Below are positions 1 through 64,000 of a stretch of 64,000 nucleotides of DNA, in pieces (the first letter of the stretch is position 1; every line of letters begins with the position of its first letter). Origin of the DNA: Myxococcales bacterium. GTDB lineage: Bacteria; Myxococcota_A; Polyangia; Polyangiales; DASUME01. The translations under genes and the position numbers were made by a program. Under the pieces are notes generated by a model, which saw only the letters and a list, made by a program, of their open reading frames with translations, did not search any database and was not told the DNA's origin. Location: the NCBI GenBank assembly GCA_047601445.1, contig JASGJH010000001.1:864001-928000 (forward strand), read 5' to 3'.

Positions 1-180
1 AAGTATCTGGTCGGGGAGCGCCTGAGTTTGGCGGACGTCTGTGTCGCGGTGCTGTTGCCGATGGCGGAAGAAATCCAGCTCCCGCTCGTCGAATTCGGGA
101 ATATTCGGCGTTGGCACGCTGGGCTCATGGAGTTGCCTGCCTGGCGCAATCCCTGGCCCGTGAGTGCGCCAACTGCGTGA
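1..180 (+). CDS. Glutathione S-transferase, C-terminal part (truncated by window edge)
   Basis: Frame 1 translated by hand: KYLVGERLSLADVCVAVLLPMAEEIQLPLVEFGNIRRWHAGLMELPAW...*. YLVG..LSLAD is the typical GST C-domain N-capping motif. Confidence 0.8.
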   Translation, partial: KYLVGERLSLADVCVAVLLPMAEEIQLPLVEFGNIRRWHAGLMELPAWRNPWPVSAPTA

Positions 181-319
181 GCTGCGTGAGTGCCCGGAGC
201 GGCGACGAGTGTTCAATGGGATGGCGCGGATCACACCAATCCAGGAAAAATCGGCCCATTCGAGGCGCGACGTGAACGGGGCTCGCATGGGCGGGCACTG
301 AGGCCCAACAGGAGGCCTC

Positions 320-1015
320 ATGTCGATACGGGTTCTTGGTCTGCTTGGTGTCATGGCGTGGCTCGCGGTCGCTTCGGGGGGCTGCACCATCACGAATTGC
401 GACGAGGGCGCGATCTGCCTCGGAGACGACGACGTGCGCGCGCGCTGCCGCGCCACGTGCGAGCGGCTCGAGGACTGCGGTGAGCTCGACGCCTACCAGC
501 GTGCGGGCTGCATCGACGCTTGCGACGATCAGGGCGACGACTCGCGCAGCGAGGACTTCGGTGAGTGCGTGGACGAGACCTCCTGCGGCCGGCTCGTGCG
601 CGTGTGCGGTCAGCCGCCGTTCGCGATCCCCGTGCCAGGTCATGGCGATGGAGACGGAGATGGAGACGCGCCGATCTTTGAGTGCGACGCCGGGTCGCCG
701 GAGCCCCATGACAGCGGAACGCCTCCCCCCGTGAGCGATGCCGGCAAGGAGCCTTCCCATGACGCGGGTAGCGACCCGCATCCCGACGCGGGTAGCGGAG
801 CCTGCCAACTCGATGGGGACTGTGCCGACAGCGAGGGCTGTCGCGACGGTGCCTGTCACGCCAAGTGCGTCGCCTCGTGCCAGTGTCGCCTGGGCGATGT
901 GTGCGAGGAAGGACTGTGCGTGAGCCCCCCGCCCGTGACGATGAGCTGTGAGACCGACTGCGATTGTCCATCGGGCGATCAATGCACGAACAAGGTATGC
1001 GTGAAGAGCGAGTAA
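320..1015 (+). CDS. Cys-rich secreted lipoprotein (myxobacterial type)
   Basis: Signal peptide ending ASGGC; two Cys-rich regions (C..D.DC...C..G.C repeats) separated by a GDGDGD/DAG low-complexity linker. Confidence 0.75.
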   Translation: MSIRVLGLLGVMAWLAVASGGCTITNCDEGAICLGDDDVRARCRATCERLEDCGELDAYQRAGCIDACDDQGDDSRSEDFGECVDETSCGRLVRVCGQPPFAIPVPGHGDGDGDGDAPIFECDAGSPEPHDSGTPPPVSDAGKEPSHDAGSDPHPDAGSGACQLDGDCADSEGCRDGACHAKCVASCQCRLGDVCEEGLCVSPPPVTMSCETDCDCPSGDQCTNKVCVKSE

Positions 1016-1296
1016 AGCCTCGGGCAACCGGCGGGGAACGCAGGGCGAAATTCCATGAATGCACGATCTGTCCGTGCTCATGAAACCTCGAAGAGCTCGA
1101 CGGATCCCGCGCGAGCCTCGCCGTGATGCGTGCGCGAGATCACGCGGGCTCTAGCAATCGCCCTAAATTCCCGGTTATTCATTCAATCTTCACCCCTGTT
1201 CCGTCGGCACACTGTCCTACCAAAAGCACGCGTGGGTCCGCGCTCGGGCGAAACTGGGTATCGGATCGGCACCTGGCTGGGCATACTCGCCCGGTT

Positions 1297-2964
1297 GTGC
1301 CAGCGCGCCTCTCACACATGCTGGTCGCCTCGTGCCTGGCGGGCTGCGTGGGCGCACTGGGAGAGCCTTCGGGTCCTCTCAACGGTTCCGCGCGTCCGGG
1401 CGATATCGGCGACAGCGCGGACGCCCCGCTGTCCGCGTGCACCAATCAGCCGAGTGCGGCCGCTGCGCCGCTGAGGCGCCTGACGCGCAAGGAGTACACC
1501 CGCGCGGTGCGCGATGTGTTCGGGGTCACCACCAGCGCGGCCGATGCCTTTGCGGCGGACGAGCGCGTAGGGGGGACGTTCGCCAGCAATGCGGACGCCA
1601 ACGTGGCCACCATCCAGCTACGCCAGTACATGGAGGCGGCGGAGGCCATCAGCACCCAGGTCGACGTGGGCGCCCTCATGGCGTGTCCTGCCGCGAGCGC
1701 CGATGAGCTGGCTTGCGTGACTCACTTCCTCGATTCGGTGGGCCGACGTGCGTACCGCCGGCCACTCGCGGACGACGAGCGTGAGCGCCTGCTCTCGCTG
1801 TTCACCAGCTTGCGCACGAACGACGATTTCGAGAGCAGCATGCGGGTGCTGGTGCAGACGCTGCTCCAATCGCCCCACTTCCTCTACCACCTCGAGCTCG
1901 ACAATTCGGCGGCTCCCCGCCCCATCAACGGGCTCGCGAGCCTGCCGGCCTTCGCGCGCGCATCTCGCATGGCCTTCCTGCTGTGGGCGAGCGTGCCGGA
2001 CGACGCGCTCCTCGACGCGGCTGGACGCGGCGAGCTCGACGCGACGGATGGCGTGCGCGCCCAGGCCCAGCGCATGCTGGACGACCCTCGCGCCAGGGAC
2101 GCTCTCGGAGAGTTTCACGCGGAGTGGCTGGGGCTCGAGCGCCTCGAAGGGGCCACGCGTGACCCGGCCATCTATCCCGAGTGGAACGCTGACTTGGCGA
2201 ACGCGCTGCGCGCCGACGTCGAGCGCTATGCGGACGAGCTGGTGCGTGGACGCCAGGCGAGTTTTCGCGAGTTGATCTCGACGTCGCTCTCTTTCGCACA
2301 AGGGGCGAGCCTGGCCTTGTTCGGAGCCGGCGAGGCGACTCCACAGGCGGATGGAGCGCTCTCTTTGGATCCGGCCCGCCGCGCTGGGCTGCTCACCCAA
2401 CCGGGCTTTTTGGCCGCCCACTCCCACATGAACCAGAGCGCACCCGTGCAGCGCGGGCGCGCCATTCGGGAGCGACTCTTTTGCCAGCCTCTGCCGGATC
2501 CCCCTCCGAACGTGGCCGCCAATCCCCCACCTCTCGACGCGATGCTCACCACCCGCGAGCGCTTCGCGCTGCACCAGACTTCCGGCTCTGCCTGCGCCAA
2601 TTGCCACCAGTTGATCGACGGCATCGGCTTCTCGCTCGAGCACTACGATGCACTCGGGCGCTTCCGCGCCAACGAAAACGGCAAGCCCATCGACGCGCAC
2701 TTTTCGCTCACCTCCACGGACGTGGATGGGGACTACGACGGCGCCCTCGCACTCTCGGAGCAGGTCGCCCAGAGCGCCCAGGCACGCAGCTGCTATGCGA
2801 CGCAGTGGTTTCGCTTCGGGTTTGGTCGTGTCGAGCAGAAAGCCGATGCCTGCAGCGTTCAGCGAGCGAGCGAGGCGCTCCAGGACGACGGCGCCATTCG
2901 CGACATGTTGCTGAGCATGGTGGTGAGCGATTCGTTCTTGTACCAGGTCGTGGAGGAACCATGA
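1297..2964 (+). CDS. DUF1592/DUF1588/DUF1595-type (PSD/PSCyt) lipoprotein
   Basis: LRRLTRKEY, RAYRRPL, LLQSPHFLYHLE, LLWASVPDDALL, RRAGLLTQPGFL, PVQRG, CANCH heme-like motif, IGFSLEHYDALGRFR. Lipobox LAGC suggests GTG 1297 as start (ORF is open from 1123). Confidence 0.9.
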   Translation: MPARLSHMLVASCLAGCVGALGEPSGPLNGSARPGDIGDSADAPLSACTNQPSAAAAPLRRLTRKEYTRAVRDVFGVTTSAADAFAADERVGGTFASNADANVATIQLRQYMEAAEAISTQVDVGALMACPAASADELACVTHFLDSVGRRAYRRPLADDERERLLSLFTSLRTNDDFESSMRVLVQTLLQSPHFLYHLELDNSAAPRPINGLASLPAFARASRMAFLLWASVPDDALLDAAGRGELDATDGVRAQAQRMLDDPRARDALGEFHAEWLGLERLEGATRDPAIYPEWNADLANALRADVERYADELVRGRQASFRELISTSLSFAQGASLALFGAGEATPQADGALSLDPARRAGLLTQPGFLAAHSHMNQSAPVQRGRAIRERLFCQPLPDPPPNVAANPPPLDAMLTTRERFALHQTSGSACANCHQLIDGIGFSLEHYDALGRFRANENGKPIDAHFSLTSTDVDGDYDGALALSEQVAQSAQARSCYATQWFRFGFGRVEQKADACSVQRASEALQDDGAIRDMLLSMVVSDSFLYQVVEEP

Positions 2965-4325
2965 GCGGGAAGTCCCGCAGCCAAGGCGCTTCTCCGCGCG
3001 GCGGTATGCTCTCTCGGCGTCAGCTTCTGGGCGCCCTCGGCGCGAGCGCGTTCGCTGCCCCTTGGTTGCCCTTGCTCAACGTGAGCGGCCAAGAAGAGGC
3101 GCCGCGTCGGCTCGTGCTGTTCTTCACGCCGCACGGCACGGTGTGGGATCAGTTTCGACCCACCGGCACCGAGACGGACTTCAAGCTTTCGCGCATCCTG
3201 CAGCCGCTGGCAGCGCACCAACGGAAGATCGTGGTCCTCGATGGACTTGGCGTGCGCGATGACGGCCCCGGAGCGCCTCACACCAAGGGCCCGGCCTTGC
3301 TCTACACGGCCTCGCCGCTGCTCGACGACGGCGCCTTCGTGCGCGAGGACTGCTCGGGAGGGTGCACGTTCGGCTGGAACAGCGCGGCCTCCATGGACCA
3401 GATCCTCGCGAAGGGCATGGAGGGGATCACACCCTACAAGTCCCTCGAGTTCGGCGTGCGCTCGGGAGGAGGCTTTCCGGGCGCTCATATCTCCTACGCT
3501 GGACCCAAGACCCCGATGCCGCCGCGGCAGGATCCCGTGGCAGCCTTCAACGAGCTGTTTGCCAACCTCAACTTGCCGGAGGGCGAGGCTGCGCGCTTGC
3601 GCCGCCGCCGCGAGGCCATGATGAAGGTGGTGGGGGCAGAGCTCAGCGCCATCGAAGCGCGCGTGCCAAGCGCCGACCGACTCAAGGTGCAAGCCCATCG
3701 CTCGGCACTGTCGGATCTGCAGACCCAGCTCTTCCGCCCGGTTCCCGCGTGTACGCTCCCGGCCAAGCCCAACGTGGCCGACCGGCCCAGCGACGCCGCA
3801 GACTCGGTCCCGTGGATCCTGGACCGTCAGACCGAACTGCTGGTGGCGGCCCTGCGCTGTGATCTCACGCGCATCGCGTCGCTGCAGCTGCGTGTGGGCG
3901 AGAACGACGGCTATCCCTATCGCTTCGTGGGCGTCGACGTGGAGCACCACGGGATCAGCCACGAGACCACGGTGGAGTCCCTCGAGAAGCTCGCCACCAT
4001 CTACACCTGGTATGCGGATCGGTTTGCGCACCTGCTCGACCTGCTCGACAGCGTGCCCGAGGGCGACGGCACCATGCTCGACAACACGCTGGTGATCTGG
4101 GGCAGTGAGATCGGCACGGGCTATACCCACGATTTCGGGAACGTACCCTTCGTGGTGGCTGGCGGTGGGGCTCACGGCGTGCAGACCGGGCGCTACCTCA
4201 AGGTCCCGAAGGGCACGTACCACAACCGCCTGCTCGTTAGCGCCATGCGCTTCATGGGCAGCAACGTGGACACGTTCGGCACCACCGACCAGGAGCGAGG
4301 GTCCCTGCCCGGGCTGGGCGTCTGA
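2961..4325 (+). CDS. DUF1552 (HXXSHH) family protein with Tat signal
   Basis: ATGA overlap with the upstream stop; twin-arginine SRRQLL; RRLVLFFTPHG, SMDQ, ALRCDLTR, HHGISH, EGDGTMLDNTLVIWGSE. Confidence 0.9.
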   Translation: MSGKSRSQGASPRGGMLSRRQLLGALGASAFAAPWLPLLNVSGQEEAPRRLVLFFTPHGTVWDQFRPTGTETDFKLSRILQPLAAHQRKIVVLDGLGVRDDGPGAPHTKGPALLYTASPLLDDGAFVREDCSGGCTFGWNSAASMDQILAKGMEGITPYKSLEFGVRSGGGFPGAHISYAGPKTPMPPRQDPVAAFNELFANLNLPEGEAARLRRRREAMMKVVGAELSAIEARVPSADRLKVQAHRSALSDLQTQLFRPVPACTLPAKPNVADRPSDAADSVPWILDRQTELLVAALRCDLTRIASLQLRVGENDGYPYRFVGVDVEHHGISHETTVESLEKLATIYTWYADRFAHLLDLLDSVPEGDGTMLDNTLVIWGSEIGTGYTHDFGNVPFVVAGGGAHGVQTGRYLKVPKGTYHNRLLVSAMRFMGSNVDTFGTTDQERGSLPGLGV

Positions 4326-4328
4326 CGG

Positions 4329-5307
4329 TCACAGCACGGCGTGCAGACGGGTCCGGCGCGCGCACCACACGGTGAACAGGGTCGCGCCGAAGCCGAACCC
4401 GATGCGTGCCCAGGCTGACCCGCCGAGGCCGACTGCGAACAGCGCGGGCTCCACCAGGCACTGAAAGAGCAGCGGGTGCAGCACGTAGCCACCCAACATC
4501 AGCGGCGCGAGCCGCGTCGTCACGGGATTCTGCTTGATTGGGCAGCTGAGCCGCCAGCGCGAGCAGCGCAAGGGCCACCGCATAGCGTCGCGCACAGGGT
4601 GCAAGCGGGGAGAGCAGCAGGCCCATGAGCGCGATCAGGCAGGCGAGCCCCCAAAGCCATGTCGCCGCGCTCGAGCCGCGTCCTTCCCGCGAGAGCAATC
4701 GCCCCGTGGCGAAGCCGAAGCACACGGCCGGCACACTGAAGCTCCATTGTTCATAGGGCCAGCCGTGCGGCGCGTACGGACACCACGCGAGCGCGAGCAA
4801 ACCCAGCGCGAACGCGGCGGCGGCTATCCACCAGGGTTCCAGGTCCCAGGTCGCGCGTTGCGCGAAGTGGGCCAGTACCCCCGCGAATGCGGCCACCGGC
4901 AAGAACCACAGGTGAATTTGCGGGCCATAGAGCCACATCTCTTGGCGAAACCAGCCGAGCGCAGGCGCGCCTTTTGCCATCGCGAGCGCGCTCGACACCA
5001 GCGCGATCACAGCGGACCAGAACAGCCAGGGCACGATCACGCGTCGGAGCCGCTTATCGATCACCGCCCAGGTGTCGGCCGCTTCCCGCCGCTGCACCCC
5101 GAAGGCCACGGCCAGCAACATGAAGAGCGGCGTACCCGCGCCCCAGAACAGGTGCTCGCCCGCGAGATGAGAGCCCACGATGTCGAGGCTTGCGATCACG
5201 CGCAGGCGGTCCCAGTTGTGCTGATACGTCGGGCCCTGAGTCTGGGCTTGCTCGAACGTGCTCTGGGCGTGAACAAGGAGGGCGGCGTCCTGCGGCGTGA
5301 CGTGCAC
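4329..5307 (-). CDS. Acyltransferase family 3 membrane protein, frameshifted at ~4528 (probable sequencing indel)
   Basis: N-part: WDRLRVIA..DIVGSH, KRLRRVIVPWLFWS, HLWFLP. C-part in another frame: LAPLMLGGYVLHPLL. Removing one base at GATTC 4526-4530 joins them. Confidence 0.75.
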
Positions 5308-5402
5308 CCGCCCTCACTACCGTCCTCGAGCAACGAGCGCGTGGCCTCCCAGCGAAGCCCCGGCAACGGCTCGTTGACGAGCGCGGTCCTAGCCGGGCGG
5401 GG

Positions 5403-6101
5403 TCAGCGCCACTTGTAGCCGCAGCCCACCATCTGGCGGAACAGGGCGTGATCCCGGTAGTAGAAGCTGTCGGAGCCGTACTGGGCACCCACGTTGAAGA
5501 CCAACGTAAAGAAGATGGCTTCGCGCCAGAAGGCTTCGAGACCCAGCACGACCCAGGTGGCACCGGCGAAGCGCGTGTCGCCCTCGCTCGCGTGTCGCCC
5601 CTTGCCGTTCCACATGCCGAGCTGCTGCTCGATGCCGAGGTCGATCTTGAAGAGCTTGGGCAGCGCGATGTCCGTGACGAAGCCGCCTACTACGCCGAGA
5701 CCAATCGCGCGCGCCTCACAGTCACGGCAGGCGTTGCCGACGTGGAAGTAGGGGCCGATCTTGAAGGCGCCATTGGCCTTGGACCAGTGCGACACCAAGA
5801 AGCGGAACGGAGCGCGCAGGTCGAGGCCCACGTTCTGACCCCAGCCCGGCAAGGGGTCGTTCCCGAAGGTGGGGATGGCCGCTTCGATGCCCACGTCGCG
5901 ATTGCCGCCGCCGCCCAGGTAGAGCGACGCCTTGAGCGCCGCGTAGCCCACTTCGCCCAGCACGACGTTGCCCACGACGGGTGTACCGCCGTGCACGGTG
6001 GGCGTGGAGGTCGAGGGCGTGGGCACCTGGGCTTCGGCCACTCGGGTGATCCCCACGAGCATCGAGATGGCGACCAGCGCGCCGAGAAGAAAGCCTCGCA
6101 T
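5403..6101 (-). CDS. Hypothetical secreted/outer-membrane beta-barrel-like protein
   Basis: Signal peptide (AEA-Q), alternating amphipathic beta-strand pattern, aromatic C-terminus (GCGYKWR). Confidence 0.6.
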   Translation of the reverse strand: MRGFLLGALVAISMLVGITRVAEAQVPTPSTSTPTVHGGTPVVGNVVLGEVGYAALKASLYLGGGGNRDVGIEAAIPTFGNDPLPGWGQNVGLDLRAPFRFLVSHWSKANGAFKIGPYFHVGNACRDCEARAIGLGVVGGFVTDIALPKLFKIDLGIEQQLGMWNGKGRHASEGDTRFAGATWVVLGLEAFWREAIFFTLVFNVGAQYGSDSFYYRDHALFRQMVGCGYKWR

Positions 6102-6263
6102 GCTTCTTGTCAGTCCTTTCTGATGCTGGCGTACAACGGCCAGCCATTGGGGCGAAGTATTGGACGCGCGCGCTGATTTGCACGCATCCTGCGGGAAATT
6201 CTGGGTTCACGAGCCAGGGCGACAGGAGCGCCATGACGGTCTCAATTCGCCCCAGCGCTCGCC

Positions 6264-7543
6264 CTATTTGCTGCGGACCATGGTGACCTTGGCCGCTCCC
6301 ATCAAGAAGCTGCCGCCTGGCAGAAATTGCTCCATGGCAGGCGCACCGTAGAAGACCTGCAGCAACTTCGCGGTCTGTACCACTTTGACACTGTGGATGA
6401 TGTCGTCGTCGCGGAACAGCGGCTGCGGCAAGAACGAGACGTGGCCGCCAGCGAAGTACACCAGCGCGCTGGGCGAGGGCGCTCCGCGGTAGAAATTCAG
6501 CGCGTTGTGCTTGGCCTCTGGATTGACCGAGTCAGGAGGCACGCCGAAGATCAGGGACTCCGCGTGCATGAATTGCAGAACTCCCTCGGGATGCATGATC
6601 ATGCTGGTCAGGGCGCCGCAGTTCGGAGCGACCGGCAACGAGTCGCAGATGTTGGCATCCACGAAGCACGGTGGGCCGCCCGCGTTCGAAGGATCCCAGC
6701 CGAACACCAGGTCCACGCGCGGGTCGAGGGCCGCCAGATAGAACGCGAGCTTGCCGCCCTTGGAGTGCCCACTGGCAGCGATTTGCTGGCGTCGATGCTG
6801 GGTCCGAAGCTCGGATGGGCGAGGATCCAGTCGAGCACCTCTTGCAGCTGGAGCGCTTCGCGATCGTGTTGGGCGCTGGTGCTGCTGCCCTGGGTGTCCA
6901 CGCCGAGCACGATGAAGCCATGGCTGGCGAAGTGGTTCGAGAGCTCGGCATAGAGAGCGTAGTTGGCCTGGAAGCCCGGCAGCACGAACAGTAGCGGGTA
7001 CACGCCCGGCGCGAGCGTCGTCGAAGAGCCTTCGGCGGCGGGTCCGTAGAGGGTCGCGTTCAAGGTCAGGGCGTCGGGCTCGACGATGGTTTGTCCGGCC
7101 GCCGTGCGCATCTCGGGCTGGATGGGAACGGAGAGGTCCTGAGCGAACAGCGGGTAGGGGCCTGGTTGGCCGAGGTCGCGTCCGCTGACATCGAGCTGTT
7201 GGGTCGCGCCCACGTCCGCGCGCACGTGGCCACCGACGAAGTCGAGATCTTCTCCGCAGGGAGCGGCGGCGTCGGGTAGCGCGTCAGGGCCTGCGTCAGC
7301 ACCCGCATCCGCCCCGCCGAGCGGGGGGCCGGCATCGCCGTGGGGTAGCGGTGGAGCGCGGTCGTCATCGCCATCGCCGTCTCCTGACTCGGCGTTCGAC
7401 CCGTCGTCGTCCGGCGCTGCATCGCGCCTGGGACTGGGAGAGCTCGAGCCCATGTCGCAGCCCGACGTCAGCACCATCGCCAGCGTGGCAGCACCGACGC
7501 GGGGCCACAGCGAGCTTGCCCAACTCGTACGAACATCCGGCAT
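6264..7543 (-). CDS. Chlorophyllase/cutinase-like alpha/beta hydrolase lipoprotein, frameshifted at ~6782
   Basis: Lipobox TSGC; YPLLFVLPGF, HFASHGFIVLGVD. After a +1 correction it reads SKIAASGHSKGGKLAFYLAALDPRVDLVFGWDP (GxSxG elbow); GGHVSF catalytic His region. Confidence 0.75.
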
Positions 7544-7672
7544 GCGCACCTGCGGTCGAAGTCCGGGCGCTCGGGTGCGAGCGGTCCGGCTCGGCAAGCT
7601 AGCGTGCGGTTCGATGTCCTTGCAAGCCCGGGCCGTACAACCCGTGTGACCTTGGGGGCCAGCCCGCGTGCG

Positions 7673-8725
7673 TCAATCCGGGAGCCCCAGGTCGTGCCAC
7701 CTCACCATGCCACCTGCGAGGTTCGCTACCTTGCTAAAGCCCGCCTTCTTCAAGATCAACGTGCCCATGCCGGCGCGCTTGCCCGTCTGGCACACCACCA
7801 CCACTGGCTTCTCCCGGCTGATCTCTCCGCTGCGCGCCCGCAGCTCGTCGATGGGGATGAGCTGTGCGCCGTTCAAATGTCCGAGCTGGCCGTCGAACTC
7901 CGCCGCGCTGCGCACGTCGAGGATGTGCACATCGTCGCGATGCCGAGCTACCCACTCCGCGGCAATCTCGGTGAGTCCCGCGTAGGTCGTGATCACGGGA
8001 GCCCACTCGTGCACCGGGAGCCTGTCTTCTACCTCAGGGCGTCCCGAACGCATGTTGGCGGGGAGGGCATGATTGATCTGCTTCGGATGCGGTAAGCCCA
8101 GGTTCATCATGTAGCCCACGAAGTCCTCTTCGCGTGCCTCGCCGCCGATGCGCGGGTTGTACCTCTTCTCCTCGCCGATGGTACTCGCGGTGCGCCCCTC
8201 GTAATCGTGCGCCGGATACACCAGGTAGTCGTCCGGGAGGCTGAAGAGGCGCTCCTCGATGGAGCGATAGAGCTGCTGCGGACTACCGCCCTGAAAGTCC
8301 GTGCGTCCCGCGCCGCGCACGAGCAGGGCGTCGCCCGTGAACACCATGCGTTGGTCGTGACCGACGAAGGACAAGCACCCGCTGGTGTGCCCGGGGGTCG
8401 CCCGCACTTCGAGTGTGTGCGCGCCAAACTGCAACGTGTCTCCGTCGCGCAGCGGACGATCCACGTGGGCCGCGTCGTAGACGCCCGAGAGCGCCACCTG
8501 GGCCCCCAGCTCCACCTTCATGAGCCAGGCACCCGTGACATGGTCCGCATGACAGTGCGTATCGACGCTGTAGAGGAGCTTGAGACCGAGCTCGCGCAGC
8601 AGGGCCGCATCGCGCGTGTGCTGCTCGAAGACCGGATCGATCACGATCGCTTCGCGCGACTGCTCGTCGGCGAGCACATAGGTATAGGTGCTCGAAACGT
8701 GATCGAAGAGCTGGCGAAAGAGCAC
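7673..8725 (-). CDS. Persulfide dioxygenase (ETHE1-like MBL fold) fused to a rhodanese domain
   Basis: MLFRQLFD, SSTYTY, THCHADHVTG, TPGHT, FTGDALLVRGAGRTDFQ, YPAHDY, LPHPKQI; C-terminal DVRS..EF and CQTGKRA rhodanese loop. Confidence 0.9.
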   Translation of the reverse strand: MLFRQLFDHVSSTYTYVLADEQSREAIVIDPVFEQHTRDAALLRELGLKLLYSVDTHCHADHVTGAWLMKVELGAQVALSGVYDAAHVDRPLRDGDTLQFGAHTLEVRATPGHTSGCLSFVGHDQRMVFTGDALLVRGAGRTDFQGGSPQQLYRSIEERLFSLPDDYLVYPAHDYEGRTASTIGEEKRYNPRIGGEAREEDFVGYMMNLGLPHPKQINHALPANMRSGRPEVEDRLPVHEWAPVITTYAGLTEIAAEWVARHRDDVHILDVRSAAEFDGQLGHLNGAQLIPIDELRARSGEISREKPVVVVCQTGKRAGMGTLILKKAGFSKVANLAGGMVRWHDLGLPD

Positions 8726-8902
8726 GGGTCACCTCCAGGGCTTGCCGCCCATGACGCTAGTGAGTCACGGCCAGGCCGCCTCGTCGAGTACATGCACTTA
8801 CATGCTGGATCGCCTCCCAACCCTCGGACCACCCTAATATTCCGGTGATTTGGCTCACTGGTAGGGTTAAGGCCGGAGATTCGGCGTGCCTTCGATCACG
8901 TT

Positions 8903-11233
8903 ATGATCCCCCGGATGGGGCAGGATGCCCGAGACGTGCGGAGCAGGCGAGTGCGCTGCTGGTGGATGGCGCTCTTCCTGGCGTTCGCGGGCGGCTGCGC
9001 GCGCGATTCCGGACAGGAGCTCACGTACTGGCGCCTCGAGGTTCCCGGGCGAGCAGCGCTCGACGTCGTCCTCCCTAAGCACCTCGACAGCGAGCTGCCC
9101 AACGAGACCGTCACCTACCGCCTGACCAGCGAGGTGAGGTTGGACCCGGAGTTGGTCGGTAGGGAGATCGAGCTGCTCCTGCTCTACTTGCCCGCCGTGG
9201 TGCAGGTGCGCGTTGACGGCGCCGAGGCACGCATGGTGAGCCAGGCAGGAGCCAGCGCGGTGTACGGCGGCAGCATGCCCCGTCGCTTCCTGTTGCCCGT
9301 GCTGGCGAGCCAGCGCGAAGGACCACTTCGGATCGAGCTCTCAGTGCGACATGCCTGGACCCACAGTGCGTGGTGGGAGGCGGCGCCGATGCTCGTCCGG
9401 GTTGGCGTGCCCACGCCGCGCGCCGACAGCAACCGAATCCTCAACGAGCAGGGCGGCTGGTTCGGGTTGATTGCGCTGTCTCAGGTGGGCCTGACCTTCC
9501 TGGTGGTCTACTTCTGGGATCGGCGTCGCCGCGCCTATTTGTGGTTTGCCATTCAGGCCCTCACGGCGTCGTATTACCCGGCGTACATCCTCGGGCTGCC
9601 TGCGGTGTGGTTGGGCTGGGCCATGCAGAATGTAGTGCTGGCACAGTCGCTGGCGGTGGCGCCCATCATCTCGGTGTACTTCAGCCACGCCTTCTTCGGC
9701 TGGCGGCGACCGCACAACGTCTGGCTGGTGCTGCTCGGTATCGCGCTGCTCTCGCCTGTCACCGTGGCGGTGCGTGACTACCAGTACCACGACCTCTCGT
9801 ACGCCTCGCCCATCGTGGTGATCTGCGTGCTGAGCGCGGTGCTCTATCAGCTCGCGATGAGTATCCGCCTACTGCGCTCGGGCAAGGCCGATCGCGGCAC
9901 GGTCATCTTCTTTCTGTGCTGTTGGATCGCCCTGGGCAGCTCGAGCTGGGTCGACCTGTTGGCCTGGCTGGGCGTGGATCTTCTGGCAGGAGCGCGACCC
10001 GCCTGCGCCGGACTCGGGCTGTTCGCGATCTTCCAGTCGTTGCTCCTGGGACGCAGCCACTTCCGCTCGCTGGCCGAAGCCGATCGCTTGAACGAGACCC
10101 TGCGCAGTCAGGTGCAGGCCCTGGAGGCGCGGCAGACCGAGGTGGCCAACCTCAACGACGAGCTACGCAGGCAGATCGGCCGCCGCACGCAGGACATCCT
10201 CACCGCGCTCACGCAGAGCGGCGCCAAGACACCCCACGACATGGCGATCGGCGAGGTGATCGAGGGCCGCTATCGCGTGCTTGGCACGCTGGGCCGCGGG
10301 GGCATGGGCACGGTGTACCGCGTAGAGCGCGTGAGCGACGGCAAGCAGCTGGCCGCCAAGGTGTCCCAGGAGGTGCGCGGACTCGCCCTGGCGCGCCTCG
10401 CCCGGGAAGCCCAGATCGCAGCCAGCGTGCACCACCCGAACGTGGTCTCCATCGTGGACGCCGATGTCGCGCAGGATGGCTATGCGTTCCTGGTGATGGA
10501 GCTGGTGGAGGGCCGCTCGCTCGCCGAGTGTGAAGCTGGGCGCTCGCTCGGTTGGTGTCTGCGGGTGCTGCTCCAAACGCTCGAAGGAGTGCGAGCGCTC
10601 CACGCGCACGGCATCGTGCACCGCGACCTCAAGCCGAACAACATCCTGGTCTCGGACTATCGGCGCGAGGACCCACACGTGAAGATCACCGATTTCGGCA
10701 TCAGTCGCTGGCTGGCCGACGAGCCCGCTCGATTGGCCGCGCAGGACGGGGATCGCGGGAGCAACCAGACGGTCTCGTTGCGCAGTGGTGCCGCGGCCTC
10801 CGGGGTGCGCGATCTGCGCGAGCAGTCCGCCGACGCCAAACGTCCGCACGAGTCACACAGCTCTCCGCAGCTCACGCGCACCGGCGCCATCACCGGGACG
10901 CCGCTCTACGTGGCGCCGGAGCTCTCGGAGCGCGGTGCCCAGCTCACGCCGGCCGTCGACGTGTTCTCGCTCGGCGTCGTCGGCTACCGCCTGCTGATGG
11001 GCCGCCTGCCCCACGTGGAGGCGCCGCTCTTGGTGCGCTTGGCTGGACGCAGAATCCCCAGCATTGCGCCGGTGGCGTCGGTGCGCGACGACCTCTCGCC
11101 GGAGTTGTCGGCGGCGTTCGACGCGTGCCTGTCGCCGGATCCCGAGCGAAGGCCGGGAGTGGAGCGGCTGATCGCGCTCTTGAACGCGGAGCTCGCGCGC
11201 CAAAAATCGGGCGAGCGACTCACCGTCGACTGA
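8903..11233 (+). CDS. Membrane Ser/Thr protein kinase with extracellular domain and 7 TM segments (7TM-DISM-like)
   Basis: LGRGGMGTVY, AAK, HRDLKPNNIL, DFG, GTPLYVAPE, DVFSLG; seven hydrophobic segments and a coiled coil precede the kinase. Start uncertain. Confidence 0.9.
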   Translation: MIPRMGQDARDVRSRRVRCWWMALFLAFAGGCARDSGQELTYWRLEVPGRAALDVVLPKHLDSELPNETVTYRLTSEVRLDPELVGREIELLLLYLPAVVQVRVDGAEARMVSQAGASAVYGGSMPRRFLLPVLASQREGPLRIELSVRHAWTHSAWWEAAPMLVRVGVPTPRADSNRILNEQGGWFGLIALSQVGLTFLVVYFWDRRRRAYLWFAIQALTASYYPAYILGLPAVWLGWAMQNVVLAQSLAVAPIISVYFSHAFFGWRRPHNVWLVLLGIALLSPVTVAVRDYQYHDLSYASPIVVICVLSAVLYQLAMSIRLLRSGKADRGTVIFFLCCWIALGSSSWVDLLAWLGVDLLAGARPACAGLGLFAIFQSLLLGRSHFRSLAEADRLNETLRSQVQALEARQTEVANLNDELRRQIGRRTQDILTALTQSGAKTPHDMAIGEVIEGRYRVLGTLGRGGMGTVYRVERVSDGKQLAAKVSQEVRGLALARLAREAQIAASVHHPNVVSIVDADVAQDGYAFLVMELVEGRSLAECEAGRSLGWCLRVLLQTLEGVRALHAHGIVHRDLKPNNILVSDYRREDPHVKITDFGISRWLADEPARLAAQDGDRGSNQTVSLRSGAAASGVRDLREQSADAKRPHESHSSPQLTRTGAITGTPLYVAPELSERGAQLTPAVDVFSLGVVGYRLLMGRLPHVEAPLLVRLAGRRIPSIAPVASVRDDLSPELSAAFDACLSPDPERRPGVERLIALLNAELARQKSGERLTVD

Positions 11234-11266
11234 CCGACGCGCGAGGTCGTCGCAGCGCGCAGGCCA

Positions 11267-12550
11267 TCAAGCCAGCGGAGCTACATTCCCGCGCTCGACG
11301 AAGGGCGAGCGCTTGTAGTCCGGGGTGCACATCCAGTAGGAGTCGGGACTCTTTCCGTCGAGATACTCGTGTAGGCGCGGCGTGGTCCGCAGGTTGTCGT
11401 GGAACGGCTCGAGCAGCGTGCCCTGGTCGGTCTGCAACTCCTTCTTGAGCGGCACCAGATAGTGCGCGTTGAGCAGATGTCCCCAGGCTCCTTTGCGCTC
11501 GTAGCGGTCGCCCAAAATGCGCGTGCTACCGAGGCCGTGGGCAGGGCTCAACATGCCGAGCTGGGCCACCAGGTCACACTCGTTGCCATAGCTCTCGATC
11601 CAGGGCGCGTGGCGCGGCGGGCAGTGGCTGTCGGTCATCGCCACGAAGGGCTCCATGGAGGTGGCGCAGTTGGCAAAGCAGTAAAGCTCGAGCTTGCCGA
11701 TGTCGTCCCGCTGCAGCTTGCTCAGCGCCTCGTGCAGTGCCGGGTCTTGCTCACGGCGCTTCATGAGCTTGCGTGCCGCGCGTCGCTCGGGGCTGACGCG
11801 TTTGCCCGCGCGGCGCGGCATGGTGAAGGAATAGCGGCCTTCTTTCTTGAGCAGCGCCTCTTCGAGCGTCTTCAAGATTACCGCCGACAAGATGGTGCCC
11901 TGGGAGTGGCTCACCAACACCACGCGCTTGACCTTGGGATCGCACAGCGCGTCGAGCAGAGAGATCAAGCAGTTGCGCGCGCCGTCCGTGACCTTGTCGA
12001 AGGCCTTGCCCACGGCGCACTCGAGCAGATCCAGCACCAGGCCGTCGGTGCGGTTGTAGAGCAGGCGGATGGGCCGCTTGAAGAGATCGCTCAGCTGCTG
12101 TGCGTTGGCGCGCGCGACGGCCTGATTGGTGCAGATGCCATTGACGAAGAACCAAGCCTCGGACGGGTAGAGATCGGGGCCGCCGAGTCGGGGCGGCGCG
12201 GTCCACACGTCGTCGCGAAAGTACGGCAGCACCAGGGCCCACTGAGGGAGCACCGCGCGCGCCACGATCTTCACGCCCCTCGACCAGGGCACCAGCAGGT
12301 CGCCCTCGCACACCACGGGTTGGCCCATGCTGGCGTTTTGGAGCGTGTTGCGCGTACGCAGCGAGCCGCGCTCGCCGAAGATGGACTTGAGGACGCGGCC
12401 CCTTGGCTGCGAAAGCGCGCGTCCCACGATGAACGCCAGGTTGAGACTACGCTCGACGGGATGGTCGAGTCGGGTGGCCTGCCTGGTGGCCTCTTCGTGC
12501 TCGCGCGCTAGGACGGCGGACGGCGGTCCGCGTTTGATGATCTGGAGCAT
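11267..12550 (-). CDS. Uncharacterised alpha/beta-hydrolase-like protein
   Basis: WFFVNGICT, NRTDGLVLDLLEC, VVLVSHSQG nucleophile-like elbow, KLELYCFAN, IESYGNECDLVA, GHLLNAHY. Confidence 0.7.
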   Translation of the reverse strand: MLQIIKRGPPSAVLAREHEEATRQATRLDHPVERSLNLAFIVGRALSQPRGRVLKSIFGERGSLRTRNTLQNASMGQPVVCEGDLLVPWSRGVKIVARAVLPQWALVLPYFRDDVWTAPPRLGGPDLYPSEAWFFVNGICTNQAVARANAQQLSDLFKRPIRLLYNRTDGLVLDLLECAVGKAFDKVTDGARNCLISLLDALCDPKVKRVVLVSHSQGTILSAVILKTLEEALLKKEGRYSFTMPRRAGKRVSPERRAARKLMKRREQDPALHEALSKLQRDDIGKLELYCFANCATSMEPFVAMTDSHCPPRHAPWIESYGNECDLVAQLGMLSPAHGLGSTRILGDRYERKGAWGHLLNAHYLVPLKKELQTDQGTLLEPFHDNLRTTPRLHEYLDGKSPDSYWMCTPDYKRSPFVERGNVAPLA

Positions 12551-12679
12551 GGTCGGTCTCCCTCGGGAGGAACAACTGCCAGCCCTGTTTTGCCCTGGGA
12601 GAGGGGGCCTTCCAATCGAAAAACTACGGACCTGCCTGCGGTCGCGCGCGTGGCGTTGCCATCCTTGGAGGGGCTGCGC

Positions 12680-13375
12680 TCAGTGATGCCGACCCGCGTG
12701 TCCGCCGGTGACGTGGGCATGGCCGCCGCCGTAGCCCATGCCGTGATGACCGTGGTAGCCACCGTAGCCCCCGCCATAGTAGCCGCGGCCGTAATAGCCA
12801 CCGTAGTAGGGCCTGCCGAAGCCCACTCCGAGCCCGTAACCGAGGCCCAACCCCACGCCGAGACCCACGCGCGGATAGCCCCAGTAGGGCGTATATCCGT
12901 AGTAGCTGCCCCAACCGGGATAGCCGTAGGCACCGTAGTAATAGGGGGAGGGATACGAGGCGATTTGCCAACCGGAGTTGCGCGCGCGAGGGGCAAACTC
13001 GGGCTCGATCTTGGGCGACTCGCCGTGGGGCTTGCTGTCGAAGGCTGCAAGCAAGGGCGAATCACGCGGCGTGAACGCGGGCAGCGGAGGTGCCACGGGG
13101 GCCGCTTGGGGCGCGCCGGCAACGCTGTTCGCAGCGGGTGCTGCGACCGGGGCAGACGCGAGCGGGGGCGCGGCGAGGATGACGCGGGGCTGTGCCGGCA
13201 CGGTGACGACTGGGACGAAGGGAGGCGGCGTCACGGGGTTGGTGCGCGAGTAGAGCGGAGCCTGCACCGGCGTCGTTCCGCGTTTGGCACAGCCGGGTAA
13301 CGCAGCGAGACAGCTCAAGAGAACGGCGAGCCCAAGCTTGGAGCGCCGGCTAGAAGACACGTTGGCTACGGACAT
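12680..13375 (-). CDS. Pro-rich / Gly-Tyr-rich lipoprotein
   Basis: Signal peptide with LPGC lipobox; Pro/Ala linker; YGY/GGYYG low-complexity tail; GGAGG RBS upstream. Confidence 0.65.
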   Translation of the reverse strand: MSVANVSSSRRSKLGLAVLLSCLAALPGCAKRGTTPVQAPLYSRTNPVTPPPFVPVVTVPAQPRVILAAPPLASAPVAAPAANSVAGAPQAAPVAPPLPAFTPRDSPLLAAFDSKPHGESPKIEPEFAPRARNSGWQIASYPSPYYYGAYGYPGWGSYYGYTPYWGYPRVGLGVGLGLGYGLGVGFGRPYYGGYYGRGYYGGGYGGYHGHHGMGYGGGHAHVTGGHAGRHH

Positions 13376-13497
13376 CGGGGCCTCCCCAGAAGCTTGCCTC
13401 GGTTAACAAGACGACGCGATAGAGGTCGCGGTTCCGTCTACTTCGAGCTCTGCTCGCGCACCTTCACCGGAGCGGCGCTCGATACGCCGAACCTCGC

Positions 13498-14172
13498 TCA
13501 GGTACTGGGCTTCTCTCCGCCCGGCTTGGAGCGGATGGTCTTGCGCGACGGCAGGTCCTGCGTGCGCACACGGTTGTCGAGCTCGTTGGGATTCTCACGT
13601 TCCGCTGGGACCGTCGTGGCGAGCGTCTCCCCCAGCTGTTTGATCACTTCGCACAAGCCGTTCCCCGATTGCCCCTCGCGGATGCGTGTGCCCAGGTGTT
13701 GCGCATACTGGTTCCAGCCCGCCGTCTGCACGCGCGCATGGATGCCCTCGTCCCCGAGGATGACCACCTTGTGCTCGAGCTCCGAGAGCAAGATCAGGAC
13801 TCCCGTGCGTCCGCGCGTATCGAACACCGAGTGCTCGAGGAACGCCATCTCGGCTGCGCGCTCCACCGCGCCCTGACTGCGATGCTGGGGCGTCAGGGAG
13901 CGCAGCACCGCTGGCACGCCGCTCACGAACCAACTCACGATGGCCGCCGCGAATTGGAGCGCGAGCACGTAGGTGGCGCTCCACTCGGGCCGCACGAAGT
14001 GGGCCAGCGCCGCGCTCAGAGCGGACATGCCGAGCACCGTCCACAAACGCACGTCCGTGTAGGGCTCGCTCTGCCCGATGGTGGTGACCACGATCTCGGC
14101 AGCCGTGTAGCGCTCCACCTCGTCGATGGTCTGCTCCACGCGCGCGGTTTCTTCGGTCGTCAGCACGCCCAT
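13498..14172 (-). CDS. TPM domain membrane protein
   Basis: VERYTAAEIV, two TMs, AEMAFLEHSVFDTRGRTGVLILLSELEHKVVILGDEGI, ENPNELDN. Confidence 0.9.
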   Translation of the reverse strand: MGVLTTEETARVEQTIDEVERYTAAEIVVTTIGQSEPYTDVRLWTVLGMSALSAALAHFVRPEWSATYVLALQFAAAIVSWFVSGVPAVLRSLTPQHRSQGAVERAAEMAFLEHSVFDTRGRTGVLILLSELEHKVVILGDEGIHARVQTAGWNQYAQHLGTRIREGQSGNGLCEVIKQLGETLATTVPAERENPNELDNRVRTQDLPSRKTIRSKPGGEKPST

Positions 14173-14175
14173 GGC

Positions 14176-14940
14176 TCACCAATCCCCGGAGGCGCCGCCG
14201 CCACCAAATCCGCCGCCTCCGCCGAAGCCGCCCCCACCACCGCCCCCACCGAAGCCGCCCCCACCGAAGCCACCGCCGCCGAAGCCACCGCCGCCGAAGC
14301 CACCGTAGTAACCACCAAATCCGCGACGTCGCCGACCAAAGCGACCGCTCAGCAGCAGGAACACGAACAGCACCACGAAGATGAGCAAGAGCGGGGGCGC
14401 TCCCTGCTGGTGTTGCCCGCGAGCCTGAGGCAGGGCGTTGGGATCCCCGCGCCCCTGCGCCATGAGCACATCGAACGCCTGATTGATGCCGCCAGGCATG
14501 TCGCCGGCGCGAAAGGCAGGCGCCATCACTTCGCGCACCACACGTGCCGCGAGCGCGTCGGGAATGGTGCCCTCGAGTCCGTAGCCTACCTCGATGCGCA
14601 TCTTGCGGTCCTGCGGGACCACCAACATCACGAGGCCGTCGTCTTGCTTGGCACTACCGAGCTTCCAGGCCTCGGCCACCGCGATGGAATAGTCCTCGAT
14701 GGGCTCGTCGCCGAGCGTGGGCACCGTGAGCAGGGCGAACTCCTGGCTGGTCGCCTGCTTGTGCGCCAGCAGCTTGGTTTCCAGCGTCTGCCGCTGCTCC
14801 GGCGAGAGCACGCCTGCCAGGTCGTTCACCGGGCCCCGCAGGGGAGGCACGTCGAGCGCCCGCGCGGACACCGCCAGGCTGCACCAACAGAGCACAGCCA
14901 GCGTGAGCCCTCGCCAAAGAGAGCCCATCGAAATCCTCAA
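14176..14940 (-). CDS. TPM domain (YgcG-like) protein with Gly-rich tail
   Basis: VNDLAGVL, DDGLVMLV, MRIEVGYGLEGTIPD, GGGGFGGGGASGDW terminus. Confidence 0.92.
   Translation of the reverse strand: MRISMGSLWRGLTLAVLCWCSLAVSARALDVPPLRGPVNDLAGVLSPEQRQTLETKLLAHKQATSQEFALLTVPTLGDEPIEDYSIAVAEAWKLGSAKQDDGLVMLVVPQDRKMRIEVGYGLEGTIPDALAARVVREVMAPAFRAGDMPGGINQAFDVLMAQGRGDPNALPQARGQHQQGAPPLLLIFVVLFVFLLLSGRFGRRRRGFGGYYGGFGGGGFGGGGFGGGGFGGGGGGGGFGGGGGFGGGGASGDW
14190..14305 (-). repeat. Coding tandem repeats (GGGGF)n in the TPM protein tail
   Basis: Repeated CCGAAGCC(A/G)CC(G/C)CC units on the + strand. Confidence 0.7.
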
Positions 14941-15545
14941 AACGCGACCTCCGGCGGCTTCTCGCTGCCAGGGTCGCCCTTGAAGGTGGCGCGCTCCTTC
15001 TTGCCGCGCATGGAGGCACCGATGCTGCTCGGGAAACGCAACACGGTCTTGTTGTACTCCGCGACCGACTCGATGTAGCGCTTGCGTGCCACCGTGATGC
15101 GGTTCTCGGTGCCCTCGAGCTGGGCCTGCAGATCACGAAACTGTGCGCTCGCCTTGAGGTCCGGATAGTTCTCGGACACCACCAAGAGGCGCGAGAGGGC
15201 GCCCGAGAGCTGCGCCTGGGCAGCCTCGAACTTCTGCAGCTTCTCGGGGTCGTCGATGATGGACTGGTCCACCGTCATCTTGCCCACGCTGCTGCGGGCC
15301 TCGACCACCTTCTGCAAGGTCTCCTTCTCGAAGTTGGCCGCTCCCTGTACCGTCTTCACCAGGTTGGGCACCAAGTCTGCGCGCCGCTTGTACTGGTTCT
15401 CGACCTCGGACCACGCCGCCTTCACGTCTTCGTCGCGATCGATCACGTCGTTGTAACCGCAGCCTGTGCTGGCGGCGAGCGCGATGAATGCCGCGAGCCA
15501 GAGCTGGATGGGGACGGCCCAACGCATCGGAGAGCTGTTTTGCAT
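14937..15545 (-). CDS. lemA: LemA family protein
   Basis: GCGYN, AWSEVENQYKRRADLVPNLV, ENYPDLKA, LEGTENRITVARKRY. Confidence 0.95.
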   Translation of the reverse strand: MQNSSPMRWAVPIQLWLAAFIALAASTGCGYNDVIDRDEDVKAAWSEVENQYKRRADLVPNLVKTVQGAANFEKETLQKVVEARSSVGKMTVDQSIIDDPEKLQKFEAAQAQLSGALSRLLVVSENYPDLKASAQFRDLQAQLEGTENRITVARKRYIESVAEYNKTVLRFPSSIGASMRGKKERATFKGDPGSEKPPEVAF

Positions 15546-15684
15546 CGCGTAACTATGGATCAGAGAATCGAAACGACGCAGGCTCCTTTTGCATCCCCGT
15601 CGTGGGTACGTGCCAGCGCGACGCGCGCCCTCGTGCGCGCGAGCGGCAGAAATATCGCTCCCAAACGGCGTCTCTCTCGTGTGC

Positions 15685-16413
15685 TCAGGAATCGTCGCTG
15701 AGTAGGAAATATTCGCTCGTCATCACGGTTTGAATACGCGGTAACTCCAGGAACGAAGTCACGCTCCGCAGCATGGCGCCCATGTTCTCCGCCAGGCCCT
15801 CGAGGCTGTGTGCGCAGTAGAACAGGTAGGGGTCCTCCACGTGCCGCGCTGAAGGCCAGGCCTCCTCCACGATGCCGCCATAGATGGGCGCACCAGGTGT
15901 CAGGCAGCGCGTGACCACGCTGCGCACGTAGCGCGTGCGCGGTTGCATGAGCTCCGACAGCGGTGACTGACGACCGTGCCAGTGCGCGATCCAGTCGGCG
16001 TAGAGAACATGGCGCGGGCGCTCGAGCAGCGTCACCGAGACCACGCCCGGTGAGCGTTCGCCGTCGGGCCAGTCGCGTGCACGTGCGTGTCGGTTTCCGC
16101 CGTAGTCGGTGTAGAGCATCTCGTCGACCGCGTAGCCGTGGACACGGTCGGCGCGCGCCTCGAGGGCGAGCTCGAGCTGGCTCTGCTTGCGGGGATCGTC
16201 GAGCGTGAGCGAGAGCAGGGCATCGAAGGGGGCACGTCCGGTGCACCCCGTGGAAGGAGAACGCACCCGGGCGTCGCTGTCGCGGCATTGCAACGTCAGG
16301 CGGTGTGCTCCGAGGTTGCGCGCGAGCTTGGGAAGCTCGTCGAGCAGGCGTTCACAGAAGCCATCGCGGTGTTGGTCGCCTGGAGCCCACAGCAGATAGA
16401 TCCACCTAGGCAT
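15685..16413 (-). CDS. EthD-like dimeric alpha/beta-barrel protein
   Basis: WIAHWHGRQSPLS..QPRTRYVRSVV, GIVEEAW; overlaps the upstream SDR stop. Confidence 0.65.
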   Translation of the reverse strand: MPRWIYLLWAPGDQHRDGFCERLLDELPKLARNLGAHRLTLQCRDSDARVRSPSTGCTGRAPFDALLSLTLDDPRKQSQLELALEARADRVHGYAVDEMLYTDYGGNRHARARDWPDGERSPGVVSVTLLERPRHVLYADWIAHWHGRQSPLSELMQPRTRYVRSVVTRCLTPGAPIYGGIVEEAWPSARHVEDPYLFYCAHSLEGLAENMGAMLRSVTSFLELPRIQTVMTSEYFLLSDDS

Positions 16414-17219
16414 GCTTGCGCCCATACATCTTGCGCGTGGCCCGACTGATGAAGCTAACCGCCTGCGCACGCGGTAAGAAGCGCATCACGTAGGCCGCCG
16501 CCCGATTCACACTGCCCGGGATCATGCTCGGCGTCGCGCCCAACTTGGCCAATGCCTCGCGCGCGACTTGCTGGGCCTCCATGGGGCGCGCCAATGCACC
16601 ACCGTCGGCGGGCTGGCTGCTCTCGAAGGTCGGCGTGCGCGTGGCCCCCGCCACGCATGCGAGTACATCGACCCCGTGCCCGCGCAGCTCTTCCCAGAGC
16701 CCTTCGGCCAGCACCGTGTTGAAGGCCTTGGTGGCCGCATAGCTCACGACCATGGCCGTGCCCTGCAAACCGCTCATCGACGACATCAAGATCAGCCCGC
16801 CGCGCTTGCGCGCGCGCATGCTCTTGCCGAAGTGATAGGCCAGCGCCAAGGGCCCGCGACAGTTCAGGTCGATGGCTCGCAGATGATCCTCGAGCGCGTG
16901 GTCGAGGAATTCTCCCTGGATCGAGTGCGCTGCGTTGTAGACCATCAGGCCGATCTCGAGACCGGCGGTCGCGCTCGCGATGCTCTCCAGGGCCGAGGCC
17001 GCGCTCAGAATCCACCTCCAGGCAGCGCACCTCCACGGCGTGGCGACTCCGCAAGGTCTGGGCCAGGGCATCGAGCGGTCCACGTCGGCGCGCCGCGAGC
17101 ACGAGCGAGAAGCCGTGCTTGGCGAGCTCCTCCGCGAAGGCTCGACCGATGCCTTCGGACGCTCCCGCCACCAGGGCCCACGTACCATAGCGACGTATCA
17201 ACGCGGCGGAATCCAGCAC
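16406..17219 (-). CDS. Short-chain dehydrogenase/reductase (17beta-HSD/KAR-like), frameshifted at ~17010
   Basis: RYGTWALVAGASEGIG and LVLAARR in one frame; YNAA, MSSMSG, YAATKAF in the other. Joined by removing one base at GAATC 17008-17012. Confidence 0.85.
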
Positions 17220-17327
17220 GGCCCGCAAGCTAGTGCCTCGGAGCCTGCCTGGCCAGGAACTGGGATGCTCGGGCGGCAGGCGGCGCCATGGGGTTGAGCA
17301 TCCCGGGCCCTCACTGCAGGATAGGGG

Positions 17328-17606
17328 ATGGACTGGAAGCTGCTGAGCTCGACCTACTTCGCGATCTTGCTGGCCGAAATGGGGGACAAGACCCAACTGG
17401 CCACCATGAGCCTGGCGGCTGGGCAAAAGGCGCGCTGGACCGTGTTCGGGGCGGCAGCCTGCGCGCTGGTCACCTCCACTTTGATCGCGGTGCTCGCTGG
17501 CGACCTGGTGGCTCGCTACATCCCGCCGATTTGGATCCGGCGCGGCGCCGGCATTCTGTTCGTGGCGCTCGGCCTCAACATGCTGCTCGGCAAGAACGGG
17601 GGCTAG
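17328..17606 (+). CDS. TMEM165/GDT1 (UPF0016) family, single-repeat form
   Basis: Signature LAEMGDKTQLAT; three hydrophobic segments. Confidence 0.92.
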   Translation: MDWKLLSSTYFAILLAEMGDKTQLATMSLAAGQKARWTVFGAAACALVTSTLIAVLAGDLVARYIPPIWIRRGAGILFVALGLNMLLGKNGG

Positions 17607-17615
17607 TCGTGCTTT

Positions 17616-18887
17616 CTAGGCGGTGGCCAGGGGCCGCGCGCGCTGAGGGCTTTCGGCCTTGTCGCCGCTGCTCCGATCGATGACGCTCTTGTCCGTGCGC
17701 TCGAGTTTGAGCAGTGACTCCTCGAGGTCGCTCACGATATTCGAGAAGTTGATGAAGGCCTCGTAGGGGCTTTCGTAGGGGCTGAAGTACGCGTGCACGT
17801 CGGCGTCGCCGAACCACTTGGTGCACATGTAGTAGTAATGATCGGACGTCGTGAGCTTGCGCCACAGCGCGAGCAGGCCTGGCTGATTGTGCTGCGCGAT
17901 GCGCTCCCTGAGCCCGTGCACGCGCTCGAGGGCCCGCGTTTGCATCTCGTTGCCGCACCAGGCAGAGAGGTCGCGCTCGTTGTCAGCCCAGGAGACCGTG
18001 CGAGGAAAGCTCAAGCTGGAGCGAGCCACCGACGTGGCGATCACCTCGGACGGAGTCTTGAAGCCAAAGCCGGGCTCACTCAACACGGCTTCGGGCAGCT
18101 GCTGCAGGAACTGAAAGATGCCGCTCTCCGACGCCTGGTGCTCACCGAAGGTCTCGTAGTCCATGAAGAGGTTCACGCTGTCGGCGCCCGCACCAGCTCG
18201 GTGCAGCCAGCCTGCGAACGTCTCGGGCGCGAGCGGGTAGTGGTCCCAACTGCGATCGGAGAATCGGAACGCGATGTCGTCGGACAGGCGGTAGTTCTTG
18301 AGCAGCAGCGCCAGCGTCGGATCCCCTGCGGCACGGTAGACCAGGTTGGGGCTCAGGCCGCCCGCGAGGATATCGTCGGCGCCCTCCGCCAGCATGCCCT
18401 GGAAACCGAGCGCGGCGACCTCGCGCCCGATGGCGTCGTCGTAGATGAGCTCGGTGTTGGCCAGCACCCGCGGCGTCACACCGAAGATGGTTTGCATGAG
18501 TCGTGTGTGGAGCTCCACCTGGGCGCGAAACTCGAGCGGGTCGTAGAGCGAGGCCAACGAATGGTGGTAGGTCTCTCCCAATAGCTCCACGGCGCCCGTC
18601 TCGACCAGGCGCTGAAAGCTCTCCACGACCTCGGGCGCGTAGGCCTCCATCTGCTCGAGCGCGACGCCCGTGATGGCGTAGGACACCCGGAAACGCCCCT
18701 CCGTGCGCTCGATGAGCTCGAGGATGGTCTCGTTGGCCGGCAGGTAGCACTTGGTGGCCACCTTCTGCAGGATCTCCCGGTTGAGTCTCTCGTCGAAGTA
18801 GTCGTGGTGCGCGCCCACCTGGAACACGTCGTACGGACGCACGCGATAGGGCTGGTGCACTTCGAAGTAGAAGCAAACCGAGGACAT
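17616..18887 (-). CDS. Glycoside hydrolase family 57 (alpha-amylase-like)
   Basis: FEVHQPYR, KCYLPAN, ETYHHSL, NTELIY, NYRLSDDIAFRFS, FMDYETFGEHQ, SWAD.ERDLSAW, TSDHYYYM. Confidence 0.95.
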   Translation of the reverse strand: MSSVCFYFEVHQPYRVRPYDVFQVGAHHDYFDERLNREILQKVATKCYLPANETILELIERTEGRFRVSYAITGVALEQMEAYAPEVVESFQRLVETGAVELLGETYHHSLASLYDPLEFRAQVELHTRLMQTIFGVTPRVLANTELIYDDAIGREVAALGFQGMLAEGADDILAGGLSPNLVYRAAGDPTLALLLKNYRLSDDIAFRFSDRSWDHYPLAPETFAGWLHRAGAGADSVNLFMDYETFGEHQASESGIFQFLQQLPEAVLSEPGFGFKTPSEVIATSVARSSLSFPRTVSWADNERDLSAWCGNEMQTRALERVHGLRERIAQHNQPGLLALWRKLTTSDHYYYMCTKWFGDADVHAYFSPYESPYEAFINFSNIVSDLEESLLKLERTDKSVIDRSSGDKAESPQRARPLATA

Positions 18888-18888
18888 C

Positions 18889-20325
18889 TCAGGTCTCCCC
18901 CAGCGCGCGCTGGTACACGTGGCGAACCTTGGCGGCGGAGGCCTCCCAGTGGACCCGGCGAACCTCCTCGCGCGCCATGTCGACGATGCTGCGCCGGAGC
19001 TCGGGGTAACTCAGGATGGCGATGATCTGACTGGCCAGCTTGTTGATGTCCCAGAAGTCCACCTTGAGCGCGTGCCGCAGGATTTCCGAGGCGCCCGACT
19101 GGCGTGACAAGATGACGGGCGTCTCGTAGCTCATGGCCTCGAGCGCCGAGATGCCAAAGGGCTCCGACACACTCGGCATGACGTAGGCATCGGCGGTGGA
19201 GAACAGGTGCTCGACTTCGGCTCCGCGCACGAAGCCAGGGAACTCGAAGGCTGCCTCGATGCCGAGCTCACGCACCCGGGCCTGCATCCGCGGCAACATG
19301 TCTCCGCTGCCCGCCATCACGAAGCGCGCATCGGGCACCTTTTCGAGCACCTTGGCCGCCGCCTCGACGAAGTACTCCGGGCCCTTCTGATAGGTGATGC
19401 GACCCAGGAACAACACCAGGGGCCCGCGGTTCGGATGCGCCTCCTCATAGGCGTTCACCGTGCGCCGCGCGTAGACTCCGTTGTGCACCACGTCGATGCG
19501 CTCGAGCGGCACGCCGTGCACTTCGTGAATCATCCGCGCCGTGTAGTGGCTGACCGCGATCACGCGCGTCGCGGCGCGCAGTCCGGCACCTTCGATGGCG
19601 GCGATGGTGGGGTTGGAGTTGCCGCCGCTGCGGTCCTGCTCGAGGCTGTGTACGTGCAGCACCAGGGGCACGCCGTGAAAGCGCGCCACCTGCGTCGCGG
19701 CCGGGAAGGTCATCCAGTCGTGGGCGTGGACCACGTCGGGGCGGCGCTCGCGCGTGGACTGGGCCACACGGGCTGCGTAGCGGGCGACCTCCTGGAAGAG
19801 GTCCTCTCCATAGTGGATGCCGCGCGCGGTGTCGGCCTGCGGGCTCGCCTGCCGGCGCTGTGCGGGCGGGCTCGCGAGGTCGTTCTCGCCCAGGAGCAGC
19901 GGCAGGGGATCGAAGCCGTCGAAATACTCGAGCGTGGCGCGGTCGCCGCGGCGCTCCATCATGGCCACGAGGCCCTGGTACTCCGCGGTGGAGAGATAGG
20001 GCGAGAGCAGCGCGGGAATGGCGGTGGTGCGCAGGCCGCCGGGTCGCTCGTCGTCCTCTCCTCCAGAGGTCACGCTGAGGGCACGAAACGGTGACTCGCC
20101 GCTGCTCGGACTACCCGCGCGCGGAGGAAACGACTCCGAGCTCATCAGCGCCATGTGCGGTGCGCGCTCGGTGCCGTACAGGTGGGGCACCACGAAGTCG
20201 ATGTCCACGGCCAGCGGGGCCAGCGCCGTGGTGAGTCCCTCGCATGCCGTTCCCAGACCTCCGCTGATTTGAGGCGGGTATTCCCAGCCGAGCATCAGAA
20301 CCTGAATTCGCTGCCCGTTCTTCAT
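18889..20325 (-). CDS. Glycosyltransferase family 4 (glycogen-synthase-like)
   Basis: MLGWEYPPQISGGLGTAC, HAHDWMT, FLGRITYQKGPEYF, MPSVSEPFGI. Confidence 0.95.
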   Translation of the reverse strand: MKNGQRIQVLMLGWEYPPQISGGLGTACEGLTTALAPLAVDIDFVVPHLYGTERAPHMALMSSESFPPRAGSPSSGESPFRALSVTSGGEDDERPGGLRTTAIPALLSPYLSTAEYQGLVAMMERRGDRATLEYFDGFDPLPLLLGENDLASPPAQRRQASPQADTARGIHYGEDLFQEVARYAARVAQSTRERRPDVVHAHDWMTFPAATQVARFHGVPLVLHVHSLEQDRSGGNSNPTIAAIEGAGLRAATRVIAVSHYTARMIHEVHGVPLERIDVVHNGVYARRTVNAYEEAHPNRGPLVLFLGRITYQKGPEYFVEAAAKVLEKVPDARFVMAGSGDMLPRMQARVRELGIEAAFEFPGFVRGAEVEHLFSTADAYVMPSVSEPFGISALEAMSYETPVILSRQSGASEILRHALKVDFWDINKLASQIIAILSYPELRRSIVDMAREEVRRVHWEASAAKVRHVYQRALGET

Positions 20326-20688
20326 GCGCCTTGGTCCTCGCGGAAGTCTGGTACGCCCCTGTTTCGCGGCCGTTTCTCTCCAGTTATTTCTCTCGAGTCA
20401 CCCACTCGATCCGCCCCCGCGAAGCCCCCGTGGGCCCCACCCAAAGAAAGGACGGCTGAAAAGCCCGGATCACGTCGAAGCGCGGGCAGTTGCACCTCGC
20501 TGCAACCCCCGCTCACAACGTGCCTATCGGTGTACTCCAGCGCAAGCCAACTAGGCCATCTTTTCGCCGTGAGTTCGCAGAGAAAGCGCGGCTGACGCCT
20601 GCGCCGTGCCGGAGCCGAGCAGACGTCTCCGGTCAGCGAGGTGGATCGGACACGCTCCCGAAAAGGAGCTGGCCTGGGGACTTTCGGC

Positions 20689-22614
20689 TCAGATGTCCAG
20701 GCGAACGCCGATTTCCACGACCTGCTCGGGATGCAACCCGTAGTAGAGCGCGGCGGAGCGGGCGTTGCGGTTCATGAACGCGAACAGACGCTTTCTCCAG
20801 TGGGCCATCTTGGCCTTGCCGGTGGGCTGGACGCTGCTGTGGCCCACGAACACCGTCGCGTCCTTGGGCTCCACGGGCAGGCCGTTGTCGCGGCAGTGCT
20901 CGAGCACGCGTTGCACGCTGGGCGACTCCATGAAGCCGTAGCGGGCGGCCACCCGGATGAAGCCGTCGCCGAGCTCCTCCACCTCGATGCGCAGGGCGTC
21001 GGCTACGCGCGGCACACGCTCGGTCTGGATGGTCAGGAGAATCACGCGCTCGTGCAGCGCATGGGAGTGCTTCACGTAGTGCACCAGCGTGGGAGGCGCA
21101 CCGTGGTCATCGCGGGCCAAAAACACCGAAGTGCCCGGGACGCGCGCGATGTGGGCCAAGGACAAGCTCTGGAGAAACTCCGCTAGCGGCACGTTGAGGG
21201 ACACGTGGTGACGACGCACGGCCTCGGCGCCCGCGTGCCAGCTGGTCATGATCGCCACGAAGAAGGCGCCCATCAAGATGGGGAACCAGCCGCCGTGGGC
21301 GATCTTGATCAGATTGGCCGCCAGGAAGCCCAAGTCGATGGTGAGGAACGTGCCGACCAGAAGGACCGTCTTCGGCGTGCCCCAGCCGCGTCGCATGGCC
21401 GCGAAGAAGAGGATGCTGGTGACCCCCATGGTGCCCGTCACCGCGATGCCGTAGGCAGCTGCTAGCGCGGACGACGAGCGGAAACCCAACACCAGGCCGA
21501 TGCACGAGATCATCAACAAGGCATTGATCTGGGGCACGTAGATGCGCCCCTCCATGTCCTTGGAGGTGTGTACGATGGTCATGCGCGGCAGGTAGCCGAG
21601 CTGGACCGCCTGCTGCGTCAGGGAATAGACACCACTGATCAATGCCTGGGCCGCGACCGCCGCGGCGCAAGTGGCGATCACGACGGCAGGGTAGAGCAGC
21701 ATATCGGGCACCATCTCGAAGAAGATGTTGCCGATGGCGCTGTTCGGATGCGCCAGCACGTAGGCCCCTTGGCCGAAGTAGCTCATCAAGAGAGCCGGGA
21801 AGACCACCACGTACCAGGCCCAGCGGATGGGGCGACGTCCGAAATGTCCCAAGTCGGCGTAGAGCGCTTCGCCGCCTGTCACGCAAAGCACGACACTGCC
21901 GAGCACCGTGAAGCCGTGGGCGCTCTCGATCAACAGGTGCACCGCGTGGCGCGGGTCGATGGCCATCAAGACGCGGGGCTCACGCATGATCCATGGGGCG
22001 CCGAGCGCCGCGATCATGGCGAACCAAAGGGTGACCATGGGCCCGAATAGGGCTCCGATACGGCCGGTGCCGCGCTTTTGCACCGCGAACAGGCCCACCA
22101 GGATCAGCACCGAGATTGGGATCACCAGCGGTCGGATCCGGGGCGTGGCCACCTCCAGACCTTCCACCGCCGAGAGCACCGAGATGGCAGGGGTGATCAT
22201 GCCGTCGGCCATGAGCAATGCAGCCCCGGCCAATCCGAACCACAACAGCACGCCGCGGCGCGCGGACACGGAGCGGCCCTTGCGTCGCGCCAGGGTGAGC
22301 AAGGCCAGCACGCCGCCTTCGCCGTGGTTGTCGGCGCGCAGGATGAACGTGAGGTACTTGACCACGACCACCAGGATCAGCGACCAGAAGATCAGCGAGA
22401 CCACGCCGAGCACGTGCTCCTGATTCGGGCCAACGTGCACCAGGGACTCGCGGACGGCGTACAGGGGCGACGTGCCGATGTCGCCGTAGACGACGCCGAT
22501 GGCGCCGAGGGCGAGGGCCGAGAGAGACTTGAGCGACAGATTGCTATCGACCCCGTGAGCAGGGTCCGCTTCGGCCTGGCTCGAAAAATCCGAGGCCTTG
22601 GATTCCGTGGACAA
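20689..22614 (-). CDS. kup: KUP/HAK/KT potassium transporter
   Basis: GVVYGDIGTSPLY, ADNHGEGG, DGMITPAISVLSAVEG, GGEALYADLGHFG, AYGIAV, YGFME. Confidence 0.97.
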   Translation of the reverse strand: MSTESKASDFSSQAEADPAHGVDSNLSLKSLSALALGAIGVVYGDIGTSPLYAVRESLVHVGPNQEHVLGVVSLIFWSLILVVVVKYLTFILRADNHGEGGVLALLTLARRKGRSVSARRGVLLWFGLAGAALLMADGMITPAISVLSAVEGLEVATPRIRPLVIPISVLILVGLFAVQKRGTGRIGALFGPMVTLWFAMIAALGAPWIMREPRVLMAIDPRHAVHLLIESAHGFTVLGSVVLCVTGGEALYADLGHFGRRPIRWAWYVVVFPALLMSYFGQGAYVLAHPNSAIGNIFFEMVPDMLLYPAVVIATCAAAVAAQALISGVYSLTQQAVQLGYLPRMTIVHTSKDMEGRIYVPQINALLMISCIGLVLGFRSSSALAAAYGIAVTGTMGVTSILFFAAMRRGWGTPKTVLLVGTFLTIDLGFLAANLIKIAHGGWFPILMGAFFVAIMTSWHAGAEAVRRHHVSLNVPLAEFLQSLSLAHIARVPGTSVFLARDDHGAPPTLVHYVKHSHALHERVILLTIQTERVPRVADALRIEVEELGDGFIRVAARYGFMESPSVQRVLEHCRDNGLPVEPKDATVFVGHSSVQPTGKAKMAHWRKRLFAFMNRNARSAALYYGLHPEQVVEIGVRLDI

Positions 22615-22748
22615 GAGGTCTCCGTTCGGGCGTTTCTTCGGGCCTCCAGCATAGCTCGTTCCGTGGGCCCCCGCCGGCCCTCACCCGCGCAAAGCCTGGC
22701 GCAAGAGACGTCCCCTGACTGGAGTGAAGCACTGCGAACGCGAGCGGG

Positions 22749-24092
22749 TCAGTTGGCCGTGCGCGAGCGCGGCAGGACCTTACTCACGGTGAAGCGTTCC
22801 ACCCGGTAGGGTTCACTCGGAGAAATCCCGCCCTTTTGCAGTGCCACGCGCAGCTGGTCGGCCACGGTATCGATGCCCTCGATATTGGGCAACAGGACAC
22901 CGCGGCGTAGCCCACGGGTCACGATGACACCGTAGCGGTGCGGGTCCAGATCGTCGTGGCTCGCCACGGCCTCCGGATCGTCCAGGATGCTCACGTCGAT
23001 GGTGAGCTCGGAAAGCTCCTCAGGCTCGACCGCGGGTACGCGATAGTCACGCGTGGCGGCGGCCGTTGCACAGTCGGCGACCTCCTCGGCGAGGGTCGCG
23101 TGAATCGGCTCGGTGCGTCCGATACAGCCGCGCAGTTCACCTGCGGCATCGCGCAGGCACACGAAGACGGCGCGCGCGTCGTGCCATGGCGCGTCGAGGT
23201 GGGGGGGAACGTAGAGGTCGCCGACGAGTTCTTTCTCGATGGCTTGCCGGGCCACGTCGAGCAAGGTGGAAGGCGGCGTGCGGTGTCTGATCTCGGCGCG
23301 ATCGGAGTAGAGGAGGGCTTCCAGGTAACCCACGCCGAAGGGGCTCTCGTAGGAGAACACCTTGAGTCCGCGCGCTCGAAAGGCGATCGCACCCGCGGCT
23401 ACCGCGGTGGATTGGATCACGTCCTCGGCCGCGGTGTCGGCTAGCGCGGGATCGATGCCGATGGCGCTACGTAGATCCCCTGCGCGCACGAATTCCACGA
23501 AAGTCTCGTCGAAGTGCGTGGCTCGAGGGTCGTAACCGAGCGGAGCGTCCAGCGTGAGTCGGTGGCTCATGTCACCCGACGCCAGCACCGCCCAGCGTTC
23601 TCCCAGCGAGAGCGCGGCCTCGCGTAGCACCTCTCCGAACAGCACCTCGGTCTGCAGTCCGGGCAGCGGTGGCGCTACCACCACGACTGGACCGCGGTAG
23701 CCGGCCTCGTGCACGAAGTAGAGCGGCACGAGCGTCCCGTGATCGAGCGCGTCACCGGGCAGCTCGCGGGTGGACAGTCCATAGCCGCGTGCCGCCGTGA
23801 CGATGGCTTCTGCGGCCAGACGTGATCCACGCACGCGCAGGTCGAGCTCCGGAAAGCCGAAGCGAGCGAAGCTGCCGCGCAGCTCGTGGGCGCCGACGAT
23901 GCCCCAGCTCTGCTCGTGACGGGGTGCGTGAGGGCTGACCAGCACGATCAGCTGCGGCTCGTGGGCGACGAGCGCACGCGCGGCTTCACGCATCGCGCGC
24001 GTGGTCTCCGCGCAGTCCGATTCACGCAGGCCTCCGATGGGGGGGACGACGATCGGAGCGTGGCACATGAGTACGGCGCAGGAGATCGACAT
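22749..24092 (-). CDS. amrA: AmmeMemoRadiSam B/A fusion (LigB/MEMO1-like domain + AMMECR1 domain)
   Basis: N-terminal HAPIVVP, SPH, LDHG, ASGDMSH, SYESPFGVGY; C-terminal ELRGCIG, LDPHRYGVIV..RRGVLLP. Confidence 0.9.
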   Translation of the reverse strand: MSISCAVLMCHAPIVVPPIGGLRESDCAETTRAMREAARALVAHEPQLIVLVSPHAPRHEQSWGIVGAHELRGSFARFGFPELDLRVRGSRLAAEAIVTAARGYGLSTRELPGDALDHGTLVPLYFVHEAGYRGPVVVVAPPLPGLQTEVLFGEVLREAALSLGERWAVLASGDMSHRLTLDAPLGYDPRATHFDETFVEFVRAGDLRSAIGIDPALADTAAEDVIQSTAVAAGAIAFRARGLKVFSYESPFGVGYLEALLYSDRAEIRHRTPPSTLLDVARQAIEKELVGDLYVPPHLDAPWHDARAVFVCLRDAAGELRGCIGRTEPIHATLAEEVADCATAAATRDYRVPAVEPEELSELTIDVSILDDPEAVASHDDLDPHRYGVIVTRGLRRGVLLPNIEGIDTVADQLRVALQKGGISPSEPYRVERFTVSKVLPRSRTAN

Positions 24093-24096
24093 GACT

Positions 24097-25197
24097 TCAG
24101 ACCCTTTCGTGAATCGGTAGCCGGACGCGGCGAGGCCCCCATGAACCGGGCTTGGCCGCGAAGTGCCCCGCAAGTTGGTGACCGCAGAACCGACACGCGC
24201 CGGCGCCGGTGAGTTCGTAGTTGGACAGCAGGTACCAATCGCGCTGAATCAAGCGTTCGCCGCAAGCCGCGCAGTAGGTGGACTGACCGTCGACGTCGTG
24301 GACGTTGCCGGTGTACACGTGTTTGAGGCCGATAGCGAGCGCTTGGTTACGGGCGCGAGTGAGGGTGCTCGCGGGCGTGGGGGGGACGGATGTGAGCTTG
24401 AAATCCGGGTGGAAAGCAGTGAAGTGGAGCGGCGTCTCGGCGCCCAAGTTCTCGAGGAACCAGGAGCACAAACGCTCGACCTCGGCTTCGGAGTCGTTGT
24501 GTTCGGGGATGAGTAAGGTGGTGACTTCGAACCAGACCCGCGTTTCTTGCTTCAACCACACCAGCGTGTCCAGCACAGGTTGCAGTTCGGCGAAGCAAAG
24601 TTTTTTGTAGAAGCCCTCGGTGAACGCCTTGAGATCCACGTTCGCGGCGTCCATCGGTCGATAGAACGCTTCGCGCGCTTTGTCCCCGATATAGCCCGCC
24701 GTGACCGCCACGGTGCGTACGCCCTGTTCGCGCGCTGCCTCGGCGCAGTCGATGGCGTACTCCGCGAAAATCGTGGGATCGTTGTAGGTAAACGCGATGC
24801 TGCGACAGTCCGCGGCTTTGGCATGACGCGCGATGCTCTCGGGGCTCGCCGAGTCGGTCAGGCGATCCTGCTCGCGCGCTTTCGAGATGTCCCAATTCTG
24901 ACAGAAGCGACAGCCGAGATTGCAGCCCGCGGTGCCGAACGACAACACGCTCGTTCCAGGGAGAAAATGGTTGAGCGGCTTCTTCTCGATCGGATCGATG
25001 CAGAAGCCGGAGGCCTTGCCGTAGCTCGTCAACACCACGCCACCGTCCCGCGCTTCACGCACGAAACAGAAACCGCGCTGGCCTTCACTCAGTCGACAGT
25101 GCCGCGGACACAGGTCGCACTGGACCTTGCCGCCCTCGAGGGTGTGCCAAAACTCGCCGCGCACCACGTGCGGCGTCATGAAATGCCGAGTTCCCAC
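24097..25197 (-). CDS. amrS: AmmeMemoRadiSam radical SAM enzyme
   Basis: CDLCPRHC, IDPIEKKPL, GCNLGCRFCQNW, FTYNDP, FTAFHPDF, VYTGN. Start may be 25179. Confidence 0.95.
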   Translation of the reverse strand: MGTRHFMTPHVVRGEFWHTLEGGKVQCDLCPRHCRLSEGQRGFCFVREARDGGVVLTSYGKASGFCIDPIEKKPLNHFLPGTSVLSFGTAGCNLGCRFCQNWDISKAREQDRLTDSASPESIARHAKAADCRSIAFTYNDPTIFAEYAIDCAEAAREQGVRTVAVTAGYIGDKAREAFYRPMDAANVDLKAFTEGFYKKLCFAELQPVLDTLVWLKQETRVWFEVTTLLIPEHNDSEAEVERLCSWFLENLGAETPLHFTAFHPDFKLTSVPPTPASTLTRARNQALAIGLKHVYTGNVHDVDGQSTYCAACGERLIQRDWYLLSNYELTGAGACRFCGHQLAGHFAAKPGSWGPRRVRLPIHERV

Positions 25198-25288
25198 AGC
25201 GCAAACGTAACCACGCTCGCAGCGTAGGAAGTGGCTTTTTCTCTGAGATGGTAGCGGAGGCCCTGCGAGAGCGACGCGTCAGATGCGC

Positions 25289-27158
25289 TTACGAGGCGTC
25301 CGCAACGAAGGATTGGACGCTGCTCTTCAGGGCTTCCGACTCGAAGATGGGGCCGGAGCAAGCTGCGTCCGAGCAGAGGTACACGGCGGGACGCTCGGGA
25401 TACGGATAGTGCCCCGTTCCTGGTTCGAAGTGGGCCACGATTCCCTGCGGAAGAAACAGCGCTCGTGCCCGCTCCAATAGGGCTTTTGTCCGTAGATCTG
25501 CGGCGGGTCCGACCACGGATAGCATCACATGGGGAGCGCTCGCCTGTTCCAGGGCGAGCAGGTAGTCACCGATGTTGCGTCCCTCGGCGGCAATCACGCG
25601 TTCCTGCGCGAGCGAGCGCAGTGTTCGCAGGGCGGCCTCACGCAATGCAGCATCGTCGTTTCGCTGTCCCCGCCTCAGGAGGAGGCGCGCCATCGAAGCG
25701 TTCTCTCGCACGGGCTTCAGCGGATCGCCGAAGACGCCTCTGGCTCCGAATTGAGCGCTGCGCGCGTGGAAGCCACCACGCTCACGGTCTTCGAGGAGCG
25801 CGCGCGTGGCCTCCAGGGTTTGGTCGGCGGCCTGGGTCCATTCGACAGCGTGCTCCGTATTCAGCGCCGCGAGCGCGTCGAGCGCCGCAATCATCTCCAC
25901 TTGGTCGCTCAGGAAGAAGCCTTCGGGTTCGCGCGCGCCTGCCTGCGCCTGGTGGGCGAACAGCGGCCCACGTCGGAGCGCACGGTCGACGTCTGCGAGC
26001 GCGGCCTCTGACGCTTCGCGCCAGCGTGCTTGGCCGGTCACTTGAGAGAGCTCACACAACCCGCGGATCAGCATGCCGTTGAGGTCCGCGTACGCGTGCC
26101 GATCCGAGATCCGGCGCAGGCACGCCGCGACGCTCGGCCGCGGTCAGCGCGTGAAAGCGCTCTCCCGCCATGTGATGGGGCTCGCCGGGCGTGCCCACGT
26201 CAGCCGCTTGGCTCGCGTAGAACGCTCCCGAAGGGCTCTGCAGTGTGCTCACCACGTAGTTGGCCACGCGCTCGGCGGCCTCGCGCCAGCGGGTGTCGCC
26301 CGTGGCCGCATAGGCAGCGCTGAAGTCGAGCAGCGCATCCGCCTGGATTCGCGCGAGCTTCTCGAAGTGGGGCCGCGTCCACACCCCGCGTAGTGAGTAC
26401 TGGAACATGCCGCCGTCGATGGGATCGATCAGCGCCACGTGGCCTCGCAGGCTGGTGAGCGCCTGCTCCAGGCGCTCGGGCTCGCGCTGCACGGCGAAGC
26501 GAAAGAGTGCGTGCTGCACAGGCGCGGATAGCGGGTACTTTTGGGGCCCGCCCCAGCCACCTTGAGTACGGTCGTAGTACTGGTCCAGCTGCGCCAACGC
26601 GAAGGTTCGGATGGGCTCGAGGTCGCCGACCAGGTGCGAATCGGCGTCGGAGTTGGGCTCGGGGACGCGTGGTGCCCGGCCCTCATGCACGTGCGAGAGG
26701 AGCTCGTCGAGTAGCCTTGCGAACGAGGGCGCGGATTGGTGACCGCGCAACGTGACGATGGCCTGCGCTTCGGAGGTGAGGATGGCGGTGGCTGGCCAAC
26801 CCCACGCCAGGTAGCGCTGGCGCAGCTCCGGGTTTTCATCCTGATCCACGCGCATGGCCACGAAGCCTCGGGACACAGCCGCGGCGACGCGCGGGTCCTG
26901 GTACGTGGTGGCATTCATCACGTGGCACCAGTGGCAGAAGCCGGCCTGCACGCTGAGCAGGATGAGTTTGTGTTCGCGCCGGGCCTCTTCGAGCGCCTCG
27001 GGTCCGAAGGGCCGCCACGCGATGCGGGGGGGCGACCCGTGCGGAGGTTGAGGGATGACCGGCGCGCGCACGCAGGCGGCGAGCCAGCCGAGCAGCAGCC
27101 AGGTCAGCCAGCGCGAGCTTCGGGGGGCAGCAGGGCGAGCCGGAGGGCGGACGGTCAT
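25289..27158 (-). CDS. Thioredoxin-domain (DUF255) YyaL/SSP411-like protein, frameshifted at ~26103
   Basis: FCHWCHVM, GWPAT, GGWGGPQKYP, DPIDGGMFQYS, PHFEK, GAFYASQAAD. Continues after a one-base correction as D(R)HAYADLNGMLI...DRERGGF...ENASMA...VYLCSDAACS. Confidence 0.85.
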
Positions 27159-27371
27159 GGCCTCTCTACGGGGCGCCGGGCGGACCAGATCACCCGCCCA
27201 GGGCGAGAGCTTGCACACCAATCGCCGGCTTGCGTCCTGGACTTGGGGGCGGGCTAGGGGGCCGGTGGTGGGGGGCTGGCCCACATAGAGGGGCGCGCAG
27301 CGTGGCGTGCGTGCACTTTTGGAGACCCGCGCCGGTGACCTGTGCCACGCTACCAAAAGAGCTTTATTTCC

Positions 27372-28721
27372 ATGCCCAAGCCACTGAAGGCCCTGTTCGA
27401 CGTCCGCCGTTCCGAGCTCGCTCCCACGCTGCTCATGTCGGGGTACTTCTTCCTGGTCATCACGTGCTTTTGGATCCTGAAGCCGATCAAGAAGTCGCTC
27501 TTCTTGGAGTTCTATCGACCCGGCCTCACGTTGGCGCTGCCCGGGTTCGGATTGGGTAGCGCGGGGCAGCTCGCGCTGACGGCGGCGGAGCTGGAGCTCG
27601 GCGCCAAAGTCGTCAACATGATCGTGGCGGCCCTGGCGGCCCTGGTGTTCGTGGGCATCGCCCGACGCTGTCGTCGCGAACAGCTGACCTACGTGTTCGG
27701 CGCCTCTTCGCTGGGTGCCTTCTTCCTGTTTACGCGCTTCATCGATGCGCCCTCGGCGGCCTCGGTCTGGTCGTTCTATCTGTTCGGCGACCTCTTCAAC
27801 ATGCTGATGGTGGCGTCGTTCTTCGCCTACTTGAACGACATCGTGTCGTCCTCGGTGGCGCGCCGTATCTACGCCTTCGTGGTGTTGGGCGGCGTGATCG
27901 GCGGCGTGTTCGGTTCCACCGTCGTGAAGGCCCGCATCTCGGTGTTCTCCACCTCGATGTGGCTCTGGATTTGCTGCGCGGCCACGTTCTGCATCATGGG
28001 GTTCGCCCTGTGGGTCTCGCGCTTGAAGCTGCCTGTGACGCAGCACAAGCCCGAGGAGGCGGAGGTCGTCGTGACGGCCGGCATGCGCACGGGCGCGGCC
28101 GGCGCGCGGGTCGTGCTGGGGTCGCGCTATTTGCAGGCCATCGCCTGCATCGTGGCCATCTACGAGATTGTCTCCACGGTGATGGACTTCCAGTTCAGCG
28201 CCACCGTCAGCCACTACCTGGAGGGCGCGGCCATCAAGGAGCAGTTGGCCTCGGTGTTCCTGGTGACGAACGTGGTGTCGCTCCTGGTGCAGCTCCTGTT
28301 CACGCGCTTCGTGATGCAAGAGCTCGGCATCCGCGCGGCCCTGAGCGTGTTGCCCTTCGTGGTGCTGGTGGTGGCCGGCGGTTTCGCCATCATGCCGCTG
28401 CTGTGGGTGGGAAGCTCCCTGAGCATCGCGGACAACGCGCTGAACTACTCGGTGAACCAGTCGGCGCGTGAGTCGCTGTACGTGCCCGCCAGCGCGCTCG
28501 AGAAGTACCAGGCGAAGGCCTTCATCGACATCTTCGTGCAGCGCTCGGCCAAGGCCGTGGGCGTGGTGCTGAGCTTCGCCATGAGCCTGTGGATCCGCGA
28601 CGACCTCACCGCCGTGCGTTACTTGAGCCTGGTGGTGGTGGGGCTCTCGTTCGTGTGGCTGTGGCTGGCCCGCTACGCCGGCAACCGCTTCAACGAACTC
28701 TCGGCCAGCCCCGCGGAGTGA
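27372..28721 (+). CDS. Npt1/Npt2-like (TLC/AAA family) nucleotide transporter, MFS-like
   Basis: FWILKPIKKSLF, about 12 TMs, NYSVNQSARESLYVP, EKYQAKAFIDIFVQRSAK. Confidence 0.8.
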   Translation: MPKPLKALFDVRRSELAPTLLMSGYFFLVITCFWILKPIKKSLFLEFYRPGLTLALPGFGLGSAGQLALTAAELELGAKVVNMIVAALAALVFVGIARRCRREQLTYVFGASSLGAFFLFTRFIDAPSAASVWSFYLFGDLFNMLMVASFFAYLNDIVSSSVARRIYAFVVLGGVIGGVFGSTVVKARISVFSTSMWLWICCAATFCIMGFALWVSRLKLPVTQHKPEEAEVVVTAGMRTGAAGARVVLGSRYLQAIACIVAIYEIVSTVMDFQFSATVSHYLEGAAIKEQLASVFLVTNVVSLLVQLLFTRFVMQELGIRAALSVLPFVVLVVAGGFAIMPLLWVGSSLSIADNALNYSVNQSARESLYVPASALEKYQAKAFIDIFVQRSAKAVGVVLSFAMSLWIRDDLTAVRYLSLVVVGLSFVWLWLARYAGNRFNELSASPAE

Positions 28722-28877
28722 CTTCCCTCGGGGCGGGGGCGGGTTTCCGCCAGCTTCGCTGTCGCGCGTGGTCCTGGTCGTGGACTTCGGGCTGAGCTCG
28801 TCGTGGCGCTGCGCCACAAGCACCCCACCTCCTACGCCAGCACCCAGGCCTGACGTTACCGGCGGCCAGCACGATAA

Positions 28878-28919
28878 GTCTTCGGTTGCTCACGGAGACT
28901 CAACTGAGCAACCGGAGAC
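28878..28919. repeat. 15-bp inverted repeat (hairpin) in the intergenic region upstream of imuA
   Basis: GTCTTCGGTTGCTCA (28878-28892) pairs with TGAGCAACCGGAGAC (28905-28919), one G-U pair, 12-nt loop. Confidence 0.8.
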
Positions 28920-29012
28920 ATGGGTAACGGCGCTCACGCAGCCTGATCTACCCGCTCATACGCGCTTCGTGAGTTCGCGCAGGGACTCACCCGTGCCATC
29001 GAGCCTGCACAC

Positions 29013-29041
29013 TTGACCACTGTCATCGCGTTCAGTAGCCT
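29013..29041 (+). promoter_or_regulatory. Candidate sigma70 promoter of imuA with LexA (SOS) box in the spacer
   Basis: TTGACC (29013-29018), 17 bp, TAGCCT (29036-29041). CTGTCATCGCGTTCAGT (29020-29036) matches 14/17 positions of the Myxococcus LexA consensus CTRHAMRYBYGTTCAGS. Confidence 0.7.
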
Positions 29042-29097
29042 GGAAGATCTCAGCGCTCCTCAGGGCAAGGGAGCGCTTCTGCGGGGGTCTCGAGAAA

Positions 29098-29805
29098 ATG
29101 GGCAAAACCGAGTCGATTCAAGCGCTTAGTGCGATCTCTCCCAGGGGCCTCCGGAGCGACCCGGCCCCCCTGAACAGCCGGGCTCCGCTCTGGGAGCACT
29201 GGGGGCCCGGGCAAATCCTGGAGCTCTCCGGAAGTGCTCCGGGAAAGCTCAGTACGGTCGCTCGCTTGCTGCTCCGGGCCCAGGTCGAAGGAGAGCCCTG
29301 CGCCTGGGTTTCGCCGCGCGACGAGTCGAGCTTTTATCCGCCCGATTTTGCCCAGGTGGGTATCGATCTCTCGGCCCTCGTGTTGGTGCGTGTGCCGCCC
29401 GAAGCGGGCTCCCACGGCGTCGTGCGGGCGAGTGAACTCCTGCTGCGCTCGGGAGCCTTCGGCATGTTGGTGGTGGATTTCTCGCACGGTGTCCCGCGCG
29501 GCGAGCTCAGCTGGCAGTCGCGGCTCTCCGGGCTCCTGCGTATGCACGATGCGCGCGTCGTGCTGCTCACCAAGAGCGAAGCCCATCAGCCTTCGTTGGG
29601 ACCCATGGTGGGATTGCGGCTCGAGCCCCAGGTGAGCGTCTCGGCGGCCTCGAGCGGCCTTCCTGGCGGCGCTGGGAGCGCTGACGCCCGGGGCGCCACA
29701 CGCATGTCCCTCGGCCAGCGGGTGCTCAAGTGCAAGCTGGGAGGGGCGCTCTCCATCTCTCCGGACGTGCGGGAGCCCCCGCTGGGAGCCGTGAGGCATG
29801 CATGA
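29098..29805 (+). CDS. imuA: ImuA, RecA-like mutasome accessory protein
   Basis: GQILELSGSAPGKLS (degenerate P-loop), CAWV, FYPPDFAQVGIDL, LLRSGAFGMLVVD; first gene of the cassette. Confidence 0.85.
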   Translation: MGKTESIQALSAISPRGLRSDPAPLNSRAPLWEHWGPGQILELSGSAPGKLSTVARLLLRAQVEGEPCAWVSPRDESSFYPPDFAQVGIDLSALVLVRVPPEAGSHGVVRASELLLRSGAFGMLVVDFSHGVPRGELSWQSRLSGLLRMHDARVVLLTKSEAHQPSLGPMVGLRLEPQVSVSAASSGLPGGAGSADARGATRMSLGQRVLKCKLGGALSISPDVREPPLGAVRHA

Positions 29806-31298
29806 GCTCGCTGCGTCGCATCACCTGCGTCGACATCCCTGACCTGCCGCTGCAGATCCTGCTGCGCAGCCATCCGGAGTATCGCGACTTTCCCGCCGCG
29901 GTAGTGGCGGAGGAGCGACCTGAGTCGCCGCTCTTGCTCGTCAACCGCCACGCCCGGGACATGCGGCTGCGCACGGGCATGCGCTTCGGGGCCGCCAAGA
30001 GCTTGGTGCCCGAGCTGCGCGTGGGCTCGGTGTCTGCGGTGGACGTGGAGCAAACGGTGAGCCAGCTCGTGCACGACCTGCAGACCTTCTCGCCCCACGT
30101 GGAGCGCGATCCGGTAAGCGCCGGCGTGTTCTACGTGGATCCGAGCGGCCTCTCGCATCTCTATGGCGGAGAGCTCAACTGGGCGCGCTGCGTGTATCGC
30201 TATCTCACGGGGAGGCGCTTCTTCGCGGCCGTGGTGGTGGGCTTCGGCCGCACGCTCTCCTATGCGTTGGCGCGCACCACACGCGGCGTGAAGGTCGTGG
30301 AGCGAGAGCCGGAGGCTCTGGAGCTGGCCCGTGAGGTTCCGCTCGAGCGCCTGCACGTGACGCCCAAGCTGCGCGACTCGCTGGAGCGCCTGGGGCTCAC
30401 CACGCTGGGTGATCTGTGCGGCTTCGGGGCCGATCAACTGGGTACGCGCTTCGGTGCCGAGGCTGCCCGTTGGTGTCGCGTGGCGCAGGCCGAGGAGGTG
30501 CTGCCGCTGTGTGCCGAGCCGCACGTGGATACGCCGCGCACCGAGGTGGAGGTGGATCCCCCGGACGACGACGTGGCGCGCCTGTGCTTCGCGCTCAAGC
30601 GTGGCCTCGATTCGCTGCTGGAGAACGTGCGTCAGCGCGGCCAGAGCGTGCGCGCGCTGTGGATGCGACTCGTGCTCGAGCGAGGTCCCGAGAATGTGCA
30701 GCGTCTGGAACCATCGTCTTCCACGCGCGACGCGGCCTTGCTACTGGAGCTGTTGCGGTTGCGGCTCACGGCCTTGAACCTCGCGTCCCGGGTGGAGCGG
30801 GTGGTGCTCGAGGCAGAGATGAGCGACGCGGCGCCGGGGCAGCTCAACATGTTCATCCCCAAGCGTGACCTGGCCGCGGGAGACCGTGCCCTGGCGCGCA
30901 TCAAGGCGAGCTACGGACCCGACGTGGTGTGCAGGGCCGAGCTCGAAGATGCCCACCTGCCCGAGGCCAAGTTCCGATTCTCCCAGTTTTCACGGCTCGA
31001 AAAGCCCAAGCCGCAAGACGCCCCGGAGCATGCCGCGCTGCCCCTGGTGCGCAGGTTGCTGCTCAAGCCCGAGCCGATGTCGGGCAGCGTCGAGGTCGAC
31101 GCGATGAGCCGAGCGAAGACCCTGGTGCACGCGGGAGAGCCCTATGCGTTGGTGGGACCCTATCGCCTGAGCGGAGGTTGGTGGGCCCGCGAGGTCACGC
31201 GTGATTACTACTACGCGCGCTCGCCACGCGGAGAGCTCCTGTGGGTGTTCTACGACGGGCCGAGGGCGTCTTGGTTTTTGCACGGTGTGGTGGATTGA
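29802..31298 (+). CDS. imuB: ImuB, catalytically inactive Y-family polymerase homologue
   Basis: ATGA coupling to imuA; Y-family fold cues (PAAVV, LRTGM, FSPHVE, LGLTTLGDL); QLNMF clamp-binding-like motif; GPYRLSGGWW..RDYY C-terminus. Confidence 0.92.
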   Translation: MSSLRRITCVDIPDLPLQILLRSHPEYRDFPAAVVAEERPESPLLLVNRHARDMRLRTGMRFGAAKSLVPELRVGSVSAVDVEQTVSQLVHDLQTFSPHVERDPVSAGVFYVDPSGLSHLYGGELNWARCVYRYLTGRRFFAAVVVGFGRTLSYALARTTRGVKVVEREPEALELAREVPLERLHVTPKLRDSLERLGLTTLGDLCGFGADQLGTRFGAEAARWCRVAQAEEVLPLCAEPHVDTPRTEVEVDPPDDDVARLCFALKRGLDSLLENVRQRGQSVRALWMRLVLERGPENVQRLEPSSSTRDAALLLELLRLRLTALNLASRVERVVLEAEMSDAAPGQLNMFIPKRDLAAGDRALARIKASYGPDVVCRAELEDAHLPEAKFRFSQFSRLEKPKPQDAPEHAALPLVRRLLLKPEPMSGSVEVDAMSRAKTLVHAGEPYALVGPYRLSGGWWAREVTRDYYYARSPRGELLWVFYDGPRASWFLHGVVD

Positions 31299-31356
31299 GC
31301 GGCATTTTGAGCACGTGTACGAGCACGCGGTGAGAAGGACAGGGCAGGGGGATTCC

Positions 31357-34300
31357 GTGGAGTACGTGCCGTTGTGGGTCAAGAGCAATCACAGCTTCCT
31401 CGAGGGGGCGAGTCATCCGGAGGAGCTCGTCATGCGCGCCCACGAGCTGGGGCTTTCAGCCATGGCCATCACCGATCGCGACGGTGTGTACGGTGCCGTG
31501 AAGGCGCACGTGAAGGCCAAGGAGCTCGGCATCAAGCTCCTGATCGGCGCCGAGATCACGCTCACGCCCAACCTCGATAGCGAGCTGGTGCAACACGTGA
31601 TCCTGTTGGCCAAGGACCGAGCGGGCTACGGCAATCTATGCGCCCTCATCTCCAAGGGCCGCCAGCGCTCCGAGAAGGGGCGCTCTCTGGTGACGCTCGA
31701 CGAGGTGCGGGAGGCCGCGGGCCAGCTGATCGCGCTGTGCCTCGAGCCCACGCTCCTGGCCTCGCTCAAGCCGGCTTTTCAGGGCGATCTCTACGCGCTC
31801 TGCGTGCGGCACGAGGCCGAGGGCGATAGCCTGCGCGAAGCCCAGCTACGCGAGCGTGCGCGCGCGCTCCAGGTGCCCGTGGTGGGCACCACCGAGGTGC
31901 TTTACCACGACGCCGCTCGCCGCCCGCTCCAGGACGTGCTCACCTGCATTCGTCACGGTGTCTCCCTGCGCGAGGCGGGCACTCGCATCAAGCCCAACAC
32001 CGAGCACGCGCTGCGCTCCGCGACGTTCATGGGCGAGCGCTTCCACGACGTGCCGGAGTCCATCGCCAACATCCGCGCCATCGTCGAGGCCTGCAGCTTC
32101 AGCTACGACGAGATTCGCTATCGTTACCCCGGGGAGGCCCTGCCCAGCGGGGTCAGCGAGAGCGAGTGGCTCAAGCAGCTCACCTACCAGGGGGCCGAGC
32201 GCCGCTATCCGGACGGCATCCCCGAGAGCGCACGTGCGCAAATCGAGAGCGAGCTCGGGTTGATCCGGGATCTCGACTACGGCGGCTACTTTCTCACCAT
32301 GCACGAGCTCGTGGAGTTCTGCCATCAGCAGGGCATCCTGTGTCAGGGCCGCGGCAGCGCGGCCAACAGCATCGTGTGTTACTGCCTGGGCATCACGGCG
32401 GTGGACCCCGTGTTGATGGATCTCCTATTCGAGCGCTTTTTGAGCCGCGAGCGCGCCGAGCCGCCGGACATCGATCTCGACATCGAACACGAGCGTCGCG
32501 AGGAAGTGATCCAATGGATGTACCAGAAGTACGGCCGGAAGCGCGCGGCGATGGTGGCGAATTTGATCCGCTATCGCGCGCGATCCGCGGTGCGCGACGT
32601 GGGCAAGGCACTGGGCATCCCCAGCACCGAGCTCGACGGAATCGCGCGTCTGCTCGGGCATTACGACGACACCATCGAGGAGGCTACGCTGCGTGAATCC
32701 GGGCTCGACCCGAATAGCCAGGCGCTGGCGCAGCTGCTCGCGCTGTGCCGCGAGATCAAGGAGTTCCCGCGTCACTTGTCGATTCACCCAGGAGGCTTTT
32801 TGCTCGGACACGAGGCGGTGGACAGCATCGTGCCCATCGAGCCCGCCAGCATGGAGAACCGCACGGTCATCCAATGGGACAAGTACGATATCGAGGCGCT
32901 CGGCTTGTTCAAGGTCGACTTGCTCGGATTGGGCGCGCTCACGGCCATCCGTCAGTGCTTCAGTCTGCTCCGCAAGCACAAGGCTCTCGACTACGAGATG
33001 GCGACCATCCCGGCGGAGGACCCCACGACCTACGAGATGATCTCGCGCGGTGACACGGTGGGCGTGTTCCAGATCGAGAGCCGAGCCCAGATGGCCATGC
33101 TGCCGCGGCTTCAGCCGCGCAAGTTCTACGACCTGGTGATCGAGGTCGCCATCGTGCGTCCCGGTCCCATCCAAGGCGATATGGTGCATCCCTATCTGCG
33201 CCGCCGGACGGGCGGCGAACCCGTGCATTATCCCCATCCGAGCCTGGAGCGCGTGCTCAAGAAGACCATGGGCATTCCCATCTTCCAGGAGCAGGTGATG
33301 AAGCTGGCCGTGCTAGCGGCGGACTACACACCGGGCGAGGCCGATCAGCTACGCCGCGACATGGCAGCCTGGAAGAGCTCGGGGCGCATCGAGGTCCATC
33401 ATGATCGCCTGGTGAGTCGCATGGTGGCGCGCGGCATCCCCGAGGAGTTCGCGGAGCGTGTGTTCTCCCAGATTCGAGGCTTCGGTGAGTACGGCTTCCC
33501 CGAGAGCCACGCGGCCTCCTTCGCGCTGCTCGCGTACATCACGTCGTGGCTCAAGTGCCACCATCCGGAGGTCTTTTTGTGTGCCATGTTGAACGCGCAG
33601 CCCATGGGGTTCTACGCGCCAGGCACCTTGATCGAAGACGGTGCGCGCCACACGGTGGTCACCTTGCCCATCGACGTGAACCACAGCGATTGGGACTGCA
33701 CGCTGGAGACCACCGAAGTGCCCGACGAGCGCGGCGGGATCGGTCGGGTGCTCGCGGTGCGCATGGGCTATCGCTACGTGAAGGGGCTCGGGACGCGCGA
33801 GCGGGAGCGGCTCGCGAACATTCCGCGTCCGGTGCGCTCCATCGAGGACTTTGCCCGTAAGAGCCAGCTCGGACTCACGCCCCTGGTGTCGCTCGCCGAG
33901 GCCGGGGCCTTCGACAGCCTGGGCATGACGCGGCGGGAGGCGCTGTGGCGAGTGCGCGCGGCGTGCCCGGGGGCGCGTGACCCGCTGCGGTCGGAGCCAG
34001 GCTCGAATATGCCGGTCCTGCGTGCGCTGAGCGTGCCGGAGCAGGTGTTGTGGGACTACCGCACCGCGAGTCACAGCCCACGCGGGCATCCCATGGCGCC
34101 GTTGCGCGAATGGCTGGCCAAGCGGGGCATCCTGAGCGCGCACGAAGTGCGTGACTTGGGCCAGGGCAAGCGGGTGGACTGCATGGGGCTCGTGATCTGT
34201 CGACAGCGTCCTGGGACCGCCACGGGGGTGGTGTTTTTGACGCTCGAGGACGAATTTGGCTTCGTGAATGTGGTGGTTTGGAGCAACGTGTTCGAGCGCT

Positions 34301-34449
34301 ATCAACGCGTGCTCCGCACCGCGAGCTTGTTGGGCGTACGTGGCAGGGTTCAGACCGCCGACGGCGTGACGCACGTGATCGCGGAAGAGCTCTATGTGCC
34401 CGAACTCTCGATTGGGCCTCACCAACACCACTCGCGCGACTTTCACTAG
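31357..34449 (+). CDS. dnaE2: Error-prone DNA polymerase DnaE2 (ImuC)
   Basis: SNHSFLEGASHPEEL, QGRGSAANS, PPDIDLDIE, GVFQIESRAQM, YGFPESH, RQRPGTA, C-terminal SRDFH. Confidence 0.97.
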   Translation: MEYVPLWVKSNHSFLEGASHPEELVMRAHELGLSAMAITDRDGVYGAVKAHVKAKELGIKLLIGAEITLTPNLDSELVQHVILLAKDRAGYGNLCALISKGRQRSEKGRSLVTLDEVREAAGQLIALCLEPTLLASLKPAFQGDLYALCVRHEAEGDSLREAQLRERARALQVPVVGTTEVLYHDAARRPLQDVLTCIRHGVSLREAGTRIKPNTEHALRSATFMGERFHDVPESIANIRAIVEACSFSYDEIRYRYPGEALPSGVSESEWLKQLTYQGAERRYPDGIPESARAQIESELGLIRDLDYGGYFLTMHELVEFCHQQGILCQGRGSAANSIVCYCLGITAVDPVLMDLLFERFLSRERAEPPDIDLDIEHERREEVIQWMYQKYGRKRAAMVANLIRYRARSAVRDVGKALGIPSTELDGIARLLGHYDDTIEEATLRESGLDPNSQALAQLLALCREIKEFPRHLSIHPGGFLLGHEAVDSIVPIEPASMENRTVIQWDKYDIEALGLFKVDLLGLGALTAIRQCFSLLRKHKALDYEMATIPAEDPTTYEMISRGDTVGVFQIESRAQMAMLPRLQPRKFYDLVIEVAIVRPGPIQGDMVHPYLRRRTGGEPVHYPHPSLERVLKKTMGIPIFQEQVMKLAVLAADYTPGEADQLRRDMAAWKSSGRIEVHHDRLVSRMVARGIPEEFAERVFSQIRGFGEYGFPESHAASFALLAYITSWLKCHHPEVFLCAMLNAQPMGFYAPGTLIEDGARHTVVTLPIDVNHSDWDCTLETTEVPDERGGIGRVLAVRMGYRYVKGLGTRERERLANIPRPVRSIEDFARKSQLGLTPLVSLAEAGAFDSLGMTRREALWRVRAACPGARDPLRSEPGSNMPVLRALSVPEQVLWDYRTASHSPRGHPMAPLREWLAKRGILSAHEVRDLGQGKRVDCMGLVICRQRPGTATGVVFLTLEDEFGFVNVVVWSNVFERYQRVLRTASLLGVRGRVQTADGVTHVIAEELYVPELSIGPHQHHSRDFH

Positions 34450-34634
34450 CGCATCGCGGCGACTACGTTCGCGTTGAGTCGGGGACGTGCCCAGGCGCGT
34501 TACAACGCTCTGGTCTAACCGCTCGTACGTGCATCCAAATGCACGAGCTCGCCAAAAAAACCTGACACGCTCGCGCGTTACGCGGCGACGAAGCTCAAAA
34601 CGCCCCACGAAGTGCGTTGGGGGGAGTGCTGCCC

Positions 34635-35501
34635 ATGAGACCGGCACTGGGCCTGGGGATCGATCCGTCGCATCCGCTGGGACAAAGAGTTTTCGCCTTG
34701 TTGACGCGTGCCCACGTACCGCATGTGTACGAACGGAAATTGGGGCTGCCCTACGCGCGCGTGCTGCTCGTGAATCCGAGTGCATTGCCCGCTATGGATG
34801 CCGATCTCGTTTGCGTTCTCACGCCGTCCGCGAGCAGTGCGCAGCCAAGTTTGCGCGCGCTCGAGCCCAATTCGAGCAACTCGAGCCGCGTCGCGTGGCT
34901 AGCCCACGGTCCCAGCATGGCCAGCTTGAACGCACGGCTGCGCCTCGCGCTCAAGACGGGGCGTTTTCTCTCCTCCGCGAGTGAACTCGCTGCGGCCTAC
35001 GTGTCCGAAGACGACGTGGCGTTGGCCGTGGCAGCAAGCCTGGCCTCCGACGAAATACCAGCAGGTTTCCACGTGATTCACGGATCCGAATCGCTCTCCC
35101 ACCGCCACGTCGTTCGTCTGGCGAGCGAGGTCTGGACGCAACCCATCGCGCTCGAAGACGTCGCGCTCGACGACCTGGAGCGCGGCTTGATCGAACGAGG
35201 CATGAGCGCGGCCGAGGCACGCGCCGCACGCGATGCCGACAGCGCACTGTTGCAAGGGGGCTGGTCCGCGCCCAGCGACACCTTCGCGCGCCTCACCGGC
35301 ATGAACCCGTTGCGATTGCTTCGCTATCTCGAAGAGCAGCATTTGGCCTGGTCGGACCCAGCGCTCGCGGGCGCTGCGCCCGCTTCGACTACGACGACAT
35401 CGTCGATTCCGAGCGCGTCGACCCAGGTGCGCGTCGTACTCCCGCCAGGCTTGGCAGCGCGAGAAGTCGGCGGCGTGGCCTCCCTGCGCGTGAGCGCCTG
35501 A
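34635..35501 (+). CDS. Degenerate NmrA/atypical SDR-like protein
   Basis: C-half YVSEDDVA, HGSESLS, SDTFARLTGMNP resembles NmrA/QOR2 proteins; N-terminus lacks GxxGxxG. Confidence 0.55.
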   Translation: MRPALGLGIDPSHPLGQRVFALLTRAHVPHVYERKLGLPYARVLLVNPSALPAMDADLVCVLTPSASSAQPSLRALEPNSSNSSRVAWLAHGPSMASLNARLRLALKTGRFLSSASELAAAYVSEDDVALAVAASLASDEIPAGFHVIHGSESLSHRHVVRLASEVWTQPIALEDVALDDLERGLIERGMSAAEARAARDADSALLQGGWSAPSDTFARLTGMNPLRLLRYLEEQHLAWSDPALAGAAPASTTTTSSIPSASTQVRVVLPPGLAAREVGGVASLRVSA

Positions 35502-35502
35502 T

Positions 35503-36756
35503 ATGAGCGCAGGCAAACACACGCTGCTCCGGAGCTTCCTCTGGTTGGGCTCGGCGAGCGCCTTCGCGCGTCTCGTCGACTTGGCCGCCATCGCGGTGGT
35601 GATCGGGGTCGTGAGCCCGAGTCAGGTGGGCGAGGCCGCCCTGGCCTGGACGGTGATCACGCTATGCGAGCCGTTCGCCAGCGCCGGCGTGCAATGGGCC
35701 ATGCTGACGGTGCAGAAGCTCGACCGACGTGGCATCGACAGCGCCTTCTGGATGAGTCTGGCCGGTGGCGTCGCGACGGCCGCGCTGGTAGCGGGGCTGG
35801 CCCCCGTGTTCGCCTGGATTGCGCACGCACCCGAGGTCACTCCGTTGATCGCGGTGGGATCGCTCAAGCTGTTGCCAGTCGCGCTCGCCAGCGTGCCTCA
35901 GCAGCGTTTGGCTCGCGTGCTTCGACACCGCGAGATCGCCAGCGCGAGTGCGGCGGCCACCTTGCTGTCGGCCCTGGTGCGGGTGGTGCTCGCGCTCAAG
36001 GGGGCAGGGGCGTGGTCCTTCGTCATCGCCCACACCTCCTACTCTCTATTCTTGTTGGTGGCCCTCTGGCTGTTCGCTCCCTATCACGTGCAGCTCCGCG
36101 TGGACTGGCGCTGGGTCCGCGAGCTGTGGCGCGCCGGGATGCCCTCGACTCTGAGTCAGGCGCTGGTGCAGTGGGCGCGCAACATCGACTATCTCTTCGT
36201 GGGTGCGTTCCTCGGGGTCGCTCCGCTCGGCCTCTATCGTGTGGCGTTCGATCTCGCGATGGAGCCCGTGGTCGCCACTGGCGAGGTGGTGGCCAGGAGC
36301 GCCACGCCCACCCTGCGAAAGCTCGCGCGCTCCCAGGACCGCCTGCGCTCTGCCTTCGACTACGCCATGAAGCTGAGTCTGGCCCTGGCCCTGCCGCTGG
36401 CCGCCGCTACGTTCCTATTCGCGCCGCGCCTGCTCGAGCTGGCCCGCGACAGTGAGTTCGCGGAGGCCTCCTCGGCCACACGCTGGCTGGTGATCGCGGC
36501 GGTGTTGCGCGTGCTGCTCGGGCTCTATACGCCGTTGGCAGTGGCCATCGGGCGCCCCAAGCTTGCGCTGCGCGCAAGCCTGGAGCTCTTCGCGCTGCTC
36601 ACGGTGGCCCTCCTGTTGTGCGTGTGGAAGCTCGGGAGCACGCTCTCCATCGCCTCTGCCGGCGTAGCCTGGTGCGCGGCGGTGGCCCTCTCGCTCGCCA
36701 TCACCAGGTCGCGCTTCCGCAGCGTGCTCGAGCCGCCGCTATCGACGGCCGGTTGA
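35503..36756 (+). CDS. Oligosaccharide flippase (Wzx/PST family)
   Basis: About 11-12 TMs, SAFW, GAGAWS, NIDYLFVGAFLGVAPLGLYRVAFDL. Confidence 0.88.
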   Translation: MSAGKHTLLRSFLWLGSASAFARLVDLAAIAVVIGVVSPSQVGEAALAWTVITLCEPFASAGVQWAMLTVQKLDRRGIDSAFWMSLAGGVATAALVAGLAPVFAWIAHAPEVTPLIAVGSLKLLPVALASVPQQRLARVLRHREIASASAAATLLSALVRVVLALKGAGAWSFVIAHTSYSLFLLVALWLFAPYHVQLRVDWRWVRELWRAGMPSTLSQALVQWARNIDYLFVGAFLGVAPLGLYRVAFDLAMEPVVATGEVVARSATPTLRKLARSQDRLRSAFDYAMKLSLALALPLAAATFLFAPRLLELARDSEFAEASSATRWLVIAAVLRVLLGLYTPLAVAIGRPKLALRASLELFALLTVALLLCVWKLGSTLSIASAGVAWCAAVALSLAITRSRFRSVLEPPLSTAG

Positions 36757-36775
36757 CCTTCGAAGCGCGGCTAAT

Positions 36776-37498
36776 TCAGCCCCACATGGCCTTCAGCGAG
36801 AGCGCGAGCTCGGGGCCCGTGGTCTCGTGCTTGAAGAACACGAAGACTTCCTTCCACGCGTGGACCTTGATGCGCTCCATCCACTCGCGCAGCTGTGCTT
36901 CCTCGTAGAACCCGCGACGCAGGCGCACGTAGCCGTAGTCCGTGGTGGCCTCGAACGGCTGCTCGAGCCCGGGATCATCTTCGTCGGTGGGGTCCATGTC
37001 CGAGAACACCAGCGTGGCGCCATGGTCGCGCAGCGGCCCCAGGGTCTCCTCCAGCGTCTCCGGCGCGAACCACGAGCGATGGCGGAACTCCATCACCGCG
37101 CGCATGCCGGTGGGCAGGCTGCCGAGGAAGCGCTTGAGCTTCTCGCTGTCCTTGCGCAGGTAGGGCGGCAGCTGGAAAAGCACCGGGCCGAGGCGTGGTC
37201 CGAGGAGTTGTGCGGTGTTCCAGAAATAGCCGACGTTGTCTTCGGTGTTCTCGAGCTTGGCGTGGTGCGTGATGCGCTGGGAAGCCTTCAGGACGAAGAC
37301 GAACTCGGGCGGCACCTTGCCGGCCCAGCCTGTGAGGAGATCGGGTTTGGGCATCCTGTAGAACGTGTTGTTGATCTCGACCGTGTCGAATTTCGAGGCG
37401 TAATAGCTCAAAAATGCTGCTTCTTTCGTCCCAGCAGGGTAGAACTTGCCCTTCCATTCGGCATAGCTGAATCCACTTGTTCCCACGTGCAGCAACAT
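36776..37498 (-). CDS. DUF72 family protein
   Basis: VGTSGFSYAEWKGKFYP, VEINNTFY, FVLKASQRITH, LFQLPP, EFRHRSW, YVRLR. Confidence 0.95.
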   Translation of the reverse strand: MLLHVGTSGFSYAEWKGKFYPAGTKEAAFLSYYASKFDTVEINNTFYRMPKPDLLTGWAGKVPPEFVFVLKASQRITHHAKLENTEDNVGYFWNTAQLLGPRLGPVLFQLPPYLRKDSEKLKRFLGSLPTGMRAVMEFRHRSWFAPETLEETLGPLRDHGATLVFSDMDPTDEDDPGLEQPFEATTDYGYVRLRRGFYEEAQLREWMERIKVHAWKEVFVFFKHETTGPELALSLKAMWG

Positions 37499-37784
37499 GC
37501 CCCCGAGTATGGTCTCCAAAGGCTTCGGTGAAAGGCAAAGTGGGGGGTCCAGCCCGAACCTGGCGCCTGGGTCGCCGTCGCGCAGCCACGCGCTGCACCT
37601 CCGGCGAGTGATTTCGATGAAAGCTTTCCCGACAGAGCCGTTTCTAGGTACACATGTCAGAGCGGATCGCTGGAGGGGGGAGGGCGAGGCAGCCCACGGG
37701 TGTGGCCTGTCCCACACCGCACGTTCGCCGGGGCCTAAATATTCCCCCGGCCACCCCGTCCGCACTCACAAGGAGAACCCGATC

Positions 37785-38249
37785 ATGAAGCGTTGGATTT
37801 CTGCGTTGATGGCCGCGTTCATCGCTGCCTGTACCCTGGTCGTCGCCCCGGCGGGCCGGGCCCAGGACGACACGGCTACGGTCACCGTGCAGATCACGGG
37901 CTTCAAGGGCACCGACGGCGTGGCGCTGGTGACGCTCTATGCTGGCGCCGACACCTGGCTCAATATCCCCAAGGCATTGCAGGTCGTGAAGACCAAGATC
38001 ACCGGTCCCAACCTGACCGTGGAGTTCAAGGGCGTGAAGCCTGGCACCTACGCGGTGCAGGTGGTGCACGACGCCAACAAGAACAACGAACTCGACATGC
38101 GCTGGTTGCCCTGGCCCAAGCCCAAGGAAGGCGCGGGCGCCTCGAACGATCCTGATTCCAAGGCGGGTCCGCCCAAGTTCGACCAGGCGAAGTTCACGGT
38201 CGCTGCCCCTAGCACCACGGTCAAGGCCACGGTGAAGTACATCGAGTGA
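37785..38249 (+). CDS. DUF2141 family secreted protein
   Basis: AAGGAG RBS; signal peptide; PGTYAVQVVHDANKNNELD, PKEGAGASN, GPPKFDQAKF. Confidence 0.92.
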   Translation: MKRWISALMAAFIAACTLVVAPAGRAQDDTATVTVQITGFKGTDGVALVTLYAGADTWLNIPKALQVVKTKITGPNLTVEFKGVKPGTYAVQVVHDANKNNELDMRWLPWPKPKEGAGASNDPDSKAGPPKFDQAKFTVAAPSTTVKATVKYIE

Positions 38250-38351
38250 ACGAGCGGCATGCCGCACCATGTCGAAGGGAGCCTGCACACGAGCGGCTCC
38301 CTTCGCTGCTTTAAATCGCGGTCTTTGCGCTTTGATTCAGCGCGCGCGAGT

Positions 38352-38879
38352 TCAGAAGGTCCCGCCGAGCGAGATCGCCATCGGCCAGCCGACGCGACCG
38401 AGGAGGGCCACCGAGCGCCAGAGCGAATAGCGTCCGCCGAAACCGACGTTCGGGTACACGCCGTCCCAACCATCGCGCTCGATCTTCGCGGCCAGACCGA
38501 GCTCCGGATAGAACGCGAACTTGGGCGTGACACCGAGGCTCCACTGGACGGCGGCGGTGGGCCACACCTGCAGGGGATCGTCGCCCTCGCTAAAGGACAC
38601 GAACGCAACGTCGACGCCGACGCTGATCGCGAGCTCGTCCTTGCTGTTGTAGGAGAGTCCGTCCTTGATCAGCGGGATGTCGACGCGCGCTCCGAGGCCG
38701 AAGTAGCCGTCCCAGGTAATGGAGGCGTGGCCGTCCAAGCGCACGGGCAGGAGGGGCTCCTCCGAGAGGTCTTCGTACTCGGCTCCCTCGGCTTCGTCGG
38801 CCTGGGCATTGGCAGAGAACAGCGAAGATGCGGCGAGCGTGGCAGCTGCCAGTCGAGCGAACACCGGGACCCCTTTCAT
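38352..38879 (-). CDS. Small outer-membrane beta-barrel-like hypothetical protein
   Basis: Signal peptide (AQA), amphipathic strands, C-terminal Phe (ISLGGTF). Confidence 0.65.
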   Translation of the reverse strand: MKGVPVFARLAAATLAASSLFSANAQADEAEGAEYEDLSEEPLLPVRLDGHASITWDGYFGLGARVDIPLIKDGLSYNSKDELAISVGVDVAFVSFSEGDDPLQVWPTAAVQWSLGVTPKFAFYPELGLAAKIERDGWDGVYPNVGFGGRYSLWRSVALLGRVGWPMAISLGGTF

Positions 38880-39070
38880 GATGAGCGATCAAGACATGAG
38901 CGGCTCTTCCCAGCAAGGAATAGGATCGCGACACGCGTTGCCGAGACCTACATCGGTGCTCGCCGGCTGGCACAGCGTGACACAGCGCCTTTCCCCGGAA
39001 ATCACTCGGGATTCCCCTGGGCATATGGCTTGCTTTCGGGCAGCCTGTAGTTTCCTCGAAGGAGAGTTCC

Positions 39071-41698
39071 ATGGCGTACCGCGCGACAAACCGCCTGCCG
39101 ACCCTGATTGGGACCGGCCTTCTACTGGGCCTGCTGGGGACCGGCTGCGGCTCATCCACGGCCGATGAGCATGGCGACAACGACGTCGACGCCCTCCGAG
39201 GCTCCAACACCAAGGCGGCCCTGTTGCGGGCCCAGGATTGTGACGACCTGCTGAGCAAGCTGCAGGCGGACGCGATCATCAAGGTCAAGCTGGAGGCGGC
39301 GCGGGCCATCGCGCAGTTTGGTGAGTACGCACGTCATGGTGGTGGCTTCATTGCACCGGGGGAGGCAGTCGACGATGGTCTGAGCGGTTCGCTCCCCGAC
39401 AGTGACCTGGCCTCTCCGCAGAGCCCCTCGGCCGCGCCGCCCTCCGATGTCGGCAGCAATGCGGGCGCGCCCACTCCGAGTGGTGGCGCGGTCGGCGACA
39501 GCGCTGGCGAGGAAGCGAAGGGGCCGGATGGCGCCTCCGAGACCAACAATCAGGTCAAGGGCGTGGACGAGGCCGACTTCGTGAAGGTCGTGCGCATGGG
39601 CGAATCCATGTTCGTGCTCAACGGCAACACGCTGTACAAGCTCGACACGTGGCCCGCGGCCGATACGTCGCTGAGCTCGAGCAAGCTCCTGATCGAGGGC
39701 TCGCCCACCGAGATGTTCGTGACCGATGCGGGCAAGGCCGTCGTGTTCTCCACGGTGTACGGCTACGGGAACGGTGGTGGTGTGGACGGTGGCGTCAAGA
39801 ACCCCGCGACTGAAGCGAGCCCTCCGCCTAGCGTGGGGCTGGCGCAGGCCGACGTGGCGCTCTGCGCGCCGGTGCCTGTCGACGCGCCGGTAGGCGTCGG
39901 CGTGACGGACACTGCTCCCAATGCCACGTCTGCTCCCGACAGCGCGCGCGATGCCGGCGCCGCCAGCGCTGGCTCCGGCGGCGCCACGATGGCCTCTGGC
40001 GCCACCCCGAAGGCCGCTTACTATGGCGGCGGTTGCGGCGGGTACTACTTGCCCGTCACCAAGATCACGGTGGTCGACGTCTCGGGCAGCGACTTCCGGG
40101 CCGAGCGCGAGATCTATTACGAAGGCAACTACCTCTCCTCGCGCCGCTACGGAGATGTGGTGCGCGTGGTGCTGCAGGCCGAGGGCGCCTTCAACTTCAT
40201 CCAGGGCTTTCCCTACTACGACAACCAGGGGAACATGCTCTCGCGCTCGCAGTTCGAGCGCGCGGTCGCCAAGAGCGTGGCGGCGGCCGAGGCGCAGATC
40301 CGCAAGCAGACCCTCAAGGATTGGCTGCCCAGCGTGCAGGAGGCCAAGCTCGGCCAGCTCGAGACCATCGAGCCCACCTGCGAGAACTTCTTCGTACCCG
40401 TGCCCGGCTTGAGCGGCTACGGCCTCACTCACGTGCTCTCGCTCGATCTCACCAAGGGCGGTGACGTCGGCGGTGTGACGGTGATGGGCTCGGCGCAGAC
40501 CGTGTACTCGAACCTCGATACTCTCGTGCTCGCGCAGCCTGACTATCGCTGGGGCCCGGCGGTGGACTTCGGCTTCGTCGACGAGCAGCTGCTCAACGTG
40601 CACAAGTTCAGCATCAAGGGTGCCGACACCATCTACGACGCTTCGGGTTCGGTCTCCGGCGTGCTGCCCCCCAACAACGCACAGTTCGGCATCGACGTGA
40701 AGGGCGACGTGCTGCGGCTGGCTACCACGGGCCGCGTGCGCACCAACCCCGAGGCGGAGCCCGAGAGCCTGGACTTCTGGAACTTCGGCACCACCAACCA
40801 CGTATTCGCGCTCCAGCAAGCAGGTGGGCTGCTCAAGGTGGTGGGCAAGAGCGAAAACCTCGGCCACGAGGGCGAGAGCTTGCAGTCGGCGCGCTTCGTC
40901 GGGGATCGCGCTTATGTGGTGACCTTCCGCCAGACGGATCCGCTAGTCGTGCTGGACCTCAAGAACCCCGCGCAGCTCAGCGTGCTCGGGCAGATCGAGA
41001 TCCCCGGCTTCAGCCAGTACATGCACCCGCTCGATGACAATCACCTGATCACGTTCGGCACCAGCGGTACCTTCGGCTTCCAGCTGCAGCTGTTCGACGT
41101 GACCAACCCAGCGCAGGGCATCCCCGCGCCCAAGGTGCTCGACTACGGCTCGAGCAGCTCCTCGGAGGCGCAGTACAACCACAAGGCGCTCACCTTCTTC
41201 CCCGAGCAGAACCTGGTGGCGCTGCCGCTCTACAGCTACGGTGACGGCTACTCCTCGAACTTCAGCTCCACGCTGCAGCTGCTCAAGGTCGATGCGGTCA
41301 ACGGCTTCACCAAGGTGGGCGAGGTGGATCACAGCGCGCTCTATCAGGAGCAATCGGCGGATTGCGTGAAGTGCTACAACGGCTTCTGCCAGTACGTTTG
41401 CTACAACAACTACTCGCCCGAGGTACGCCGCGGTCACTTCGTGACCGGCGAAGGGTCCACCTTCGTGTACTCCTTCAGCTACGCAGGCGTGATCGTGAAC
41501 GACCTGTCGAACCTGACCGACAACCTGGCGGAGGTCCCGTTCCCCACGCCCGCTTGGGGCAGCGACTCCTGGTACGGCGGTGTCGGGGGTATCAATCCGG
41601 TGCCGCCCACCAACGTCGGTTCGGGTGGCGCGACGGACCCGGGAGCTCCCACCGCGGGCGCGGCCGTCGACGCGGGCGCAGCCCCCAGCAAGATCTGA
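39071..41698 (+). CDS. Beta-propeller domain (Beta_propel-like) lipoprotein
   Basis: Lipobox GTGC; SETNNQVKGVDEADFVK, LRLATT, SARFVGDRAYVVTFRQTDPL, IPGFSQYMHP, SEAQYNHKA. Confidence 0.9.
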   Translation: MAYRATNRLPTLIGTGLLLGLLGTGCGSSTADEHGDNDVDALRGSNTKAALLRAQDCDDLLSKLQADAIIKVKLEAARAIAQFGEYARHGGGFIAPGEAVDDGLSGSLPDSDLASPQSPSAAPPSDVGSNAGAPTPSGGAVGDSAGEEAKGPDGASETNNQVKGVDEADFVKVVRMGESMFVLNGNTLYKLDTWPAADTSLSSSKLLIEGSPTEMFVTDAGKAVVFSTVYGYGNGGGVDGGVKNPATEASPPPSVGLAQADVALCAPVPVDAPVGVGVTDTAPNATSAPDSARDAGAASAGSGGATMASGATPKAAYYGGGCGGYYLPVTKITVVDVSGSDFRAEREIYYEGNYLSSRRYGDVVRVVLQAEGAFNFIQGFPYYDNQGNMLSRSQFERAVAKSVAAAEAQIRKQTLKDWLPSVQEAKLGQLETIEPTCENFFVPVPGLSGYGLTHVLSLDLTKGGDVGGVTVMGSAQTVYSNLDTLVLAQPDYRWGPAVDFGFVDEQLLNVHKFSIKGADTIYDASGSVSGVLPPNNAQFGIDVKGDVLRLATTGRVRTNPEAEPESLDFWNFGTTNHVFALQQAGGLLKVVGKSENLGHEGESLQSARFVGDRAYVVTFRQTDPLVVLDLKNPAQLSVLGQIEIPGFSQYMHPLDDNHLITFGTSGTFGFQLQLFDVTNPAQGIPAPKVLDYGSSSSSEAQYNHKALTFFPEQNLVALPLYSYGDGYSSNFSSTLQLLKVDAVNGFTKVGEVDHSALYQEQSADCVKCYNGFCQYVCYNNYSPEVRRGHFVTGEGSTFVYSFSYAGVIVNDLSNLTDNLAEVPFPTPAWGSDSWYGGVGGINPVPPTNVGSGGATDPGAPTAGAAVDAGAAPSKI

Positions 41699-41722
41699 GC
41701 AGCGGGCGCTCCTAGGCGCCCA

Positions 41723-41780
41723 AGGCAACCAGCGAGGCCGGCGACCCGAGAGGGAAGCCGGCCTTCGTCTTTGGTTGCCT
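41723..41780 (+). terminator. Long hairpin, probable intrinsic terminator after the beta-propeller gene
   Basis: AGGCAACCA..TGGTTGCCT outer stem; AGGCCGGC/GCCGGCCT inner stem capped by CCC-GAGA-GGG; a T-rich stretch follows the inner stem. Confidence 0.55.
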
Positions 41781-41786
41781 CGGCGC

Positions 41787-42554
41787 GTGCCCGACGCCAG
41801 GCTCGCGGGCGTGTTGCGTCCCCTGTTCTGCGCGGTGGGCTTCCTAACTCGCCTCCCGGTGCCTCATACCGAGCTCGAGGAGCGCGATGTGGCGCGCAGC
41901 GCCGCCTATTTCGCCTGGGTGGGCCTTGCCCTGGGGGCCGCACTGTGGGGGCTGTCGCGCTTGTTCGGGAGCCTCGGAGGGCCGCTGGGTTCCCTCCTGC
42001 TGGTGGCGGCCTGGGCCTGGCTTACGGGCGGTCTGCACCTGGACGGCCTGGCCGATACCGTCGACGGCCTGAGCGGTGGCCGCGGCGACCGGGCGCGTAC
42101 CCTCGAGATCATGCGGGACAGCCGCATCGGGTCGCACGGGGCGGTGGCCCTGGTGTTGGGGCTGGGGATCAAGGCGGCGGCCCTGGTGCGGGCACGCGAG
42201 CTCGGGCTGGACGCCGTGTGGTGCGCGCCGGCGGTGGCACGCTTCGGCTGCACGCTGCTGTTGGCGAGCTTTCCCTATGCGCGCGCGCAGGGGCTCGGCA
42301 GCGCCTTCGCGGGACGGGTCGGGGCGCTCGAGGTGGGGGTCGGGGCGCTCGCGCTGGGGCTTCCCGTGGTGTTGCTGGGGCCGGCCAGCACGGGCTACGC
42401 GCTGGGGGCCTGCGCCGGGTTGGGATGCGCCTTGTTGCTCGCGTTCCGGGTGCGCCAACGGCTGGGGGGGCTCACCGGGGACGTCCATGGTGCCGCCATC
42501 GAGGTGTGCGAGATCGGCATGCTGATTGGGCTCTGTGCCTTCCCCTTGCGCTGA
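41787..42554 (+). CDS. cobS: Adenosylcobinamide-GDP ribazoletransferase (cobamide synthase)
   Basis: FLTRLP, TGGLHLDGLADTVDG, LEIMRDSRIGSHG, GGLTGDVHGA. Start estimated. Confidence 0.95.
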   Translation: MPDARLAGVLRPLFCAVGFLTRLPVPHTELEERDVARSAAYFAWVGLALGAALWGLSRLFGSLGGPLGSLLLVAAWAWLTGGLHLDGLADTVDGLSGGRGDRARTLEIMRDSRIGSHGAVALVLGLGIKAAALVRARELGLDAVWCAPAVARFGCTLLLASFPYARAQGLGSAFAGRVGALEVGVGALALGLPVVLLGPASTGYALGACAGLGCALLLAFRVRQRLGGLTGDVHGAAIEVCEIGMLIGLCAFPLR

Positions 42555-42585
42555 GGGAGGCCACGCCGTAGACGCGAGCCCGCCA

Positions 42586-43149
42586 ATGGCCAAGCAGGAG
42601 CTCGTGTTGATTGGAGGCGGCGTGCGCTCGGGCAAGAGCGCCTTCGCCCTTTCGCGTGCGCGGCGCTTCGGCGAGCGCCTGGTGTTCGTGGCCACCGCCG
42701 AGCCACTCGACGACGAGATGCGCGAGCGCGCTCAGCGACATCAGGCCGAGCGCGGCGAGGCATTCCGCACCGTCGAGTGCCCGCGTGCGCTGGTCGCGTG
42801 TCTACGCGAACTCGACAGCGCCCGCTCCGCCGACGGTGTGGTCATCGACTGCCTGACCCTGTGGATCTCGAACTTGATGGTGGACGGCCTGGCGAGCCAG
42901 GAGATCGACGGGCGCGTGGTGGAGCTGGCCGAGTGTCTGCGCGCTGCGAGCTTCGCGAGTGTCATCGTGAGCAATGAAGTGGGGCTCGGTATCGTACCCG
43001 ACAACGCCATGGCCCGTGCCTTCCGAGACATCACGGGGCGCGCTCACCAGACGCTCGCGCACGTGGCGAGCGAGCTCTACTTCGGCGTGATGGGACAGCT
43101 GCTGCGGCTCAAGCCAGCTCCCGTGGAGCTCGTGGGGGCTGGTTTCTGA
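42586..43149 (+). CDS. cobU: Bifunctional adenosylcobinamide kinase / cobinamide-phosphate guanylyltransferase
   Basis: GGVRSGKS, ATA..DDEM..R..RHQ, IDCLTLWISN, VSNEVGLGIVP. Confidence 0.96.
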   Translation: MAKQELVLIGGGVRSGKSAFALSRARRFGERLVFVATAEPLDDEMRERAQRHQAERGEAFRTVECPRALVACLRELDSARSADGVVIDCLTLWISNLMVDGLASQEIDGRVVELAECLRAASFASVIVSNEVGLGIVPDNAMARAFRDITGRAHQTLAHVASELYFGVMGQLLRLKPAPVELVGAGF

Positions 43150-44096
43150 TGCTCCTGCCGGGCGCGAGTGCGCTCGCCTTGGGCGTGGCCTTCCTGCTCG
43201 ATGCGAGCGTGGGGGAGCCCTGGACGCCGCTCCACCCTGTGGTCTGGATGGGCCGGATGATCGCGCCGCTCAAGCGCCTTGGGAGGCAGCCGATGCGCGC
43301 GCCGGCGACCGAGTGGATGATCGGCTGCGCCTACGCGCTTGCGGTGGTGGGCAGCTTCGCTGGCGGCAGTTGGCTGCTGCAGTCGTGGTTGAACGCTCGC
43401 CCGTGGCTCGCGCTCTCGTTCGAGGTCTACGTGCTGCTGGGTTGCTTCGCCCTCAAGGGATTGGTGGCGGCCGGGGACGGCGTGCGCCGTGCGCTGAACG
43501 GGGCCGATCTGGCCGCAGCGCGCTACGGGCTCGGTAGCCTGTGCAGCCGCGATGCCTCGGACCTCAGTGAACGCGAGCTCGCCGGGGCCGCTATCGAGTC
43601 GCTCACCGAGAACACCAGCGACAGCCTGGTGGCGCCGCTCTTCTATTACGTGCTCTTTGGCTTGCCCGGGGCGGTCTTGTACCGCGCCGCCAATACGCTG
43701 GATGCCATGGTGGGCTACCACGGTCGCTTCGAGTACCTCGGCAAGTTCGCGGCGCGCCTGGACGACGTGCTGAACCTGGTGCCGGCGCGCCTGACCGCCT
43801 GCGCGTTGGCCCTGGCGGGGCTGCTACTGCGCCTCGACGTGGGGCGTGGGCTGCGGGTGTGGCGACGCGATCGCGCTGCTACCGAGAGTCCCAACGCGGG
43901 GCATCCGATGGCCATGGGGGCCGGGCTGTTGGGGGTTCAGCTCGACAAGCGCGATGCCTACGTGCTCGGAGCGGGCCTGGCGGCGCCCGACGCGGCAGCT
44001 TTGGGGCAGGCTCAACGTCTGATACGTCTCACGGGCTGGATTGTCGCGCTGGCCAGCATCGGGCTGTTGCTCTGGAGAGGGAAGTATGGCGTCTGA
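43149..44096 (+). CDS. cbiB: Adenosylcobinamide-phosphate synthase
   Basis: GEP..HPVVWMG, ESLTENTSDSLVAPLFY, YRAANTLDAMVGY, AARLDDVLN..PARL, SPNAGHP. Confidence 0.96.
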   Translation: MLLPGASALALGVAFLLDASVGEPWTPLHPVVWMGRMIAPLKRLGRQPMRAPATEWMIGCAYALAVVGSFAGGSWLLQSWLNARPWLALSFEVYVLLGCFALKGLVAAGDGVRRALNGADLAAARYGLGSLCSRDASDLSERELAGAAIESLTENTSDSLVAPLFYYVLFGLPGAVLYRAANTLDAMVGYHGRFEYLGKFAARLDDVLNLVPARLTACALALAGLLLRLDVGRGLRVWRRDRAATESPNAGHPMAMGAGLLGVQLDKRDAYVLGAGLAAPDAAALGQAQRLIRLTGWIVALASIGLLLWRGKYGV

Positions 44097-45144
44097 GCCC
44101 GAAATCGCGGTGCACGGCGGGTTGGATCCCGAAGAGGCGCGTGCGCTCGGAGTGGCGCCGGAGAGCGTGCTCGACCTGAGCGTCAACCTCAACCCCTACG
44201 GTCCCTGCGCGCCCGTGCTCGAGGCGGCCCAGCGAGCGGTGCTCGCGCGTTACCCGGATCCATCAGGGCGGGCGGCATGTCTGGCCTGGGCGCGCAGCCT
44301 CGACGTGGCGCCCAACCGGCTGGCCGTGGGCCCGGGTGCCGCGGATCTCTTGTGGACCCTGGCGCGCGCGCTCGTGCGGGCGGGCGACCGCGTGGTGATC
44401 GCGGAGCCGACGTTCTCGGAGCTGAGGTTGGCCGCAGCGCAGGCCGCTGCACACGTGGAGCGCTTCCTTCCAGGCCCCGACGCCGGACATCGCATCGACC
44501 TCGGGGCACTCGCGCGCGCGGCCCGCGGTGCGCAGCTCGTGTACCTGTGCAGTCCCAACAACCCCACGGGGCAGGGCTTTGCCGTCGACGAGCTCGAAGG
44601 TCTGGCGCGCGCGCTGGGGGCCACCTGGTTGGTCCTCGACCAGTCCTTTCTGTCCCTCAGCGAACGGGCCCGCGATCTTCAGCGTCGCCTGCCCGACAAC
44701 GTGATCTGTGTACGCTCTCTCACCAAGGACTTCGCGTTGCCCGGCCTGCGCCTGGGGCTCTTGATCGGCGCCCCCGAGGTCGTGCAGCGCGTGGAGCAGG
44801 CGCGCCCGTCCTGGGCCACCAGCGCGCCCGCCCTGGCTGCCATCGAGGCCACCGCCGCGGCCCAGGACTTCGTGGCCCAGAGCTATCGCGCCCTGCGCGT
44901 GGAGCGAGATCGCATGGGACAGCTCCTGCGCCAGGCGGGGCTCGAGGTTTCCGCGTCCGAGTCGGTGTTCCAGCTGGTCAGCGTGGGCGCTGCCAAGCCC
45001 TTTCGCGAGCGGCTGTTGCGCCGTGGGGTGTTGGTTCGCGACTGCACGTCATTCGGCTTGCCCGCGCACGTCCGGGTGGCCGTGCGCAGCGCGGAGGACA
45101 CCGAGCGGCTGCGCCGCGCTCTGCAGGAGCTGGGCGCGTTGTAG
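44086..45144 (+). CDS. cobD: Threonine-phosphate decarboxylase-like PLP enzyme
   Basis: VHGG, DLSVNLNPYG, CSPNNPTG, RSLTKDFALPGLRLG, VRDCTSFG; cob operon context. Confidence 0.85.
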   Translation: MASEPEIAVHGGLDPEEARALGVAPESVLDLSVNLNPYGPCAPVLEAAQRAVLARYPDPSGRAACLAWARSLDVAPNRLAVGPGAADLLWTLARALVRAGDRVVIAEPTFSELRLAAAQAAAHVERFLPGPDAGHRIDLGALARAARGAQLVYLCSPNNPTGQGFAVDELEGLARALGATWLVLDQSFLSLSERARDLQRRLPDNVICVRSLTKDFALPGLRLGLLIGAPEVVQRVEQARPSWATSAPALAAIEATAAAQDFVAQSYRALRVERDRMGQLLRQAGLEVSASESVFQLVSVGAAKPFRERLLRRGVLVRDCTSFGLPAHVRVAVRSAEDTERLRRALQELGAL

Positions 45145-45186
45145 GACGCAGCTTGCCGGGTTAGCCACCGCTGATAGACAGCAGCG

Positions 45187-47028
45187 ATGGGTTTTCACAG
45201 TACGCGCGAGAGCGTGGAGGCGTTGGCGAAGGCGGGAGAGCTCGTGCGCATCGACGCCGAGATCGATCCGCACCTGGAGGCAGCTGAGATCCAGCGCCGG
45301 GTGTATCAAGCCGGAGGGCCCGCGATCCTCTTCAACCGCGTGAAGGGCTCGCGCTTCCCCATGGCCTCCAACTTGTTCGGCACGCTCAAGCGCGCCGAGC
45401 TTCTGTTCGCCGATGCGCTCGAGCCCGTGCGGCGCATCGTGGAGCTCAAGGTCGATCCGACCCGCGCTTTCCGCCAGCCCTTGCGCTACCTCGGCGTGCC
45501 CTTCACCGCGCTTCACACCCTGCCGCGCAAGGTCTCCTCGGGGCCCGTGCTGGCGCAAACCTGTCGCGTATCCGAGCTGCCCCAGCTCAAGAGCTGGCCC
45601 GATGACGGCGGCGCCTTCATCACTTTGCCGCAGGTGTACACGGAGGATCCGGATCAACCGAGCTTCATGCGGTCGAACCTGGGCATGTACCGCGTTCAAC
45701 TCGGCGGCAACCAATACGTGCCCGATCGCGAGGTGGGGCTGCATTACCAGATCCACCGTGGCATCGGGGTGCATCATCAGGCCGCTATTCGACGCGGTGA
45801 GAAGCTCCGCGTGAGCATCTTCGTGGGAGGCCCACCGGCCATGACCCTGGCCGCCGTGATGCCCCTGCCAGAGGGCCTCACCGAGCTCGCCTTCGCGGGT
45901 GCGCTGCAGCGACGTCGCGTGCGCATGGCCCACGTGGGCGCCGCGCGCGTGCACGTGGATGCCGACTTCTGCATCGTGGGTACGGTCGACCCGAGCGCGA
46001 CCAAGCCCGAAGGGCCCTTCGGGGATCACTTGGGCTACTACAGTCTCGCTCACGACTTCCCGGTGTTGCAGGTGGAGCAGGTGTATTGCCGCGCCGACGC
46101 CATCTGGCCGTTCACGGTGGTGGGGCGCCCGCCCCAGGAAGACACCGTGTTCGGCGAGTTGATCCACGAGCTCACAGGGCCCGTGATCCCCACCGTGTTG
46201 CCGGGCGTGCGCGCCGTGCATGCAGTCGACGCGAGTGGTGTGCATCCCCTGTTGCTCGCTGTCGGAAGCGAACGCTACGTGCCGTACCGCGCGCGCACGG
46301 AGCCCCAGGAGCTCCTCACGCAGGCCAATGCGATCCTGGGCCAGGGACAGATGTCGTTGGCGAAGGTGCTGATGATCGCCGCGGAGGGCGACACCCGAGG
46401 GCTCGACCTGCACGACATCCCGGGCTTCTTTCGGCACGTGCTCGAACGCGCGGATTTTCGCCGCGATTTGCACTTCCACACGCGCACCACCATCGACACG
46501 CTCGACTACTCGGGCCACGGCTTCAACCAGGGCTCCAAACTGGTACTGGCTGCGGTGGGGACCCCGGTGCGCCGCTTGAGCGAGCAGGTACCCGCCGACC
46601 TCGCGCTGCCGCACGGCTTCGGCGACGCGAAGCTATGCTTGCCCGGCGTGCTCGCGGTGCGTGGTCCGGCCTACGCGGACGGCGACGCGGGCCCCCAGGG
46701 AGCGCTGCGAAGGTTCTGTGGTGCGCTCGAACCTTCGTCGAGCACGCTCGAAGGCATCGCGTGGATCGTGCTGGTGGACGACGCGGACTTCACGGCTCGC
46801 AGCTTGAACAACTTCTTGTGGGTCACCTTCACGCGCATGAACCCGGCGGTGGACATCGACGGCGTGGGGGCCTTCAGCGAACACAAACACTGGGGCTGCC
46901 GCGGGCCGCTGGTCATCGACGCGCGCCGCAAGCTACAGCACGCGCCTCCGCTGATCGAAGATCCCGCCGTGACCAGGCGCGTCGACGAGCTCGCCAAGCG
47001 TGGCGGTCCGCTGCACGGCATCCTCTAG
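45187..47028 (+). CDS. UbiD-family (prFMN-dependent) decarboxylase
   Basis: GPAILF, NLFGT, WPDDGGAFITLP, NLGMYR, PEGPFGDHLGYYS, VVGRPPQED. Confidence 0.92.
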   Translation: MGFHSTRESVEALAKAGELVRIDAEIDPHLEAAEIQRRVYQAGGPAILFNRVKGSRFPMASNLFGTLKRAELLFADALEPVRRIVELKVDPTRAFRQPLRYLGVPFTALHTLPRKVSSGPVLAQTCRVSELPQLKSWPDDGGAFITLPQVYTEDPDQPSFMRSNLGMYRVQLGGNQYVPDREVGLHYQIHRGIGVHHQAAIRRGEKLRVSIFVGGPPAMTLAAVMPLPEGLTELAFAGALQRRRVRMAHVGAARVHVDADFCIVGTVDPSATKPEGPFGDHLGYYSLAHDFPVLQVEQVYCRADAIWPFTVVGRPPQEDTVFGELIHELTGPVIPTVLPGVRAVHAVDASGVHPLLLAVGSERYVPYRARTEPQELLTQANAILGQGQMSLAKVLMIAAEGDTRGLDLHDIPGFFRHVLERADFRRDLHFHTRTTIDTLDYSGHGFNQGSKLVLAAVGTPVRRLSEQVPADLALPHGFGDAKLCLPGVLAVRGPAYADGDAGPQGALRRFCGALEPSSSTLEGIAWIVLVDDADFTARSLNNFLWVTFTRMNPAVDIDGVGAFSEHKHWGCRGPLVIDARRKLQHAPPLIEDPAVTRRVDELAKRGGPLHGIL

Positions 47029-47040
47029 CCGACACGGCGC

Positions 47041-50000
47041 TCACGCTGGATCGTCCGCCCGCTTCTTCTCGGATTTGCGGCCGTTCTTCTTGCGCTTCTC
47101 GGGCTTGGTCTCCATCGGCGCCGCGCTCGCCAACGTGCCGCCGGCCTGGGCCACACTCACCGCGTAGACCGCAGGCTGCACGGGCTGGTAGAGCCGCAGA
47201 TCTTGATCGTAGGCCAAGGTGTCGAGGTCCGTGGGCTGTACGCCCTGGTCGCGCAGCGGCTGCTTCATCGGGCGATAGCCCACGCTCATGGGCACGTCGT
47301 CGCGTACGCGCACGAAGCGCGGGCGGGCGTTGGCATCCAGGCGACGCTCGACCTGGCGTGCGATCGCGAGCGGGTCCAGCAGATAGCCAGGCCGCACCAC
47401 GATGGTGGCCACGGGCATCTCGTGGTTCGACCCGGGCACAGGCAGTCCGTAGACCACCGCGTGCTTGATCTCGGGCAATTCGTAGAGCGTATCTTCCACG
47501 TGCAGGGTCGAGACGGGGCCCTTGTGAGTGCGGATCATGTCCGCGGCGCGATCCACGAACCAGTGGTTACCGCTGGGATCCACGCGCACGACGTCGCCCG
47601 TGATGAACCAGGCGTCGTGGGGCTCGAACGCGTCGCGCATGACGCGCGCCAAGGATTCCTTGGAGTCGAGGTAGCCATCGAAGCTGGCCATGGGGTGCGC
47701 CGAGTCGATGCGGGCGATGAGCATGCCGGGTTGGTCCGCGAAGCAGCGCACGAGCTTGCCCTCGGCGTCGCGCACGAAGCTGTTGGTGTCGAAGTCGTAG
47801 GCCACGAGCGCCACGTCCGCCGTACCTGGCAGCGGGCGACCGAGCGAGCCCACCGGTTGTCCCGACACGTTGGCGAGCACCGCGTTACCCTCGGTGGTGG
47901 CGTAGAACTCGAGCACGCCTGTGTCGAAGCGCTCCACCAGGCGCCGCCAGACGTCGGCTCGCATGCCGGAGCCGGCGAACAGGCGCACCGGGTTGTTGTC
48001 GTCGCTCGTGAGGCTAGGCGCATCGACCAGCGGGCGGCACATCTCGCCCGCGTAGTACACCACGCTGGCTCCGTAGCGGCGCACCTCGGTCCAGAAGGTC
48101 TCCGGCTCGAACCCCTGCGCGAGCGCCAGGCGAGCGCCGCCCACGAGGGCTCCGCCCACCGACACCAGGAGGCCCGCCGCGTGATCGAGCGGCATGCAGC
48201 AGTACACCGTGTCCTTCGGCGTGAGCGTGCTGGCTGCCGCGGCGCCGTAGGCCGCCACGGCCCAGCGACGGTTGGTGATGCGCGCGGCACGCGGACGCTC
48301 GTCCTTGCCGGCCGTGAAGATCACCATGGCCAGATCGCTCGCGCGACCGGGGTTGGGCTCGTACCACTCGGGCAGCTCCACCTGCTCCGGATCGATGGAC
48401 TCCATGTCGAGCACGCCCTCGACGTGCTTGCGACCTTCGCCTTGTGGGCCGCCGCCGCCCAGGCACAGGACCGGTCCCTGGAACGTAAAGCGTCCGCCTT
48501 CGGCGCGCTCCGGATCCGTAATCAAGATCTCGACCTGCCCGAGCTGCAGCGCGTGCTCGAGTGAGACGCGCTTGCCCTCGGGGCTGATCAGCACCGCCAC
48601 CGCGCCCAGACGGCTGATGGCCGTGACCAACGAGAGATAGCTCGGGCGCGCCTGCATCAACACACCGACGCGCGAACCGGGCTTCACGCCGCAGGCGATC
48701 AGGCCTCGCACGATGGCATTCACGCGGCGATCGGAGTCCGCGTAGCTGTGTGCGCGTCCCTTCCAGAGGAAGAACGTCTGCTCGCCCATGCGCTCGGCTT
48801 GCTCGGCCAGGGCGAGGCCTGCGCTGACGCGGCTGTCGGCGTCGATGCGTTCCAGGCGCGCCAGGCGCGGCACTTGGTAGCGCAGGTTGTCGAACATCGC
48901 GCCTAGGGTGCTCGAGATGTCGCCCACACGCCGGCGCACGAAACTAGCCGTGTCCTTGGCGGTGTCGAAGATCAGTCGTGCGTTGTACTCGACGTCCTCG
49001 AAGTTGGCCTCGATCACGTCTTCGAGTGCGTCCGGCTTGACCTCGACCTCGCCCGCCATGCGCATGTTCGTCGGGCGCAGCCCCTTGCCCTCGTGCCAGC
49101 GCATCCAGTCGATGACCGTGGGCCAGGTCTGTTTGAGCGCCATCGACCCCACCACGAGCCCGAAGTGGCCCGTGCGCAGCTTGACCTCGTAGCTCTCTGC
49201 GAGCGGAGCGGCTTCGCGGATCGAGCGCACCGAGGGCGCGCGCGCGAACTCGTCGCGTTCCCCGTAGAAGTACAAGATGGGACAGGTGATGTCGGCCAGT
49301 GTGAGGGTGCGCCCGTCGATCACGAAGCCGCCCTGGCTCATGCGGTTTTGCACCACGAACTGCTCGTAGAAATTGCGCAGCGCCGGCCCGGGCCACGCCA
49401 CGAAGCCCTCGCCGTGCAGGAACTTGCGGCTCGACTCGCCGCGCATCAGCGCCTCGCGGTCGTGCAGGTTGCCGATGAAGCTCAGCATGTGCTTGAGCTC
49501 CTTGCCCGCGCTCAGGATGCGGAAGCCGCGGCTGGAGAAGGTGCCGGGCAGGGCGTCCATGGCCGAGAGCCCGCTGCGTACCAGGCCGCTGAGCGAGTCG
49601 ATGACTCGGCTCGCGACTTCGCCGCCGAGCACGAGGTTCTGGTGCACGTCGACCGGGCTGCCGAAGGTGATCAGGCTCTTGATGCCCTGACTTCGACGGT
49701 AGGCCGCGGTCTGGTAACAGAACATGCCCCCTTGGCTGTAGCCGGCCAGGTGCACGTCGTTGCCCGTGGCGGCGCGCACGTGATCGATGGCGTGGCTCAC
49801 CGCCTGCACGTGGTCGTCGAGCGTGCGCTCGAGCCCGCCCTCCTCTTGCTCGGGGATGCCGAAGTCCACCATCCACACGTCGACACCGGCCTCGGCCAGC
49901 ATGGTCACCGTGCTGATCTCCGGATCGATGTCGTAGACTTCGGCTGTGACCATCAGGGGCGGCACCAGCAGGAGCGGGAGGTCCACCTCGGGGCTGACCT

Positions 50001-50190
50001 TGGGCGCGGTGCTCTTGCGCTCGTAGCGGCGGAGCTTGAAGACACGCTCGTGCCGCGCCACCGTGTAGGGCGCGTGCACCTCGGGTGACAGCCGCCCCAC
50101 GCGCGCCAGCTCGAGAGCGTTCTGCGCGCCCTTGGTGAGGTTTTCCCAGAGCGAACTCAGCCCGCTCTTGCGCTCTCCCTCGTCTCCCAT
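47041..50190 (-). CDS. Fusion of PHA-synthase-like alpha/beta hydrolase and long-chain acyl-CoA synthetase (Rv1683-like)
   Basis: LLVPPLM, GYSQGG, GSPVD, GHFGLVVG in the N-half; IFTAG (degenerate AMP-binding loop), EFYATTEGN, WFITGD, FVDR in the C-half. Confidence 0.88.
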   Translation of the reverse strand: MGDEGERKSGLSSLWENLTKGAQNALELARVGRLSPEVHAPYTVARHERVFKLRRYERKSTAPKVSPEVDLPLLLVPPLMVTAEVYDIDPEISTVTMLAEAGVDVWMVDFGIPEQEEGGLERTLDDHVQAVSHAIDHVRAATGNDVHLAGYSQGGMFCYQTAAYRRSQGIKSLITFGSPVDVHQNLVLGGEVASRVIDSLSGLVRSGLSAMDALPGTFSSRGFRILSAGKELKHMLSFIGNLHDREALMRGESSRKFLHGEGFVAWPGPALRNFYEQFVVQNRMSQGGFVIDGRTLTLADITCPILYFYGERDEFARAPSVRSIREAAPLAESYEVKLRTGHFGLVVGSMALKQTWPTVIDWMRWHEGKGLRPTNMRMAGEVEVKPDALEDVIEANFEDVEYNARLIFDTAKDTASFVRRRVGDISSTLGAMFDNLRYQVPRLARLERIDADSRVSAGLALAEQAERMGEQTFFLWKGRAHSYADSDRRVNAIVRGLIACGVKPGSRVGVLMQARPSYLSLVTAISRLGAVAVLISPEGKRVSLEHALQLGQVEILITDPERAEGGRFTFQGPVLCLGGGGPQGEGRKHVEGVLDMESIDPEQVELPEWYEPNPGRASDLAMVIFTAGKDERPRAARITNRRWAVAAYGAAAASTLTPKDTVYCCMPLDHAAGLLVSVGGALVGGARLALAQGFEPETFWTEVRRYGASVVYYAGEMCRPLVDAPSLTSDDNNPVRLFAGSGMRADVWRRLVERFDTGVLEFYATTEGNAVLANVSGQPVGSLGRPLPGTADVALVAYDFDTNSFVRDAEGKLVRCFADQPGMLIARIDSAHPMASFDGYLDSKESLARVMRDAFEPHDAWFITGDVVRVDPSGNHWFVDRAADMIRTHKGPVSTLHVEDTLYELPEIKHAVVYGLPVPGSNHEMPVATIVVRPGYLLDPLAIARQVERRLDANARPRFVRVRDDVPMSVGYRPMKQPLRDQGVQPTDLDTLAYDQDLRLYQPVQPAVYAVSVAQAGGTLASAAPMETKPEKRKKNGRKSEKKRADDPA

Positions 50191-50363
50191 CGTTCCTCGC
50201 CTGCGGGTGCGTGCCCCGCCCTCATGGGTAGTACGAGCGGCCCCTTGCCGCCAGATTTTCTCGGTGGTAACGCGGGCGTCGGAGTGGTCACTCGGGCGTG
50301 GGTCGAGTTCTAAGGGGTCGATGCGCCCTCGGGCGCGCAAGCAGAGAATGGAGAGCGTGCAAG

Positions 50364-51209
50364 GTGGCCCACAAGAGCGCTCGTTGGAACGGACAGGCGA
50401 TTTCGGTTTCGCCCATCGGAATCTTCCGCTCCCCGTTTCGGGAGCGCATGGACGCACCGCGCCAGGCGCGGGTGGCCGCCGAGACCGAGGGGCGCGTGGA
50501 GCTCTTCGAGGGGCAAGGCTACGAGGACGCGCTGTCCGACCTGGATCGGTTCGACCACCTCTGGCTGGTCTTCTGGTTCGACCGCAACGTGGGCTTTCGG
50601 CCCAAGGTGCTGCCCCCACGGAGCGCCGTGAAGCGCGGTGTGTTTGCCACCCGTGCTCCCTATCGCCCCAACCCCATCGGCCTCAGCGCGGTGGAGCTGG
50701 TGGGCATCGAGGGGCTCACGGTTCACGTGCGCGGCGTGGACTTGCTCGACGGCACTCCGGTCCTCGATCTCAAACCTTATGTGCCCTACAGCGACGCCAT
50801 CCCACAGGCCAGTCACGGCTGGCTCGAGCTTCCGACGGGGCAGGGCGAGCGCCCGCGAGATCCACTGCCTGCCTATGCCGTCACGTTCGCTCCGCTGGCC
50901 GAGCAGCAGCTGGCGTTCCTACGAGACGAGCAGGGGCTCGAGTTGGGGCCTCGGGTCGAAGAGGTCTTGAGGCTCGGCCCCACGCCCCACGCCTATCGAC
51001 GCATCCGCCGTGAGCCCGACGGCCCCGAGGGGGCCGGCTACGTGCTCGCGCTCAAGGACTGGCGCGTGCGCTTCAGCGCCCAGGGCGAGCAGATCACGGT
51101 GGTCTCGCTGCACAGCGGGTACCGCCCGAGTCAGCTGTTCTCCGAGCCCGCGCAGGCCCCCGAGGTCCATCGCGCGTTCGTGGCCAAGTGGGCTACGCTG
51201 CTGCCATGA
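50364..51209 (+). CDS. trmO: tRNA (t6A37-N6)-methyltransferase TrmO
   Basis: PIG.FRSPF, APRQ, FDHLWLVF, VLPPR, GVFATRAPYRPNPIGLS, DLLDGTPVLDLKPY. GTG start estimated from GGAG RBS. Confidence 0.95.
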   Translation: MAHKSARWNGQAISVSPIGIFRSPFRERMDAPRQARVAAETEGRVELFEGQGYEDALSDLDRFDHLWLVFWFDRNVGFRPKVLPPRSAVKRGVFATRAPYRPNPIGLSAVELVGIEGLTVHVRGVDLLDGTPVLDLKPYVPYSDAIPQASHGWLELPTGQGERPRDPLPAYAVTFAPLAEQQLAFLRDEQGLELGPRVEEVLRLGPTPHAYRRIRREPDGPEGAGYVLALKDWRVRFSAQGEQITVVSLHSGYRPSQLFSEPAQAPEVHRAFVAKWATLLP

Positions 51210-51811
51210 AGCTCTACCACCACCCGCTCTCCACGTTCTCGCGGCGTATCCGCATGCAGCTCATCGAGAAGGGCGTCTCCATCGACGAAGTGCTGATCGA
51301 TATGACCAAGGCGGAGCACAAGGGACCAGCCTACAAGACCCTCAATCCCTACGGTCGCGTGCCGCTCTTGGTGGACGGAAGCTTCGTACTCTACGAGTCG
51401 AGTGCCATCATGGACTATCTGGAGACGGTCTTCCCCGAGCCTCCGCTGTTGCCGCAGAGCGCCCAGAGTCGCGCGCTGGTGGCCATGCACATCAAGCTGT
51501 GCGACGTGGAGTTCGGCTCCCAGACGCGCAGCGTGATCTTCCCGCGCCGCTTCTTCCCGCGCGAGCGCTGGGACGTGCCCAGCCAGGAGAAGGCCATCGA
51601 CGGTATCGCCAAGCACCTCGGCATTCTGGAGGCGCAGCTGACCGGGAAGTCGTACCTGGTCGATGATCGCTACACGCTGGCGGACCTGGCCTACACGCCC
51701 TTCGTGCAGTTCTTGCCACTGCTGGAGCTCACGGCGCCGCCCAACGTGGCCCGCTGGATCGCCCGCATCGAGGCTCGCCCGAGCGCACAGCAGACCCGTC
51801 CGCCGAAGTAG
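51206..51811 (+). CDS. Glutathione S-transferase
   Basis: MKLYHHPLS, LNPYGRVP, LYESSAI, YLVDDRYTLADL; ATGA coupled to trmO. Confidence 0.95.
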   Translation: MKLYHHPLSTFSRRIRMQLIEKGVSIDEVLIDMTKAEHKGPAYKTLNPYGRVPLLVDGSFVLYESSAIMDYLETVFPEPPLLPQSAQSRALVAMHIKLCDVEFGSQTRSVIFPRRFFPRERWDVPSQEKAIDGIAKHLGILEAQLTGKSYLVDDRYTLADLAYTPFVQFLPLLELTAPPNVARWIARIEARPSAQQTRPPK

Positions 51812-51824
51812 CCCTGCGCGGGCG

Positions 51825-51901
51825 CGAGCACCGGCCCCCCAGGCCTCAACACACCAACGCGTCGCGTTCGCGTGCTCAGGTCCTGTGAGGGCCGGTGCTC
51901 G
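51825..51901. terminator. Imperfect long hairpin between convergent genes
   Basis: CGAGCACCGGCCC (51825-51837) / GGGCCGGTGCTCG (51889-51901), 13-bp inverted repeat. Confidence 0.45.
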
Positions 51902-51920
51902 GCCGTCGCTCACCCCGGTG

Positions 51921-52511
51921 TCACGGTGACTCCGGGTGCAAACAAAGTCCGAACACGAGGAAGGGCGCGCACACGTAGCCGTCCTCCGCGCGACAATCGC
52001 TGTCGCTCGCACACAGGCGCTGGCACTGCGTCTCCTCGTTGTAGGTCACGCACGCCGCGCCCGCTCCGCACTGCGTCGCGTGCAGTGGATCGCAGTCGCG
52101 CGTGCAGTAGCCGTGCGGCGAGCCGAGATCCCCTTCTGTCAGGCAACGATGACCGGCCCCAAGGTCCGCGCAGTCCTCGTCGCTCGTGCAGCCCGCGCCC
52201 ACGCGTCCCGCGGCGGCCGCCAAGTCTCTCCCCGCATCCTGACCCGTGTCATCCTTCTCGTGCGAGGCTTCGGACGTTGCCACCAGGCTCGCGTCCGAAG
52301 GCACCTGGGCGTCTGCAGAGAACGAGTCGTCGGGCGCTTGGGCGTCGGATGCAGCATCCGTCCGAGCGGGCAGGGCAGGTGAGTTTGCGTCGCTCGCGTC
52401 CTCGCTCGGCGGCGACGCGGGGCGCGCCGAAGCGAGTTCCGAGGTGGGCTCTTCGGCATGTTCGCTGGAACAGCCGACGAGCAGAATCACGAGTGCGAGC
52501 TGCGTTCTCAT
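51921..52511 (-). CDS. Cys-rich lipoprotein
   Basis: Lipobox LVGC; Ser/Asp/Ala linker; GAGCTSDEDC, GYCTRDC, CASDSDCR..GYVC. Confidence 0.75.
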   Translation of the reverse strand: MRTQLALVILLVGCSSEHAEEPTSELASARPASPPSEDASDANSPALPARTDAASDAQAPDDSFSADAQVPSDASLVATSEASHEKDDTGQDAGRDLAAAAGRVGAGCTSDEDCADLGAGHRCLTEGDLGSPHGYCTRDCDPLHATQCGAGAACVTYNEETQCQRLCASDSDCRAEDGYVCAPFLVFGLCLHPESP

Positions 52512-52674
52512 CGCACTTCATCTAGACACCGACGACATCGCGCTGCACGGACTGGCACGGCTGCGCTTGCGCTTTGTGGGTGAGCCACGTCGCACAATCG
52601 CGAGCGCTGTTTCGAGGCTCACGCGGACGGTGTGATGGACGTCGAGCTCAGGCAATTCTGCCCAGGAAGAGCGC

Positions 52675-52708
52675 GAAAAAAACGCCTCATCCCAGCTGGG
52701 AATGCATG
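52675..52708 (-). terminator. Possible intrinsic terminator downstream of pyk
   Basis: Minus strand CATTCCCAGCTGGGATG hairpin followed after 5 nt by T7. Confidence 0.4.
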
Positions 52709-52740
52709 CCCTCTTGGCGCTGCGCCGGTGCCGCCTGCTG

Positions 52741-54168
52741 TCAGTGAAAGACGCGAATCTGGATGCTCGAGACGTTCTCGCCACCGGCCGCCACGTCGGT
52801 CACCACCACGATGGGATCCCCGGGCAACACGCGGTTGCGCTGACGCAGGCGCTCGAAGGCGGCGCGGATGGTCTTCTCGGGATCGCTCGAGAAGTCCATC
52901 TTGAAGGGCACCACCGAGCGCGTCAGCCAGAGCTTGCGGCGCGTGGTGCTCATGTTGGTAAAGGCGTAGATGATGGCGCGCTGCGGGCGATAGCTCGCGA
53001 CCATCTGGCCCAGCATGCCGCGGCGGGTCATCACCACGATGGCCGGGGCATTCAACGAGTCCGCCAGGCGACAAGCGCTACGTGCGAGCTCGTCACGGAT
53101 GGTCTGGGGCTTCTTGTCCGCGATGACGTTGTAGCCGGGTTCCTTCTCCACACGGCGCGCGATCTTGTCGAGCATTTGCACGCAGCGGTCGGGGAATTTT
53201 CCGGTGGCGGTTTCGCCGCTCAACATGATGGCGTCGGCCTGCTCGTACACGGCGTTGGCCACGTCGGTGACCTCGGCGCGCGTGGGCGTGGGGCTGTCGA
53301 TCATGGATTCGAGCAAGTGGGTGGCCACGATGACGGGCTTACCGGCCAGGGCACACTTGCGGACGATCATGCGCTGAATGCGCGGGAGCTCCTCGATGGG
53401 CACCTCGACGCCGAGGTCGCCGCGCGCCACCATGATGCCGTCGGCCACCTCGAGGATCTGCTCGAAGTTGTCGACGCCTTCCTGGTTCTCGATCTTGGCG
53501 ATGATGCGCGCGTGGCCGCCCTTGGACTGGACGATCTCGCGTGCGTCGAGCACGTCCTGAGGGGAGCGCACGAAGGAGAGCGCGATGAAGTCGAGGTCGT
53601 TGTCGACCGCGAACTCGATGTCCTTCTTGTCCTTCTCCGTGATGGAGGGCAGGTTCACGCGCACGCCGGGCAAGTTGATGTGCTTGCGTGAGCCGAGCGT
53701 GCCGCCATCGAGCACCTTGCAGCGCAGGCGTCCCTCGGTGATGTCGAGCACCTCCAGGTTGATCAAGCCGTTGTCGACAGTGACCTTACTGCCGACCTTC
53801 AGGTCCTTGACCATGTCCTGGTAGTTCACGTGCACGCTCTTCTCTTCCGGGTTCTCGTTGGTGAGCACCGTGAAGGAGAAGATCTCGCCGACCTTGAGAT
53901 CGATGTTCGTCTTGAGCTCGCCCGTGCGGATCTCCGGGCCCATCGTGTCGAGCAAGATGGAGACCGGATGGTTGAGCGAGCGGTTGAGGCTCTGAATGCG
54001 CCGCACGATCATCAGCGCCGACTTGTGCGAGCCGTGCGACATGTTCAGACGCGCGATGTTCATGCCGGACTGCGCCAGCTTCTGAATCATGCGCGAACTA
54101 TCGGTCGCGGGGCCGATCGTGCAGACAATCTTGGTGTGTCGAAAATCCCGTCGTTCCTGCGCCGCCAT
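52741..54168 (-). CDS. pyk: Pyruvate kinase
   Basis: [59 protein letters not shown]. Confidence 0.98.
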
Positions 54169-54221
54169 AGGGCCGGAGCTTGGCATTGTGTGAACAATTA
54201 TGCCAACTTCGCGGTGTGACA

Positions 54222-55194
54222 ATGGAAGCGGTCAAGACGCAGGCGCCGACCCGTCTCGGTCGCAGGGCGCTGTACGCCGTGTTGCTCGCGATCGTGGTGT
54301 TCGCCGGGCTCGGCCTCGCCAGCGACCTCGGCTCGCTCGGTGAGAGCCTGGCGAGTTTTCACTGGCCTGCGCTCGGCATGGCGCTCGCCCTCGTGCTCGG
54401 GAATTACGTGCTGCGTTTTCTGCGCTGGCAGTACTACCTGGGTGTGCTGGGGGCGCAGGTGCCGGTGCGGCTGAGCGGGCTCGTGTTTCTGTCAGGCTTC
54501 GTGATGAGCGTGACCCCGGGCAAGATGGGAGAGCTGTTCAAGTCGGTGCTCCTCCACGAGTATCGCGGCATCAGCATCGCGCGCACGGCCTCCATCGTGG
54601 TGGCCGAGCGGCTCCTCGATTCTGGTGGCCCTGGTCCTGTTGGTGAGCCTCGGCAGCACGGCCTTCCCCCACGGCCGCGCGGTCGCCTTCGCGGGAGGCA
54701 GCGTGGTGGCGGCCATCGTGCTGGTGTGCGTGGCTCGCCCGGTGGGGCACTTCCTGCTCGATCGGCTAGCGAGCTTCGGGCCCACGGCGCGCATCACACC
54801 CAAGCTGCGCGAGACGTACGACGCACTCAACACCCTGACCCGTCCGCGCGCCTTCGTGGTCGGAGGCGGCCTGGCGGTGCTCGGCTGGGCGCTCGAGTGC
54901 GTCGCGACCTGGGTGTTGGCTGGCGGCTTCGGGATCTCCATGCCGTTCAGCGGAGCTACCTTCGCCTATGCGGCGGGCACGCTGGCAGGAGCGCTCGCGA
55001 TGTTGCCCGGCGGACTCGGCGTGGCGGAAGTGGGGATGTCCGGGCTTTTCCGTGCCGCGTCGCCCGAGCTGTCCTTGGCGGGCGCTTCGGCGATCACGAT
55101 CTTGGTACGCCTCTCGACCCTGTGGTTCGGGGTCGCACTCGGGGGGCTCGCGCTACTCGTGCTGCGGGCAACCGAGCGAAAGCAGGACGATTAG
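54222..55194 (+). CDS. Lysylphosphatidylglycerol synthase TM / UPF0104 flippase-like protein, frameshifted at ~54620
   Basis: RFLRW, TPGKMGE, ERLLD; removing one T at GATTC 54618-54622 continues LVALVLL...PGGLGVAE...RLSTLWF. Confidence 0.88.
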
Positions 55195-55334
55195 AATTTT
55201 CGCACGGGACTGTCCGACCGTGTTTGGTAGCAAAGTAGGCGGCTGGCGAAGCTGTGCGCATGAGTCGCATCAAAAAACCATGAACAGGCGGGTAGGCGTT
55301 GCGGGCGCTTACGGCGTCCGCCCATGATGACCTG

Positions 55335-56204
55335 GTGCAGCGGTTTACCCCTTACGCCCTTGCGCTCGTGTGTGCCCTGAGTGGCGTCACTGGAGCTAAC
55401 GCAGAAGCGCCCGGGGGCCTCGCTGCTCTCGGCCTTTCCGGGGCAGACGGCACCGTACGCGCTCAGGCGAACGTAAGGTTGGCCGTGGCCGTGGCGCCGG
55501 GGTCGCCGGACTTCGCGGTGCGCATGAGCGAGCCTGTGCGCCAGCAGATGGGCAGCATCCGCACCTGCTTCGGGCAGGCCATGGGGCGCAGCGCAAGCGT
55601 CCAGGGGCGCGCGGTGTTCGAGATCGAGGCGCTGTCGCAGGGACGTTCGCGCACGCGCGTGACCTCGAACCGCACGGGCGATCAAGAGATGGTGGAGTGC
55701 ATGCGCGCCAGCCTCTCGCAAGTCGGCTTCCAGGGCATTCCTCGCGGTGTCCGATCGCTGATCACGCTGGATCTCACCAACCCGTCTGCGCAGAACCAGC
55801 TCACCGCCAAGACTCAGGACGCGGCGCCCAGTCCAGTGAAGGTCTTGCCGGGTGGTCGCGCCGAGAGCGAGGGCGGCACGCAGCAGGGCGAGGTTCAGTT
55901 CCGCATCTCCGGTGCAGCCGAAAACCGCACGGCCATCGAAAACCTGCACAACGACGTGTCGCAGCGTTTCGCGGGTTTGCTCGACTGCCGCCGCAAGAGC
56001 TCGCGCAAGAATCACCCTGCGACCGGCACCATCACGCTCAAGCTATCCATCGAGAACGGTAAGGTCGCCAAGATGCGCTCCAAGGCGGATCGCTCGGTGG
56101 GCTACAAAGCTCCGGGTTGCGTGATGGAGTGGCTCGGTCGCGCCGATTCCAGCCGCCTGCGCCCGGCCGAACTCGAGCTGGCGATCACGTTCGGTAAGGA
56201 CTGA
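55335..56204 (+). CDS. Secreted protein with two TonB-C/AgmX-GltG-like C-terminal-type domains
   Basis: Signal peptide; two repeats of helix-C...G...beta-beta...C pattern (IRTCF..VECM; LLDCR..PGCV). Start estimated. Confidence 0.55.
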   Translation: MQRFTPYALALVCALSGVTGANAEAPGGLAALGLSGADGTVRAQANVRLAVAVAPGSPDFAVRMSEPVRQQMGSIRTCFGQAMGRSASVQGRAVFEIEALSQGRSRTRVTSNRTGDQEMVECMRASLSQVGFQGIPRGVRSLITLDLTNPSAQNQLTAKTQDAAPSPVKVLPGGRAESEGGTQQGEVQFRISGAAENRTAIENLHNDVSQRFAGLLDCRRKSSRKNHPATGTITLKLSIENGKVAKMRSKADRSVGYKAPGCVMEWLGRADSSRLRPAELELAITFGKD

Positions 56205-56285
56205 CACCGAGCGAGCGCTGGGAGCAGGGGGGCAGCGCCCAAATCAGCTCGCTGTGTTTCGCGCCGGCTGCTACCTGAGGGCGCG

Positions 56286-57188
56286 ATGACATCTGTTGTT
56301 CCCGGCGGGCGCCGCGGCGATGCGAGCCGTGGTCAGGGCACGCTGTCTCTGCGCTATGAAGACGTCGCCCAAGACGGACGACTCAAGCCGATCGCCATGC
56401 CGCACGGGATGGGCGTGGTGGCCTATCGCAAGCTGTGGAACCCCACGCCCCTCGCGAGCGCGTTGCGTGAGCGCGGCATTCTACCGATCTTGAGCCGACT
56501 CAAGATGGAGAGCCTGGGTGGACCCGTGAGCGTGCTGCAGCCGGTGGAGGTGCAAGCCTGGTACGAGCTCTGCCATCTGCGCGGATCCAACGGCGAGGTG
56601 CAGCGCGTGCTGCTCAACCTGGGCGCCGATCTATACGGCTCGCGCGGTCGCACCCACGATCCGCAGCCGCTCGCTGGCGGTGAGCGCATCCAGGTGGGTC
56701 GTGTGTTCGCCGAACACGTCTTCACGCGTCCATTCGCGGCGCCCGAAGCGCGACGCGTGAGCGGGGCGGATTTCGAGGGACTCGACATCGGAGCCGAGCT
56801 GCCCACGCCCGACGGGCGCGGATCGCTGGCACCGCCAGACGCGAGCCGTGCGCTCGACGCAGACTTCGTGGCCGACCCGGCGGACACCGTATTCGGACTC
56901 GGTCAGACCGACTCCAACCAACACATCAATTCGCTGGCCTATATCCCGCTATTCGAGGCCACGGCGCTGCGGCGCCTCGCCGATCACGGGCGGGCGACGG
57001 AGCAGTTTCAACTGCGGGAGATCGAGCTCACCTACCGCAAGCCGTGCTTCGCTGGAGATCGCATGCGTAGCGCGTCCCGTGTCTTCCAGCGCGACACGAC
57101 GCTGCTCGTGCGAGCCTTGATGGCGCCCCACGGGGCGAGCGTGGAGCGCGCCCACTGCACCTGTGCCCTGACGTTCGAGCCGCGGTGA
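56286..57188 (+). CDS. Acyl-ACP thioesterase-like double hot-dog protein
   Basis: LRYEDVAQDG, TDSNQHINSLAY, YRKPCFAGD. Confidence 0.75.
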   Translation: MTSVVPGGRRGDASRGQGTLSLRYEDVAQDGRLKPIAMPHGMGVVAYRKLWNPTPLASALRERGILPILSRLKMESLGGPVSVLQPVEVQAWYELCHLRGSNGEVQRVLLNLGADLYGSRGRTHDPQPLAGGERIQVGRVFAEHVFTRPFAAPEARRVSGADFEGLDIGAELPTPDGRGSLAPPDASRALDADFVADPADTVFGLGQTDSNQHINSLAYIPLFEATALRRLADHGRATEQFQLREIELTYRKPCFAGDRMRSASRVFQRDTTLLVRALMAPHGASVERAHCTCALTFEPR

Positions 57189-57191
57189 ACG

Positions 57192-57686
57192 CTACTTGAG
57201 CTTGGTCTTGCTGCCGGCGAGGCGCAGCACGTGGTTGAACTCGCCAGCCTGCACGGGTTGCACACTCAGGCGCATGCCGCGCTTGATCACGAGCATCTCC
57301 TGGCACTTGGGGTCGCTCTTGAGCTGGTCGAGGGTGACGAACTCGGGGAACTTCTCCACGAACTCCACGTCCACGCGATCCCAGCGCGGCGCTTCGGGCT
57401 TGGACTTGTCGTCGTAGTAAGGGCTCTTGGGGTCGAACTGGGTCTCGTCGACGTAGGCCTCGCGGCCGATGCGCATGAGCCCCACCACGCCCGGCGGAAT
57501 CACGCTCGAGTGGTAGAAGAAGGCGAGGTCCCCGAGCTGCATGTTGCGCATGTGATTGCGGGCCTGGTAGTTGCGCACGCCTTCCCAGGTGCCGCGGTCG
57601 GCCTTCTTGAGGTCGTCGATGGAATAGACATCCGGCTCGGATTTCATCAACCAGAACTGCGGGGTGCGCTTGGTGGACTTCGGCAT
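57192..57686 (-). CDS. EVE domain protein
   Basis: WLMKSEPDVYSIDDL, WEGVRNYQARN, GDLAFFYHS, RLSVQPV. Confidence 0.96.
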   Translation of the reverse strand: MPKSTKRTPQFWLMKSEPDVYSIDDLKKADRGTWEGVRNYQARNHMRNMQLGDLAFFYHSSVIPPGVVGLMRIGREAYVDETQFDPKSPYYDDKSKPEAPRWDRVDVEFVEKFPEFVTLDQLKSDPKCQEMLVIKRGMRLSVQPVQAGEFNHVLRLAGSKTKLK

Positions 57687-57771
57687 GGGCAACGGCTGTG
57701 CTCTACGGAACTTGTCGGCCCCTGGCAACGCGGCGTTGACTTCTCGCCGCCTGCGCTCTAACCGCTACTCC

Positions 57772-58380
57772 GTGCACGCATCGCGCTGGCTCTGCCTCAC
57801 CACCTTGCTCTGGCTGCTCGCCGGCGGAGTGCAGGCCCAGAGTCAGCCCGCGGTGGGCACCTGCCTCGGCGGCAATTGTCAGGTCGGTTCGCCCGCCTTG
57901 CCCCAGCAGGACGCGCAGCAGGAGGTCAGCCCGCCCCGTGGATTCGCCCGTGGTGCGGCCTGGTTCGGCCTGCTGAGCGGAGCCCTCACGCTGGCCGGTT
58001 CGGTGACGATCGCCAGCGTGCACGACCAAGCCTCCGAGCCCATCACCCGGGGCGTCTGGATGGGCTACACCGCGCTGGCGCTGCCGGTGGTGGCCCTGGG
58101 CAGCTTCACCACCCGCAAGCGCGCGAGGGTCGACGGTCTCAAGCCGCTGCGTGGGCTAGGCTGGACGGCCTACGCCGGGGCGGTCACCAATGGCGCGGCT
58201 CAGTTCTACCTGGTGCTGAACGACTCCAGGCCGAGCGCGGGTTTCACCGTGGGCCTCGGCGTGATCAGCCTGATGGCCTTCCTGCCCCATGCCTTCGATG
58301 CCTTCGTCAGCTACCGCAGTGCGCGCAGCAGGGGGTTCGCGCTGGCGCCCACTTCGAGTGGGTTCGTGGTGCGCTTCTAG
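57772..58380 (+). CDS. Hypothetical secreted/membrane protein
   Basis: Signal peptide, about 4 hydrophobic segments, myxobacterial-type LAPTSSGFVVRF terminus. Start estimated. Confidence 0.6.
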   Translation: MHASRWLCLTTLLWLLAGGVQAQSQPAVGTCLGGNCQVGSPALPQQDAQQEVSPPRGFARGAAWFGLLSGALTLAGSVTIASVHDQASEPITRGVWMGYTALALPVVALGSFTTRKRARVDGLKPLRGLGWTAYAGAVTNGAAQFYLVLNDSRPSAGFTVGLGVISLMAFLPHAFDAFVSYRSARSRGFALAPTSSGFVVRF

Positions 58381-58393
58381 GGGCTCGCCGCTT

Positions 58394-59149
58394 TCACGCG
58401 GGCGTTGCTGGCGCCGCGGAACCGGCTGGCCGACCCGCGAAGAAGCGCTCGGCTTCGCGCAGCTCCCCGGGGGTTCCCACGTGGATCCAGTCACCTCGGT
58501 GCACCAGACCGCCCATGCGCGCCAGGCTGCCGTCGGGTCGCTCGGCGGCGCGATAGAGCTCGCGCAGCGAGAACGGGGCGACCGTACGGCCTGCGAACAA
58601 CGCGGGAGTGAGGATTTGCAGGCCCGAGAACACGTAGCGAGGGGAAGGGCTTCGCACGAGCTCCCCCTGCTCGTTGAGGTCGAAGTCGCCAGGCCCCCGA
58701 TAGCCGATCGCGCGCTCGCGCGGATGCAGCAGGAGCAGGGCATCGAAGCGGGCCGGGTCGAAGGCCTCGCTCAGGCGGCCGAGCGCCGAGGAGTCGCCTG
58801 CGTGGTCGAGCCAGATCGTGTCGCTGTTGGCGCTGAAGAAGGGCCCCTCACCGAGCAGCGGCAGGGCCTGCATCACACCGCCTCCGGTCTCGAGCAGCAC
58901 TTCCTCCCGTGAAAGCGCGATCGCGCTCGGGCCCCGACGTGCCGCCACGTGGGCCGCGATTTGCTCGCCCAGGTAGTGGCAGTTCACGACGATGCGCTCG
59001 CAGCCGGCCTGTTCGAAGTGTGTCAGCGCGTAGTCGAGCAGTGCCCGGCCGCCGACCTGGACCAAGGGCTTGGGCGTGCTGCGCGTGAGCTCGCCCATCC
59101 GCGTACCGAGGCCGGCCGCGAACACCATGGCACTGCGAAGGACGGCCAT
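58394..59149 (-). CDS. Nucleotidyltransferase (MurU-like)
   Basis: AAGLGTRMGELT..PKPL, LLETGGG, PFFSANSD, WIHVGTP. Confidence 0.9.
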   Translation of the reverse strand: MAVLRSAMVFAAGLGTRMGELTRSTPKPLVQVGGRALLDYALTHFEQAGCERIVVNCHYLGEQIAAHVAARRGPSAIALSREEVLLETGGGVMQALPLLGEGPFFSANSDTIWLDHAGDSSALGRLSEAFDPARFDALLLLHPRERAIGYRGPGDFDLNEQGELVRSPSPRYVFSGLQILTPALFAGRTVAPFSLRELYRAAERPDGSLARMGGLVHRGDWIHVGTPGELREAERFFAGRPAGSAAPATPA

Positions 59150-59150
59150 C

Positions 59151-59837
59151 TCAATCCATGAACAGGACTTTGCCGCGCAGTAGCGAGGCCCTCACGGGGC
59201 CGAAAGCACGGCTGTCGTTCGAGCGGGTGCGGTGATCGCCCAGCACGTAGATGTGATCGTCGGGGACGCGCACCGGCGGCAGCGTCTGACCCCACTCGAG
59301 CGAGCGGCTGATGCGCCAGTGGTGGGCGTCGGAGGACTCCGTGTAGGTCTCACAGATGGCGTAGCGGCTACGGAAGCGGCCGGGCGGGCAGGCGTGCGGC
59401 CCATCGTTGGTGAGCAGAGCGCCGTTGCGGTAGATGGCGTCGTTGCGCACTTCGATCACGTCACCGGGCAGGCCGATCACGCGCTTCACGAGATCTTCCG
59501 AAGGGTCCTGTGGGCTTGCCAGGATCACCACGTCGCCCACGTCGGGGAGCGCCCAGCTCACGATGGCGTCGGCGAGCCAGGGCAACGCCAGACCGTAGGC
59601 ACAGCGCGCGACGAAGAGCTTCTCACCCGTGAGCAACGTCGGCTCCATGGAGGGCCCGTCGACTTCGTAGGCCTGGGCGATACCCACGCGCACCGCCACC
59701 GCAAGGCTCAGCGAGACCACCAGGGTCTTGGCCAGGTCCCACAGGCGCTCGACCGTGGTGGGGCCAGCATGCGTGGTGATCGCCGGATCGGGGACCGGCG
59801 TATCGTTTGGCTCGCTGTCGTCGCGCTGTGATTCCAT
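59151..59837 (-). CDS. lepB: Signal peptidase I
   Basis: GPSMEPTL, DLVKRVIGLPGD, VLGDHRTRSNDSRAFG. Confidence 0.95.
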   Translation of the reverse strand: MESQRDDSEPNDTPVPDPAITTHAGPTTVERLWDLAKTLVVSLSLAVAVRVGIAQAYEVDGPSMEPTLLTGEKLFVARCAYGLALPWLADAIVSWALPDVGDVVILASPQDPSEDLVKRVIGLPGDVIEVRNDAIYRNGALLTNDGPHACPPGRFRSRYAICETYTESSDAHHWRISRSLEWGQTLPPVRVPDDHIYVLGDHRTRSNDSRAFGPVRASLLRGKVLFMD

Positions 59838-59947
59838 CGATTTTCCGTTCAGGAGCCCGCGTTTCACCAGGCGAGCTACTCGAGATTTTGTTGCGTGACG
59901 CCGGGCGTGGGTGCTCCGAGCCGGCTCACTCCCGCGACACGCGCGGA

Positions 59948-60124
59948 TTAGCGGCGGCCCTTGAAGCCCATCATGCCTTGAACCACGGATTCACTCTGTT
60001 TGGCGACTTCGTGCTCTTCGCGGGCACGGTCGGCGCAGTCTTCGCAGAGCTTCTTGGCGCGCCCGTCGACCTTGACGCTGACCAACTCGTCGACCTCATC
60101 CCCACAGCTACGACAGACCGGCAT
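59948..60124 (-). CDS. Small zinc-ribbon protein (58 aa)
   Basis: MPVCRSCGDEVDELVSVKVDGRAKKLCEDCAD...; two CxxC motifs; GGAG RBS upstream. Confidence 0.75.
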   Translation of the reverse strand: MPVCRSCGDEVDELVSVKVDGRAKKLCEDCADRAREEHEVAKQSESVVQGMMGFKGRR

Positions 60125-60271
60125 TGGCGCTCCACTTCCCCGGAAACCAATGAGAAGCATGCACGTTTTCTGGGCATTTGAACAGGCACCGCCGGTGTTC
60201 ATCGGGCATTGCTCCGGGGTGGGAGAAGCGCTGCAAGTGGCCCACTCGAGGGTAGGCTAAGCTGGCACCGC

Positions 60272-61108
60272 GTGACGCTCGCACCTGGTTTCGTCCGGTT
60301 ATCGATACGACCTCTCCCGAGCTGGCTCGACGTGAGCCGGCTGCTTGGGCGTGAGCCCGAGGAACTCGCGCCGCTCGGGGAAGGCGAGTTCTCGGCGACA
60401 CTGGTCCTGCCGAGTTCCGAGGCCGCCCTGATTGCAGCTCGGCTGCGTGCGCTGGGGCTCGACGGCAAGCCTCTGGAAGTGATGGCGAAGCCAGCCCTCG
60501 GGCGCAGCGCGGTGCGAGCGGGTCGGCTGGCCGAGGCGCGTGAGCGCAGGGTCACCACACCAGGCTTCTTGCGTGCGGGCGCGCGCGCCACCGGGGAAGG
60601 GCGCTATTCGCTGACGCCGGAGGCGCTGGCCCTTCGGTTGGGCGAGCTGGCTGCAGGTCGCAGCGTGGTCGAGGCCTGCGTCGGAAGTGGCGGCAACAGC
60701 GTTGGATTCGCGAGGGCGGGCTGCCGGGTGCGGGGCTTCGACGTGGATGCGGAGCGCCTGGCGGAGGCCCGCCACAACACCCAGGTCTATGGGGTGGCCC
60801 AGCGCGTGGAGCTGGTCCAGGCAGATGCCCTCAGCGCCGTGCCCGGCGAGCGGGCCGAGATCCTGTTCGTGGATCCCCCCTGGGGGGGTGAAACCTACGA
60901 TAAGCGCTACTCGGACCGCACGACCTTCCCGCTGCTGGACCAGCTCTTGGCCCAGGATCTCTCCGGCTATCGCGAGGTCTGGATCAAGGTGCCAAACTCG
61001 TTTCGGGTGGCCAGCGTGGACGGGGCGCGGGCCGAGGCCTGGTTCGGCGAGGCGGCCGGGGACCGTCACCGCATCAAGTTCGTGCTGCTGCGACGTGAGC
61101 AGCGCTGA
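60272..61108 (+). CDS. TGS1-like (RNA cap guanine-N2) class I SAM-dependent methyltransferase
   Basis: EGRYSLTPEALA, VVEACVGSGGNSVGFA, FDVD..RLAEARHNTQVYGV, LFVDPPWGG. Start estimated (ORF is open from 60209). Confidence 0.8.
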   Translation: MTLAPGFVRLSIRPLPSWLDVSRLLGREPEELAPLGEGEFSATLVLPSSEAALIAARLRALGLDGKPLEVMAKPALGRSAVRAGRLAEARERRVTTPGFLRAGARATGEGRYSLTPEALALRLGELAAGRSVVEACVGSGGNSVGFARAGCRVRGFDVDAERLAEARHNTQVYGVAQRVELVQADALSAVPGERAEILFVDPPWGGETYDKRYSDRTTFPLLDQLLAQDLSGYREVWIKVPNSFRVASVDGARAEAWFGEAAGDRHRIKFVLLRREQR

Positions 61109-61263
61109 AGCGAAGAGTATTCCGAGAGCATTGCCGACGGTTGCCTGCTCGAGGGTGCAGGGGTAGGCTTCGCCGCCGATTCGTTCGGATAGTCAGAAAA
61201 CACACCCTTTACTGGACCGGCAGGCAGGGGCCGACGGGCCCAGACGGCGTGAGAGGACAAGAA

Positions 61264-61545
61264 GTGGCCAAGAAGAAACGCGGAAGATTCAACGAGGACG
61301 CGTTCGCCGCTGATGGCGAAGACGAGGACGTACGCGACGACCACGTCAAGCTCGATGGCGTGGTCACGCAGGTGTTCGCGGGCGGTCAGTTCGAGGTCAA
61401 CACGGATGCAGGCGCCGTCGTTCGCGCGCGCCTTTGCGGTCGCATGCGCAAGTACCGCATCCGCGTGATCCTTGGCGACAGGGTGACGGTGGCCCTTTCG
61501 CCCTACGACCTTAGCCACGGGATGATCGTCTTCCGCGCCAAGTGA
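61264..61545 (+). CDS. infA: Translation initiation factor IF-1 with N-terminal extension
   Basis: LDGVVTQVFAGGQFEV, LCGRMRKYRIRVILGDRVTVALSPYDLSHGMIVFR; GAGGA RBS upstream of GTG. Confidence 0.93.
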   Translation: MAKKKRGRFNEDAFAADGEDEDVRDDHVKLDGVVTQVFAGGQFEVNTDAGAVVRARLCGRMRKYRIRVILGDRVTVALSPYDLSHGMIVFRAK

Positions 61546-61757
61546 AGAGGGGCTCGCGCCGGGCGCCCGTCGGTCGTGTGGACCGCGCGCTCGAGGCTGC
61601 GGGAACTCACGATGGCGGCCCTGCGGCTGTCCCACGCGCCACCACAGTGCAAGCGCGCGTAGGTCGATGCAGAAAAAACAACAAGCCGCAATACAAAACG
61701 ACTGCGCAATGTAAGGCATAAGCGCGGTACGATCGCCGTTGAGGCGGACAACGGTCG

Positions 61758-62849
61758 ATGGGTGTTCCGAAGGGCGAGGGTAGGTCGCGGGGCTCGCGGT
61801 CCAAGGCGGACCGGCGGGCCGAAGGCACGCGCCAGGGGTCGAAGTCGGGCACCATCGAGCGCAGTGAGATCGAGGAAGTAGAAGCAGTGGGTTCCAAGGG
61901 GTACGAGGGGCAAGGGCGCAGCAGCACTGCGGTGCTGGAGCGGGTGGTGGAAGCGCCGCCCCTCGAGATGCTCGAGGCCGCTCCGACCCAGCTGCCCGAC
62001 GACTCCGCGAACTCGAACCACCGCGCCGACATGGTGTTGTACGCGCCGCCTCCACTGGCATTGCCCAGCGGCGATTCGCCGGAGGTCTCGCGCGGAAGCC
62101 GCGAGCACACGCAACGCCTGGAGTCCGCCTCCGTGCTCGATGCGCCGGCGTCGATGACGGAGAGCGTGTCGCCGCCTAAGCAGAACTCCTGGGCGCTCAA
62201 GGCCTGGGTGGCGGCGATGCTGAGCATCATCGCTGCGGCCGGTATCGTCGCGCTGCGAGAGCAAGGCGCGCGACCGTCGTCGTCGGAGCCGGCGGCCGAG
62301 CTGAGTCCGAGCGTGCCGGCGGCACCGAATGCGGGGCCATCTCAAGTCGTTTCGCCGGTCGTCGGCACTGCTGGCAGCACGGGGGTTACCGCCGTCGCGC
62401 CCGTGGTTCCGGGCGTGAGCGCGCCCGCGGCCACGCCGCCGGCGCTTCCGGCAACCGCCGAGAGCGAGGCTGAACCCGACCCCGATTCGCCGGAGGGGCG
62501 AGCCAAGGCGCGGCGCGCTGCGCGTCGTGAGGCCGCGGAGCTCGCGGCAGCGGAGGCAGCCGCCGCGGCCGTGGTCGCCGACGCCTCCAAGGTGAGTGCC
62601 ACTTTGGCGACCAGGCCGCCGCCGCCGAGTCCCTCCGAGAAGGCATTCGAAACCACCGAGCCCAAACCTGCGGAGAAGACGCCTGAGAAGACGTCCGCGC
62701 CGCCTGAGGCCGCCGCGGCACCCGCACCAGCACCGGCCCCCGCGGAGGTCGCTGGGCCCGCTCCGGCAGCGCCGCGCGAGCCGAGCGCACCGATGCCGCA
62801 GATCCCGGGCAATCCGTACGGAAGCGACGACGCCACCGGCACGCCCTGA
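61758..62849 (+). CDS. Single-pass membrane protein with Pro/Ala-rich regions
   Basis: One TM (WVAAMLSIIAAAGIVAL) with low-complexity flanks; C-terminal PGNPY. Confidence 0.6.
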   Translation: MGVPKGEGRSRGSRSKADRRAEGTRQGSKSGTIERSEIEEVEAVGSKGYEGQGRSSTAVLERVVEAPPLEMLEAAPTQLPDDSANSNHRADMVLYAPPPLALPSGDSPEVSRGSREHTQRLESASVLDAPASMTESVSPPKQNSWALKAWVAAMLSIIAAAGIVALREQGARPSSSEPAAELSPSVPAAPNAGPSQVVSPVVGTAGSTGVTAVAPVVPGVSAPAATPPALPATAESEAEPDPDSPEGRAKARRAARREAAELAAAEAAAAAVVADASKVSATLATRPPPPSPSEKAFETTEPKPAEKTPEKTSAPPEAAAAPAPAPAPAEVAGPAPAAPREPSAPMPQIPGNPYGSDDATGTP

Positions 62850-62877
62850 CGCGCCACCTGACCCGGGCCAACAACCC

Positions 62878-63495
62878 TCAGGGCGAGGTGTGGAGCGAGA
62901 GCGTCAGTACCGCGACGCCGTGCTCGTCGAAGTCGGCATACAGCGCGCGCGTGCCCAGGTTGAGCAACTGATCCTCTGGGGTTCCTTCGTCGGCACGTAG
63001 CGGAGGTGTCAGCCTGCCGTGCTCGTCGACCAACACGCCGGTCTCACGGATCACTTCGAGCATCGAAGCCATCGCGGGGTCCGACGCCGACAACGACTTG
63101 CGCGAGGCGACCACCACCAGCTGCGCTTCGCCCGAAGCGCGCGTCAACAGGCCCCGAGGCGCCTGAAAGATCGCCTGTCTCACCGGGCGCCCGGAGTCCG
63201 TGCGCAGCACCTCCCCGGTCTGCCCGTCTGGGGTCACGAAAATCATGCGCACGTAGCAGTCCACCGAGACCTCTACGCTGGCCCACAGCGTATCGGCCCC
63301 GGTGAGCACCTGTCCGGGACACAACGGATTCTTGTCGCCGGTGCGATCCGCCGCCAAATACACGTGCAGCGCGTGTCCGTGGTCGGCCTGGATGACGCCG
63401 CAGCCATCGTCCTTGCGCGGGACGAGCGCCACGCTGCCTGCGCAAGCGCACACGAGCGTCGAGAGCGCGTATACGAGCCGCCACCTGGTCCGCAT
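62878..63495 (-). CDS. Hypothetical lipoprotein (DUF4384-like Ig-type region possible)
   Basis: Signal peptide with CAC; DTLWASVEVSVDCYVRMIFVTPDG, QLVVVASRKSL. Confidence 0.55.
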   Translation of the reverse strand: MRTRWRLVYALSTLVCACAGSVALVPRKDDGCGVIQADHGHALHVYLAADRTGDKNPLCPGQVLTGADTLWASVEVSVDCYVRMIFVTPDGQTGEVLRTDSGRPVRQAIFQAPRGLLTRASGEAQLVVVASRKSLSASDPAMASMLEVIRETGVLVDEHGRLTPPLRADEGTPEDQLLNLGTRALYADFDEHGVAVLTLSLHTSP

Positions 63496-63569
63496 CCGCC
63501 GCGCATCATAGCGAGTCTCGCCCGTGGCGGATATGGGGCTCTCGGGGTCGCCTTGTCCGCAGTCGCCGC

Positions 63570-64000
63570 TCAGAACTCGGCGCGCACGCCGAGGTTGGGG
63601 ATGGAGATCGGCGTGACTGCCGTGGCGATGCAGCGTCCGAGCAAGCAGTCCGCGTCGAGGTACTCCTTACGCACCAGCATGTTCAGCCACTCGAAGTAAG
63701 CGAGCATGTTGGCAAAGCGACCCGGCCAGCGATATCCGATGCGCATGTCGAGGCGCACGAACCAGGGCAAGCGCTGTGCATAGCTCGGGTTGAGCTGCTC
63801 GATCAGACGTCCGGAGCGCGCCGAGAAGCGTCCCCCGAGCTCGAGGTGACGCCAGATGCGCCATTGCAGCACCGTATTCAACACGTGGCGCACGTCGAAG
63901 TCCGGCTTGAACTTGCCGATCACCTCGGGCCCGCTGTCGGCTTCCGCCCAGCCCAGCGTGTAGCTGATCCAGCCCGTCAGGTCCTTGTCGAGATTGCGCT
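63570..64000 (-). CDS. TonB-dependent receptor, C-terminal part (truncated by window edge)
   Basis: LTGWISYTLGWAE, FDVRHVLN, RLPWFVRLDMRIGY, terminal PNLGVRAEF. Confidence 0.88.
   Translation of the reverse strand, partial: RNLDKDLTGWISYTLGWAEADSGPEVIGKFKPDFDVRHVLNTVLQWRIWRHLELGGRFSARSGRLIEQLNPSYAQRLPWFVRLDMRIGYRWPGRFANMLAYFEWLNMLVRKEYLDADCLLGRCIATAVTPISIPNLGVRAEF

What the first reader, a model, noticed from the sequence alone, without database searches (positions are those of the whole stretch)
60272..61545. Bacterial TGS1-like (cap trimethylguanosine synthase) methyltransferase next to an IF-1 gene
Seen: the protein carries, in order, EGRYSLTPEALA / EACVGSGGNSVGFA / FDVD..RLAEARHNTQVYGV / LFVDPPWGG. 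Known: eukaryotic TGS1 has the corresponding EGWFSVTPE.IA / DAFCG.GGN.IQFA / IDID...ARNNA.VYG / FLSPPWGG motifs and N2-methylates m7G caps. Bacteria have no canonical m7G caps, so the substrate is unknown. The protein also has a ~100-aa basic N-terminal domain I cannot assign. It lies 155 bp upstream of a co-oriented IF-1 and divergent from a small zinc-ribbon gene. Inference: it may modify a guanine in an RNA (m7G/m2G in rRNA or tRNA, or a non-canonical 5' cap) linked to translation initiation. This is my best candidate for an undescribed system here.
Basis: partly seen in the sequence, partly recalled or inferred. Interest (0 to 1): 0.72.

Follow-up and report, generated by a model that had tools for sequence, protein, structure and literature searches.

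The report
Bacterial relative of cap methylase TGS1
This gene encodes a bacterial member of the enzyme family that eukaryotes use to add extra methyl groups to RNA caps; its target is unknown, its position beside the translation factor IF-1 is only a local gene order, and its wider family may be where the eukaryotic enzyme came from.

Summary
Window 60272-61108 (+) encodes a 278-aa TGS-family methyltransferase (PF09445 64.8 bits). Its model matches human TGS1 at Z 23.7, including part of TGS1's N-terminal extension; the next best match is 17.0. The guanine pocket is kept (W204, S113, T115, D201, Y209). The phosphate contacts K646/R807 are not, and F804 is an invariant Lys, giving the Asp/Lys pair of RsmJ. 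The N-terminus is a neutral ferredoxin-like domain plus an Arg-rich segment. TGS-like genes occur once each in 48 of 301 sampled phylum genomes. The IF-1 link fails: 3 of 80 loci, all in the window's genus. Best reading: a guanine-N2 monomethyltransferase acting on RNA, most likely an internal rRNA/tRNA guanine (0.45); a cap-like 5' G is the main rival (0.2). With two outgroup sets, eukaryotic TGS1 nests among prokaryotic forms (AU p 0.014 and 0.036), but the root is unresolved. Ten literature searches found no description of the bacterial family, though automatic annotations already say 'tgs1'. The scan's earlier notes hold nothing on it.

The parts
60272..61108 (+). TGS-family SAM-dependent methyltransferase gene, 278 aa (P0001)
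60290..60490 (+). N-terminal ferredoxin-like domain (residues 7-73, beta-alpha-beta-beta-alpha-beta); net charge about neutral; R23, R57, R59 conserved in at least 90% of 42 rows; no family assigned
   Evidence: secondary structure; generic ferredoxin-fold matches at Z up to 5.5 from a low-confidence model; no Pfam hit and no significant PDB sequence hit
60491..60619 (+). Arg-rich helix and TGS N-terminal extension (residues 74-116), ending in EGRYSLTP; R78, R82, R85, R90, R93, R111 are Arg/Lys in all 42 aligned rows
60620..61105 (+). Class I Rossmann core: SAM motif (E134-N142), D157, N169, catalytic DPPW (201-204), Y209, K239-x-P241, group-specific C-terminal loop FGxxxGDxxRxK (258-269)
60258..60263 (+). 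TAAGCT, a -10-like hexamer 8 nt before the GTG, with no Shine-Dalgarno visible; possibly a leaderless or short-leader transcript (inference)
   Evidence: TAAGCT or TACACT 6-8 nt before GTG in 3 of 3 genomes aligned; not called by the promoter scan
61141..61169 (+). TTGCCT-17-TAGGCT, a promoter-like element upstream of infA, suggesting infA has its own promoter (weak)
   Evidence: kept in L032, altered in L033; the pattern occurs 3 times in the window against 3.5 expected, so not significant on its own
61267..61545 (+). infA (IF-1) with a 22-aa N-terminal extension; neighbour only within the genus; a second, divergent IF-1-family gene lies elsewhere in the genome
59948..60124 (-). 58-aa CxxC...CxxC protein heading a run toward lepB and a MurU-like gene; neighbour only within the genus

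Best explanation
A stand-alone SAM-dependent guanine-N2 methyltransferase of the TGS clade that adds one methyl group to a guanine in a folded cellular RNA, most likely an internal G of rRNA or tRNA. Shown: TGS fold, SAM site and guanine pocket. Inferred from TGS1/Tgs2 structure and mutants: the base stacks on W204 against S113, D201 and the P202 carbonyl activate N2, and N2 attacks the SAM methyl. Inferred, weaker: K239 fills the pocket that F804 offers for the first methyl group, so only one methyl is added. Inferred, weakest: the ferredoxin-like domain and Arg-rich helix grip an RNA body, as the accessory domains of Trm11/Trm14/RlmL are known to (recalled). My odds: guanine-N2 chemistry about 0.85; internal rRNA/tRNA G as target about 0.45 overall.
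For: Fold and pocket; PMC2709555 results and discussion. Ten of the 11 residues important in Giardia Tgs2 (PMC1865056) have the same or a conservative residue here; the mapping was made through motifs and human equivalents, and the Giardia sequence was not aligned. RNA-body binding: 19 positions are Arg/Lys in at least 70% of 42 rows, 11 of them in all 42. Internal target: the DP..K-x-P pair is shared with RsmJ (E. coli and 6 of 6 phylum RsmJ sequences) and a PG_1098-like protein (L142); the cap-phosphate residues K646 and R807 are not kept in group A; no capping guanylyltransferase (PF01331) or cap N7-methylase (PF03291) was found in the 98.7%-complete genome. Inheritance looks like housekeeping RNA modification: one copy in each of 48 of 301 genomes, clustered by family, no family-wide neighbour, none found in viral contigs, and only one 26%-coverage plasmid-collection hit.
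Against: No target is identified. It does not stand in for known m2G enzymes: 3 of 18 genomes with strong RsmJ hits also have it, against 48 of 301 overall; 23 of 48 positives carry an RsmC/RlmG-type MTS hit against 54 of 253 negatives; RsmD-like is present in this genome; and RlmL/Trm14-like NPPY proteins co-occur in relatives. The stacking residue is Trp in all 42 unselected rows, and W143F inactivates Tgs2 (1.4%), whereas RsmC, Trm11 and RsmJ use Phe/Tyr; this favours an m7G substrate. R186, the R807 equivalent, is dispensable in Tgs2 (73%), so its loss does not rule out cap binding. The N-terminal domain could not be assigned to any RNA-binding family.
Confidence: 0.45

Rival explanations
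1. It N2-methylates cap-like 5' guanines on bacterial RNA (Gp4G or m7Gp4Gm-type dinucleoside-polyphosphate caps, or guanylylated ends), giving m2G or m2,7G caps that protect or mark transcripts.
For: TGS pocket and extension kept. m7Gp4Gm caps at about 1200 fmol per ug of small RNA in E. coli, where methylation protects against RppH (PMC7044304 passages). Sister groups B and C keep Arg at the R807 position (76% of 21, 80% of 15), and group B keeps the LFSRW extension motif. A short TGS form follows rtcB in 2 of 73 metagenome loci.
Against: Group A lacks K646 and R807. No capping or N7 enzyme was found in the genome. Such caps are shown in E. coli, which has no hit at E 1e-8 or better for PF09445 (control); nothing is known for Myxococcota. 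No decapping or cap gene is a recurring neighbour among the clusters annotated.
Confidence: 0.2
2. It keeps the TGS requirement for N7-methylation and converts an internal m7G (16S G527, tRNA G46) into m2,7G.
For: Invariant Trp for cation-pi stacking. Tgs1 and Tgs2 need prior N7 methylation (PMC1865056). The genome encodes TrmB-like and RsmG-like enzymes.
Against: TrmB and RsmG are near-universal, so their presence does not discriminate. The 2020 review lists only m7G, not m2,7G, for bacteria (PMC7694415 passage). Whether the pocket admits a 3'-linked nucleotide was not tested.
Confidence: 0.1
3. It acts on a free guanine nucleotide (m7GDP/m7GMP from eukaryotic prey, GTP, or (p)ppGpp) for detoxification or signalling.
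For: TGS enzymes work on free m7GDP/m7GTP without RNA. Many hosts are predatory or alga-associated lineages (recalled ecology; taxa).
Against: A conserved basic surface and an extra domain are not needed for a small substrate. No nucleotide-salvage neighbour recurs.
Confidence: 0.1
4. One reading: a dedicated system with IF-1 (and the zinc-ribbon protein) that modifies an RNA used in translation initiation.
For: Co-oriented with infA at a 158-bp gap here and at about 170-180 bp in two genus mates.
Against: 3 of 80 loci, all same genus. The gap grows to about 1.5 and 2.9 kb in two other genus mates. The whole block (EVE, MurU-like, lepB, Zn, MT, infA) is plain genus synteny. infA has its own promoter-like element (weak).
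Confidence: 0.05

Closest known systems
Human TGS1 methyltransferase domain (PDB 3GDH/3EGI; PF09445)
   Same: Fold including part of the extension (Z 23.7, rmsd 1.8, 179 residues, 27% identity); W766, S671, T673, N704, D719, N731, P764/P765, Y771 and P806 equivalents.
   Different: D for S763, K for F804, no K646 or R807, Arg for W669, altered LFSRF motif, an added ferredoxin-like domain, and a host with no capping enzymes found.
Giardia Tgs2 and mimivirus Tgs (DPPW forms)
   Same: DPPW motif (PMC2709555); 10 of 11 important Tgs2 residues matched by motif. Tgs2 adds a single methyl.
   Different: Not aligned or placed in my trees. The F18 equivalent is uncertain (human F655 aligns to P97, while F99 is the invariant aromatic). 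That mimivirus Tgs can methylate G lacking N7-methyl is recalled; those papers were not held.
RsmJ (16S rRNA m2G1516; PF04445)
   Same: DP(M)F plus VVK-x-P pair; profile match probability 90%, E 1.4e-6, over 109 columns.
   Different: No PF04445 hit in this genome at E 1e-3; different N-terminus; co-occurs with the family; falls outside the TGS clade.
Trm14/TrmN, Trm11, RlmL (THUMP-type m2G methyltransferases)
   Same: Guanine-N2 chemistry on a Rossmann core (Z 15-16.5); their N-terminal ferredoxin-like subdomain is an architectural parallel (recalled; PF22020 seen in a neighbour).
   Different: No THUMP hit; NPPY/DPPY instead of DPPW; NPPY proteins fall in the outgroup.

Membership tests
TGS clade (PF09445) | Profile score above cut-off and best among methyltransferase families | tested here: met
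   64.8 bits against 22; next family 27.9
TGS clade (PF09445) | Class I core plus N-terminal extension ending in S-x-T-P-E | tested here: met
   model residues 94-277 align to 3GDH 649-844, Z 23.7 against 17.0 next; TGS1 residues 634-648 are not covered
TGS clade (PF09445) | (S/D)PPW motif with stacking Trp, opposing Ser and structural Asn | tested here: met
   D201, W204, N169 and T115 invariant, S113 at least 90%, in 42 rows not selected by motif; 4 of 120 homologs read DAPW and one is cut short
TGS clade (PF09445) | Groups with TGS1 to the exclusion of RsmD, RlmI, RlmD, RlmL/Trm14-like, RsmJ | tested here: met
   96/93 support with the first outgroup set; only 79/77 with RsmJ and a PG_1098-like outgroup
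Eukaryotic TGS1 (trimethylguanosine synthase proper) | Cap-phosphate contacts K646 and R807 | tested here: not met
   E88 and N242 here; variable among 115 group-A rows
Eukaryotic TGS1 (trimethylguanosine synthase proper) | Hydrophobic F804 pocket proposed for the second methylation | tested here: not met
   K239 in 115 of 115
Eukaryotic TGS1 (trimethylguanosine synthase proper) | Methylates N2 of m7G caps and needs the N7-methyl | not testable with these tools
   needs an enzyme assay
Eukaryotic TGS1 (trimethylguanosine synthase proper) | Host makes m7G caps | tested here: inconclusive
   PF01331 and PF03291 not found in the genome; non-canonical caps cannot be seen from sequence
RsmJ | PF04445 above cut-off | tested here: not met
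   no match in G000
Trm14/Trm11/RlmL | THUMP domain | tested here: not met
   no THUMP hit at E up to 0.1; only 73 residues precede the TGS extension
RRM or other named RNA-binding domain (N-terminus) | Sequence profile or specific structural match | tested here: inconclusive
   0 of 29 members hit Pfam; best PDB E 0.36; Z up to 5.5 to CutA, ACT and RRM-type folds from a pLDDT-59 model

The most novel reading that the evidence does not exclude
Myxococcota run a cap-hypermethylation pathway of their own: this enzyme N2-methylates G- or m7G-containing 5' caps (Gp4G type) on bacterial RNA. The prokaryotic DPPW/Lys family to which it belongs is the stock from which eukaryotic TGS1, and so the trimethylguanosine cap of spliceosomal RNAs, was recruited. 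The ancestry part taken alone I put at about 0.6; the cap-substrate part at about 0.2.
Probability: 0.15. Interest if true: 0.9.

Novelty: new variant of a known kind. Interest (0 to 1): 0.58.

Why it matters
TGS enzymes are described only from eukaryotes and giant viruses in the papers I could read. A single-copy, family-clustered bacterial branch with an intact guanine pocket must have a substrate, so it points either to an unmapped m2G/m2,7G mark in bacterial RNA or to bacterial cap methylation. It also makes the origin of the eukaryotic TMG-cap enzyme testable: prokaryotic forms surround eukaryotic TGS1 in both trees. Cultured carriers exist (Haloferula rosea KCTC 22201, H. chungangensis CCUG 61920, Enhygromyxa salina SWB005/SWB007, Plesiocystis pacifica SIR-1), and simple TGS assays are published.

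Tried and rejected
IF-1 and zinc-ribbon linkage: rejected beyond the genus. Stand-in for RsmJ or RsmC/RlmG: no complementary distribution; kin are not independent, so these are counts, not a test. Family-wide partner gene: none. The commonest neighbours (xth in 19, a Ser/Thr kinase in 18, an aconitase-like gene in 17 of 80 loci) occur largely in the same block of loci; that gene caller recovered the methyltransferase itself in only about 54 of 80 loci, so these counts are lower bounds. The first neighbour clustering was swamped by antisense frames and discarded. Mobile origin: no relatives in viral contigs, none in phages for a short-form query, one 26%-coverage hit in plasmids; these scans use exact peptide patterns or one query and can miss giant-virus Tgs, which do appear by fold. 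N-terminal domain: no assignment. Non-coding RNA nearby: no Rfam match in 52000-64000. Expression: no RNA holder listed. The single-sequence genome scan found nothing. In the tree one row (P0221) was mis-trimmed; it and three other long rows (RsmJ, L021, L022) were left out, which also used fewer rows per group. Percentages are on rows selected for [DS]PPW (115 of 120 in group A), so motif conservation is quoted. One scan pattern and the pattern contained DPPW. No complex was predicted, because no binding is claimed.

Full report
Observation. Pfam assigns PF09445 at 64.8 bits, cut-off 22. No NCBIfam model reaches its cut-off. The best solved relative by sequence is human TGS1 (E 7.8e-19); Trm11 follows at 5e-4. 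infA is 158 bp downstream and the 58-aa CxxC gene starts 147 bp upstream on the other strand. The closest named homologs are Polyangiales, so the host is probably a myxobacterium (inference).

Structure. An AlphaFold2 model from 42 homologs has mean pLDDT 96.3. Foldseek ranks six human TGS1 chains first (E 1.4e-13 to 5e-10; TrmN next at 2.4e-9). A search of 48,161 chains gives 3GDH Z 23.7, rmsd 1.8 over 179 residues, against 17.0 for the next. The aligned range, 94-277 to 649-844, includes much of the extension that TGS1 needs for cap binding (PMC2709555, results and discussion read). Residues 7-73 form a beta-alpha-beta-beta-alpha-beta domain. Folded alone (pLDDT 59) it matches only generic ferredoxin folds at Z up to 5.5, and its 29-row alignment finds nothing in Pfam or PDB sequences. 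It is neutral; the basic part is residues 74-112.

Active site. Human numbering comes from the paper and the alignment (offset worked out by me). Kept: W766=W204, S671=S113, T673=T115, N704=N142, D719=D157, N731=N169, Y771=Y209, P806=P241. S763 is D201; S763D keeps 97% activity in TGS1, and the Asp is essential in Giardia Tgs2. Not kept: K646, R807, W669 (Arg here) and F804 (Lys in 115 of 115 group-A rows). Of 11 residues important in Tgs2 (PMC1865056, sections 14 and 15 read), 10 are matched by motif; the F18 equivalent is uncertain. R186, the R807 equivalent, is dispensable there. The Asp...Lys-x-Pro pair is also in E. coli RsmJ, in 6 of 6 phylum RsmJ sequences and in a PG_1098-like protein. 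That suggests the bacterial state is the older one (inference).

Distribution. 350 proteins matched among 8000 candidates scored. In named genomes 148 of 252 pattern hits were relatives; of the 80 kept, 16 are titled Verrucomicrobiota and most others Myxococcota or loosely labelled 'proteobacteria'. In 301 phylum genomes, 64 had PF09445 at E 1e-8 or better. I kept the 48 hits at 1e-10 or better, removed G276 (PG_1098-like) and added G225, and saw DPPW in all 48. Of the other 15 weak genomes, 6 were checked and were RlmD, RlmI or PrmC-like; 9 were not checked. Each of the 48 has one copy. In the Verrucomicrobia class sample only the seed genome matched, 1 of 151, which fits a transfer into the Haloferula/Luteolibacter line (inference). 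The profile search also showed longer forms that share the ferredoxin-like segment (groups B, C, E, about 290-530 aa), short forms of about 200-245 aa (group D) and eukaryote-type SPPW proteins. Group D includes proteins named for Legionella and Nocardia and lies among ordinary cellular genes in metagenomes. The Atlas lists bacterial, giant-virus and eukaryotic PF09445 clusters near a group D query.

Neighbours. An IF-1 profile found IF-1 in 3 of 80 group-A loci, 0 of 20 B/C/E regions and 0 of 73 metagenome loci; 78 of the 80 had 600 bp or more downstream and 58 had 3 kb or more. Within the genus the gap is about 170-180 bp in two genomes and about 1.5 and 2.9 kb in two others; in three more the contig ends or holds no IF-1. 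No neighbour spans the family.

Substrate tests by genome content. RsmJ and RsmC/RlmG-type genes co-occur with the family at or above background. This genome has RsmD-like, TrmB-like and RsmG-like genes and no hit for eukaryote-type capping enzymes. So it is not a replacement for a known m2G enzyme, and there is no canonical cap. m7Gp4Gm caps are reported in E. coli (PMC7044304, passages), which keeps a cap-like target open.

Phylogeny. With RsmD, RlmI, RlmD and NPPY outgroups (46 rows, 196 columns) the tree is (B,((A,C),(E,(D,eukaryote-type)))); E+D+eukaryote-type has 95/90 support. With RsmJ and a PG_1098-like outgroup the root moves into group A, with B+E+D+eukaryote-type at 99/97 but the ingroup itself at only 79/77. 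Holding all prokaryotic forms together is rejected both times (AU p 0.014; 0.036). Holding the ferredoxin-bearing groups together is not (0.29; 0.21). So eukaryote-type TGS1 appears to arise among prokaryotic forms, nearest group D, while a specifically myxobacterial root is not shown. Limits: long outgroup branches; three rows of odd composition; only one of the nine eukaryote-type rows carries a taxon name; some group D rows have no taxon and could be viral or eukaryotic; Giardia and giant-virus Tgs are missing.

Mechanism and verdict. Most likely SAM-dependent single methylation of guanine N2 in an RNA, with W204 stacking and D201 activation (inferred from TGS1/Tgs2) and RNA gripped by the basic surface (inferred). 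Target: internal rRNA/tRNA G 0.45, cap-like 5' G 0.2, internal m7G 0.1, free nucleotide 0.1, IF-1-linked system 0.05, other 0.1. It is a member of the TGS clade but fails two defining features of eukaryotic TGS1 proper.

Literature. Ten searches (listings seen) turned up no description of a bacterial TGS family. Passages only were seen of PMC4615557, PMC7694415, PMC13602947 (no 'trimethylguanosine' or 'Myxococc'; one 'tgs' string, not among the passages shown) and PMC12872463 (no 'TGS'). The yeast Tgs1 modelling paper (Mouaikel 2003) and two RNA papers on Tgs specificity were not held and could mention prokaryotic homologs. No supplements were read; those of eukaryogenesis gene-family surveys could list this family. 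Database labels such as 'tgs1 [Myxococcaceae bacterium]' and 'trimethylguanosine synthase' exist, so the homology is known to pipelines. The scan's earlier notes gave three eukaryotic TGS1 items and nothing on this family; none changed my reading.

Noticed in passing
L219:3-1076 and L221 (metagenome loci): A short TGS form lies directly downstream of an RtcB ligase gene in 2 of 73 loci, with an HNH gene further on. RtcB makes guanylylated RNA ends (recalled), a possible cap-like substrate for that subgroup.
   Followed up: partly
L198, L199, L200, L201, L204: A ubiquitin-like/Mut7-C RNase gene lies upstream of the short TGS form in 5 of 73 loci (adjacent in four, one small ORF between in L204), in at least two different gene contexts.
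   Followed up: partly
P0126 (ENA cluster, 45 members): An 867-aa protein with a hydrophobic N-terminus holds a complete group-A domain inside; possibly a eukaryotic, organelle-targeted copy. Taxon unknown.
   Followed up: no
P0190, P0191, P0194, P0200 (group B): Group B proteins carry about 230-290 extra N-terminal residues; P0190, the one scanned, has no Pfam hit there.
   Followed up: no
L174, L175, L177 and 19 group-A loci: An exonuclease III-family gene lies beside the TGS-like gene both in one block of group-A loci and, two genes away, in three group-B loci.
   Followed up: partly
window 61267-61545 and G000:C1:6642060-6642242: The infA here has a 22-aa charged N-terminal extension; a second, divergent IF-1-family gene exists elsewhere in the genome.
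   Followed up: partly
window 57192-57683 (-): An EVE-domain gene (modified-base reader family, recalled) lies 2.6 kb upstream; among the loci it appears only in genus mates.
   Followed up: partly
L007 (G009:C109) and L013 (G026:C10): The search reported one stop inside the match in two homologs, and G026 shows the match in two frames; these may be broken copies or assembly errors.
   Followed up: no
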